A stretch of 64,000 bases of DNA from contig CM126223.1 in NCBI GenBank assembly GCA_052327205.1, positions 23,498,001 to 23,562,000 on the forward strand, in the 5' to 3' direction. Under the pieces are notes generated by a model, which was given only the letters and a program-made list of their open reading frames with translations, was not told where the DNA came from and made no database searches. The position numbers were made by a program, and so were the translations under genes. This document shows positions 1 through 64,000 of this stretch, piece after piece (position 1 is the first letter of the stretch; every line of letters starts with the position of its first letter). Source of the DNA: Somniosus microcephalus (Eukaryota).

Positions 1-3000
1 GGGCAGAGTTCCATACTAACCAGCAACTCCTGTTGCAAAGTGTGTATCTGTGGATGGTGAGTGAGAAGATCCAGCTCGGCTGTGATAAGCTCACAGTCAA
101 GTCCTATCAACACTTGAGGCATGACCATTCAGGTAGGGCTACTGGCAACGACAGAATGAAAACGCCAATACAAACTTAAGAGGCGAGGAAAGCTTGCCCA
201 AAACAGGCATAGCAAAAAAATGGCTACCATCCACATACAGGAACAGGTGATGGTGGCAAAGTTTGAGTGCGAATGGTGTTAGAATGCAGTGCTCGAGAAA
301 AACAAAAAGCAGTCGGTCTGTTATAATCACAGCTTTTTATTTAAAACCATTTCCATTTAATGACATAAGCAAAAATCAGATCTCTGCACATTCGCAGCCA
401 GCTCTACCTCTGCACATTCACTCACTAGTTCCATCAAGCTAGGTAGCAATGATAGAAGTCTACAACTTTAAAAAAAAAAGCAGACTAACAAATCTCCACA
501 TCCACCCGTTCTACGACTTACTCATCAGCACTCGTCACTCAGACATGTTTGTTACCATTCAGTCACTGGGGACCATACATGGCGTCGGGATCAATGGAAT
601 TTCTTGCTACATATATTCAGTAGAGGTACATAGGTATATACTCTGTAAATGCCTCTTCTGGGTCAAAATGGTATGTTTAAGCACGAGACATTACCTGTAT
701 CTAGAAACAAACCTCACAGGTTACTAAGATTGAGAGAATTGATGGAACAAAGGCATTTAGTGAAATACTCAAAAGTTCTAGTGTCACAATTTAGGCATAA
801 ATGGATCTTTGGAATAGGTAGTTACAAAATAATGTAAACCTCAGCTCTACCACCACCACCACCCCCACGTACTACAAAGAGTTCAGATGGAAATGTGGTA
901 TGCAAGTGCAAGTTATACATGTCCATGTTTCATGGTTGGGTATTCAGTGCTGTAAATCTAAGAGCATACGTGGTATAAAACAGCAAAACGCTCCAATTAA
1001 ACTAACTTGCTTGTTCTTTGGCCTTTGTCCATCCAAATCTAAATTTATCTCTGCACTCCTGCCACATTTCTTTGGCCAGCCAGGATGGTTTAGGATGCAG
1101 GTGATCGATCATCTGACATGCAGAGGTGCAGATTTCCTTCCTCACTAAAAAGCAGCACATTTCTGCCACCAAAGTGCTCCATCCAGTGGCCTGGCAGAGG
1201 GCTAACACCGAGACAGAGATCACAATTGAATGACAGGTGAAACTGGGATTCAGACTCGGGACTTCAGAGTTTAGTAGCGTACTGATGGAGGTACTGAAAC
1301 TTCCCCCACAGGATTTGCACACGGCAACAAATCATTCACAATCCTAACAGCTGCCTGCTTTTCTTTTATGAGGAGATGTGCTGTGAAGAAAAGGGCAGCA
1401 TCAGTCATTTAAAACAAAATAACTGGATAAAGCGGGTCACTAAAAAAAATCTTCATGGAACCACTGCAAGTCCGGTTTGGGAACTATCTCGCACCAAGAT
1501 GATTATTCTAATTCCTGCAACAAGTAAATAGCGCTGCTGATTTTAAGTCATTTGGTGATGATGCAAAAACACTGGGCTCACCACTGGGAAAACACAGTTC
1601 AAATTGCTAGCTTGACCCTGTATTGCACGCGAGGATCTCCTAGAGATGGAATTGACCAGTTACAACATGAGTCACCCAAAAAAGGACACTGATGCTGTCC
1701 TTTTTTTGGATACACCAGTCGGAATCATCCCAGGGAGCTTTTTAAAAAAAAAACATAGGGAGGAAAGATCAGAATATTACAAAAATAAAGATGAGAATTA
1801 CTACAGCCATTGTGGTCTTGTAACTCTGCAGGTGGGGCAGTCAGTTTTCCCCCCACCCCCGAATTGAACACAATGCTGCCCAATGGCCCTATCCAAAATT
1901 AACACTTGCACTTTCATGCATCAGACAGTCCTGAGACTCAAGCCTGTGATCAGCAACGTGAGGGGTCTCACCAATGCAAGAAATGAACATTATGTAAAAA
2001 TAACCATCACAAAACTGATTGCAGGGAGGCAAAAATCAAATACTAAAACCCACTGTTTGTAATTCAGTCTGCCTCCTCATACTCCTCCCACCAGCCAAGA
2101 GAGCAGGCGAGACCCCTTGGGTCTTTGTCAATGGCACTCTTCAACTAGGAAAAGGGATGCGTGGCAGAGTGTGTGCCTTGGGTCAATTCAGCCTCAAATT
2201 CTCCTTGCTGTTGGAGAACGTGAAAAGCCTTCACTCCCCATTAGTGCAGCCAAGACTGTACAGGAGAAGTCCCTGGGCAGGAGCCACCAACTTATAACAT
2301 GGCACAATGCACTGGTGCAGCAACATGTAATATTTTTCAAAAATTCCTTTACATAGGCTTAGGACAATATTACAAACAAAGACCCAGTCTTGGCTGTAAA
2401 CCTGTGTTGGGGGGGGGGGGGGGAAAGGGGAGATGTACTATTACCAGCTGTATAAAAGCCTACTCACATCCAGAAAGGCAGTAAGTGCTCGCAGTTTTTG
2501 ATTGTAGTCTTGGTCTTTATTGCAAATACAAATTCTAATCTCCGTACTATAAATCACCCCTTTTGTCAGTCCTGAATTATGCTAAACTACAAAATGCAGT
2601 GTGTCCAAGTCCGATCAGTGAGATGGGTATGTGGCTTTTAATATTTGTTTGATTTTGCCTCCCTACAGTTTATTTTCACATAATGTTCATTTCGTGCATT
2701 TGTGAGACCACTCACATTGCTGATCACAGCAAATCATGCTACAGTTTCACAGGGCCATCTATCAAGTGGCAACTCAGTCCAGTGCCCATCTCCATGTGCA
2801 AGCTTTGACAGCGAGTTAACTGGCTATTCAACGGTGTATGGCACCACAGCTGAAACCAATCTTCTTCACACCAGACATCCACACACACACAATCTTTATA
2901 GGAGTGGGGATAGTGAGCAGAAACAAAGGATCCGAGCTGCTTTCCCCCACCCCCTCAATCCAGTGTTAATGACGTCAATGGTGGGGCCACTATTGTTGCC

Positions 3001-3297
3001 ACATCCGAGATCCACTTACTCAACACAGATTGGGAATCAAAGCTGGGACATTCTGGTGAGTATAGCTTAACAAGAGAGCACAATTCAGTGATCATTTATT
3101 TGAGCAATTCTCCTAAGTGATCTTTCCATACTTTGAAGTGACAAAATATCAAATGTTAGATTGTTTCAAAGCCATTTTAATCCAGGCCAACACAACAGTT
3201 TGAAAACTCAGAACATTGCAGCTGAGCAGCTGTTGAAGAAAGTGCCACTGTAACAAATCTAATAAACAAGCTCTCGGAGCAGAAATTCAAAGCAAGT

Positions 3298-3606
3298 TCT
3301 CTGGAGAGTCTAGAACTAGGGGGCATGGTCTCAGGATAAGGGGTTGGCCATTTAGGGCGGCAATGAGAAATTTCTTCACTCAGAGGGTTGTGAATCTTTG
3401 GAATTCTCTATCCCAGTAGGCTGTAGATGCTCAGTCGATGTGTATATTTCAAGGCTGCGATAGATAGATTTATGGACTCAAGGGATATGGGTATTGGGCG
3501 GGGGAGCGGAGTGGAGGTCAAATATCTGCCATTATCTTACTGAATGGTGGAGCAGGCTTGAGGGGCCGTATGGCCGACTCCTGCTCCTAATATTTATGTT
3601 CTTATG
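3298..3606 (+). mobile_element. CR1 LINE 3' fragment
   Basis: Matches the 3' end of the long CR1 at 34420-34735 (tctagaactaggggg...ggagcaggcttgaggggcc...ctcctgctccta) and ends in a ttatgttc microsatellite tail. Confidence 0.85.
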
Positions 3607-4257
3607 TGTGTGTGGAATGTCACCATGGACTAAACAGCTGGTCAGCTGCGATACTGCAGTCCTAGTTCTGGGAAAGATTGGGCATAATAACCAATCAGCT
3701 GCAGGGCTTACAAAGCAAAAGGGTTTTACACCTTCGCACGTTCTGTTGTGAGCCTCCAAACCAAGCTGAGAAATCCAGACAGGTAGAATTGCCTGATACG
3801 GAGTGTATAGTCCCTGCTGGTAGGGCTACACCCGACTTAGTCAAGTCCAGCACACTTTGGCTCCTGCCAACCCCTCATCAATCAGCTCTATTTGCACTTT
3901 AATTTCTCATTTACTGGTTTGAATTTCCTGGGCTTGGAGGTTTGGATAAGGCTGTTCTAAATGCTGTTGCCGCATTAGTGAATAAACCCTAAATGCAGAA
4001 AACCAAGATCTGTTAGTCTCAGCAACCGGACATATTAATGAGAAAATAGGTTTCAACTTGATGTGCGGCCCTCTAAGGTTCTATGGTCTGCACCTATGCT
4101 CTAGATTAATAAACATGAATTTCAGGCGATGAATATTTATGACTCAGCTGCAGTTACTGAAATGCACCGTTATAAAAGGCATATGAAATAAGCTTGTTTC
4201 AATTCACTTAAATGAGTTAAATCATTCATTTACATAGGCTAATTAATTCACTTAAAG

Positions 4258-4576
4258 CAGGGGGTGTCCAACATGGAGCTTGCTGCAACCCCTGAACCCT
4301 AGGAACACAGTCCTGGCTGCAATGGTAGTTGTCTATGGTTTTGTCCCTTTGGAATTCTGGGGCTTGGAAGTTTGGAAAGGACTGTTGCAAATTCCATTAC
4401 CTCTCTGCTGCAGAAATCCTAAATCCAGACACCAAGATCTGTTAGCATCTGCAATTTGAGAAACCTACAAATCAATGGGAACATAGATTTAAACATTCTG
4501 TGTGGCCTTCCCACCCTCCAAGGCTCCACTGCACCCACCCATGTGACCCAAGGTGACAAAATATTGAACAGCCCTG
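4258..4576. mobile_element. Degenerate hAT (Charlie-like) non-autonomous element
   Basis: Termini CAGGGGGTGTCCAA ... TTGAACAGCCCTG; 8-bp flanks ACTTAAAG / ATTTAAAT (6/8) resemble a decayed TSD. Confidence 0.5.
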
Positions 4577-7500
4577 ATTTAAATGTTCTGGATAATGTGA
4601 AGGAGGAGGAAAAGGATCAGTGCAGTGAGAGCTCATTCAATTAAGCAAACTATTCACTTATCTGATACTCACTTAAACAGACTTCAGTGTACAACATGGA
4701 GTGGTGCCTTTATCCACTTAAGCACGGTCAAACACAAATAAGAATTGAGAAAAAACAATTAAAAAAAACTTAACAGTGCACTACATTATACTGGGAAGAT
4801 AAGGAAGAGGTGAATACTTACTGTAAACAAGAGTAATGATAGTGATTGGAAAATTACAAAGGGCTAGACAAATGGCATCAGCAGTATCCCGTTAAAGCCA
4901 GCAATACAGCTCAAACATTCCTGAAATTCTTAGATATTAATATATAAAGGGGACTGGACTCGATGCTTCAATAAGGCAACAAGAAGGCAGCAGCACAAGC
5001 CCACTGCTGGGTACGAGTGCTATCAGTTGTGCGATAGTGTAGTAAATGGCTGTGGCATGACATTCCCTCTAAAGGGCAAGGAAATGGTCTGAAACACTTA
5101 GAGAACGTTCAGTGGCTCAGATTGTTTTGCTCTCCAAGATGAAGATGGATTGTGCGGACTACGCTGGTCATGCAGCAAGTTAAGAGGGGGGAGAAAAAGT
5201 GGCACAAATTAAATTTGGAAAATAATCCAGTCAGAGGTCTCCAGTTTTCTTCATTTACTGTCCCATGATCCACTTAATTCTTGGAAAATAAACCAGTTAA
5301 AACCATTGCTGCCTATAACAAAGTTGTCAGTAGTGTCTTGCACTTAATATCTATTCAGCAGCAATCAAATGTATTTACACATTTCTACTATCAAAGGTGC
5401 CTAATTTGAAAAGCACCTATATAACTGGCTTGGAGGCAGGGGGTGGAAAGCAGCAATCGTGACCGCCATTTTCTGGGATACATGAGCCCCAGAAAACAGA
5501 CATTGGTGTTTATGAACACGGAATTCACAGGACTTCATAGTTAGTGTTAAACTCAATGTGGACATTTGACTAAAGAGGCACCTGAAATCAGACTCCAGTG
5601 CACATGGCTGGCAGTACAGCAAGAAAACCAACCTCATGCTCAAGTGAAAAATTCATTTACAACTAGAAGTCAACCATTTTCTTCCTCCTCCCACCCTTCC
5701 TTTTCTGAAAGCAGTCTCTTGGTAGGGTGCAATCTCACAGGGACCAGCATCTCTCTGGTACCTTGCAACTGAGCATTCTGCAGACGCGAGTCTAGAGAGG
5801 GTCAGTAGGCTGTTCAAACGGATCACAGTTGAGCCCAATCCTGTTATGAGACACACAACGCGCAGACATTTTACCGGGAGCACTGGAAAATTATTAGGAG
5901 CAACTTGGATCACTTTACCCCCTTCCTGGGGCTTGATGATTTGCAGTGTCCACACAACTACCCCAATTTGCGATTGGCTAACACAGGAAATACCAAAGAA
6001 TGAATCGGAGACCTTCCTGCTTTTTATGGTTCAGCACCGTACCAAGCAATGCATTTATGCACAGAACAATTTAAACTAGTTCCAAGTAATAATTACCCCC
6101 AACTTCCCTCAATGCAGCTGCTAAATGCATTGCCAAATACAATCTAAACTGTACAGACGAGGAAGATCCTAGGTTCAGACACTGCTGTGCTAAGTTAATT
6201 GATCTCTAATGTGAAAGTGGAAGGGGGAAAACAATTGGCTTCAATGTAAAGTGTCTTGGGGAAAGGTTCTACTGGAGTTCTTCTCCTGTTGACAACCGAT
6301 GAACAATCACTTGGTTGGGTTGGGGGAGAATGGTTAATGAATGAGTGTAGAAATGTACTCTGTCACTAGGTAAAGTGTTTTATGGGGAGAAAAGGAGGGA
6401 AGTGGAAATCAAAGAAGCAAATTACACCTCAAATAAAGTTTCTAATGTCAAAAAATACTGCTCATCTAGAACTGAGTTTTTTTTCCTGGAGGAACAATCT
6501 CACTTTGTTCAGAATGGTTGTTAGTTTCAAACTTAATTTCAATACTCAATCATGCACTACTTAAGACGCAGTGGAAAACTCTCCACTGAATACCAATAAT
6601 CACTGACCCTGTTCATCCTGTCTAACTGAAAGAAAATAAAACACCAACTGTTAACATGGGCAGCATTGCTAGATTTTCACTTCCACCCCATACCTTTGAT
6701 AATCAATGGGTATCCCAACAACCAAAGAAAATGTCTGGGGTTTTTAAAAATACTCCCCTCCCTCCATTTCAAACGCAAGCCTCAACAGTGACCGTTTCCT
6801 GGCTATTTGACTGCAGAGAGCATCACATCCAAACGGATCCTCTGCTTACACAATATCCACACGTACAGGCACTTTCCTGTAGGCTTCACTGGATAGCAAT
6901 CAGAAACAGCAACCATGGCCAAATCTTTTCCTTGCCACAGTTTAGGGGGCTAAAGCCACATGCAGCGGACCTGTAGCCAACCCAACTGTGTTCTGCTAAC
7001 CAAGCACAGACCAGGAATTGAACCTGGGATTTTATTTCTCTACGGCTTGGTGCTAACTCAGAATGAACCGTTATCCACTGAGACATCAAAAGAAAATTTT
7101 AAAAACATGTTTAACTAAATGGCATCCAAATTTTATCCAATATTTTGGCCCAAATACAGGCATGAGTACACCAACCTATGTGCAACTGTCAGCAAGAAAA
7201 ATTACAGCATCCCAACTGATTTCTCACACACCATTAGTTCTTTTTCCAAACTTACTCACACCAACTTCATATTCCATATTTAAAAACCAATTTGTACATA
7301 CAATTGTTTACCAGAAGTATCATACTATTTAACCAGTGTAGCATTAATCTCAATGAACCAAGCTTGAAGGAACGTAGAAGGCAGTTTTTGCTTAAATATA
7401 AAAATAAAATTTAATTTTATTTTCTTAACAATTTTATCTAAATTTAGAAGTTGCCAATCACCCGCACACATTCATACTCAGACGTCACAAAATGGCAGCC

Positions 7501-8814
7501 ATTTTACTGGGGTGAGGAGGAACCGTCAATCTGTCTAGCCACTTGGACCAGCCAGAATTGTCTTAAAAATCTTCCAATGGAAATAGTATAAACATTCTCT
7601 GAAAATAATTTATGAATGGTTAGATTGTAGTGTCTTCTAACAGAGCAATGTACGCAATCAATGATTGGATGCTGTGTTGTAAAAGAGGTCATCTCAATTT
7701 TTTTTTATCTTCTGTGCACCCCCAACCCCCCACCCCCCTCCCATACTTACATTTGTCCTCTCCTCCATTAAACAGCCCTTGATTTTGTAAGTTATTTCCA
7801 CCCAAGTCGGTGTTCAGCCATGGTGATGGGAAGGTGACTCATTTCCAGATTGATTAATGGAAGATGAGGCAGCATTGCACACTGACACTTCATAGTGTGT
7901 ATGGAAAAACACTATCTCACGATGCTACCCAGCCCAAAGCCTCGCTAGTTATGGGATACTTAACCTGAGGGAACCGGAGGGTAAAACCAATTGAATATTG
8001 TTGGCAACATGAAAAATACCTTGGGTTGGGGATGTGAAGGGAGGAGTGGGAATTAGGGGGTTGGATGAGCAGTCTCCTGGGGAAATGGACAACTCAAAGG
8101 ATATTATAAAGTCCAGCTCTGTTTAGTTCAAAGCAAAATTTACAAGTGATTTCATGGACACAGAGAATTGTTGTTGCTCTATTAAAAGATATTCAGTTCA
8201 ACCGGTGTGGGATGTTGCCTCCTCTCATTCCTCTCCAAGTCCTTTCCCATTTCTGAAGCATTCCCAGCTCACATTGACATCCATCAGTTAGGAAGATGGG
8301 ACAGACGTCACTAATGGTAACCTGTACCACTGCATCAACTGACCACTAACAGATTGGTCATGCGCCCCAAGAGGCATTCCTATCTGGGCTACCAGGCATA
8401 GAGAGTAGCATCGTTTGAATGCCAGTCCATCCTGAGATTTTAACACTGGTCCACAACATAGGAGTCTAAGGGCCCCCAAAACTGGAGTTGTCAACACTAT
8501 TCTGGCTCCTGAGAAGCCCTGCTCAAGTGTATGTCACAAGATTTATTAAAAAACAGTTTGCCAAAAATATCTAAAATGAAAATAGACCAGACCTCAGCCT
8601 GGCATGAACCAGGCATTAGAAATGTGTCACAACCAGACGAAGTCTGATTTATTTTCTATTGGCGAGGTCCAACTTCAAGGCTCCACTCAAACCAGACTTT
8701 TATGGCAACAGGTGGCATGGGATTTGTATAATACGTGATCAGTGTCCCACCGGTTACAAAAAGCACTACCCAACATGACTATGCACCCAGTATGACTGCT
8801 CCTAATAAAACCTG

Positions 8815-10299
8815 CTGAGAGACTAAAGTCAAGATTTATTCAAAAAGTTTTGATGAACCACTTTAAAAAAAAAAAATCTTTTGAAAAATCAATTTGTTTT
8901 TTTAATCAAAAAAATTAAAACAGGCACATTTCCGAGCTGCACCCAAATAAGATGCAAGTACCTAGTCGCGGTTAAAATATACACGGTATATATGTATACA
9001 TGTACAATTCTCAACATTGCCAGCCAAAGTTTTGGTATAAGCTGAAGAAATTTGTATTTTTTTTAATTATAGCACCGGATTTTTAAAATCTGTTTTTGAG
9101 AGTCCTATATATTGTGTAATGGGAACCTCCTCCAAAACTAGCCATGACTGCCATTTCTCCATAGAACACTGCTTAATGTGTCACGCAGTTATAGTAGCAA
9201 AACACTATCGCATCAGATTAGCAAGAGTCAGATTCACATATATCCAATGAACCAGCCAGGTCCGGCATTACTAATATGCCGCCACACATACTGAAATTTT
9301 TCCTCCAAACTCGATTCACTGAGCAAAAAAGTGAGATATACAAGCAAACACTGATAACATTACTGTATATAAAAAAAATGGTCTGACACTTGGGAAGAGG
9401 AAAGGAAGGGGGCGGGGAGGAGATAGCATGGGAGGAAGAGCTAATTGGATTTGTTTCCCTTACCTAACTAAACAACATAGATTTTAAAAAGGAGGCTACA
9501 ACATCACTCACAGGAGGGGGAAAAAAAGGACAGAGGTAGGTAGCACAGCAAAAAGATGTTGAGAAGTGACTCAAACAGGCACAACATTTTCTTCTCCCAA
9601 AAACAAAAAAGGTGGTTTCGGCAAGGTTTAGAATTCTTGTCAGACGTAAACCGAAATGAATGGAAGTGTCCAAGGGAAAGGGGAAGGAGAACGAAGAGAA
9701 AGGAATAAAAAAGTTAACATTAGCCTCCAGTTCAGTTTTGCCTTTGGGCACAAGACACCACAGAAAGTGGTGACGTTACTGGGAATTGTGCCCTTAAGAA
9801 ATGTAACCAAAAAAAATAATTTTTTTCTCCAAGTGCAGCAATATGTACAACAGGGTCAGTCCAGAAAGGTCCGCAAATCACATTTTACAGCAACCTTTAA
9901 AATAGAACGTTTCAAGTAAAGCTATGTCTGTCGCTTACTGAGTCACCCATTACTGCTGTACCCTGAACCAAACTCAGATCACCGTTCTGCAATGGCCAGT
10001 TTTAAAGAGGGTGTACAAACTTAAGACGAGGAGGACTTCACTGCAGTCCAACGAGCTTCCCACATTGTTGCAGAGAAATATTTTTCAGCAGCCACAAGCC
10101 ATTCGTTCTGAGAGTTCAAGCCAAAAAAAAAAACTAAATTTAAACAGAATTTTTCTCAAGTATATATTCTCGGCTTTTGAGGTCAGTTGCCTGCACATCC
10201 ACGACCGGCGTTGTTTAGGGTACAAAAGTAAAAAGTGGTAATGGTTTTCAGAATAGTCAACACGTTATGTTCATTTGCACTATTCACATTTCCCAACGT
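8815..10299 (-). other. Probable POM121 3' UTR (proximal form)
   Basis: Repeat-free AU-rich sequence after the stop. AATAAA on the minus strand at 8835-8840 (also 8542-8547, 7416-7421, 336-341); Pumilio-type TGTACATA at 9842-9849. The actual 3' end is inferred. Confidence 0.5.
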
Positions 10300-10394
10300 C
10301 TATCTTTTCCGTACGTGCTGCCGTCTAGCCTGCAATCTCTGTCTGGCTCCAGTAGGTCGAGATCCAGCTCCTATAGAAAAGGTTGGTGTTGCTG
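10300..10394 (-). CDS. POM121: POM121 last coding exon: [31 protein letters not shown]
   Basis: Acceptor ttctgtttctcag, TAG at 10300-10302; matches the conserved POM121 C-terminus ([21 protein letters not shown]). Confidence 0.96.
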
Positions 10395-13300
10395 CTGAGA
10401 AACAGAATTGAAGTAGGACTGTTAGTCATTGAACACTGATGTTAATAGCATGTGGAAATTCGCTCTCCTCACTCGTGTACCTACAAAATTGACTGTTCCC
10501 ACAGTGGCGAATAATCATGAGGGAATTGATATATGTGGAGACCCAAAACATTCCCAAGTACTGCCTGGGTCACCTGGCAAGAGGGCCATGCATTTGGTTT
10601 TGTACAAGGTGATGTAACAGGATGCAATCAGACACAATGGACAAGCAAGCATGAACCGAGAGAGCACAGACAGATCTAAAAAAAAGATCAGCTAACTCAG
10701 CAAAGATTGGGCAATCCAAGTAGAGCCCCTTACCACTGTGTATGGATCGGCTGGTCACTGCTTTAACCAGCTGACCCATTGGGAGAGCCCAAATAGATGT
10801 CTGCTCTTTTACATTTGAAATTCAGTGCACAAGGGACATGGTGATGTGCGACGGTGCATGATGCACCACAATCCCTTCTTTGAAAACCAAGAACAGTCAA
10901 CCCTGGGGAGTACAAATCTTATCTAAAATGTGTTAGGAGCTTTTATATGAACACCTTCCATTATGTAATTTGTTTTTAAAATAAATCTGGCAGAAGGTTC
11001 CCTGCAGTTAGGATAGAACTGCCAGGGCAGCACCAGGTTACATTGTTTTTATACTGGAGAACTGCCAACATCTCATCTGTACTACCACTACAGATCAAGT
11101 GCAGATAAGAGTCACTGCCATGTGATTACATGCAAGGATGACCAAAGTACACAATTCGATACAACTTCATCTTTGTCCCTATAAAGGGCCCTTCTAGAAA
11201 AGTTTCTTGGATTAACCGCAACAGTCCAACAGCACCACCAGATCTCCAAATCATGTTGGTTTGCCACTTATTCACTTACAATACAACACCTTTTGCTATC
11301 TGTCTGCTGAGTATACTTCTCTTTGTTCTCAAGTCTAATCGTCAGGTGTGCTACATCTTTGGAACTTTGTCAATCAATTGGTAACGGGTAATTTTAAGGG
11401 GTGCCCGTGCTTCCTGCAGTTTCAAACTTGTTTCCTGAACACATGTCCTATGTGAACAAGGAGTCTTGCAAACAGTGTCCTCCTCATTAGATAAGACTCA
11501 ACTTTCCAAGGACTGTTCTGTTTAATCGCTTCATTGGGCTTTTTGATTGCTGCCTGAAGGGATATGGTCGTTCTGTTACTGGACTGATAATCCAGGGGCC
11601 TGGACTGATAATCCAGGGGCCTGGACTGATAATCCAGGGGCCTGGACTGATAATCCAGGGGCCTGGACTGATAATCCAGGGGCCTGGACTGATAATCCAG
11701 GGGCCTGGACTGATAATCCAGGGGCCTGGACTGATAATCCAGGGGCCTGGACTGATAATCCAGGGGCCTGGACTGATAATCCAGGGGCCTGGACTGATAA
11801 TCCAGGGGCCTGGACTGATAATCCAGGGGCCTGGACTGATAATCCAGGGGCCTGGACTGATAATCCAGGGGCCTGGACTGATAATCCAGGGGCTTGGACT
11901 GATAATCCAGGGGCTTGGACTGATAATCCAGGGGCCTGGACTAATAATCCAGGGGCTTGGACTAATAATCCAGAGAATGCAAGTTCAAATCCCAGCATGG
12001 CAGTTACATTTTTATAAAGTGACCGATTGTCATACAAGCCCAACAGGTTCACTATTGCCCTTTAGGTTAAGAAATCTGCTGTCCTTACTCGGTCTGGCCT
12101 TCACCAACATGGTTAACTTAACTACCCGCTGAAGTGGCCTAGCAAGCTGTATCAAACCATCACCACATGGACTGCAGTGGTTCAAGGGGGTGGACACCAT
12201 CTTTCTCAGGGCACCTAGAAATGGGCAATGAATGCCAGAGTCACCCACATCCCGAGAATTTAAAAAAAGTGTTTCTCATCTTCAATAGTTTGCAGAGTTC
12301 CTGGAAAAGTGTGGGCTAAAATTGGCACCCTGGATGAGTGTTTTTTCCCTTAGGTGAGCTTGGAACAAGCTTGCAGAGACATGTCTTTTTAAAGGGTCTC
12401 AGCTTCTGATTGTGCAGAGTAGGTGTCACTGGATTCACTATAGTCAATGATCACCATTGTACTGTGGTTTCTAGAGGATGATTTGCATAGGGGCCTAATG
12501 ATTCCTATAGCAATACACTGACTGGGGTATATTGATCTGGTCCCAGTGGGCCAGGCTTGTATGGGAGCACAATTCCTTGGAGGAGGATTTTTACTCCAAT
12601 TGCAAACATCATGGGTATTTATATACTAGTGGCATCCATTCTGGTCAAAAGTTTGAGTGAATTCTCAGTTATGTTTTTTGATAGCTAGATGAAGGGGTTC
12701 CTGGTCACTGCATGACCAATCCCTTAATATCTAATTGGGCTGGATACCACGGATATTCTAACAAATGATTTTATCAATAGCTTTGTCCCTAAAGCTACTC
12801 ATGTACAGGAAACTTTGTGCTATCCGGCACTGACGGGACCGAGCTGTTGCCGTTCCCTCAAAACTGCCGGACAAACCAGCGTTAATGTTGAAGCATACGG
12901 AGCTTTTCTGCTCCGTATCTGGCAACAAACACTGTTGCTTAGCAACAGCTTCTAAACAGTCGGCCGTACCTTGGAAGCGTCTGTCGCTTAGCAACAGCTT
13001 CAGAGAGACTTTGCAGAGCCTGACTGTTGAAAAAAAAGCCACAAGAAGAAAAAAAAACCTAACAAAACGGCTCCTGATTTTTGCCGGTGGCTCGAGCTTG
13101 CCGGACATTTAGCCTCCGGATAACACAAGTTTCCTGTATGTAGGAGTCATGCTCTGATATGACTGATTAAATAAAGGTAGGACTTTCTAGCTGCTTGTTA
13201 CAACAACATAGTCACATTCTGTCTGATGACTACCTCCTCTCAATAAACAACGTTACAGCTGTGTTCCACAAGTTCCTCCAGCCAACAAGCCACCCGAGGG

Positions 13301-16300
13301 ACGTGTAGAACCGCTGCTAACACCACTGCTCAGGCTCCTTGAATTGGTGCAACTGCTGTATCCAGGAGTCATCCATGTGGACTGTAAAATTGTTGACAAG
13401 CAGGTAGTTCTTGAAATAGCAAATGCCTGGGCACAGTTAATTGCTGAATTTAATGAAGTTATGGGACATTCCCTTCCATCCTGAGAAAGAATACAGTCAT
13501 ATGTATTTAAATTCGGAAGCATCTGTATCTAAAACCAGCTGGTGGACTTGGGGCCTCTTTTAGCATAATAATCCAATTTGCATATTAATGGAAAGCTTAA
13601 AAAGTCATGCAAACAAAAGATCGATCACTTGTAGAAAAAAAAGTCTGTAAGTCATATCCAAATAGACTACCAAGGATTTATGTTGCCGAAAATGGCTTGA
13701 AAGGAAGTTCTTCAAAATTCCTGGTCCAATGTTCTAGTGATGAAATGTTTCATAAGTGTTCTCTCATTTTGTGGACAAATTTGCAAAGACAAGTCTTGAA
13801 TATAGTGGTCCTGGACTTATCTACTTCCGTATTATATACCTGAATCAAGGTGTCCTGCTTGCCCCAAAGCTTCCAGCTTGGATCAGCTCATCTGGAGAAA
13901 GTTTCCACACAGGACAATAATTTACCAAACTCAGAGATCCCACCCACCAACATAATGACAAATCCACAATCTTCAGAGGTCCTTCTTTCAGAGTTATTTA
14001 TGATTCGAGCAATACTGCAACTGACATGAAAGGCAGCGGAGGAGTAATTACTCTGCATCTGCACCTTACACTCAGTTACAGCTCTACGTTCTACCACAAG
14101 CTCAAATGTTCTATTGGCTAAAATGGTGGACGACTGCTAAAGCCATGAAGCCTGCTGTGTGACCACTTCACACCGCGGCCCGATAATACTTAAATTCCTG
14201 CTGGGCGCTGCAGTCATCCAGGGTGCCACACATGATATAAATACAAACTGGTCGTATTTAACAGCCTGTGATTTAGTGAAACGTTAGGCTGCACAGGTCA
14301 GACACATCCAGAATCTGATTTCTATAGCCTGCATTCTAGTAATTATTGCTAACAGCAACTTTACCACATCTGATGTATACAGCGCCTTCTGAGCTGGCTC
14401 AGTCAGCGCAGACAGCCGATGGAGCCTGGCGTTGTCTGCACGGTCTAGTTCCTCACTAAACCACCAGAGGCACTCAATGGAACTGATGAGGTGAAGCAGA
14501 CAATCATCATATTTACACACAACAGAATCGGGTCTGTGATGATGGCTTTCTTACCAAATGCCGATGCGGTTGCGGCTGCGCCTGCTCCTGGACTCCCAAA
14601 GTTGGATGCTGTAGCACTAGTGGTCCCAAAGGAAAAGCTGCCACTTGGAGTACTCTGTCCAAATCCAGGTGCAGTAGTCCCTGGAAGAACACACAGGAGA
14701 ATAGGCCAAGCTTTTGAATATCCACTTTATATAGAATCAGTAGCAAATACTAGAATGTCTTGGCTTTTGTGAAATAATGAGTAATTTAGAATACTACAGA
14801 TGCAAATCTTCTAGTTTACAGTCCCACAACTTCTTGCTGGTTCCTCTAGTCGATTATTCCCTCCTTCAAGAGGTCCCGCAGTGTTTTACCTACTATTGGC
14901 CAATAGTTCCTGGCATTATCCTTGTTACCTTTTATAAATTGGAGTTACATTTGCCCTTTTCCAATCCTTGGATGCTGTTTTCACTGAACTCTGAAAGCGT
15001 GACTGATTTTCATTAACCATTTCCTCAGGTACCGTGGTGTTGTCCATCTGGGCCAGGTACACGACCCCTTTTAGTGCTCTCAGCCTGCCTATTACATCCA
15101 TAATTGTCATTTCTAATATTCAGAATATTTCATTCAATATGGGTAATAATAAGAACTCGAATGCATACTAAAGTCATTCACCCAGACGTTGGCAATTAAA
15201 TGCAACTTCAGATAAAGTAATACAGAGCGATTCTATAATAGTGTGGTACAGTCCGGGAATTGATAGTAGCAGAGTCCAAGTTGTCCAAAATACATTTGGA
15301 AATTTAATTTCAAATCTACTCTCCCCTCCCCCCTACATCCTGCTTCTGCTAATCATCTAGCCATCCTGGCACAGACAAAATAGGGAACACAGCAAGGGTA
15401 AACCGACATAGACCCACATCCGCCCAATCCAAGTACAATACCACAGGGCACCAGCACACTGTCACTTCAGGTTGAAAATAAAACCATTTACATGACAAGT
15501 TGCTCAATTTTTCTGGATCAAAGTTTATCATTTTCAAAGTTATTTTCCTTATCTCAATTTTATAAACCCGACACTTCTGCAGTATAAACAGAGCGTCCAA
15601 AATACCACCACAAAACTGGAGAGGCATGGGTGCATTCTTCTGTTTAAAGGTAAAAGGAGTGCAGGTACTTCCTGCATCTTGGCTCCAACTGCCTGAATTT
15701 ATTGAGCAGAACACAGAAAACCCCACACAAATCAGGAACTGCAGCGGGTAATATGGGTGAAATATTAGGTGACAAGCCCCCTAACCCGCCCCCCCAAAAA
15801 TACTAGCCTTACTGCCAAGTAAAGCACCAAAGCGCTAAAGCAGTGAGGAACAGACACAAAACGGCATAGGTGCAAATTGACAGTCACAGAATAAAGCACA
15901 CGTGCCAGGTGCAGACTCTTTCTCAAAACCAAGCCAAAGTAAAACTTACCACAAATTCACAGATTTAATGCAATAAACCATTTCTGAAAGGTCAATGTTT
16001 AACTTAAAAAAAAAAAAACACTTCACTCCCATTTCCTGAAGGTGCCGACCCCTGTTGCTACATATGTGCATGAAGTTCCAGTGTCTGCATGGAAGAGCCA
16101 CCGTATAATGCATGATGATGTGTTGTTCATCAGTCCCCGGGTGCTGTAAGCTTGCTAACAGTAAATGTCTGTCGGAAGCTTGGACAAGCATAGTTTACAG
16201 CAAAATTTCTTCATCCTAAATTTAGTTTTGTTTATATAGGTAGATAGTTTGTAGCAGCAACTATACTGTAGATGTACAAACCAAAAAACATTTGATTTAT

Positions 16301-19300
16301 TGATTTTAAAAATCAGTTTAGAATCATAGAAACTTGCAGCACAGGAGGTCATTCCAGTTTACAGCATCTTCTCCAGCAGCCATGTGGTGCATTGTCCATT
16401 TGACTGGGTACACAGTGCTTCCTACTGCACAAATGCAGTGCAGTGTGCGCTGGACCTCGATCAAGTGTGGAATAAATTCCACAAAATTAAACCGAGGGTT
16501 CTTGTCTCAACACGGTGCTCATTAAAACCAAATCGGTGCTTCCACACGGGTGACAGATTCATTCAGGTAAAGGTCAGAACTGTTCTGTCCTGCCCTGGGC
16601 AAATGTATTTTTGGCTGGATTTACTTTTCCCCCTCAAATGAGAAATCTGTCTTTACAGAGCAGAACAGGCCAGCATCGGAAATGTGATTTTTCTTCCTCG
16701 TACAGTTGAGTAGTTGAAATTTTCATAATATGCCTGTTTGAAATGTGTCAAACATCCATCATTAGAAGTGTAGACTTTGTTCCATATTTAGGTTCTACCG
16801 AGAGCAAGGCGTAAAATACGCTGGAGATGGTAGTGGTGGGTGCAATTTGAGGTGATGAATTAAGATGTTCACACAACAAGTGCATAGTATACTAAATGTA
16901 CTGGCATGTGAACTTTTTCTAAACAAACTAAATATTATATTAAATAACTGGTTATTAAAATGGGGCAGGCAACAACCGTCTGTACTTGTGCAGATTGTGC
17001 ATATGCAGCGTTTGAATTTTTTTTCTAACCTCTTTGCCCTGTCTCCCTCTGCCAGACACCACACCCAGGTATGCAAGTGGGTTGCTCCCAAGTTTGGCTG
17101 TTGCACTCTAACTGGAAGTACGCGTGAGTGACCGAGGCTACCCAACAAGCTAATTTTCACACTCCGTAAGGAAAATACCCAGTTGAAATCCTCATCAGCA
17201 AAGACTTGCAATTCACTGGGTGTGGAATATTGGGTGTAAACCCTTCTACCACATGATTAAACAGAGCTTGAGTTTTTTACACCAATCTTACACAATCATA
17301 CTTCAACAAACTGCACCCCGCAGAATTTTGAATCTTGCGTGTAATCATTCGCAATCTGTGATCCACTATGCAGTAAACAGATCAGACTTTACAGCCTGTA
17401 TGAACAAAATTGTTAGAGTGCAAAGCCTGGAACTGCAGTCAGGTTGCACTACATTAAGGTAAGATTCAAATGTCTGTTCATTCTACTGCAGTAAGACCTG
17501 CGCGAGTGGTTCTGGCTCGCCAAACCTACTTCTCATACACAAGCTTCAATCACAAAATAAACTTACTGGAATGTCTTGGCTGCCAGTTTTAACATATCCA
17601 GCAAGTTTACTTATAGATTTTAACCAGCTGCATGAAATGCAGGCAGCAGGACTGGCACCACGAGCACAGGTCTCAGTACAACATAAAAGCAGCTTTTGTT
17701 AAGACAACGTCCATTTAATGTGAACTAGCCTCAAGGACTCCTTTTAAAGAAGGTTAACCACCCAAAACATGAACCTGGCTTTTTCTCTCAAATGCTGGCA
17801 GGTCTGTTGGCTTCTTTCCAGCAATTGGAGGAAAGCAAGAGATAGAGCGAGCCGAGCCGCCAAGTAACTAGCCTTTTAGATTTTCAATCACAATGGGGTC
17901 ATTTCAAATCACAATTGAGGGTCAATTGATTTGGATTGGTCTCGAAAAAGCAAGTTCAGGCACAATAGGCCAATTAGCCTCCTTCTGTACTGTAAACATC
18001 TTGGCTCTATTTTGTCATTCCAAACTTGGGCTGTGTTTGGAAAAAGCATTTTAAGCTGTACAGGTGTTTCCAGATCGACCACAAGTGGTAGTAGGGGAAC
18101 CAGATGTGGTGATATATCAGCAAATCAGTGATCTGCACTGGGTTCAGTCTGAATTTCTTAACATCCCAGCAATACAATGCTAAATACGCCATTACTGGAA
18201 AGGGCTCAAATATTCCCCGTGCCGATCACCCTTCGCTCCACTGCCTGCACGAAATCCTGAAAGCCGGGATGGCCGTTGAGAAGGTCAAATGCAAAGAGAT
18301 GGCAATTCAGTCATGATTTGTCTGATGTAAAGAGTTAGCACTTGTGGGAAGTGCCTGCATGGAGAAAATACTAACATTCAATAGACTACCCGAGGAAGGA
18401 GACCATGCAAAAGGTACATCACACTTTTGAAAAATGTTGTTCTTGGGATGTGGGCGACACTGCAAGGTTGCATTTACTGCTCATCTCCAGTTGCCCTGAG
18501 GTGATAATGGTGGTGAGTTCTTTTCCTCAAACTGCTGCAGTAGTTGTGGTGATGGGTTCTCTTGCCCCAGTGATAACAAAGGAACAATGATAAATGACCA
18601 AGTCGAGATGGCGTGTGACTTAGAAGTGATGGCACTGCCATTGCTTCTCCTCTTCTTGTTGGTAGGTGCTATTGAAGTAGACGGTTGAATTGCTAAATGC
18701 ATCCTATACATCCTTCAGCCACAGTGCGCTGGTGGAGGAGTGGATAGACATTGAGACAAGTGGTAGGAGCTCCGAGCAAGCAGGCTGCTCGGTCCTGTAT
18801 GGTGTCGAGCGTCGAGTGCTTTCTGAACCTGTATCCATCAAAGCAAGTGTTAAGTATTCCATTACACTGCACCTTTATCGACAAATGACAGATCAGGAGA
18901 TGAGCCACTTGCCAGAATACCCAGCCTGAGCTGGTCCAGTTAAGCTTCTCGTCAATGGTGACCCCCTTGATGTTGATGGTGGGGGACTCAGCGATAGTGT
19001 CGCCACTGAAGGGGGTTGGGCCTTTTCTTGTTAGAGATTATTACTGTCCGAAACATATGCCTCAATGTCACGTGTCAGCCTAAACGGAGACGTTGTCCAA
19101 GTCCTACTGTAGGCAGACATGGACTGCTTTGTTATTGAAGCTGCGAATTTGGCTCAATGCTACAGAAACATCCATAAACATCCTCACTCATAACCTGCTT
19201 CCTCAGTCACCTCTGACATAAGGTCAAGATGGTTGGGCTGAGGACGCTGTTCTGAGGAACTCCAGCAGCGATGTCCTGCGCCTTCAGTAATTTTAAGAAG

Positions 19301-19845
19301 TTTCCTGTGTTCAGGTAGGACTGCAGCCACTGGAGGGTTATCCTACTGCCCTCAGTTTTGCTAGGGATCCTTGAAGCTATACTCGGTCAGGTGCTACCTT
19401 GATGATGTGGGCTGTTGCATTCAGGAAGCGATAACATCTCCTCACTCTGGATTTTTAGACATCCTTGCTAGGTTGTAAAAGAAAACTGGGTACATGCCCC
19501 AACGAGTCTCGAGATGGATATTATGCTAAAAACTACTAGAGTTACCATGATGATCCAGCAAGAAAAGGTAGTGCACATTCTATTTCCCTGAAAAAAGTCC
19601 AGCTCAATATAGAAATACATACAATTAAAAATTCTTCCTCATTCCAACAGGTTACACATGGAATATTTGGGCACATAAATACCAGCTGCCTAGACGGAAT
19701 TATCGAGTGTGTCAGGGGAGAGAAGAAGAATACAACTACAGGAAATTTTGGTTTATCCGGAGGTTGTATGTCCGGAAACCTCGATCTAACGGCAGAAATC
19801 AGCAGCCGTTTTGTTAGGTTTTTTTTCTTTTTTATTCTTCTCCTA

Positions 19846-19879
<34 letters not shown>

Positions 19880-22800
19880 AGTCAGTCTCTGGAAAGCCTC
19901 TCTGAAGCTGTTGCTAAGCTACAAAGACGCTTCCAAGGTACGGGCTGACTGTTTACAAGCTGTTGCTAAGCAACACAGTGTTTGTTGTCAGATACGGAGA
20001 TGAAAACCTCCGTATCCTTCAACATTAGCGCTGGTCTGTCCGGAAGTTTTCATAGATCGGCATCACGCCGGTACCGGATATCGCGAAGTTTCCTGTATAT
20101 TGCAACTAATGTCAACTGTTACTCATAGCATTTTGCGGTACAATGGTCATCTAAATTGATGCATTACTATAAATGAAAGAATGTTGTTTTATCTTCATAT
20201 ATTAAGATCAATTCTTTGTCAAGTCCATACATTGCTCCCATTTCCTGGTTGAATCTGCTACCTGTGTTAAGTGAAAGGTAACAATCGAAGCAGCAGCTAA
20301 GGTTATTAACTGCATCTTCTACAGAAACACATTTGTGCCATTTCTGTTAAGCAGCTAGACTTGCTGGAGCAAAGAGCAGAGACAGCAGAATCAAGTCAAA
20401 AATTATCTTCCGAAGCAGACATTTATTTTTTACGTGTCTGCCATTGCTACTGGTAGAAAGCAGCCAGTAGTGAGCAGCCAAAGCTTACAGAACACTGCAG
20501 CATCACATTAACTTACCAGTCCCAAAATTCAAACTGGGAGTTCCAAAGTTGAACCCTAGTGGAAAAAAAATGGTGACCGTCACCAGCAACAATTATTGAT
20601 GGTTAAAAGTTTGGTTAGAACAAAAAATGCAGTTACACTTCACACACTGTGTTCACACAATCCCAGCTAGACACTCACTGGCCTGAACACCATTTTTGAG
20701 GGCTCATCTACAGTGACTCAGCTTTCTACACTGGAGCTGGAGTTATGTCGGGATGTATTTTAGTTAAATTTGCAGATGGTACAAAAACTAAGAGGGATGG
20801 GTGATTCTGAGAAGGCAGCTTGGGAAATGCAAAATTAGACAAAAGATGTAACTGGATGAAACAAACAGATTAAATTTAGTGCCGACGAGTGCAAAGTGCT
20901 GCACGAAGAAAGAAAAGTGCACAACATGTGAACTCCATCAATAGTGTCAAAATAGCCGAGGATAAAGCTGAAGGAGATCTGAGCCCTGACGATCCATCCA
21001 ACCACTAAACAGGATAGAAACAGAACAAAGAATTCTGAACTATACAGCCGAGTACAACTTAGAGGAAGTCATGCTTATACTAGCTCTGGTCAGAGGCACA
21101 AGAGAGGCATTCAAATGTTGATGGTCGTGCAGAGAAAAGATCGCTAGTGTCAAGAGGTCAGTTATGAAGACAGACTAGAGAAACTTGGGCTTTTCAGTCT
21201 AAAAGGAGGGGACTGAGGAAGAATCCAAAGAGTTATGTAAAACAGTCAAATATATGAAACAGGTCGATCCTGAAAACTGTTATAAAATTTAATTGAGTGT
21301 GCAAGACAAGGGAGCATGGCTTCACACGTAAAAAGCAAAATTAGGACCAACGGGGTGATCTTTTCTACACTAAAAATGCTGAGTAGTGGGGCGGGTGGTG
21401 AGGGCAGAAGAAGACAGCAACAGAAGGGTCTTTCTCGATGGACGAATTAAGATGGGTTAGAGTCCCTACTCATCTTTAACGCTGTGTTCTTAAGCACAAA
21501 TGTAGCTAATTTACAATCACAACATTGCATTGCCAAAACTTGATACTACAAAGAGCACGAGAGTTTTTTTTTATATTCAAAATGTTCAGGCAGGATCATC
21601 ATATTTTTGTTTGGATGGAGTAAAACTGCTTTAAAAATCCGGATCCTGTAAAATTCTGCCCGGTTATTAACATCAAATGTGCAAGACTCATATATTGGGA
21701 GCTGGCAGTGCTAAGCTCAATAAAAGCACTTGAAGCGTACGCACAGGAGTTCAATGGATAACTTAAGAATACAGCTCCTCATAAACTCCAACAGCAGAGG
21801 TAATCTTTGAGCAATACAGACCAAAGTCTCAGGATCAACCGATAGCCTGTGCGGAGTCACCGGATCGAAACTGGGCCAGCAGTAGGGACACTTTAATTGG
21901 TCACAATGTAATGTCCTCCCCATTTTCAGTTGAGACTTGCACAAGAATAATGGCAACTTGGGCAACCAGCACCTTGGATCTGTGGCGAGGGACCCGATGT
22001 GTTTAGGAGAGGATGGGAGGAAAAGAAACGATTTCCTAGTGAAATACTAACATCTTCATTTTGTTCCCTGGTCCAGAAACAATGTATCCCATTGGCACAA
22101 GTAACATTCGTGCTAACAAAATAGAAAATCTACAGGCCAAAATCAATCGGTACGTTAAAATAACTGAATTAAAGAATGTTCCTGGATTTAATACTTAAAA
22201 CTTCTACTTCCACAGAATAGAGTGGCTCAGTAACAGTGGGCTCCGACTGCTTTCCCTCAAGCCCAAGTTTCAACTTAGGAACCCCTACATTTCATACTCA
22301 AAGTAACAGGCCTCACTCACACAGAATTGCCCCAAAACCAAAGAAAGGTTTCTTCTGAGAAGACCTAACCTTTTAAATAAAACGTAATGTTTTTGAGATC
22401 GAGTAGGTTTAGAAACGCCCCTACATAGTAGAGAAGTCGCAACAGAATTCATAACAGAGCTGGATAAATAGAGCTGTGTTTAGCCTGGCATTAAGCAACA
22501 TTGACGATTAGCCAACCAATGTTTTTGTGAGCAAGGCACTGCCAGGTATAAAGACCAGGAAGTGGTCAGATTTGAAGCACGGTCAGTGCGCGTGTGAACA
22601 GGACTTGGTGAGGGTTCGGTTATGGGCCGCAGCATCAGAAGAAATTTGGTCATTATGGTGGTTAACGAGGAATAATTAATTAGTCTGGACTTAGAATCAG
22701 ATTAAGTTCAACTCAGAAACTGGGTCATTCATCCCAATTCACCTGCGCTAGTGATTAAAACAAAGTCATACGCACCAAATAGATTAACATAATAAACCGA

Positions 22801-25800
22801 GGCCCAATCTACTCGTTCAGATGGACATAAAAGGTCATATGACACTTTTTCCAAAGAGTAGCACGGAATTCTCTTGATGTCCTGGCCAATATTCCTCTCA
22901 CAAACACTACTAAATCAAATTAACTGATTATTCATCTCTCTGCTGTTTGTGGGATTTTGCTGCGTGCAAGTTGCCTACATTTCAGAAGTAATTCTTTTGT
23001 CGTGACTCACTTTGGGACGTTTTGAGCACATGGCAGGCACTATGGAACCGTGCCCCAGCAGAATCTAACACCTTTTCAAGAGGAAAAGGGAGAAAACTGG
23101 CAACAAAGCTACAAGAATCTGCCACGGAAACACAGTCTCAAACCAGTTTCGACCGTGGACACACTCGACATCACAAAACAGGTGTGAAGAATGGAAAACT
23201 CACACTGGTGTAATGGGGTAGCTAATTAGAGGTTAGAGCCGAGGCAGTCAGTCGTGGAACAGTAGCTAACTTTATTCTGCATCTTGCTGCGCCGTGCCTA
23301 CAATTGGAGTGCCTTACTGCCCAAAAGCAGAAAATTCTACCAGTCCCCATCACCGGTAGCCCTCATTTTGGAGGAACACAAAACACCAGAGTGCAAAATA
23401 GCAAATTCAATTAAACTAAGCCAGACGTTTGTAAGGGAGTACGGCCAGACGTGGTAAACTACAAACCAATCTGTAGGGCCCAGCTGTAGTTCCTGTCCAT
23501 CTATAAAAGCAATTATCAGTTAATGTAACGAGGAACAAAATAAGTCCACAGGAACTTCTGTTAAGAGGGATTATTACATATGTGCAGCAAAATCCATCAA
23601 CTTTCTAAATATCAGAAGGCTAGGAATAAAGGCTCACTCACCTCCAAAGGCAGGCTTGTTTTCGACTGTGTTTGCAGCTCCAAAGTTGAACTGTGGAGTG
23701 CTCTGGTTTTGCGGGCCTTGGTTAGTCAATGATGAACCAAACATATTTTGAGATGATGACGTTGAGGTGGAAGTGGCAAACGGGACGGAAGGGTTTGAAG
23801 AGCAAAATCCACTCTGACCTGAACCAAAGAAGCCAGCTGTAGCCATATTTGGATTGGAGGCAGCCATATTGAAACCGCTGGTTGTTACAACTGGCTGGTT
23901 TGATGAACCAAAGCCAACCGCTTGTGAAGAGCCAAAGATCGACCCTGTTGTACCGCTACCCGAACTCTTGGTAGCATTGAACATTGAGGCAGCGGTGGAA
24001 GGGGTGGCTGTACCGAATGAGAAACCCGCCGAGGTGCTGCCAAAAGCCGGTTGTGTAGAAGTCGATCCAAATCCAGTCTGAGCCGTAGCACCGCCGAACA
24101 CTGGTTGGCTGGGGGTTCCAAACGTAGACTGCGAAGTGGTACTCGGAAAGGCTGACTTGGCAGTAGAAGCTCCAAAGTTGAAGGGAGTAGCAGCGTTGCC
24201 AAAGGCAGGGGCTTTACTTGGGGTTTGTTGGGTTGCTGCAGCATTAGCCCCGAACGATGATTGACTGCCTGTGCCTCCAAAGTTGAGCTGGGCTGTCGGG
24301 CCCCCAAAAGGTGGTGTGCTTGTGGCATTACCAAACAGGGAGGTTTTTGCCGAGTTGCCAAACGCAAGAGTGATCTGGCCACTTGAAGTAGTAGAAGGGG
24401 TTGAGACCGCAGGGCCAAAACTCCCAAATAAATTTGAAGTGGGTGCAATGCTTGTTGACGCCTGGCTTGTGGCCACTGCTGCCTGTCCAAAGGCAGGGGC
24501 CAGTGGGCCAGCTGATGTTGCAGCTGCATCTGCACAGGCCTTCCCAAATTGGAACACAGCACTGGGTGCAGCAGTGGTGTTTGTTGAAGGGTTTGAACCA
24601 AACTGAAACGGTTGCTGGGCCGATAGGCTGTTGTTTGCAGTAGGTGTTGCATTCTGCTTTGAAGAAACAGCAACATTTAAGCCAAAACTAAATGGGGCTT
24701 TTGAGCCCTTCACTTCTGAATCAATGTTTGAACTCGCTAACGTATTGGAGGCAGCAAATGGGAACAGAGTTGAACTGGATTTTGTAGAAGTTGTGAGAAC
24801 AGTAGTTTCGTTATTAGTTGCTGCTTGAGTTGACTGGCCAAATGTGAAAGGTGCCGATGTGGTGGTCGAAGTTGTCGGTGTCGTGGAGTTCCCAAACACG
24901 GGTTTGAATGCAATGGTTGAGGTAGCAGAGCTTGACGTTACCGGTGCTACCAAGCTTACGGCTGCAGTAACTGGCAGCCCCGAGCTCAATGCGGTTGATA
25001 CCATAGTGGTCTGGTGTGCCACTGGCAGACCAAACACTGGCTTAAACTCAGGTGTGCCGACAGATGAAGGAGCTGTGGCACCAATGGCTGTTGGGATTAC
25101 GGTCACTGTGCTCGGCAGGCTAAAGCTTGAGCTTGGAGGTGCAGAACTCCCAGTACACACAGCTACACTCATTTCAGGCCCTTTGTCAACAACTTTACTT
25201 TCTTGTGCACTAACTAGAGCAGAAACCTGGCATGAGTTGGTGGTGGTGGTGATGGCTTTGGTAGCAGGTTTATTGATTGGAGTTATGAGAGACTGGGTGA
25301 TCGAGGGACATGAAAAGTTCAAAACATCAATTGGCTTAAACCCTGCAATGTCAGTTGTCATCGTCATAGGAGTAGTAGGAGTAGGCAATACATCACTCTT
25401 GAAAGCTTTAATGGAAGGTTCTGAAGCTTTAATCAGGTTGTTTGAAGTCACTCCATCAACAGAATCTGGGAAGGGAAAAAGAAAGAGTGTTGATATCATT
25501 AAAAAGTCACTTAAGCAATCAAGGGTTTAAAAACTGAAAAGGATGCCTGCAATTACTAACATGCACCCTTCTTTCGATATAAATATCCCGCTCCATCTGT
25601 TAAAAGTACTATTCCATTTTGTTTTCACAGACAGCTCAAAACAAAATTAAAAAGTTGTTTTCTTAAGTGCATCCTCTGGGTTAGGCTATTGTCCCAAGTA
25701 GAGATTGGGCAGTGAGTCAATTCCAACACGTAATGGGTGTGGAGTCGGACGCCACTGAATTCCTGAAGGGATCTGCAAAAGACCTAAATCTGTATCACTT

Positions 25801-28800
25801 TCTACATGCAAGGAAAGTGCAACGAGACCTGGGTGTCCTGGTGCACCAGTCGCTGAAGGTAAGCATGCAGGTGCAGCAGTCGGTTATGAAGGCAAATGGT
25901 ATGTTGGCCTTCGTTGCGAGAGGGTTTGAGTACATGAACAAGGATGTCTTGCTGCAGTTGTACAGGGCCTTGGTGAGACCACATCTTGAGTATTGTGTGC
26001 AGTTTTGGTCGCCTTATCTGAGGAAGGATGTTCTTGCCATGGAAGGAGTGCAGTGAAGATTCACCAGGCTGATACCTGGGATGGCAGGAATGACGTATGA
26101 GGAGAGATTGGGTCGATTGGGCTTATATTCGCTGGAGTTCAGAAGAATGAGAGGGGATCTCATTGAAACTTATAAAATTTTAAACAGGACTAGACAGACT
26201 AGATGCAGGAAGGACGTTCCCGATGGCCGGGGAGTCCAGAACCAAGGGTCTCAGTCGAAGGATAAGGGGTAAGCCATTTAGGACTGAGATGAGGAGGAAT
26301 TTCTTCACCCAGAAAGTGGTGAACCTGTGGAATTCTCTACCACACAAGGCAGTTGAGGCCAATTCATTAAATATATTCAAGAAGGAGTTAGATATATTTC
26401 TTAAGGCTAAAGGGATCAAGGGGTATGGGGAGAAAGCAGGGACAGGGTAATGAATTTGGATGATCAGCCATGATTTCATTAAATGGCGGAGCAGGCTCGA
26501 GGGGCCGAATGGTCTACTCCTGCTCCTATCTTCTATTTGATCATTGCGGTCGAATTGCTTCAAAGACTGATGGTTTGAAGTGAAGTGATAATAGCAAATT
26601 AATAAATGGGCACCATCTATTCTATATTAATTGAATTTAAATGTTCTGGGGCTGTCATTTATACGAGGTTGTTGACCAACACATTAAAGTTGGAACAAGT
26701 AGTGAGTAATGGCTTATTGACCATGACACTGAATTCTGAATCCACCCCTCCATCACTGCAGTGTGTACCATCAACAACAATTTGCATTTATATAAGCTCC
26801 TTTAACATAGTAAAACATCACAGTGCTTCACAGGAGTGATCAGACAAAATTAGAGAGCAAACCACAAAGCACGAGTGGCTGGCAAGAGTCAGTAAGGGTC
26901 TGGGGAGGAGGAGAGGAAGACTGGGGAATGGGATTGGAGGCCTGGGGAAAGAGACAGGCAATGGGAGTCGGTCGAGAGGGAGACTGGGGAATGGGATTGG
27001 AGGCCTGGGGAAAGAGACAGGCAATGGGAGTCGGTCGAAAGGGAGACTGGGGAATGGGAGGGTCAGAGAGAGATTGGGGGAATGGGGTCAGAGAAAGAGG
27101 GAAAATGGGGGACAGGAGGCGGGAAATGGGGTCGGGGGGAAATAGGGGCCAGGAGGAAGGAAACAGAGTGAGAGAGGGGCAATCCCAGAGTGGAGGCTCA
27201 GTCGTTGAGTATATTCAAGACCAAGATCAATAGATTTTTGGACACTAAGGGAATCAAGGGATATGGGGATAGTGTGGGAAAGTGGAGTTAATGAATAGCA
27301 GAGCGGGCTCGAGGGGCTGAATGGCCTACTCCTAATTCTTAAGTTCTAATTAGGGCGTGGCTAAACGCTTGTTCAAAGGAGGTGTCTTAAAAGGTGGTCA
27401 GAGGGAGGGGGGAGGGGAGGGGATTCCAGATCTTGGGGCCGAGACAACTGAAAGCACAGCCACTAAATCTACAGAATGTACTGCAGAATTTCACCAAAAT
27501 TATTTCCAGAGGCCCTACTCCACTGAGACTATATAACTAAGGAGGACAACAGTAACAATATCATTGGAACACCAGCATCTACATCACATCATTCTGACTT
27601 GGACTGGTTTGTCGGGTTTTCAAAAATACATTATAGGCTGAATATGTAGCAAGAGCCCAATACATGTTCTCAGCCTTCACACAATACTCAAATCCAGAAT
27701 ATTAACACTGGCAAATGACCATGGAATGATACAGCACAGGAGGTAATTCAGCTCATCGTGCTTTGGTACTCATTACCTGTCCCACTCCCCCACTCTTTTC
27801 CCAGAACCCTGCAATTTTTTTCCCTTTAAGTATTTATCCAATTCCCTTTTGAAAGTTACGATTGAATCTGCTTCCACCGCCCTTTCAGGCAGTGCATTCC
27901 AGGTCACAACAGCTCACTGTATAAAAGAAAATGCTTGCTCATGTCACACCTTTGGTTCTTTTGCCAATCACCTTAAATGTATGTCCACTGGTTACTGACC
28001 CTCCTGCCACTGAAAAGTTTCTCCTTATTTACACTATCAAAACCATTCATGAATTTCAACACCTTTATCAAATCTCCTCTTAATCTTCTTTGTTCGAAGG
28101 AGAACAACCCCAGCTTCTCCAGTCTCTCCACATAACTGAAGTCTCTCATCCCAGGTACCATTCTAGTAAATGTCTTCTGCACCCTCTCCAAGGCCATGAC
28201 ATCATTCTTAAAGTGTAGTGCCCCGAACGGAACACAAAACTCCAGCTGAGACCTAACCAGTATATAAAGGTTTAGCATAACTTCTTTGCTTTTGTAATCT
28301 ACAGGAAACTTTCGATTAACCGGCCCCGAAATAACCAGAACGCTCTATCCACCGGCAAAATTCAGGAGTCGGTTCAGGTAACTTTTTTTTACTTTTATTA
28401 CTTTTTTTACTCCATTTGTTGCTGTGCAAGGGTGTAACTGAAGCTGTTGCTAAGCTACAGAGACGCTTGCAACTTGTGCCGATTGTTTTGAAGACAAGGT
28501 TTGTTGCTTTATACGGAGCTCTGAGCTCCGTATCTTTTACTATAGCGTTCGGTTATCCGGAATTGTTGATGAACCAGCACCACGTCGGTCCCGTCCGTGC
28601 CGGATACCAGAAAGTTTCCTGTATTCCTCTTAATAAAGCCAAGGATCCCATATGCTTTCTTAACAGCTTTCTCAACTTGTCCTGCCACCTTCAAAGATTT
28701 GTGTACATACACCCCCAGGTCTCTGTTCCTGCACTCATTTTAAAATTGTATTTAAATTTATATTAAATCTCCTCATCCTACTAAAATATATTGCTTCACA

Positions 28801-31800
28801 CTACTGCGTTAAATTTCATCTGCCATGTGTCTGCCCATTTCACCAGTCTATGTCCTCCAGAAATCTGTTACTCTCCTCCTTACCGTTTACGACATGTCAG
28901 AGTTTTGCGACATCTGCAAATTTTGAAATCATACTCTGTATGCCCAACCCCAGGTCATTAATATATATCAAAAAGAGCAGTGGTTCCAATACCGATGCCT
29001 GGGGAACACCACTGTATACTTACCTTCAGTCTGAAAACCAACCATTCATCACTGCTCTTTGCTTTCTGTCCCTTAGCCAATTTAGTATCTGCACTGCCAC
29101 TGTCCCTTTAATCCCATGGGCTTTAATTTTGCTAACAAGTCTATTGTGTGGGACTTTGTCAAATGCCTTTTAAAAGATAAGAGAAGAAAAGCACTGATTT
29201 TGTAGGGAATGTCTTTCCAATTCTAGAGAGTCTCAGGTCTGCTGACCACCAGCAAGGAGAATCATATTTTGAGTGAGCAACCAAAGTAACCCTTACTGCT
29301 GAAATATAGTGACTGGAATCATGGAAGCAAGCAGATGATTCACAAGTGGGGAGATGGTCCTACCCAAAACAATCTGAACGAAGTCTTCAAAAAATTCTCA
29401 TTTGTTTGACGTTAAGTGAAAACAAAGTACAACAAATATAATCAGAAGGGAAAAGACATTTTCCCCATTTCCCACACCAACCATGCTGTGGCCCCTCTGA
29501 GAGGAGACAAGTTTTTTTTCTTCTACTTAAGGAAATACGTGTGTTCATCTTGACAAGGGCTTTAGTGCTGGGAATAGAATTCTTCCCATTTCCAGCACCC
29601 AAAGTCAGCATCAAGCACTTCCAGGTCAGTTCTGGGATAGCACAACCAAATGGAAAGTAAAGCCCTCCACTCTGTCGCAACCCCAAACTGAAGAGCACCT
29701 GTGACTGCAGTGTGACATTTTCCCCATTTCCCACATCAACCATGCTGTGGCCCACCTCTGAGATTTCCAATCTGTGCCTAATTAGGGACAGATTTGTGCT
29801 CTAAGCCCATGCCCATTAGGAATTGGAATAATACGGTCCAAAAACATTTCACATTGCAACATTAACAGACAGCAAACAGGCACAGTATTCCCTGCGTATC
29901 ACTGGACTATGCTGAATAATTAATGCAGCAGAGAAAAGGATTCTGGCTGTACACACAACAGGCTCAATCTGCCAGATATTTCTCAAGTTGCTGTGCCGAC
30001 ACTTAAGATATTTGTTCTAATCCTTGAACACATACTGCAACAAAAATAAGTAGTTACAGGTTGTTAGCACAGGCCCATTATTACACACCTGAAGTGGCAA
30101 TCAAATTCGCACAGTTCTGCATCTTCTTCAAACTGTCCAGCAGAGGGTTGGAGACTATGGCAGAAATGGAGGTGGTTGGGTCAGCAGAGCTTTCTACTGC
30201 CGGGGCCGTAAATGTTATCGACAGCGAGGGCGCTGCTGCTGTCGTCACAGGCGCTGGTGACTTTGAAGGCTCTGTTAACAACAAGAAGCGTCAGTTAAGT
30301 CTCATCGATAACATGTTCAAAAGTGTCAGTGAACTTTAACCTGCTAAGAGTCGACGCTACATGGTGATACCCAGTTAACAGGAAGCTGGTTGGATCATTG
30401 CTGCACCAAAAATGTAGTTAAATCTCAAAGTAAATGTAACTATACAAACAGATTGGAAATGAAAGTATTTTGAGAGTTAAGTACTGCACCCTGTTCATTA
30501 ACCACTTTTTATGAATTTCTGCAGAAAATTTTTTCATTATAAATGGAAAGAGCTCAAAGCTTTTTGCCTTCATACACTGTTTGGGTGCACACCATGGAGC
30601 CAAACAGCCAACAAATTATTTAAACTCCATGTTCCTATTAATTTGCACATATCTGAAGTTGCTGATACGAACTGAACTCGATATTTTGATTTAGGACTTG
30701 CATCAGTGAGGCAGTAGTCCTAAATGCAGGCATTTCCAAACCTCCAAACACAACATTTAAATTGGAAAAATCAATCAGCAAGAAATAAAAGCGGAACTGT
30801 GGGCTTGCGGGCTACACATAGCTCAAGGCTGTAATTTGGACAGCCCGGTTCAGTAGTGGAGATGCTCCATTCACTATAATGGGAAACACAGGAGTGTTCA
30901 ACTGGGCACAAGGCATTACACATTATCCCTGCAAGCTAGGAATTGGACACAATGATTACCCAGCCATAATAGAATATTCTAAGCCCCCCTGAAGTTGTCG
31001 TGAAGTGTCAGCTGTGGCTCAGTGGGTAGCACACTCGCCTCCGAGTCAGAAGGTTATGGGTTCAAGTCCCACTCCAGGGACTTAAACACATAAAAAAGCT
31101 AGGCTGACACTTCAGTGCAGTGCTGAGAGAGTGTTGCACTGTCGGAGGTGCCGTCTTTCGGATGAGACGTTAAACCGAGGCCCCGTCTGCTCTCTCAAGT
31201 GGACGTAAAAGATCCCATGATCGAAGAAAAGCAGGGGAGTTATCCCCAGTGTCCTGGTCAATATTTATCCCTCAACCAACATAACAAAAATAGATTATCT
31301 GGTCAATAACACATTGCTGTTTGTGGGACCTTGCTGAGCGCAAATTGGCTGCCACATTTCCCACATTATAACAGTGACTCCACTTCAAAAGTACTTCATT
31401 GGCTGTAAAGCGCTTTGAGACGTACGGTGGTCGTGAAAGGCGCTATATGAAGGCAAGTCTTTCTTTCTAAATCGCTTTCTGGTGTAGTAGCGATTCAAAG
31501 ATCAGAATTTCCCAGGTTCCACACTTGGTCTGTGTAGAGTTACCCGACCTTAAACAGGGCAGAACCAAGGGTGCTGCAACTAGCTTTGATACCTCTGGAC
31601 TATGGTAAAGAAAAGAAAAAGAATCACCCAAGGTTCTAGGCCCTGCTCACTACCCAGTGATCTTTACTGGAAATGTATAGACATTGGATGAGCACAGGAC
31701 GAGTGGGGGGGGGGGGGGGGGGGGGGGGAAATACGCTGAGCAGAAATTAAAAAAGTCAAAGAAAAATGAGACAGCAAAAATGCAGGGTAGTGATAGGGGT

Positions 31801-34800
31801 AATGATAACCAGAGTGTGACAGAAGGGACAGAGTGTATAGACATAAGGGCGCATCAGAAAGAGGGGTCAAAGTAGGGAAAAATGGTAAAGAAGACAAAAT
31901 TAAAAGCTCTATATCTGAAAGCACGCAGCATTCATAAGATAGATGAGTTGACAGCACAAATAGAAATAAATGGGTATGATCTGATAGCCATTACAGAGAC
32001 GTGGTTGCAAGGTGACCAAGGCTGGGAACTGAATAGTCAGGGGTATTTGCCATTTCGTAAGAATAGGCAGAAAGGAAAAGGAGGTGGTGTAGCTCTGTTA
32101 ATAAGGGATGAAATCAGTGCAGTAATGAGAAATTATATTGGCTTCGAAGATCAAGACGTAGAATCAGTTTGGGTGGAGATAGAAATCATAAGGCCAAGAA
32201 GTCACTGGTGGGAGTGGTCTACAGGCCCCCAAACAGTAGCCATACTGTAGGACAGAGTATAAATCAAGAAATAAGAGAGGCTTGTAAGAAAGGTACAGCT
32301 ATACTCATGGGAGATTTTAATCTTCATATTGATTGGACAAAGCAAATTGGCTACGGTAGGCTTGAGGAAGAGTTCTTAGAGTGTATAAGGGATGGTTGCT
32401 TGGAACAATACGTTGTGGAACCAACCAGGGAGAAGACTATTTTTAGATCTGGTAATGTGTAACGAGGCTGGATTAATTAATGATCTCGAAGTGAAGGATC
32501 CTCTTGGGAAGAGTGATCATAGCATGGTAGAATTTCAAATTCAGTTTGAGGATGAGAAAGCTAGGTCTCAAACTAGTGTCCTGAATAAAGGTAATTACAA
32601 AGGTATGAAGGCAGGCTTGGTTAAAGTGGGCTGGGAAAATGTTACAGGGCAAGACTGTAGAAAAGCAGTGGCAAACATTTAAGGAGATATTTCATAACGC
32701 TCAGCAAAGATATATTCCAGTGAGAAAGAAAGACTCTAAGAGAAGGATGAACCATCCGTGGCTAACTAAGGAAGTAAAGGATGGTATCAAATTGAAAACA
32801 AAAGCATAATGTTGCGAAGAATAGTGGAAGGCCAGAGGATTGGGAATTTTTTAAAAAACCAGCAAAGGATGACTAAAAAAGATAGCTTATGAGAGTAAGC
32901 TAGCAAGAAATATAAAAACAGACAGCAAGAGCTTCTACAGGTATATAAAAAGAGTAGCTAAGGTAAACATTGGTCCCCTAGAGGAAGAGTCTGGGGAATT
33001 AATAATGGGAAACAGCAAAATGGCGGAGACTGTGAACAAATATTTTGTATCGGTCTTCATGGTAGAAGACACAAAGCATCCCAATAATGGATAACCAAAG
33101 GGCAATTGGGGTTTTGGGGGGGGGGGGAAAAAGGGGGGGAGAAAGAGACTTAAAACAATCACTATCACTAGAGAGAACTAATGGGACTAAAGGTGAACAA
33201 GTCCCCTGGACCTGATGGCCTGCATCCTGGCGTTTTAAAAAGAGGTGGCTGCAGAGATAGTGGATGCATTGGTTGCAATCTACCAAAATTCCCTGGATTT
33301 TGGAGGTCCCAACGGACTGGAAAACCGCAAATGTAACACCCCTATTTAAGAAAGGAAGACAGAAACCAGGCAACTGTCGACCAGTTAGCCGAACATCTGT
33401 CATTGGGAAAATGCTGGAGTCCATCATTAAGGAAGTGGGAGCAGGACAATTAGAAAATCATAATATAGTCAAGCAGAGTCAGCATGGTTTGATGAAAGGG
33501 AAATCATGTTTGACAAATTTGCTGGAGTTCTTCGAGGGTGGATAAAGGGGAACCGGTAGATGTCATGTATTTGGATTTCCAGAAGGCATTCGATAAGGTG
33601 TCACATAAAAGGTTACTACACAAGATAAGAGCTCATGGAGGTGGGGGTAATATATTAGCATGGATAGAGGATTGGCTAACTAACAGAAAACAGTATCGAG
33701 ATAAATGGGTCATTTTCAGGTTGGCAAACTGTAACTAGTGGGGTGCCTCAGTGACCAGTGCTGGGGCCTCAACTATTTACAATCTATATTAACGACTTGG
33801 ATGAAAGGACCGAGTGTAATGTAGCCAAATTTGCTGATGATACAAAGATAGGTGGGAAAGCAAATTGTGTGGAGGACGCAAAGAATCTCCAAAGGGATAT
33901 AGATAGGCTAAGTGAGTGGGCAGGAATCTGGTAGATGTGGGAAAATGCGAGGTTATCCACTTTGGTAGGAAAAATATAAAAGCAAAATTATTTAAATGGG
34001 GAGCGATTACAAAATGCTGAGGTACAGAGGGATCTGGGGGTCCTTGTACATGAATCAAAGTTAGCATGCAAGTACAGCAAGTAATTAAAAAGGCAAATGG
34101 AGTGTTGGCCTTTATTGCAAAGGGAATGGAGCATAAAAGTAGGGAAGTCCTGTTACAACTGTACAGGGCGCTGGTGAGACCACACCTGGAGTACTGCATA
34201 CAGTTTTGGTCTCCTTATCTAAGGAAGGATATACTTGCTTTGGAGGCAGTTCAGAGAAAGTTCACGAGGTTGATTCCCAAGATGAAAGGGTTGTCTTATG
34301 AAGAAAGATTGAGCAGGTTAGGCCTATACTCACTGGAGTTTAGGAGGGGGGATCTTATTGAAACATAAGGTTCTGAAGGGGCTTGACAGGGTAGATGCAG
34401 AGAGGATGTTTCCCCTTGTGGGGGAATCTAGAACTAGGGGGCATAATTTCAGAATAAGGGGGGCACCCATTTAAAACGGAAATAAGGAGGAATTTCTTTT
34501 CAGAGGGTCGTGAATCTTTGGAATTCTCTACCCCAGAGAGCTGTGGAGGCTGGGTCATTGAATATATTTAAGGTGGAGATAGACAGATTTTTGAATGGTA
34601 AGGGAGTCAAGGGTTATGGGGAGTGGGCAGGGAAGTGGAGTTGAGGCCAAGATCAGATCAGCCATGATCTTATTGAATGGCGGAGCAGGCTCGAGGGGCC
34701 AAATGACCTACTCCTGCTCCTACGTCTTATGTTCTTTATTATCCACAGCTGAACAGCCTGTTATTCACTTTCTAGGCTCACATGGAAAATGGCCAGTTGG

Positions 34801-37800
34801 CTGAGGTGCCAGAGGGCTGCCAGCATCCATGTAACTGCACCCCAGGATGAGGAGAGAAAAACATTAAGCAGTTTGAATATCTACACAGCTTTATTGTTAT
34901 AGAGATTCTAGGATATAAAGAGAGATATTTCCTGATGTATTCTTTTGCTAAACCTCAGCGGTGGAGCATTTCTTTTAATTCATTTGATTAAGCAAGCACA
35001 GCTGAAACTACAGAAAAAACAAAATCGAGTAGACACTTCCTTTGTACACTCCCATATTCTACATTAATACATTTCATTCTGCGTGAATTAAATAACCCAA
35101 GATATACTTTAACGCGTTGAGTACAAATCAGGTTAAAAACACTGGACAGAGCATAGTCATGAAATGTAATTAAGTTTGACAAGTCTCTTAACCATAGAAC
35201 ATAGGCCACAAAGACAAACTTCACCCCAAATTTTGCCTTACCTTCCTTTTCCTGCAACACTTTTTTAATTCTGTCAAGACCGGCTTTCTTTTCGGAGTCC
35301 ATATCATCCGCTGTAATGGTGTACCCTAGCTCTAGCGGAGGATGCTGAAGGAAAGAGGCATTCAATCAGCAGAATAATCTTTTATCAATTCATTTTCTCA
35401 GCAACTTGAAAGAGAAACAAATTTATACTGCTAAAAGTACAAGCGGTGCTGGGGTTATAATGCTATTTTACAGGCATCAGTGTCAGTTTTGCTCAGTTGG
35501 CAGCATAGACATAGAAACATAGAAGATAGGAGCAGGAGTAGGCCATTCGGCCCTTCGAGCCTGCTCCGCCATTCAATGAGATCATGGCTGATCATCCAAA
35601 TTCAGTACCCTGTCCCTGCCTTCTCCCCATATCCCTTGATCCCTTTAGCCTCAAGAAATATATCCAACTCTTTCTTGAATATATTTGATGAACTGGCCTC
35701 CACTGCCCTCTGTGGCAGAGAATTCCACAGGTTCACCACTCTCTGGGTGAAGAAATTCCTCCTCATTTCAGTCCTAAATGGCTTACCCCTTATCCTTAGA
35801 CTGTGACCCCTGGTTCTGGACTCCCCAGCCATCAGAAACATCCTTCCTGCTTCTAGTCTGTCCAGACCTGACAGAATTTTATAGGTTTCGATGAGATCCC
35901 CTCTCAATCTTCTAAACTCCAGTGAGTATAAGCCCAATCGACGCAATCTCTCCTCGTACGTCATTCCTGCCATCCCAGGTATCAGCCTGGTGAATCTTCG
36001 CTGCACTCCTTCCATGGCAAGAATGTCCTTCCTCAGATAAGGCGACCAAAACTGCACACAATACTCAAGGTGTGGTCTCACCAAGGCCCTGTACAACTGC
36101 AGCAAGACATCCTTGTTCCTGTACTCAAACCCTCTCACTACGAAGGCCAACATACCATTTGCCTTCTTAACCGCCTGCTGCACCTGCATGCTTACCTTCA
36201 GCGACTGGTGCACAATAACACCCAGGTCTCGTTGCACTTCCCCTTCTCCCAATCTATTGCCATTCAAATAATAATCTGAAAGGAAGAGTGACCCCGACGT
36301 GATGTGAACACGCAGCCTTCTGATCTCTATCATCTCAGAGTCAGACGGTTGTGGGCTCAAACCCCACTCCCAAAACTGTAGAAAATTTAGACAGGCACTG
36401 CAATGCAGTACTGAGGGAGTGACGCATTGTTGGCAGTGTTTTTGGCAGATGAGACTTTAAACCAAGGCCCAGTCTGTCTGTTTAGTTGAATGCAAGAGAT
36501 CTTATGGCACCATTCAAAAAGGAGCAGGTCGTTCTCCCAGTCAACATTTATCCCTCAACCAACACCACTAAGAAGTGGCCATTTATCTTGTTTGCTGGTT
36601 GTGGGACCTTGCTGTCTGTAAATCTGTTGCCACATTAGCCTACATGACAAGAGACTAATTCAGTGCCTGTGAACCCGCGGGATGCCGCGAGGACATGAAA
36701 GGCAGTATGTAAATGCATGCAATTTAAAATAAATCCAATCAACTGCTGTTCAGTAAAAACACTGAACTCTACAAGTTCATTGCAAAACATTTGTTGCACT
36801 ATTTCCCATATCATGTGCAGTGTATTGGCGATCTTCTAAAGGTGAACAATTAAATTTATAAAAAGTAACAATGCTCCTTCCTTGCCTGAAAGCAGTGACA
36901 TGCTGAGGTATAGCCCCAGTTGCGGTGGGATTTTACCAAAGTAGTTATTCTTCATGAGCGAGTTAACACGGTGAATGTCCATAAACTATTAATCATAGTT
37001 TGCATCATAGTCAACCACACCCTGACCTCATTCAACGTCCATGCATGCTCACATTCCAGTAGCAGGCAACGAACAAGTTAGGAGCAGAAGCGCTAATGCG
37101 CTGATATTTCTTAATCCAGGGGCAATGACGTCAAATCACAGTGGCATGTCTGCTCTTCATTTTATTTGGTTCTAAAAGATGATGGGTTATCTCATTTAAC
37201 GGATTGATTTTAGCTACGAGTTACTATGAGCAGTGGAATAGCTCGGAAATCAATTAACAATAAGCAGCATAATACTCAACCAGAGTAAGCTGATCGCCTT
37301 TGCGTTTCGATAGGAGAGGAATCTTCCGTTTCCGTTTTCCATCACCCTCCGAGGGAGAAGAGTCCACTATTGAGGGTGGCATTTTTGACAATGGAGACAC
37401 TGTTTCTAGAAACAGAAGAGAGAGTTTTATATCAATAGTTTCTTTTAAAAATCAAAAAAGCCTATTCCAGGTTAGGATTAGTGTTGTCAAGGTATCGGTA
37501 CCGAAGTGCCACAGGAAAAAAGGAAATGTGTTAATTCGTTACTTGTGTACTCTTAATACACCACCACCCCCTGTATAAAGGGAGAGAGAAACTGGGGTGG
37601 GAAATGGGGCTTGTGGCATTCATTTTCACCATGACAGTGCAGAACAGGTTTAATGGTCTTTTCCTGTCCGCCATTTTTGTTTGTATATGCATTAACCTAC
37701 ATATAATATATCCATATTAAAATCCATCTGTCACATCTCAGCCTATCTGAATTCTGAGTCTCTGAGATAGCAATGTCCTTCATACTGGTTACCTTCCCAC

Positions 37801-40800
37801 AAAGCTTCAAGTCAAGTCATCAGCAAATGTAATGGTACAAAACCCTCGTCATCATTCACTAACATTGTGGAGAAACAGGGGTTCCCGGGAAACATTTTTT
37901 TTGAAACAAGAATCTTTTGAACATTTAAAATCCTTCAAGATTTTGCGTAACACAACTTCCATCTATGTATTATAGCTGATTTAGCCCAGTTTACTGTAAC
38001 TGGAACTTTTCAGACTTCCTTGATGAAAACTGCAGTGTAAATTCCATTCAATATATCTGCCATATCCTCAGCATCTTTAACATTTCCATCCAATTTATTC
38101 TTCAATGGATCCATTCACAGAATCACAGAAACCCCACAGTGCAGATAGAGGCCATTTCGGCCCATCGAGCCTGCACCGCCACATATCCCACCCGATCCCC
38201 GTAAACCCACGTATTTAATCCCCCTAACACTAAGGGTCAATTTATCATAGCCAATCAACCTAACCCGCACATCTTTGGACTGTGGGAGGAAACCGGAGCA
38301 CCCGGAGGAAACCCACGCAAACACGGGGAGAATGTGCAAACTCCACACAGACAGTCACCCGAGGCCGGATTCGAACCCGGGTCCCTGGCGCTGTGAGGCA
38401 ACAGTGCTAACCACTATGCCACCATGCGATTAAAACAGTAGCAAAACTGCGTATTCCTCGAGCACTCCTGGGCAATTTGTTTTTCTATTGCTCTCATTTC
38501 AACTACCCGCAGTGGCACTTGGTATTTCTGGTGATTTTACGGTTCCTTCCACTCCATCAACCCACTCCAGGCTAGATCTTGCTAGATTTCAATTTTTAAC
38601 AAGAGAATATTCTTGCTTGCCCCATCCTGTAGAATAGCTTTTAATACATTCAATTTTACCTCATTTTATTTTTCAGATAGTTCACCTAAATCTGTGGAAC
38701 ACTCTCATCTGGAAGTATACATTTTTAGCAGTATTACATTAACGTTACAAGAGAGCTGGCAGCTTGTTCAGAATTATTCAGTTTGTTTAAAATAAGGTTA
38801 GTATGCAGTGCAGAGCTGGGTGTGCACCTCCAGAATAGTACCTCCCCTACAAATGGAAGTGCTACTTTAAACAGGTTCCAGATAACAGGTCTGGGAAGCA
38901 GCATGGTTTAAACTGGCAATATGAGAGGGATATGCTGAACCCTCTCTAGCAACCAGAGACACTTCTGGCAAGGCTGGGCAGAGGTGCATAAAAATCCACA
39001 CAACAGGTTCTTTGGCAAGCCCTATAAGGGGCTCTGCTGCAGCATAAAGCTGCTTACCACCACCACACACCCCCCCCCCCCCCCCATTCTGCAGGATGAA
39101 TTTAACATTCTCACCTACTCCTGGACTCATGTTAGTTAGTTGTCTATGCGGCAGGGAGCTACTTCAGGAAAAGCAGTGTCCAGTCAGGAGGTAAGAGTGG
39201 GGAGGAAGAGAGGGTAGTGCCAGGGATGTGCTCTCGGGTTAGTTCTAGAATAATGTGGTCTTAAAGCTGAGCCACGCTACAGCCTCATTGAATCCCTCGG
39301 AGGACTGGCTGATTAACATGAATAGAATGCCAGAACTCCAAGTAACCCATAACGCACAGAAAGGAATAGGAATCACTGATTTGGAAGGCAAGGCAGAGGG
39401 AAGTCCTTTTGATGCTCAAAGATGGAGAGCATAATGTGGAAGCTCCCTTCTGGAAATCTGGGATGATGAAGATTAGATGCTCCTTGGCAAGTTCGCAAGA
39501 TACTCAAGGACAAGGCAGGCTACTGGATCAATCCCAATTCAATCGTTCTGAAAGAGGCTACAGACACCACCCATTGATGCATCCAATTGTTTCTTCAACT
39601 ATTCCAGGGATTTTGCCTTTGCTGCTATGCCTCGAAGTTCATTCCAAGTGCCGATTACACACTGAGAAGAAGAACGACCCGATATTTAACGATGTTTAAT
39701 TTAAAGCAGTATTCTGAGTAAACCTTTTCCGCACCATTTATTATGTAGAAGATCATTCCTCAGTTGCCTCCTTTCCAAGTCTCTCCAGTCTTTTCGCATC
39801 ACTCAGGTCCCTGACACGAGGGATCAATTTTGTGGATCCTGCACTGCCTCCAGCCTTTGAATGTCTTTTCTGTTTCTCAGCAACCACAACTGGACATGAC
39901 TAAAGATGCAGTCTGACCAGAGCACTGTGATAATGACTTCCTCTGACTTATATTCTACTATTTTGGCTATGTAGCTCAACATTCTATTGGTTGCTACTCT
40001 GTACTGGTTACACACATGAAACATCCAGTCTACCAAGACTCCTAGGTCTCTTTCAACTTCATGGCTAGCTATTGCAATACCGCTCACGGAATGGATATGC
40101 AACCTATTGTTCCTTCATGTGTCATACATTTGTCGTCATTAAATTTCATCTGCCAATGTTCAACCCATTCACACCTTTTGTTTAATTCATTCTGCAATTT
40201 CTGGACGGCCTCTTGCAATTCCACTGCCCTACCTAATTTGGTATCACCTGCAAACTTGACAAATGTGCATTCAGTTTCTGAATTCAAGTCGCTGCAGTAA
40301 ATTAGAAACAGTAGTGGTCCCAGCACCGAGCCCTGTGGCACCCAACTCAGAGCTTCCCCCACCATGACATTAATCCCTTAACCAGCACCGGTTGTTTTCA
40401 GCCCGTCGGGCAATTTCCTATCACCGTGAATCCCCTAGCTTTGAACTCGACTAGTAACCTCTTTTATGGAACTTTATCGTAAAGCCTGTTGGAAGCCTAA
40501 GTGCACAATGCTGTAGGGTTGGTTTGTCACTCCCTCAAAGAAACCAAGGGGGTTGGGCTGGCAGGAGTTGTCAATGTTCCCCCTAAGGTGCGTGGCTGTG
40601 CGCAGGCCGCTCACTAGCGATGCTGCTGGAAGAGAAATGATGCATGTGTAGCCACTGCAAATTAAAGGGCCCGCGCAGGGGAAAAACAAATTGGAGGGGA
40701 TATTGTATATCATCACTTAAAGCCTCGTTACCGGTTTACTAGATTGCTGTTGTATAGATACTCCTCAAATTTACTCCCGATAATGGAGTCCATTATTTTA

Positions 40801-43800
40801 CATGGAACGAGAGAAAGATTAGTAGGTATGCTGTTGCCGGTGTGTTTTGTCACCCTTTCTGTAAACGGGCAGCACATTCGGCCATTTCTACTGGTATCTC
40901 CCCAGTGTCCAAAGCCTCCTTCATCATAATGACAGTCACAAATCTCTTTCCCATTTTCTCATAGCACTTGAATGAATATAATCTATCCCAGGGGATTTAT
41001 TTATTTAATTTAAGCCCTTTCAACTTGCCTGGGACTTTTATTATCTATATATTGAAGTCCTGAATTTTACTGGTACTTTTTGGCGAGGAGGGCATGTTCG
41101 TGTCTTTCCTTGTGAATAATTGAGGAACTAATTATTCAGAATATTTACCATTTCACACTCATCCTCCGTTTCAATTTAATTTGCTTCTTCTAACGTTCAC
41201 CTCTTTTCTTGCCATCGTTAACACTGAAAGATTTTTTTACTGTTAGTCTTTGCCACTGCAGCTATACTTAAAAACAGGTCTCTTTTGCCCCTCCAAATCA
41301 ACCTTTTGACATGTTGGCACGTTTCTATATTCTTTCCAGTGAATCACTTCCCTGATCTTCCTGCAAGATTTGTAGGTCATTTTTCCACTTTAAGCTTGAT
41401 CTTAATTCATTTAGAGCCTGACTTTTTAGTCTGAGCTTACTAATCTTAGGTACCCATTTGTCCTGCATGCTCAGCATTATTCTTTTAAAAGGTGCTCCAT
41501 TTGTCTTTGAGCTGGTCGTGGGCATCTGCCTCCAGTCTATTTCTTTTCATTCTTCCTGCATTTCTTTGAATTTGGCCCTTTTCAAATAACATGCAATCTC
41601 CTTCAACTGGGTTCAAGGATGACAGGAGACTGTCTGGACATTACGCTGGTTTTCACAAGTTGTGATGTTTACACAACAACAACACCTTGTATTTATATAG
41701 CATCTTTAACGTAGTAAAACGTCCCAAGGTGCTTCACAGAAGCATTATAAAACAACATTTGATACCGAGCCACAAGGAGAAATTAGGGCAGATCAAAGAG
41801 TTGGTTTTAAGGAGCATCTTAAAGGAGGAGAGAGGTCGAGAGGTGGAGGTGTTTAGGGAGGGAATTCCAGAGTTTAGGGCCTAGGCAACAGAAGGCATGG
41901 GCACTAATGGTGGAGCGATTAAAATCAGGGATGCTCAAGAGACCAGAATTGGAGGAGCGCAAATATCCCGAAGGGTTGTGGAGCTGGAGGAGATTATAGA
42001 AATAGGGAGGGATGAGGCCATGGAGGGATTTGAACACAAGGATGAGAATTCTGAAATCAAGGCGGTGCTTAACCGGGAGCCATTGTAGGTCAGCGAGCAC
42101 AGGGGTGATGGGTGAATGGGACTTGGTGCGAGTTAGGACACGAGCAGCAGAATTTTGGATGACCTCAAGTTTACAAAGGGTAGAACATGGGAGGCCAGCC
42201 AGGAGTGCCTTGGAATAGTCAAGTCTAGAGGTAACAAAGGCATGGATGAGGGTTTCAACAGCAGATGAGCTGAGGCAGGAGCGGAGGAAGGCGATGTTGC
42301 AGAGATGAAAATAGGCAGTCTTTCTTCTGGTGCAAATGTGGTCAGAGTCAAATATGACACTAAGGTTGCGAACTGCAGATGTTCTACAGAGATGACAATG
42401 GGTGAAGGTCTCATTTGAAACCAATTTCTTGGAGGCCTGTCCCGAATCTTAAAATATCAGGTGTATGCTGACACCACACTCACTTTTATAGCCATTATAA
42501 AGTGGAGGTAGATGAAGAATAAACAACTTTTTTAATAACAAGATTTCAGGAGTCCTCTCTGCACCAGAAGGAAGCAGCTATAACATACTCCTCCATGCAG
42601 CATTAATCAGAAAGCCATAGAGAAAGCATGCCTAGAGCAGAAAGAGTGCTTACAGAAGTTCTGCAGGGAAAATGTGATGGTCTATCTGCAAAATAGAAGG
42701 GGGGTGAACTCTGATAATTTTGAGTGGTCCAGCCTTCATGTCAGGAGGAAGAAACACCAAGTCCAGGAAGCCAGGGAAAAAAGTTGACTAGGAGATAGGA
42801 GAGCACTTGGAGGAATAAAAACAGAAAATGCAGAGTTAACTTTTCAGGTCGATGACCTTCCATCATGTAGTGTATGTGCCTTTAAGAGCCCCATGTGTAC
42901 TGTAATGCCAGTAATGGCCACTCGGGCTATATAAGCCTGTATATTGTGTTGTATCCGTTAGTTCCCCTCCAGACTTTGTTTAGTAAACACCTATGAACCA
43001 AACTCCTGTCTTCAGTGTCTCTATCAACACACAGATACAACAGTGGCGACGAAGTGGAAACGGACTTACCTGCAATTCGGCAGCACCTCAAGGACATCGA
43101 TTCCTCTGGCGTCCAGAAGAATCAAGAAAGTGAAAGAAGCTGTGGTTTCACCAGCTGGCCAAGCTGGTGGCAGGTACTGCGCTAATCCTTCCTGGACGTC
43201 AGGCTGGGGCTCCAGCGGCTGGCTCTACAGCTGGGACAAGCAGCGAAATCGGAGGCAATCAGTAACAGATGGGGAGGGAGCACTCGGGAGACGGCCGGCG
43301 CTGCAAGCAGGTCGGCGTTCAGGCCTAGAGAGAAAGTCCGGCGGGAACGAGTCTCCAACTGTAAATAAAGAAATAAAGAACGGAAACCGCGGGAAACAGC
43401 GTCGTCATCGGCAGCAGCGGCGGGAAAGCGCTGGAAGCGCCATATCTTTTCTGCAGAAAAGAAAGAAAAGCGCGGGAAGCGCCATGTCTTTTCTAAGATG
43501 CCTAAGTCTGGCAATATTGATGCTTTTGATAACGAGATAGAGGATTGGACCACATATGTGGAAAGGGTGGAGGTATATTGCACTGCAAATGGAATAGAAG
43601 ATGAAAAAAAAGCTTCAGTACTGCTAAATCTAATGGGCGCACACGGGCTGTTGCGAAATTTAATCACTCCAGCCAAACCAAAGGACAAGAATTTTAAAGA
43701 AATTGTTGATACCCTACAGGAGCACTTAAACCCAACACCGCTGCTGGTAGCGGAACGATTCAAATTCTTCAAGAGAAATCAACACAAGAATGAAAGTAAC

Positions 43801-46800
43801 GCTGATTACCTCACCGAATTAAGAAAGCTATCAAAACACTGCCAATTCGGGGCAGGACTAGCAGATTATCTTCGAGACAAATTCGTCTGCGGTCTCCTAA
43901 GTGAAGGAACACAGAAAAGGCTGCTTTCTGAAAAAGATTTAACACTGGACAAGGCTTTCAGTATGGCTGTATCATACGAAGCAGCCGCAAAAGGAGCTGC
44001 AGAGATACAACAAAAGACACAGGACTTCGGCACCCATGAAATGACACAGGGTTTCGAGAGATGTTATCGCTGCGGCAGATCCACCCATGACCAGAGGGAC
44101 TGCTGGTTCAAGAACAAAGCATGCAGGCAATGCGGAAAGATTGGACACATTGCATGGGTATGCCGATCTGGACAAAATAAATCCACAGACAGGAAAAAAA
44201 AAAATCAATAAAGGTACAAATGATGACGGACAGTAGCTCCGAAGACCAGAAGAGCGATAGCGACTCCGAAAACAAGAGACTAAGCTGTCTCAAATTACAT
44301 AATGTACTTGCCAAAGATGATTACCAGACCATTTGGGTTACCCTCACGATAGCAGGGTCCCCAGTTAAAATGGAGCTAGATACAGGATCAGCTCTGACCG
44401 TCATAAATCAACGGGATTACGAGCGGCTATTTCCGCATATACCTTTAAAAGACACATCCATTATCTTGAAAACATATACGGGGCAGAAAGTATACCCCAA
44501 AGGAAAAGTAAGGGTGCCTGTTGTACACAACGGCAAGGAAATACAAAAGTTGTATTTATACATTCTACAAGATGGTGGCCCACCGCTGTTGGGACGTGAA
44601 TGGATCAGGAAAATACGTTTAGACTGGCACTCCATTCAGGCACTGACGGTGACCAGTAAGAAAAAAAACGATGATGACGTCATACCTGAATGATTAAAAG
44701 ACATCTTGGCCAACGCCAAAGAAGTGTTTCAAGAGAAACTAGGAACCTTGAAAGGCATCACCGCCTCAATAAAAGTGGAAGATGCAGCAATTCCCAAGTT
44801 TTTTAAAGCAAGACCGGTGCCATACGCAATTCGTCCAGCAGTCGAGGCAGAGCTGGAGAATTTGGAAAATGCAGGCGTATTATCCAAAATAGATTGGAGC
44901 GAGTGGGCAACACCCATCGTTCCAGTCATGAAGAAAGCATTGAATAATGATAAATCTGAAGAACAGAGAAAAATTCGCATCTGTGGAGACTTCAAGGTGA
45001 CGGTAAACCTGGTCTTTCACACGGTACAGTATCCTCTTCCAAGGATAGAAGATATTTTCGCCTCACTATCCGGAGGGAAACGTTTCACCAAAATTGACTT
45101 GGCACAGGCATATCTACAGATGGAGGTTGAAGAGGCCTCTTAAAAAAAAATCTCACGATAAATACACACAAAGGTCTGTACCAGTACAATCGACTGGTTT
45201 TCGGAGTAGCATTCGCTCCAGCTATCTGGCAAAGAGCTATGGAGCAAGTCCTCCAAGGGATTCCGGGGACTCAATGCTACCTAGACGACATCCTTGTAAC
45301 AGGAGAAAACGACAACGAGCACCTTGCCAATTTGGAGCAGGTGCTCACTAGGCTGAGAGAACGGGGCCTACGAGCAAATCGCCCCAAGTGCAAATTTTTC
45401 CAAAATCAAATATCATATTGTGGCCACATAATTAATAAGGAAGGGTTGCATAAGTCACCTGAAAAAATTGAAGCGGTCATAAAAGCCCCAGCACCTGAAA
45501 ATGTTTCACAATTAAGGTCGTTCCTGGGATTAATAAATTACTATCATAAATTTTTACCGAACTTATCAACTCTTCTACACCCTCTTAATGAACTGCTACA
45601 AACAGGAGTAATTTGGAAATGGAGCGAAGACTGTAAACGTGCCTTCCATAAATGCAAAGACTTAATCACATCCAAAGAAGTTTTGGCTCATTACAACCCA
45701 TCACTGCCAATCAGACTGGCGTGCGATGCATCCCCTTACGGCATAGGAGCAGTATTATCGCATAAATTCCCTGATGGCTCGGAACGGCCGATAGCTTTTG
45801 CGTCACGCTCACTGAACTCAGCTGAGCGTAACTATGCCCAAATCGACAGGGAAGCACTCAGCCTGGTATGGGGAGTGAAGAAATTCAACCATTACCTACA
45901 CGGACAAAAATTTACCTTGTTGACTGACCATCAACCCCTCATCTCCATATTCAACCCTAAAAAGGGTGTTCCCATTATGACAGCGCAAAGGCTACAGAGG
46001 TGGTCCCTTTTTCTAGGGGCACACCAATACAACATAGAATACAAAGGATCAAAACAGCATAGGAATGCTGACGGGTTATCGCGCCGACCGTTGCCAACGG
46101 TAGAAGAGGCACCTACAGTAGACCCAGTGGAGATGTTCCACTCAACCATAGTGGAATGTCTACCAGTAACAAATTCTGCCATTCAAAAGGAAACGAGAAA
46201 TGACCCGACTCTCTCACGAGTCTACGACTTAACGGTGAAGGGATGGCCAGCACATGGCGAACCACTGTTGCCAGCATTCTCGCAAAGAAGAGAACAGCTG
46301 TCAGTGTGCCGAGGAACCTTGATGTGTGGATCCAGAGTGGTGATTCCACCCAAACTCCAGGATAAAGTGCTAAAGGAGCTTCACGAGGGGCATCTGGGTG
46401 GAGTGAAAATGAAGAACTTAGCCAGAGCGTTTGTATGGTGGCCAGGTATCGATGGAGACATAGAAGAAATGACCAAGAGCTGCCTAGGATGCCAGAAGGT
46501 CCAAAACGCTCCACCCCAAGCCCCTCTACATCCATGGGAGTGGCCCTCATCTCCCTGGCAAAGGGTACACATCGACTTTGCTGTCCATTTATGGACTCGA
46601 TGTTCTTAATCGCGGTGGATGCACACTCCAAGTGGCCGGAGGTAATAAAGATGTCCTCCACCACCACGGAAAAAACCATCACAGTATTAAGGACCGTATT
46701 TGCCAAGAATGGGCTGCCGGAACAGATCTGTTCCGATAACGGACCACAATTTGTGTCCGAAGAATTCAGGAAGTTCTTAAAAAACAATGGGGTTAAGCAC

Positions 46801-49800
46801 TACACGTCTGCCCCATACCATCCCGCCACCAATGGATTGGCTGAAAGGTTTGTCCAGACCTTCAAGAAGGCCATGGTTAATGAAGATATAAAACTTCAGC
46901 ACAAGGTGGATAACTTCTTGTTCGCATACAGGAATGCAACACATATGGTTACAAACCAAACTCCCGCCATGATGTTCTTCAATAGAAGCCTAAGATGCCG
47001 GCTGGATTTGATCAAGCCCAACATCAGGAGGGACGTGGAGAACCGGCAATTTCAAGGCATGAATGAAAGGCCAACAAGTTTTGGCCCGGGACTACCGTAC
47101 CGAGAAATGGCAGCCTGGAACTATCTGCACACAACTAGGACCGCTGATGTATACCGTGGACATCGGAGAAAGCATAATAAGGCGCCATACTGACCAAATC
47201 ATAGAGTCATCCAAAAAGGGACAACCTACACCACAACTCCATACGCCTAACGATGAAGTAGAGATACCCATATCTACCTCCGATCCAGTGATACTGGAAC
47301 CCGATGAACCCGACACTGGCATTCAAGCCGAATCAGCCTTGCCAAAAGAACCTATTGCACCACCAGAAACTACTACACCACCGAGGCGTTATCCGGACCG
47401 AGTCAGGAAGCCTCCAGAGAGACTGACTTATAATTAATTAACTGCAGCAATGTGTATATTATTTTTCTTATAACATGTAATTAATAATTACTTAAAATAT
47501 TATGTACTGGTTAGCTAAAAGGGGAGGAATTGTAGTGTATGTGCCATTAAGAGCCCCATGTGTACTGTAATGCCGGTAATGGCCACTCGGGCTATATAAG
47601 CCTGTATATTGTGTTGTATCCGTTAGTTCCCCTCCAGACTTTGTTTAGTAAACACCTATGAACCAAACTCCTGTCTTCAGTGTCTCTATCAACACACAGA
47701 CACAACACATCAGAAGAAAGGTCATCGGCCTGAAACTTTAATTCTTTCTCGCTCCACAGATTCTGCCTGACCTGCTGAGTATTTACAGCATTTTCTGTTT
47801 TTATTTCAGATTTCCAGCATCCATAGTACTTTGCTTTCGTATGAGGGCTTGGAGGAGTTCCACTATCTGCAATGACAATAGGGCCAGCAGTAAAGCAATG
47901 GTCCGGAAGCCAACAGACCAGTTTGTCAAGTGGAGCAGACCGCCTGCTACAGACATTGAGGACAAGAACATGAAGTGTCAGTGACCAACCAGACACCAAA
48001 CTTGAATTTAAAGGCTGGCCATTCAGCCAACAACCAATTAACAGTGTAAATGAGGGTGCATTGTCCAGCATACTACAGGAAAAGGAAAACGCTTGACTGC
48101 GAACTCTAAACCTAGTGGAGATTCAAAATCCACTCTACCTCAGAGCCAACCTCTCCCGCTCAGCCTAACTCAGTCAGCTTTTTATATTACTAGTAGTAAG
48201 AGAGCAAAAATTCATCTAGAGTTCAGCAGCTAAAAATGCTGTATTTGGGTACAGCCAAAGTTTGAAACAAAATCTATAGCTGTGCTCATGAATATTTTTA
48301 CTTCAGGTTAGACAGAACAGAAATATTCCACACATTACTGAAAGCTAGTAACAACACTGATGAAGACAGTATGCAAGCTTGTTGTGCAACCAATGCATAA
48401 ATAGGCAAATAGATTGCATTAAAAACAGTGTTAGCTGAGCTTATGTAGACAGTGCAAGATATGTGCTTGTCTCAAAAGTTAAAGTGTATCAAGTGCCTGA
48501 AATTTCAATCGAAGCATTTTAGTCCACAACCATGTCCTACATGATGTGACTATCCCAGATTAATCTGCAATGCACGTAACAAAATTCTTTTCTCTTTTTA
48601 AAAAAAAAAAAATGGTATTCCATTTGCTTCTTACCTTCTTCCACAGGCTGGTCTTTTTCTGCCCTGTCCACTCTAACTGGAGTAGAGGCATTTGATCCTT
48701 GTACATCTTCCTCTCTGTGGATAAACATCATACAAAAGAAAAATATTTCCTGAATCCAAACAAACAGTACTTAAAGTTTTGTTCTGTAGAATAATACTTT
48801 CCCCTCCTGCAAGGTACAGTTCCAGAAGTGCCAGTCTCCCTCAAATTAAAAAATTTTTCTTCATGAGGCAAGACAGTGATTTGCCAGCAGGCTACGCCAG
48901 CCAACTCAGTTCTGTCCCCACCCAACATCAAAAGGGGTAAATTCCAACTGGGGTCACTTATTAGGTGTGAGAATCCTCATTGAATTTCTCTCCCTGTCAG
49001 AGTGAGAGTGACCATTTGCAGCACCTATTGGTACCTGGCCGCGATCAACTATCTTGGCACAGACCTCATTACAGCCTTGGTCCAAACATGGACAAAAGAG
49101 CTGAATTCCAGAGGTGAGGCGAGAGTGACTGCCCTTGACATCAAGGAGCCCTCGTAAAACTGAAGTCAATGGGAATCAGGGGGAAAACTCTCCACTGGCT
49201 GGAGTCATACCTAGCACAAAGCAAGATGGTTGTGGTGGTTTGGGGGGGGGGGGGGGGGGGAAGAAGGGGTCAATCATCACAGCCCCATGACATCGCTGCA
49301 GGAGTTCCTCAGGGCAGTGTCCTAGGCCCAACCACCTTCAGCTGCTGCATCAAAGTCCTCTCCTCCATCATAAGGTCAGAAGTAGGGATGTTCGCTGATG
49401 ACTGCAGTGTGTTCAGTGCCATTTGCAACTCCTCAGATAATGAAGTAGTCCACGCCCGCATGCAGCAAGACCTGGACAATTCAGGCTTGGGCTGTTAAGT
49501 GGCAGGTAACATTCGCGCCACAGAAGTGCCAGGCAATGACTATCTCCAACAAGTGAGTGTCTAACCACTGCCCCTTGACATTCAATGGCATTACCATTGC
49601 CGAATCCCCCAACATCCCGGGGGTCACCATTGACCAGAAACTTAACTGGACCAGCCACATAAATACTGTGGCTACAAGAGCAGATCAGAGGCTGGGTATT
49701 CTGCTGCGAGTGTCTCACCTCCTGACTCCCCAAAGCCTTTCCACCATCTACAAGGCACAAGTCAGGAGTGTGATGGAATACTCTCCACTTGCCTAGATGA

Positions 49801-52800
49801 GTGCAGCTCCAACACTCAAGAAGCTCGACACCATCCAGGACAAAGCAGCCCGCTTGATTGGCACCCCATTCACTGCCTTAAACATTCACTCCCTCCACCA
49901 CCGGCGTACCGTGGCTGCAGTGTGTACCATCTACAAGATGCACTGCAGCAACTCACCAAGGCTTCTTCGGCAGCACCTCCCAAACCCACGACCTCTACCA
50001 CCTAGAAGGACAAGGGCAGCAGGCACATCACCTCCAAGTTCCCCTCCAAGTCACACACCATCCTGACTTGGAAGGATATCGCTGTTCCTTCATCGTCGCT
50101 GTGTCAAAATCTTGGAACTCCCTCCCTAACAGCACTGTGGGAGTACCTTCACCACACAGACTGCAGCGGTTCAAGAAAGCAGCTCACCACCATCTTCTCA
50201 AGGGCAATTAGGGATGGGCAATAAATGCTGGCCTTCCCAGCGACGTCCACAATCCATGAAAGAGTTTTTTTTTAAAATCCATCCTGGGAACTGCTGGTAT
50301 ATATGGCTGAATTACTGACTGAGCTATAAGGGGAACACCAACAGTACAATTATGCTAGTCTGATCCAACAGGTAAACGCCAGAAATGTAAAAATGAGTGA
50401 CTAAGTGGTGCACCGAACTGGGCTCAAAAAGAGGTTATGGTACTGTAGTGATTATGATACTGGACCAGCAATCAAGAGGCCGTGTTCAATTGCCCACACT
50501 GGCAAGATGTGAAACTTAATTCAATAAATTTGGTAACTTATGCTAGTCCACAAGAAAACAAACCATGAAAACTGTCAAAAATAACTGGTTCATGAATAAC
50601 CTTGAGGAAAGTGAACCTGCTGCCACTCCTTACCCTATCTGGCCTACATGTAACTCCAGTGCCACACTACTTAGTTGACACTTAAGTAGCCTAGCAACCT
50701 ATGTTGTAAAAATTATGACTTAAGATCCACCACTACATTCTCAGGGCAACTAAGAATGGGTAATCAATGTAGCCTTGGTGTTGCCCACAACTCAAGAACA
50801 TTTCATCTTTGAATTGACTTCAGTTGCACAGCTTGGTAAAATGGAATACAATGCTAATCATGAAATTCACTGCAACATGAACTGCATCAATGGTCATCAA
50901 CAATGAACCACCACTTGGGGGTGTCTGGATCACTTCAACATGCACATATGGTTGTTTTAATGAACGTTTATTTCAGTAGGGCAAATTTTTTAAACTGCAG
51001 TTGGTTACCTCATTTTCTTGCCTGGTCTCTCAGGAGTTTGAGAACGTGAAGATGCAGGGCTAGAGAGCGGAGATGTATTTCGTACAGAGAGATAGGTCTT
51101 CAAACCCTACAGGTTGAGCAAGAAATTCAGTCAGATCATTATTTATGCAAAGCGTTACACAGCAATAAGTTAATATTGCACTGAAGGAAACCTGGCCCAT
51201 TCTAGCCACACTTTTTGGCACATATCTATCTTCTGCATGAGAAATTAAAACATCTGAAGTCTGTGCACATTTCATTAAAAATTCTGAAGCCACATTTATA
51301 ATGGAAACTTATAACACGGTCATTATATTTTCCTGTAAATGATTGTGCTGCAGTGCCTGCAGGAGGGGATAGAATGACTGCATAACAAGTTTACAAAGGC
51401 AGTTTCCATTAGAAGTGTGAACATAGGAATATACAATGGGAAAGTTGACGATGTTTGTGCAGAAATAACATTTTGATTATATGCATATAGATATATATTA
51501 TGCTCCCATTTCTCATCGCTGGATTTAACTTTTCAGAACTACTCAGATTTAATCATCCAATGTAAAGTCAGACTTGTGTAAAGTTACAATTTATGGGGAT
51601 AAAATCCTATTGTGTACACAACACAAGGGGGAAAAAAAATCTCAACACTATAAAATCATCGCATTCAATACAATATTTGTTCATAGTTTATTAAATCCAA
51701 GTGTCAGTGAAGAGGAGAAGGAAGTATCATCACAGGGCACCAGTGTGAAGGTCGGAAATATAGGCTTTGTGAAACGGGCGTAAGAGGTGAAGGGCAGCCC
51801 CCCTGTGGGAGGGGTAGAGTTTTACAACCAATGGACTACTTTTCAAATGTCCTCACTGTTGCTTGTAGGCCAATGGGCAACTCATTTGGCACAAAGTTCC
51901 ACATACAGCAAATGAGTGATCAGTTAATCTGCTTTTGGTAGTGTTGGTTGAAGGATGAATGTTGACTAGAATATCAGGAGAACTCTGTTATTCAAATGGT
52001 GCCATGGAACCTTTCACACCCTCCCAAAGAGGCCTCAGTTTAGTCTCTGATCCAAAAGGCAATCTCCAACAATGCAGCTCCCTCAGTAGTGCACTAATGT
52101 GGCAGCCTACAGTGTACACAGAGGCTAGCACCCAGTTTCAAAACCATTTCTCAAATAGGCTATGTACAGACAGAAAATCACCAACAGCCCATCATACCTT
52201 GAACAGGACTGCAAGCAGCAAAGTGCGTTTCAGTATTACGTGCTGCATTATGCACTAACCTGAGCATGGCCCCGGGTGGAACTGTAAGAACTGAAAATGG
52301 GATTGCGAGCAGAAGTATGCTTCCCACCCACACATGTACTATTCAGTGAGCTTATGGAGGATGTTCGTGACCGTTTGGAGATGGGGTCATCCGAACACTG
52401 GGAATTGGTGCCCCTCTTTAGGGTTCCAGGTCTAGAAAAGAAGAAAAAAAAAATGAAAATGAAAATTTGCACAAAATAATATCGGTTTGTAGCTAATTTT
52501 GTGCCCCTGTTCTGCTATCATTGTCTTTTTGTAAATAATCCATTATGAGCTTACTTTATTTCAAATAACCTACATCAAGTTCTGAAGTACACCTATTTTC
52601 CCTTCTCCAAACATTTTGTTCTTGTTCCAGCCTCTCCTGAACGCACTGGCTTTTGCGAGGGTACAGTTCCAGACAGCAGTGGAGTACTGGTACCTCCCCC
52701 AAGAGGCGATTCCTCATTGTAAGCCTGGACAGATCATCAACAGCCGACGACAGCCATCCATGTGGATCCCGATCTTGCCCCTATCAAACTGGATTGCTTT

Positions 52801-55800
52801 CTAGTGATCCCGAATGGAAAGGATGGGTCACGTACACACACTTTCTACCAGGGTTGCTGAACAAGCAGGGGCACAAGAAGCCAATTGTAGTGTCACAACT
52901 GCTGCCCCAACTGATACTGAATCACTCACAGATCAGGGTTTTGAACCTGGGGAGCTCCTGGACGAGACGGTACATGGACTATTTATATACGGAGCCATCT
53001 TGGCGACAATTCCCCATAACACTTAATGTCTGCAGGCTATTCCACTCAAACAGAAATTTAAACCTTTTCAGTCATGCAGTACTGAGTTTTATTTTAAATG
53101 TGACTCAACAATTAACTATCGCCACTTTGAGAGTGAGTGGAGCAGTTTTATTTACACTTGAACTGAAAAGTGCCTGGGAAATTCCAGTGCAAGCTAGGAC
53201 AAGAAATTAATTTTTCTACTGTACAATTTTAATTGAATGCGGAGATGATTTTCTAAAATAACCCATGCGATTTTCTTACAGGTGTTAAGAGGTTAGGAGA
53301 GAAGAGTGGAAGCAAACAAGCTCCCCACATGAACTGGAGGATATAAATTGATGTTAATAAAGTCATCCCCAGCCTGAACTAGTAAAGTTAAACACATATT
53401 CAGGGAAGCTACAACTGTAGAAAATGGTTCAATAAGGGACAATGATCAAAGCCAGCTGTTAAACCAGCTCAGCTATTTCACCTGACATGCCAAGCTTTTG
53501 CCATTCCACAGGCAGCTTGTAAGTGTACAAGAGCAGACGCAAGCGATTGTCCCTCAATTTTCTTATCTACCCCAAGCAAAATAACTGGAGAGGGTCTAAC
53601 AAATACATCATATGAAAATGGGAAGCCAAACGTGTAAACCCATGCCCTGGCATTCAGTGGCACAGTATTTTTGGACTTCAAGATAATGCTCTGATCATAA
53701 AAAACAAACTTTTTATGCTCTTCCTCAAATCATATATACCCTCTAGGCCAGTTTGTGTAATGCTTTATATTGGCAGTCATGCCCATCAGCTTCAATTAAT
53801 TGCCCACAAATATAGAAACATAATACGATCTTCGACTGGCTAATGTGTTTACAACAGCAAGGGCTGAGCTGTCCGAGTTAATGCAGAAAACACACTGCTA
53901 TGCAAAGAAATTGCCATCACAGCCAGTAAAACCTGCTTAGATTAAGGGAGCACAAGGCAAACTTGAAACATTAAGATGAACAGGAAACACAGGTGTGTAC
54001 CAGCTATTTCCAAGGTTTGCGAAGTGAAGTTGCACACTCCTGAAATCTACCCTGTAATCAGACTGAATGGGACGATGCCAGATGGAACGACTGGACCACA
54101 GACTGTGCAGCAGAATAAAAAAGCAGGAGAGTGAAGCCCATCCTCATCCCTTGACTGTCACAAAAGTTCCAAAATTTTGACTGCATAATAAAAAAGTTAC
54201 TGGAATGCACAAATTCAATCATTCCAAATATTCAACAGATGGAAATAATTCAATTTTAAATGGAACACAGTAAAGCTGCACAAGTAATAAAAATATCTGG
54301 AACAGCATTTTGAAATTCTGTCCACAAATGGTAATGGGTGGAACTTCATTATTATCTCGACCAGTTTATTGTACACCTACTCCTGGCCTTTCTCCCACAC
54401 AACTTACTTTGGAATCAGTGAGGCTGGAGCTCCATTGGCCAACAGGGGTTCAAATGCAGAGTGACCACTTCCACTGCTGTCATGGCGCCTGGAAACAATC
54501 CATAAGCAAAAAGCAACAAGTTAGACCCACATTAGAAGACATGATTGGAACTTGAAGTAAGCCAATCAGCGACTAGTTTTCATAGTCATAAAGTTAATTT
54601 TACTTGGTATGCATGAGAATTGTATACGACTTCACAGGAGACTCAGCTACATCAATTTGGTAAATGTGTTTATTTAACAGAAGTAGTTTGTCTCAAGAGG
54701 ATCTGGATTTACAAACTTAAAATTTGGCTCTGTTCAACCACATTGCCAGAATACTCATTTGATACCAAAATGTACTAAAAATATCTAGCGGCAGCTCATG
54801 GACCTGCACTAGCTTTTTGTTTAAAAGCAAATTATACAAATAGAATGGTCTTTACAAGATGCTCTCTGTAAAACTTTTGGCAACAATGTCACATGAAATT
54901 GAGGGGAATGTTACGCAGATCTTCTTTTCTCCAGAGAGCAGCGAGCCTCTGGAATACATTCCCGTCTGGCGTGGTGGGTGCTGGCTCTCTGCATACCTTC
55001 AAGAGGGAGCTGGACCAGTTCTTGACTGGGCAGAGATCGCTTCACACAGAAGGCTAAATAACACTTGGGGAGTGAAGAAGCATTTAGTTATGATGCTCTG
55101 ACAATCATGGCGTGGGGCACTTAATGAACCAGCTTGTCTTTTCCTGCCCACCAATTGGCTAAGTTTGTAGGGCACAGTTTCCTCGTGATCACCCAAACAC
55201 TTTACATAGGATGTACGGCACAGAAAGAGACCATTTGGCCCAACCACTCCATGCTCCACTCAAGCCTCCTCCCGTCTTTCTTCATCCAAATCTATCAGCA
55301 TAACCCTCGATTCCCTTCTCCCTCATATGCTTGTCTAGCCTCCCCTTAAATGCATCGATACTATTCGCTTCAACCACTCCCTGTGGCGGCAAGTTCCACA
55401 TTCTCGCCACTCTTTGGGTAAAGAAGTTTCTTCTGAATTCCCTATTGGATTTCTTGGTGACTATCTTATATCGATGGCCTCTAGTTCTGCTCTTCCCCAC
55501 AAGTGGAAACATTCTCTCTGTATCCACTCTCTTGATATACAGGACATTCCACTTCGGATTAAGTCTACTTTTATAGGAATTCCAATGCAAGCGAGTGAGT
55601 GAGTGAGTGTGTGTCTGAATATTTAGAGCACAAAAATTGTGAACATTTTTACCCCTCCTTCACCCAGGGGCCAAATGTAACCCCCAGACTGCTGCTCTTT
55701 CCGAGAGAAGCTAACTCACCAGACTGGGACCAATGCTCATTTTTACACTAATCCATAACCATACATAACAGTAAATTCCTGAAATGTTTTGCTTTTATCT

Positions 55801-58800
55801 AGTATGACTTGCACAATGCAGTAAGAGGGAAAATTGATAGTCAACCACAAATGGGTATTTGTCCACTTCACAGCACTGGGATATACAGCTGCAAAAAGAA
55901 ACTATCAACTCTGCCTGTGTTCATCAGACTGTAGATCAAGCAAACCTGCTTTGAAACAGAATTGCACATTCTTGGAGTTGGAAGCTCAATAGGCTCCAAT
56001 ACATCAATGAAGTAACCACTAATGATTCATTCAGAGAGAGAAACTGGTCAATAAGCATGACTGATCAAGTCAAATGCATCTGAACTGGACCTTTCTAGTT
56101 ATTTCTATTAACAGAATTGCTTTTGCAGGTGAAAATAAATACAACCGCTCAACGTAATCTCTTTCCAACTCATGCCTCAAGCATTCTCAAAGCTTCCTTC
56201 CCCAACCCATCACACTAAGCCTTTTAGAACCCAAACTAACCCACATACCTGCGTTTATTCTCACGCTCGGAGATCAAAGTTCTTTCGGCATCATCTTCCC
56301 CCATTCTCTTCCGACTCTCCTTGAGTGCATTAAGCACAGTTGCTTTCGAGCAGGGGTCAATTAGAGGAGACACAGCAGTGGACATCATGTGGTCAAACCT
56401 GGGAAGTTAACAGTTTAAATACATGTCCACTGATGTCATGGAAATCTGCACTGACTGACAACTATTTTATAGTTCATAGATCAAATGTTGAATCAATTTC
56501 AGGATTAAATCAGAATGTAAGTAAAAAGGATAAACAACTAGAAATCTGAAATGAAAACAGAAAATACAGGTCAGTCAGCACCTATAAAAGAGAAAAAACA
56601 GAAAATGCCATTGCAGGTGTGCACCCCTCACCAGAACTTTAGACCGAGATATAAATTAGTACGGCTGGAAAATGAAGAGGAAATTGGCCCAACCAGTCCT
56701 TTTTCACGACCACCTGGCCAAATTTCTCACTTTGAACAACTCCCATATCTCCTGTTGTTAAAGCTGCCTCCAAGCTTAGTCCCCTCTGTTGTTCCAAATG
56801 TCAACAACGCTCTATAAAGACTATCGCTCTTCCACTACCTCTTTTGCACTCAACAGGATGGAGGAAGAAAAAAAGTATAACCCCTCGCTCATTTAAGCCT
56901 CCAACTTCTCTCTACCCTTAACCCCTTCCCCCATCATAGCTCCTCTGGAGTTCATCACCCTACAAATCCATCTCTGCATTGGTTCATTTATACTGATTGT
57001 AGGTTCATAAACCACTGCAGCCCTGATCAGCTGTGTTTTTTTTGCTTTGCTACTTCAAAGAGAAAAGAAACAATGCTTGTAAAGTATGTGTACATTACCC
57101 ATAGCAGCAACTTGCTATTCTTTCCTTTTCACTCAATACACAGCCCAAGTCGGTGGTGAAATCTGCTGTATGGGAAGGCAGGAGCAAGGAGAGGTAGATT
57201 TATTTTAATATGTAGAAATATTGTTTGCATGACCATGCAACAGTTTTCACCTCGTCCCTATGAGCAGGTCCAAGGATTCAGACCTAAGCTCACCCCACAG
57301 CCTCGCAAATGCACCCACCAGTGCGGTATGAAGCCACATAGATCTGTAGCCCCCAGGATTCCCACTCTTGATTGTTATCTAGAACCATTGCTGGAAGATA
57401 TATCCAGATATCAGGCTCAGCCACAAGGTGTTCCATGGTCAATAAGCCTGTCTTAGCTTACATGTGAAGTACCGGACGACTACCAGCACCCATGGCATCA
57501 TAACCAGCACGGGATGGCAGTTAGTGGCGGGGGAGGTGGGGGGGCGCGTTATGGGGTAAAGTTAGGGCCGGGAGAATATCCCTCACCTTAACGAGCATAA
57601 AAAATTTAATTAAATACCAGAGAAGGTTTTCCCAAAAGCTCAACTCGTTCTGTCGTAGCTGAGTTATGTGGACGACAAGTGCCCCAGGTTTGATTTCCAG
57701 TCTACCTCTATCTGACACGTACTTTGAGCTCAGATTTTGTTAGAACCTTATATTGACATCTAGCCACTTTACCCATTTACTTCCCCATTATGTGCTATTG
57801 CTTCTACACAAGACTGACATAAAAGCAGTATTTGGATGCTTTTATATTTCCTAGTGCGGCTACACGAGAGACTTTTATCACGTAAAAGTGCCAGCGCCGA
57901 TTTCAGCCAGAGCAGCAGCATGAGCTCTACAACTGGCCTGGGACCTTGAATGATGCAGGGGAAAGAAAAAGGCAAAAAGATACAGAATTCCTGATAGCTA
58001 TCCATTGGCCCTGCTGTTAAGTGCTTGTGTGGCGACAGGCTCAGCTGTGATGGCAGTCAACTAAATGGCTTGTAAACACTCACTATTTAGGGTCACACAC
58101 AACTACTGGTCCCTTGGACAAAGTTCTAAAGAGTAACCATCATCTATGGAAGCATACCCCAAGTCGGTGCCTTTAAGCGCACAGTTTAAAAGAAAACCTG
58201 AGAGTCACAGTGGTTATGGATACACAGCTTTTACATACTGCTGAGTTCCTTACCGTAGCCACATCACTGAAAGGAAGTTTTAAAAAATTTGTTTATGGGA
58301 TGTGGGCGTCGCTGGCCAGGCCGGCATTTATTGCCCATCCCTAATTGTCCTTGAGATGGTGGTGGTGAGCCGCTTTCTTGAACTGCAGGGGGCAGTTAAG
58401 AGTCAACCACATTGCTGTCTGGAGTCACAAATGGGGCAGACTAGACCCTAAAGGCATTAGTGAACCAGATGGGTTTTTACGACAATCATGGTCACCTTTA
58501 CTAATACCAGTTTTTTTTATATTCCAGATTTATTTAATTAACTGAATTTAAATTCCACAGCTGCCGTGGTGGGATTTGAACTTACGTCTCCGGATCATTA
58601 GTCCAGTCACATAATCACTATGCTACTGTACCCCCATGACAAGTGGTCAGGTGCTGCCATGCTTTGATACAATGGGAATAATCATCCTGGGGCACTGTTA
58701 CAGACAGAGGAAGAGAGAGCACCAGGTAGCCACATCTATACCAATTGTAACTAGAAGAATCCTAGCAAAATAGAAGTCTTGCTCATAACTATGCATACAC

Positions 58801-61511
58801 TTGTGTCTGCATTCATAACTTATGGCTTGTTTTATGTTGTCCCAAATCCACCTATATATTAACTGGAGTCAACATTTGGTCATCCAACAATAAGCTCTGC
58901 CATTATTAGGCTGTCAAGCGTAATAGTAGACTTTTTGAACTATGCATAACACCTGCTGTGCCTGGAGAACAGTTGTGGCTGTATAATACAAGGGAGTGGT
59001 ACTGGTTGTCACAAGACTGTCACTGATGACGGAGCAATTTGTGATGAATTGATCACATAAGTGCACCTTACATTAAAAATGTACTAGCTAAGTGCGATTG
59101 TTTCAATAACAATGAATAAGCTGAATAAGCTTAGTGACAACAATTCTATTAGTAGATCTCTTAACAGCGACTTATTTCATGAGCTATACAGAACAGAAGG
59201 TCCCAGGTTCAATCCTTGGTCAGTGCTGAGTTAGTGGATCTGTTGGGGCAACAGGAGGGGTGTTACTGTTCCCTCGGCCTCAACAGGCTGGAAGGGGAGG
59301 GGGGACGGGGACACTATCAGCCAGGCTTCCTACTCTTGATCACAAGTCAGTGGCTCCTACTGGAAACTGCATGCATGAAAAGGCCGGTTATGGCGTTCTT
59401 CATGGTCAAATCATTGAATCACATTCATTGCACAGGCTGACACATCACTGTCCACTTGGGCAAAGCAATGCAGAGCCAGGCATCGGCAAGATTCATACCA
59501 GAAAGAGGGAAGAACATTGTCTCCACAGTATTTCCCACCTTAGCACATACGTCATTTACAGGAAACTTTGGTTTATCCAGAGGTTAACTGTCCAGAATGC
59601 TCGAGCCACCGGCAAAAATCAGGAGCCGTTTCGTTAGGTTTTTCTTTTCTTTTCGTTGCTTTTTTTTCCACCAGTCAGGCTTTGCAAGGTCTCGCTGAAG
59701 CTGTTGCTAAGCCTCAGAGACGCTTGCAAGGTACAGCCGACTGTTTAGAAGCTGTTGCTAAGCAACAGGGTTTGTTGCCAGATACGGAGCTCAAAATCTC
59801 CGTATGTTTCAACATTAGCGCTGGTTTGTCCGGCAGTTTTAATGGGACGGCAACAGCTCGGTCCCGTCAGTGCCAGATAGCACAAAGTTTCCTGTATATA
59901 TAAAACCACTTCTTGTAATCATGAAGGGATCTGGTAAGCAAGCGCATATTATTCCCACTGTTTTTAAAGAGTGCAGAACCAATACACTTAAGTCTAGCTT
60001 GTTATTTCATTACTGCTCAGTTATTCTGCAGCGTTTATTACATGCAGTGCACAAAACCAAATCAAGCAGCTCAACACACAATACAGAAGATGCAGAAAGG
60101 TGCAATATTAAACTATTACTTACAATCTTTGATGTGACAATCTCAAGTGCTGAAAACCATTGTTTTGTAGAACTTGAAAATACCATCTAACCTCAGACAC
60201 ATCTGGGGCACTTCCTTTCACCCCTCAAGTCTGTATTTTTCAATGGTCATGAAAGTTACCACTTGTGCTTTTTGTCCAAAAATGCATGTTCCATTTTTGA
60301 TGCCAAAGCCCAATCCTGAATTTCAGGGACCCGTCGACTATCAACATACAAATATCAACTAACAGCTCTGATGAAAGGTCATCGCCCTGAAACGTTAGCT
60401 CTGTTTTTCTCTCTATAGATGCTGCCTGACCTGCTGAGTGTTCCCAGCATTTTCCATTTTTCTTTCAGATTTCCAGCAACCACAGTATTTGGCTTTTGTA
60501 TAAACTAACAGGGGCAGCTCAGGACTACAAAATGAGGTGGACAATACATGTAAATGGGTAGACCAATGGCAGATGAAATTTAATACAGACAAGTGCCAAG
60601 TGCAAGAGGAGAAATGGGTAACTTTAATGCTCAACGAACGGTGTTAACAGAGTTACGGTTGACGTTGAAAGCCGTTAGGAAATTTAGTAGACTGCTCCGC
60701 AGAAACAGTGACTAGGGGGTCACAGGTTCAAATAAAAAACGGCAAATTTAGGACTACTGTTAGGAAGTAGCTCTTCATACAACATGTGCTTAACACATGA
60801 ACAGACTTCAAGAGAGGGTAGCGGAGGAGAGGACACTGGTATCACCGGGAGGGAGGAAACAAGAGTGGACTGCAGGGATGAGCCAAGATGGGCTAAACGG
60901 CCTTTCTAATGTGTAGCTATCTTGCGAACATTCTGCCCCCATTTAAGTCGGCAACTTCTGCCACCAAGTCTTGCCATGTAAACACCAAGGTTCCATTAAA
61001 GCTAATTTTTCACCACAATTTCACTCCCAAGTATCGGAGGAGAGGGAAGAGATTGTAAAGAAACAAGAGTTATTGCATATCTATTTCAGAGGTAATATAT
61101 GCTGTTTTATCAGAATATTCACGATCTTCTCTAAAATTTTAAAGATAGATCTGTAAACCAAGATAAATCAGGTACTGACCAATATCCTGATTCCCATACA
61201 TCAATAGCTTATATTTTGCACTCATTCAGACCACTCTACACAGCCTGGGAAAGTCCAGAGAAATTTTTACTTAAATAGTTACGAGCAATACTTACAGCGG
61301 TGAACGCATTATACTTGCATCAGGACGTGCAATTTTTACAGTTACTGGACTATGTAGCATGGTTGAGTTTCTGGAGGACAAAACATTTTTCTTCTGATAG
61401 CCGTCCCATCGGACAGTCGGCAGAGTTCCAGGGATCGAATACTGGGGCTGGTGGATAGGATACCGTCGCCGAGGGGTCACTGTAAATTTATTCATCATAG
61501 CCTGATGTTCC
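10300..61511 (-). CDS. POM121: Nuclear envelope pore membrane protein POM121, 5'-partial spliced CDS (13 exons in window)
   Basis: Exons 61296-61511, 56249-56398, 54408-54488, 52260-52431, 51009-51106, 48635-48714, 37281-37405, 35242-35344, 30089-30271, 23642-25465, 20517-20555, 14555-14680 and 10300-10394 all have AG/GT boundaries and join in frame (3292 nt). Recalled POM121 motifs appear in order: [101 protein letters not shown], the FG-repeat region, and C-terminal [18 protein letters not shown]. The N-terminal TM exon is not in the window. Confidence 0.96.
11560..12268 (+). mobile_element. tRNA-derived SINE with a LINE-shared tail, carrying an internal minisatellite expansion
   Basis: B-box-like GTTCAAATCCC at about 11983; body similar to copies at 50431-50800 and 58281-58636; tail (gactgcagtggttcaag...gggcaatgaatgc...cccacatccc) shared with the LINE end at 50160-50276. 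Confidence 0.75.
11579..11973. repeat. Minisatellite, 21-bp unit CTGGACTGATAATCCAGGGGC, about 19 copies
   Basis: Directly visible: 17 WTDNPGA + WTNNPGA + partial unit in the ORF track; variant units cluster at the right end. Confidence 0.98.
12806..13136 (-). mobile_element. Tc1/mariner (pogo/Tigger-like) MITE, copy 1
   Basis: TA|CAGGAAACTT...AAGTTTCCTG|TA; about 21-bp TIRs ending in TATCCGG; interior is the reverse complement of the 59559-59894 copy. Confidence 0.9.
14555..14680 (-). CDS. POM121: POM121 penultimate coding exon (126 nt): [42 protein letters not shown]
   Basis: Acceptor tgtgttcttccag, donor GTAAGA, FG motifs, phase 1-1. Confidence 0.92.
18440..19420 (-). mobile_element. Old CR1/L2-group LINE fragment (related to the 49050-50276 family)
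   Basis: The minus-strand ORF fragment [31 protein letters not shown] parallels [31 protein letters not shown] at 49797; shared tail near 18440-18540. Confidence 0.75.
19739..20095 (+). mobile_element. Tigger-like MITE, copy 2
   Basis: TA|CAGGAAATTTTG...GAAGTTTCCTG|TA; interior homologous to copies 1 and 4, with an expanded T tract. Confidence 0.88.
20517..20555 (-). CDS. POM121: POM121 FG micro-exon (39 nt): [13 protein letters not shown]
   Basis: Acceptor ttttttttccactag, donor GTAAGT, phase 1-1, encodes two FG motifs. Confidence 0.8.
20750..21490 (+). mobile_element. Highly degenerate CR1 fragment
   Basis: Remnants such as aaatttgcagatggtacaaaa (KFADDTK-like), gagaaacttgggcttttcagtct and a CR1-like 3' end. 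Confidence 0.6.
22790..23045 (+). mobile_element. Degenerate Deu-domain SINE
   Basis: Aligns by eye with 31170-31450 (taaaccgaggccc, gtcctggccaatatt, tgctgtttgtggga..ttgctg). Confidence 0.7.
23642..25465 (-). CDS. POM121: POM121 large FG-repeat exon (1824 nt)
   Basis: Inside ORF 23634..25499. S/T/A/P-rich with FKPVFG, PFTFG, PFQFG, PAFG and FNFG repeats; acceptor ctttttcccttcccag, donor GTGAGT. Confidence 0.95.
25809..26537 (+). mobile_element. CR1 LINE, 5'-truncated young copy
   Basis: [21 protein letters not shown]...[24 protein letters not shown]...[16 protein letters not shown] is the CR1 ORF2 C-terminus, followed by the 3' UTR. Confidence 0.93.
26919..27059. repeat. 63-bp G-rich tandem repeat (about 2.2 copies)
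   Basis: Unit starts at 26919, 26982 and 27045 (GACTGGGGAATGGG...). Confidence 0.9.
27720..29172 (-). mobile_element. CR1 LINE fragment interrupted by a MITE
   Basis: ORF pieces [38 protein letters not shown] and [25 protein letters not shown] resume on either side of 28302-28621. Confidence 0.85.
28302..28621 (+). mobile_element. Tigger-like MITE, copy 3 (diverged subfamily)
   Basis: TA|CAGGAAACTTTC...GAAAGTTTCCTG|TA; internal gaagctgttgctaagctacagagacgcttgcaa shared with the other copies. Confidence 0.88.
30089..30271 (-). CDS. POM121: POM121 coding exon (183 nt): [61 protein letters not shown]
   Basis: Acceptor cttcttgttgttaacag, donor GTGTGT; NPLL(D/E)SLKKMQ motif. Confidence 0.9.
31007..31468 (+). 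mobile_element. Full-length Deu-domain SINE (SacSINE1-like)
   Basis: tRNA-like head with A box (TGGCTCAGTGG) and B box (GGTTCAAGTCC); central Deu-type block (ggaggtgccgtctttcggatgagacgttaaaccgaggcccc); L2-like tail (gaaaggcgctatat...caagtctttctttc). Family name is from recall. Confidence 0.85.
31700..34735 (+). mobile_element. CR1 LINE with near-complete but disrupted ORF2 (APE endonuclease + RT)
   Basis: [28 protein letters not shown] and SDH (endonuclease); [25 protein letters not shown] and AKFADDTK (RT); LVRPHLEYC. Many frameshifts; ttatgttct tail. Confidence 0.95.
35242..35344 (-). CDS. POM121: POM121 coding exon (103 nt): [34 protein letters not shown]
   Basis: Acceptor ctctttccttcag, donor GTAAGG; LGY-ITA-D-D-EKKA motif. 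Confidence 0.94.
35504..36278 (-). mobile_element. CR1 LINE, 5'-truncated young copy with an open C-terminal ORF, inserted into a Deu-SINE head
   Basis: ORF 35602..36360 ([20 protein letters not shown]...[15 protein letters not shown]); (TTCTATGT)n tail at 35504-35525. Confidence 0.95.
36289..36326 (-). pseudogene. 3' half of tRNA-Trp(CCA), retroposed fragment fused to the CR1 5' end
   Basis: Minus strand reads AGATCAGAAGGCTGCGTGTTCACATCACGTCGGGGTCA. This is near-identical to the recalled vertebrate tRNA-Trp 3' half (...CTCCAGATCAGAAGGYTGCGTGTTCAAATCACGTCGGGGTCA), with an intact T-stem CGTG/CACG. Confidence 0.85.
36327..36720 (+). mobile_element. Deu-domain SINE body (its head is at 35482-35505, split off by the CR1 insertion)
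   Basis: Joining gtcagttttgctcagttggcagca to ctatcatctcagagtcagacgg restores colinearity with the 31007 copy. Confidence 0.8.
37281..37405 (-). CDS. POM121: POM121 coding exon (125 nt): [42 protein letters not shown]
   Basis: Acceptor ctcttctgtttctag, donor GTTGAG; resembles human RKRKVQLL..RRGEQLTL (second NLS region). Confidence 0.92.
38116..38428 (-). mobile_element. V-SINE (HE1-like elasmobranch SINE)
   Basis: tRNA head (GGTGGCATAGTGGTTAGC...GGGTTCGAATCC), V-domain (+ strand GGGAGGAAACCGGAGCACCCGGAGGAAACCCACGC) and a CR1-type tail ending in ttctgtga repeats. Confidence 0.9.
39740..41600 (-). mobile_element. Degenerate CR1 LINE
   Basis: ORF pieces [40 protein letters not shown]. Confidence 0.8.
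41674..42380 (-). mobile_element. L2 LINE 3' fragment
   Basis: RNLSVIFD...[14 protein letters not shown]...[10 protein letters not shown]...[19 protein letters not shown] is a typical L2 ORF2 C-terminus; (TTG)n tail at 41674. Confidence 0.92.
42866..43042 (+). repeat. 5' LTR
   Basis: TGTAGTG...ACAACA; TATATAA at 42928-42934 and AGTAAA downstream; three differences from the 3' LTR. Confidence 0.96.
43044..43054 (+). promoter_or_regulatory. Primer binding site, probably tRNA-Ser(GCU)
   Basis: TGGCGACGAAG one base after the LTR, complementary to the recalled tRNA-Ser(GCU) 3' end ...CCUCGUCGCCA with one mismatch. Confidence 0.75.
43498..47437 (+). pseudogene. Gypsy gag-pol, broken by frameshifts and a stop
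   Basis: Gag LRDKFVCGL and [28 protein letters not shown]; protease ELDTGS; [31 protein letters not shown]; RNase [13 protein letters not shown]; integrase [21 protein letters not shown]. Breaks at about 44200, 44691 (TGA), about 45140, about 46583 and about 47067. Confidence 0.95.
47517..47530 (+). promoter_or_regulatory. Polypurine tract
   Basis: AAAAGGGGAGGAAT immediately before the 3' LTR. Confidence 0.85.
47531..47707 (+). repeat. 3' LTR
   Basis: Direct repeat of 42866-43042. Confidence 0.96.
47708..47837 (+). mobile_element. Penelope pLTR fragment (right arm; the inverted left arm is at about 42817-42865)
   Basis: aaaggtcatcggcctgaaac...ctgcctgacctgctgagt...ttcagatttccagca is homologous to 60364-60500 and to the 3' region of the Penelope at 63481-64000. 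Confidence 0.8.
48635..48714 (-). CDS. POM121: POM121 coding exon (80 nt): [26 protein letters not shown]
   Basis: Acceptor tttatccacag, donor GTAAGA; phase fits both neighbouring exons. Confidence 0.88.
49050..50276 (+). mobile_element. CR1/L2-group LINE 3' portion (RT and tail)
   Basis: [56 protein letters not shown]; tail shared with SINEs at 11.6, 50.4 and 58.3 kb. Confidence 0.9.
50431..50800 (+). mobile_element. Degenerate tRNA-derived SINE (same family as 11560-12268)
   Basis: ctggaccagcaatcaagagg..gttcaa head, tctggcctacatgtaactccag body, ctcagggcaactaag tail. Confidence 0.65.
51009..51106 (-). CDS. POM121: POM121 coding exon (98 nt): [33 protein letters not shown]
   Basis: Acceptor caacctgtag, donor GTAACC; [14 protein letters not shown] motif. 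Confidence 0.92.
51830..52120 (-). mobile_element. Degenerate Deu-domain SINE
   Basis: Reverse-complement similarity to the 31007-31468 copy (gcacaaagttccacatacagcaa; ggcctcagtttagtctc; tgcagctccctcagtagtgcact). Confidence 0.6.
52260..52431 (-). CDS. POM121: POM121 coding exon (172 nt): [57 protein letters not shown]
   Basis: Long pyrimidine tract plus AG, donor GTTAGT; PG-LKRG, KRSR and SSYSSTRG motifs. Confidence 0.95.
54408..54488 (-). CDS. POM121: POM121 coding exon (81 nt): [27 protein letters not shown]
   Basis: Acceptor ttgtttccag, donor GTAAGT; close to the recalled human [27 protein letters not shown]. Confidence 0.95.
55205..55530 (-). mobile_element. CR1 3' fragment
   Basis: [18 protein letters not shown]...[30 protein letters not shown]. 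Confidence 0.88.
56249..56398 (-). CDS. POM121: POM121 coding exon (150 nt): [49 protein letters not shown]
   Basis: Acceptor aacttcccag, donor GTATGT; DPC-K-TVL-ALKE and ENKRR (NLS region) motifs; not in the ORF track. Confidence 0.93.
58281..58636 (-). mobile_element. tRNA-derived SINE (same family as 11560-12268)
   Basis: Minus strand has ctggactaatgatccggag...GTTCAAATCCC head and a tail matching the LINE end at 50160-50276. Confidence 0.8.
59180..59520 (+). mobile_element. Old tRNA-derived SINE family; related decayed copies near 1-140, 6150-6400, 31490-31690/34750-34860, 52600-52930, 57940-58200 and 61800-62420
   Basis: Recurrent aggtcccaggttcaatcc..tgtgctgagttag, ggcctca, ctgctggaaa and ctcggctgtgat blocks; boundaries approximate. 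Confidence 0.55.
59559..59894 (+). mobile_element. Tigger-like MITE, copy 4
   Basis: TA|CAGGAAACTTTG...CAAAGTTTCCTG|TA; highly similar to copy 1 in the opposite orientation. Confidence 0.92.
60364..60400 (+). ncRNA. Minimal type-I hammerhead ribozyme motif within a Penelope pLTR (60364-60500)
   Basis: AGCT-CTGATGA-A-AGGTC(ATC)GCCCT-GAAA-CG-TT-AGCT: both core boxes, stem I, stem II with one mismatch, and a palindromic mini stem III. Activity not shown. Confidence 0.65.
61296..61511 (-). CDS. POM121: POM121 coding exon (216 nt): [71 protein letters not shown]
   Basis: Acceptor ttttgtctcttctag, donor GTAAG; peptide resembles the human POM121 [10 protein letters not shown]...SPVTVRIA segment. 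Confidence 0.95.
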
Positions 61512-61989
61512 CTAGAAGAGACAAAATGATTCAGACACAAAGGTTAACCTCAAGTACAGAGTGTCCTTGGCAGCTTGCAAGATACCTGTTACATCAGTTT
61601 AAAAGCTTGCGTGTTACATCAGTTTAAAAAAAATGATCAAATATTTCTGAAGCTGGTTACAGAAAAATAGGCAAATCCATACAGCCAAATATTCTCCATT
61701 AGTGGAAAAGTCAAATACACATTCAGAAATAGCTTACATGTCCTCCCTAATGGTTCAATTAGTAGTGGCACCAAACATGTACTGATTCATACAAAACAAA
61801 AGGACACAGGCTGAATATCAGTCTGTGCTGAGTTAACCGATTTCAGCCAAGACAGCAGCCAGGGTGCGGCAACTGGCCTCAGTGCTACACGGTAAAGGAT
61901 TGAGGAGGGAAAGGGTAGTCAAGAGTTGCCACCTCCATTGCTATCCACTTGTGTCTGCTGGAAAGCACACTTGTATGGATGTCAGGATT

Positions 61990-62240
61990 ACATAGTGTTG
62001 CATAGTATTTATAGCACAGAAACAGGCCATTCGGCCCAACCGGTCTATGTTAGTGTTTATGCGCCACATGACACTCCTTTTACTCCATTCTCCCTCGTGT
62101 ACTTATCTAGCTTCCCTTTAAATGCATCGCTGCTATTTGCCTCAACTACTCCCTGTGGTAGTGAGTTCCACATTCCAACCACTCTCTGGGTAAAGAAATG
62201 TCTCCTGAATTCCTTATTGGATTTATTAGTGACTCGTATA
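61990..62240 (-). mobile_element. CR1 3' fragment inserted in an old SINE
   Basis: Similar to 55205-55480 (cttaaatgcatcg...ctccctgtgg...ccacattc...ctctgggtaaag). Confidence 0.75.
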
Positions 62241-63480
62241 TTAATGGGGCTTGGTCACGATGCTCTCCATGATGGAATGGCTCGATAACACTCGATACCA
62301 GCCTCAATGGCCATGCCACCAAGGTACCAGAAGGCTGCTGGCACACATGCAGCCACAGCCCAGGAAGTCAGGAACATCTTCAGGAGAGGTGGGGGGGAAG
62401 AGCATTAAAAAAGGGGGAAAAAAAATCAAATTATAGACCAGATTGACATTTTTATACTGTGAAGAAGCTCTCAGGTTTGAAGATCTGGGGGCAGATATCA
62501 CAAACAATTCAACTGCAGTATAGTGCGTCACTTCGGCAATGAGCAACTCGCCAAGCTGCAGTGCTCAGAAGAGGCACACCAACTGAAGTGGTGACAAATA
62601 CTGGCAAGTTGTTGATGCCTTCCATTAAATGACCGCTGCCAACATGAAGACTCATTCTAAAACTATTTTTGGAGAAAGTACCAAAAAGTTTGGTTAACAA
62701 CAAAGTCAAACTCATTTGCACCTAGTGATAAATTACCAGGATCAGTGTTATCACTCGATCTAGTCCAATGCAATAGTGGGTGGGTGAAGTTTTCAAACTG
62801 CAGCTCTCAACTGTGAAAGACACAGCAATTATAAATGTTGTGCTATCTAAATAGAGCATTCTGAGCACAGTAAAACCAGGGTGAGCTACTGATGGTGCAA
62901 GTGGTGGGAACAATTTGAGATGATAAATTAGATGCACACAGGAACTGATTAGCACAACATAATTTATTCTCATCCGATTTCCCTGATGAGCTATTAGCCT
63001 CAAATGTATTAAATAAGCCAGGTTTATCCACAAAGCACCAGTGACTGCTTCAAAAAGTAATTTGTTGGCTATGTTACACAAGTGTAGATTCTTTAATGGG
63101 AACAATGATGGCTCATTTGAATTTAAAGTGCTCAAAAACAACATTATTTTACCATTGCCCGACTATGTACTTAGGAAGTGTCCCTCATTGAGATGGTTCA
63201 ACGCATCATTATGTTGGATTATTTCAATCCTTCCAAAAAGACGATCAGCTCTCATGTAAGCTCAAGACGCTGAACTGTTACATAGCTTTGGGACTCAAAC
63301 CCACATTCTCTGGAATGTGAAGCAAACTCAAGCCAAATGGTGAAAGCTGCAATCACCACCATCACTGGGAACGGCAGTCGAAACAGAGACAGCAGCCACA
63401 ATTTACAGGAGTTGGATAAAAGAAGTGGGCACAGTTCCGGCAGATGGCTTTCAAGTGCAAAGTTTGATTAAAAAAAAACA

Positions 63481-64000
63481 GAATACTGCAGGTCAGGCAA
63501 CATCTGTGGAGAGAGAAACAGAGTTAACGCCGCAGGTTGATGACCTTGCGTCAGAACTGAAAAAAGTTAGAGATGTTACAGGTTTTAAGCAGGCAGGGAA
63601 AAGGGGGAGGGAAGGAAAGAACAAAAGGCAAGGTGTGGGATAGGGTGGAAGGCAGGAGAGATTAAAAAACAAAAGGGATGATGGTGCGAGGCAAAAGGAG
63701 ATGGCAATGGGACAAGTAAAGGAACAAAATATAGGTCTACAAGTAGTATAACTGGTAATAGCAGAGTTATCAGCACCTGCCATCCAAAGAAATGGGGCCA
63801 TGGGTATGATCTAAAATTGTTGAACTCAATGTTGAGTCTGGAAGGCTGTTAAGTACCTAATCGAAAGATGACGTGCTGTTCCTCTAGCTTATGTTGTGCT
63901 TCACTGGAACAGTGTAGGAGGCCAAAGACAGAGCAGTCAGAGTGGGAGTGGAGCGGAGAATTAAAGTGACAGGCGACCGGAAGCTTGGGGTCACGCTTGC
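63481..64000 (-). mobile_element. Penelope-like element 3' end (GIY-YIG endonuclease C-terminus, 3' UTR and pLTR); runs off the window
   Basis: Minus-strand translation KRDPKLPVACHFNSPLHSHSDCSVFGLLHCSSEAQHKLEEQHVIFRLGT*QPSRLNIEFNNFR, followed by a pLTR with a decayed hammerhead at about 63522-63558. Confidence 0.85.

Follow-up and report, generated by a model that had tools for sequence, protein, structure and literature searches.

A truncated CR1-type LINE that begins with a tRNA-Trp 3′ piece and a gene trailer, inserted as one unit into a tRNA-headed SINE

The window, by which we mean the whole 64-kb stretch of DNA that was analysed (G000:C22:23498001-23562000, in a genome of 6.4 Gb whose repeat types suggest a shark), carries a chimeric retro-insertion in which the copy of a cellular RNA lies directly 5′ of a 5′-truncated LINE, in the same orientation. 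The insert consists of a dead CR1-type LINE and 48 nt of tRNA-Trp sequence, and it probably arose in one event, when the reverse transcriptase jumped onto the U-rich 3′ end of a pre-tRNA. It is a single copy that landed blunt in a site still empty in relatives, it includes a genomic trailer, and fusions of this kind recur in the genome, joined at terminators.

Architecture of the insertion and its empty site

Read on the minus strand, the locus runs from a host SINE, reaching to 36327, into a 38-nt tRNA piece (36326-36289), a 10-nt pyrimidine-rich stretch (36288-36279) and a CR1-type element that starts at 36278 and extends to 35506. The sequence and coordinates given for these parts in the first-pass annotation were correct. 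The tRNA piece corresponds to tRNA-Trp(CCA) and spans it from linear base 35 (of 72) up to and including the discriminator base, and the 10 nt are a tRNA-gene 3′ trailer with a T-run at its end. The CR1 part, truncated at 36278, contains the C-terminal 224 codons of ORF2 with their stop, open in translation (35602-36276, minus strand), followed by the 3′ UTR and a short tandem-repeat tail (35506-35601, minus strand; the tail itself at 35529-35506). On the plus strand, the host is represented by a 5′ piece (35480-35505), which continues in homologous copies and in the empty orthologous site, and by the remainder (36327-36620), which is colinear with it. The total insert measures 821 bp (35506-36326).

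Contigs from relatives depart from the window at 35505. In organism A, one contig each from the public runs X1, X3 and X5 leaves at this position into the host SINE, and 29 of the 30 letters displayed past 35505 are identical to window positions 36327-36356; X1 and X3 represent one sample and X5 another study. One contig of organism C (X7) also skips the insert, with a few bases missing. Run X6 has no cover of the left flank. Comparison with the empty site revealed neither a target duplication nor a deletion. As the host SINE is uninterrupted at the relatives' empty site, the insertion of the 821-bp unit was blunt, and the earlier proposal that the tRNA piece and the CR1 arrived as one insertion is upheld by this site and by the colinearity of the host on both sides. 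The two bases at 35505-35504 are compatible with both the tail unit and the host target, which leaves a blunt join with a 2-nt match between tail and target and no enclosing duplication. Insertion that leaves the target unaltered has been described for non-LTR elements (PMC4494074). The filled 5′ junction is spanned by a contig of X8 (36251-36568) with one difference; 28 letters lie on the CR1 side, against a tool threshold of 31, and X8 may perhaps be the source sample.

The host, a putative Deu-SINE, is a high-copy, plus-strand SINE that was hit in its tRNA-like head. The family is old, with 3237 candidates in the genome and best copies 71-76% identical among 40 scored. Most of 14 homologous host copies read through the insertion point; some have indels of their own, and one has 2 extra bases.

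Origin of the tRNA-Trp piece and its trailer

The 38-mer had been assigned to tRNA-Trp(CCA) by its match to the vertebrate sequence, and the genome's own genes confirm this: it differs at one position in 38 from the 3′ end of ARAGORN-called tRNA-Trp(CCA) genes (37/38), and it finds 204 genomic matches at ≤2 mismatches, versus 0 for the reversed control. Its first base is the last anticodon base. Box B is present, box A is absent and no CCA follows. ARAGORN, and Rfam over 33000-39000, reported no tRNA at the locus; the piece is too short. The 38-mer belongs neither to the CR1 nor to the host SINE: the CR1 family continues with CR1 sequence at 36278 (in L107 and in 103 and 99 contig loose ends), and host copies cross the site uninterrupted. 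The first two bases of the piece, read as host sequence, would move its start to base 37; the empty site lacks them. They may have originated by slippage at the target end. Annealing through a 9-nt identity between host and tRNA, located 5′ of the break, was also rejected, as it predicts a loss of host bases and all of them are present.

Where a mature tRNA would carry CCA, the piece continues into the 3′ flank of a tRNA gene, as had been suggested from its pyrimidine content: the 10 nt lie 1-2 mismatches from tRNA-Trp gene flanks, and a trailer match at ≤2 mismatches is expected by chance with a probability of about 0.007 (17 trailer classes, uniform base model). The test that had been called decisive, a tRNA-Trp gene with the exact 10-nt trailer, came out negative in the assembly. 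A 23-nt query made of the tRNA end and the trailer has a single exact match genome-wide, the window itself, which settles the question of a unique or an amplified junction in favour of a single copy. With one mismatch allowed, it matches 22 loci, all of them tRNA-Trp-derived cluster loci and none an intact CCA gene; 15 consist of the 3′ half only, after a CR1-like insertion, 7 have a mutated anticodon, and all run on into gene flank, not into CR1. Three intact genes (L060, L067 and L086) match at 45/48 positions, with the trailer at 2 mismatches. Their T4 terminator occupies +7 to +10, and its last T, at +10, coincides with the window junction. Each of the window's three differences from these genes, including the T-loop change, is present in some member of the flank family; it is therefore possible that the actual source had only three T's at its end, a weak terminator. 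The source is probably a member of this family that is unassembled or has since been converted. As the window copy has no leader, its origin from RNA rests on the 10 nt and on analogy to other loci.

The 15 loci with only a 3′ half, located on C38, were considered as a source and rejected, as the first two bases mismatch. Two of them, retrieved in full, each proved to be an entire gene divided by a CR1-like insertion of 3.7 kb in antisense. In these (L344 and L345; G000:C38:1604800-1613500 and 1993000-2002000), the insertion interrupts the anticodon arm and is flanked by a 3-bp duplication, and the split gene was then multiplied within the cluster (15 such loci). More generally, C38 (1-17 Mb and 45-47 Mb) contains large tandem tRNA arrays with many anticodon-mutated copies, with periods of ~3.7-4.4 kb for Trp-Val-Leu-Lys and ~2-4 kb for Lys/Glu; tRNA-Glu alone has 663 matches genome-wide. 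C19:56.9-57.1 Mb is listed beside C38 among the array locations, and the U6 array has a period of ~4.8 kb.

The CR1-type partner

The CR1 part is 95.8-96.4% identical to the nearest copies compared and is therefore young. We take it to be CR1 from its tail and from its C-terminal motifs. A Pfam search with the 224-codon ORF2 end, a fragment downstream of the RT domain, gave no match above cut-off, and the first Atlas hit was a "reverse transcriptase family protein" at 0.93, weak by the tool's recognition value. L158 has no long open frame for the RT domain. The tail is a short tandem repeat without poly(A) and resembles the 8-bp CR1 microsatellite of PMC5729268; Zenon elements carry poly(A) (PMC13343379).

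Census of dispersed tRNA copies

We surveyed dispersed copies of tRNA-Trp, Leu, Val, Lys and Glu outside the C38 clusters with patterns for their 3′ ends, exact except at CpG; counts are based on the matches listed, mostly from contigs up to C38. L051 and L280 entered the census via other searches, the pairs L100/L101, L280/L281 and L324/L325 were each counted once, and the repeat references were taken from the loci themselves. For tRNA-Val(CAC), each of the 45 pattern matches lay within the C38 cluster, which left no dispersed copy. Among the matches listed, 45 distinct loci were obtained including the window, and in 14 of these a CR1-type or SINE match in sense begins ≤45 nt from the tRNA end, with none in antisense. 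Without the window and the ambiguous L315, 12 of 44 loci (Trp 16, Leu 9, Lys 7, Glu 12; again among the matches listed) are chimeric. The background for such a match is 0.79% of positions, which gives P ~1e-15; with two self-referenced loci removed, the count is 10/44 (P 2e-12).

The partner is a CR1-type element in five chimeras (L051, L107, L156, L209 and L323), a member of one SINE family, presumably HE1-like, in five others (L100, L152, L316, L324 and L326), and another SINE in two (L314 and L319). In five chimeras, the tRNA part is joined to the very first bases of a SINE, of one family in all five. CCA is found in 0/12. The 5′ end of the tRNA is kept, near full length, in 11/12; the only other half among them, L326, lacks everything before base 40, which lies in the anticodon stem.

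For chimeras with a known source class, similarity to the gene flank extends no further than the first T-run of that class, ending there or shortly ahead of it. It ends at +9 to +12 in the Leu and Glu chimeras and at ~+27 to +33 in those of the Trp class with its first T4 at +31, to which L051, L100 and L280 were assigned by eye, the best-scoring genes of the script having an earlier T-run. On the upstream side, flank similarity ends within 0-13 nt. L209 and L314 end in T-runs, their source genes being absent from the loci compared, and the trailer match of L107 is weak. Boundaries of this kind, at start sites and at terminators, suggest primary Pol III transcripts. Both parts lie within one target duplication in L051, L107 and L156 (4-6 bp) and in L280 (15 bp); most others have none that is clear. 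The proposal that CR1 captures nascent pre-tRNA is thus borne out in its general part, by recurrence at 12/44 listed loci mostly joined at the terminator, and falls short in its particular one, the exact source gene for the window not having been found.

Two loci of other kinds were noted in the course of the survey. L104 (G000:C8:254236835) is a pre-tRNA-Trp copy without a partner, inserted in another SINE, with a 4-nt leader, a short duplication and a 33-nt trailer that ends at the terminator. L322 (G000:C13:176733807) lies inside a CR1 3′ end and consists of a tRNA-Glu 3′ part, its flank and then tRNA 5′ bases, an order that looks circularly permuted.

Fusions involving other small RNAs

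Of 48 U6 matches, 25 loci were examined, and in seven of these (L260, L261, L263, L265, L266, L269 and L275) a CR1-type or SINE match in sense begins ≤60 nt from the U6 end. Several of the U6 parts are 5′-truncated. At L280 (G000:C24:7909340), a full tRNA-Trp with a 30-nt trailer is joined to U6 bases 1-99, two Pol III RNAs in one insertion inside the 15-bp duplication, with no LINE sequence; the machinery was probably L1-type. L281 (C39:6075769) is a 99.5% duplicate of this locus.

A separate group of seven loci (L099, L102, L103, L105, L284, L286 and L287) comprises dispersed 3′ pieces of mature tRNA-Trp with CCA, joined to LTR-like ends. They start at linear bases 26-46, two of them at 37, as though more of the primer had been copied than the usual 18 nt, and a stop of the reverse transcriptase at modified bases is a possibility for these pieces. 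L099 lies between two inverted copies of the same LTR-like end, and L103 is flanked by a 20-nt direct repeat.

Mechanism of the insertion

For the window, target-primed reverse transcription would have started in the head of the host SINE, with the 2-nt match between tail and target. The enzyme would have copied 773 nt of CR1 RNA up to a break or stall, and then, needing hardly any homology or none, jumped end to end onto the 3′ terminus of a tRNA-Trp transcript that had terminated but was still unprocessed, perhaps aided by non-templated A's pairing with the oligo-U end. After copying 48 nt, it would have dropped off in the anticodon arm, and the cDNA end would have been joined blunt to the target. 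An end-to-end jump fits better than ligation: template jumping by the R2 reverse transcriptase requires non-templated additions, mostly A (PMC8857657), and such A's would, we infer, pair with oligo-U ends. Against this, in the R2 assays an A overhang of at least 3 nt was nonproductive for jumping, and ligation is cited for human L1 (PMC8857657). The CR1 begins with a CAG triplet, which the source flank has one base further on, and for the window's copy a homology-guided internal switch would hence also be possible. The lack of an assembled gene with the exact trailer and the lack of a target duplication at the window speak against our explanation.

The 5′ break had been attributed either to a cleaved tRNA half or to an RT stop. 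The first of these is weakened by the 11/12 chimeras that keep their 5′ end and by L326, which breaks in the stem, and ordinary 5′ truncation is more likely, roughly twice as much so as a nuclease-cut half. A cleavage preference of the RNase A type would suit the window's break, which lies between anticodon C and A. Given that full-length copies dominate and that the window is one case only, such a cut is indistinguishable from ordinary truncation.

The two RNAs could instead have been ligated first. RtcB or another ligase would have joined a pre-tRNA, or a cut half, to a CR1 fragment with a 5′-OH, and retrotransposition would have followed. Ligation before reverse transcription was shown for human U6/L1 (PMC6789731). 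The window junction is compatible with such a join, having little or no homology and falling at a T-run, the 5′-truncated CR1 could carry a 5′-OH, and U6-CR1-type fusions are present in the genome. Against this, pre-tRNAs would end in U-OH, and the five joins at SINE first bases and the one at U6 base 1 involve RNAs expected to lack a 5′-OH, their ends presumably being triphosphate or capped. RtcB needs a 3′ end with a cyclic phosphate or phosphate and a 5′-OH, and performs poorly with a 3′-OH or a 5′-triphosphate (PMC6789731). Since five joins fall at an intact SINE 5′ end, RT template jumping is favoured over RtcB ligation, two routes that the first-pass annotation had placed side by side; with several partners joined at native 5′ ends, we regard ligation as unlikely.

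A capture from DNA, or from within a longer transcript, also seems improbable. In this scenario, the CR1 cDNA end would have copied 48 nt from tRNA-Trp cluster DNA or from a long read-through transcript, maybe guided by a near-matching CAG. It would account for why no T4 gene shows the exact trailer. In the source flank family, ACAG or CCAG directly follows the T-run, the CR1 starts with CAG, and more than 200 tRNA-Trp-like loci, many of them transcriptionally dead, exist in the genome. However, the CAG match is one base out of register for most source classes, 12/12 chimeras are in sense, and the other chimeras start a few bases from the tRNA start and stop at terminators, neither of which is predicted by random capture.

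It is very improbable that the two parts were inserted separately, with the tRNA piece later hitting the very 5′ end of a CR1 already in place, or with the order inverted. Both parts are missing from the relatives, so an intermediate state could have existed, and the window has no shared target duplication. Separate insertion would nevertheless need a second hit at the same base without loss or duplication, while 12 other loci show the architecture, against a background of 0.8%, and a single duplication encloses both parts in several loci. Least credible is a truncated copy of an amplified, SINE-like tRNA-Trp/CR1 family, a reading largely refuted at ≤1 mismatch in the 23-mer: L107 and L051 are other tRNA-Trp-CR1 fusions with the same young CR1 family, but they have different trailers and CR1 breakpoints, the exact tRNA end with trailer occurs only in the window, and the one-mismatch loci continue into gene flank.

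Implications for the origin of SINEs

How a tRNA head first meets a LINE tail is a standing question of SINE origin, usually inferred from finished families. The window, with its empty site, is one clean accident whose value lies in the series that it forms with its 12 siblings. Together they point to the substrate, a terminated and unprocessed pre-tRNA, and to template jumping as the likely route. The CR1 enzyme normally copies only RNAs that have its own tail. We lean, with some reserve, towards the view that in this lineage the enzyme routinely jumps end to end onto the oligo-U ends of nascent Pol III RNAs, and that the dispersed young tRNA copies, about a quarter of which are chimeric among those listed, many with full boxes A and B and a tail of CR1 or SINE sequence, represent a fossil series of proto-SINEs. 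If true, such a countable series of unamplified proto-SINEs would make SINE birth by template switching testable, and separable from RtcB ligation.

Similar fusions would be raw material for tRNA-headed SINEs. At the window, the features of a tRNA-derived SINE are lacking, both an intact pair of boxes A and B and amplification with a shared junction. Since box A is missing, Pol III is predicted not to transcribe the copy, which cannot itself found a SINE; it is an evolutionary dead end, and full-length siblings such as L323, L107 and L152 are the informative proto-SINE candidates. Chimeric tRNA copies also inflate tRNA gene counts.

Comparison with known systems

Known systems include U6/LINE fusions, human tRNA/L1 fusions and a proposed tRNA-CR1 fusion; the variant with sense pre-tRNA as cargo and CR1 as machinery was not found catalogued in the searchable literature. 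Likewise, no survey of sense pre-tRNA/CR1 fusions with trailers was found in the literature covered, subscription papers lying outside that coverage.

Chimeras of U6 snRNA with L1, L2, RTE and SINE partners have been ascribed to template switching (Doucet et al. 2015, PMC4476161). The window resembles them in that a Pol III RNA in sense precedes a truncated LINE, to which their set adds the SINE of a LINE (PMC4476161), and differs in its cargo, a pre-tRNA with trailer. In the platypus L2 chimeras, the small RNA is usually 5′-truncated and duplications measure 1-9 bp; for CR1, that paper gives only one unresolved U6 candidate, from turkey (PMC4476161). The same source cites the "tailless" pre-tRNA retropseudogenes made by L1 (Schmitz et al. 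2004, as cited in PMC4476161), which share with L104 a precursor tRNA as template and, unlike the window, have no LINE attached. RtcB-ligated U6/L1 RNA also has its junction at the oligo-U end, and its formation needs a cyclic phosphate and a 5′-OH (PMC6789731), whereas several partners here are joined at native 5′ ends.

Human tRNA/LINE-1 chimeras were described at 21 loci, mostly as antisense 5′ halves (~nt 1-37), and explained by twin priming (PMC11838501). As in the window, a half-length tRNA piece and a LINE form one insertion (PMC11838501); unlike these chimeras, the window piece is a sense 3′ half with a genomic trailer. The terms "pre-tRNA" and "CR1" are absent from the main text of that paper (PMC11838501).

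Template switches have been invoked for SINE heads (Kojima 2015 and 2018), and double template switches have been described (PMC2104539). For CR1, the first-pass annotation had known of no earlier description; Suh et al. (2017, PMC5729268) had in fact already proposed that PittSINE arose from a tRNA-Asp-CR1 chimaera formed by template switching. Our reading agrees with that model in that the CR1 reverse transcriptase switches to a tRNA and gives a tRNA head on a CR1-derived tail. The origin of PittSINE was inferred from an amplified family, whereas the loci described here are single, unamplified events with trailers and, at the window, an empty site and a tRNA piece without box A.
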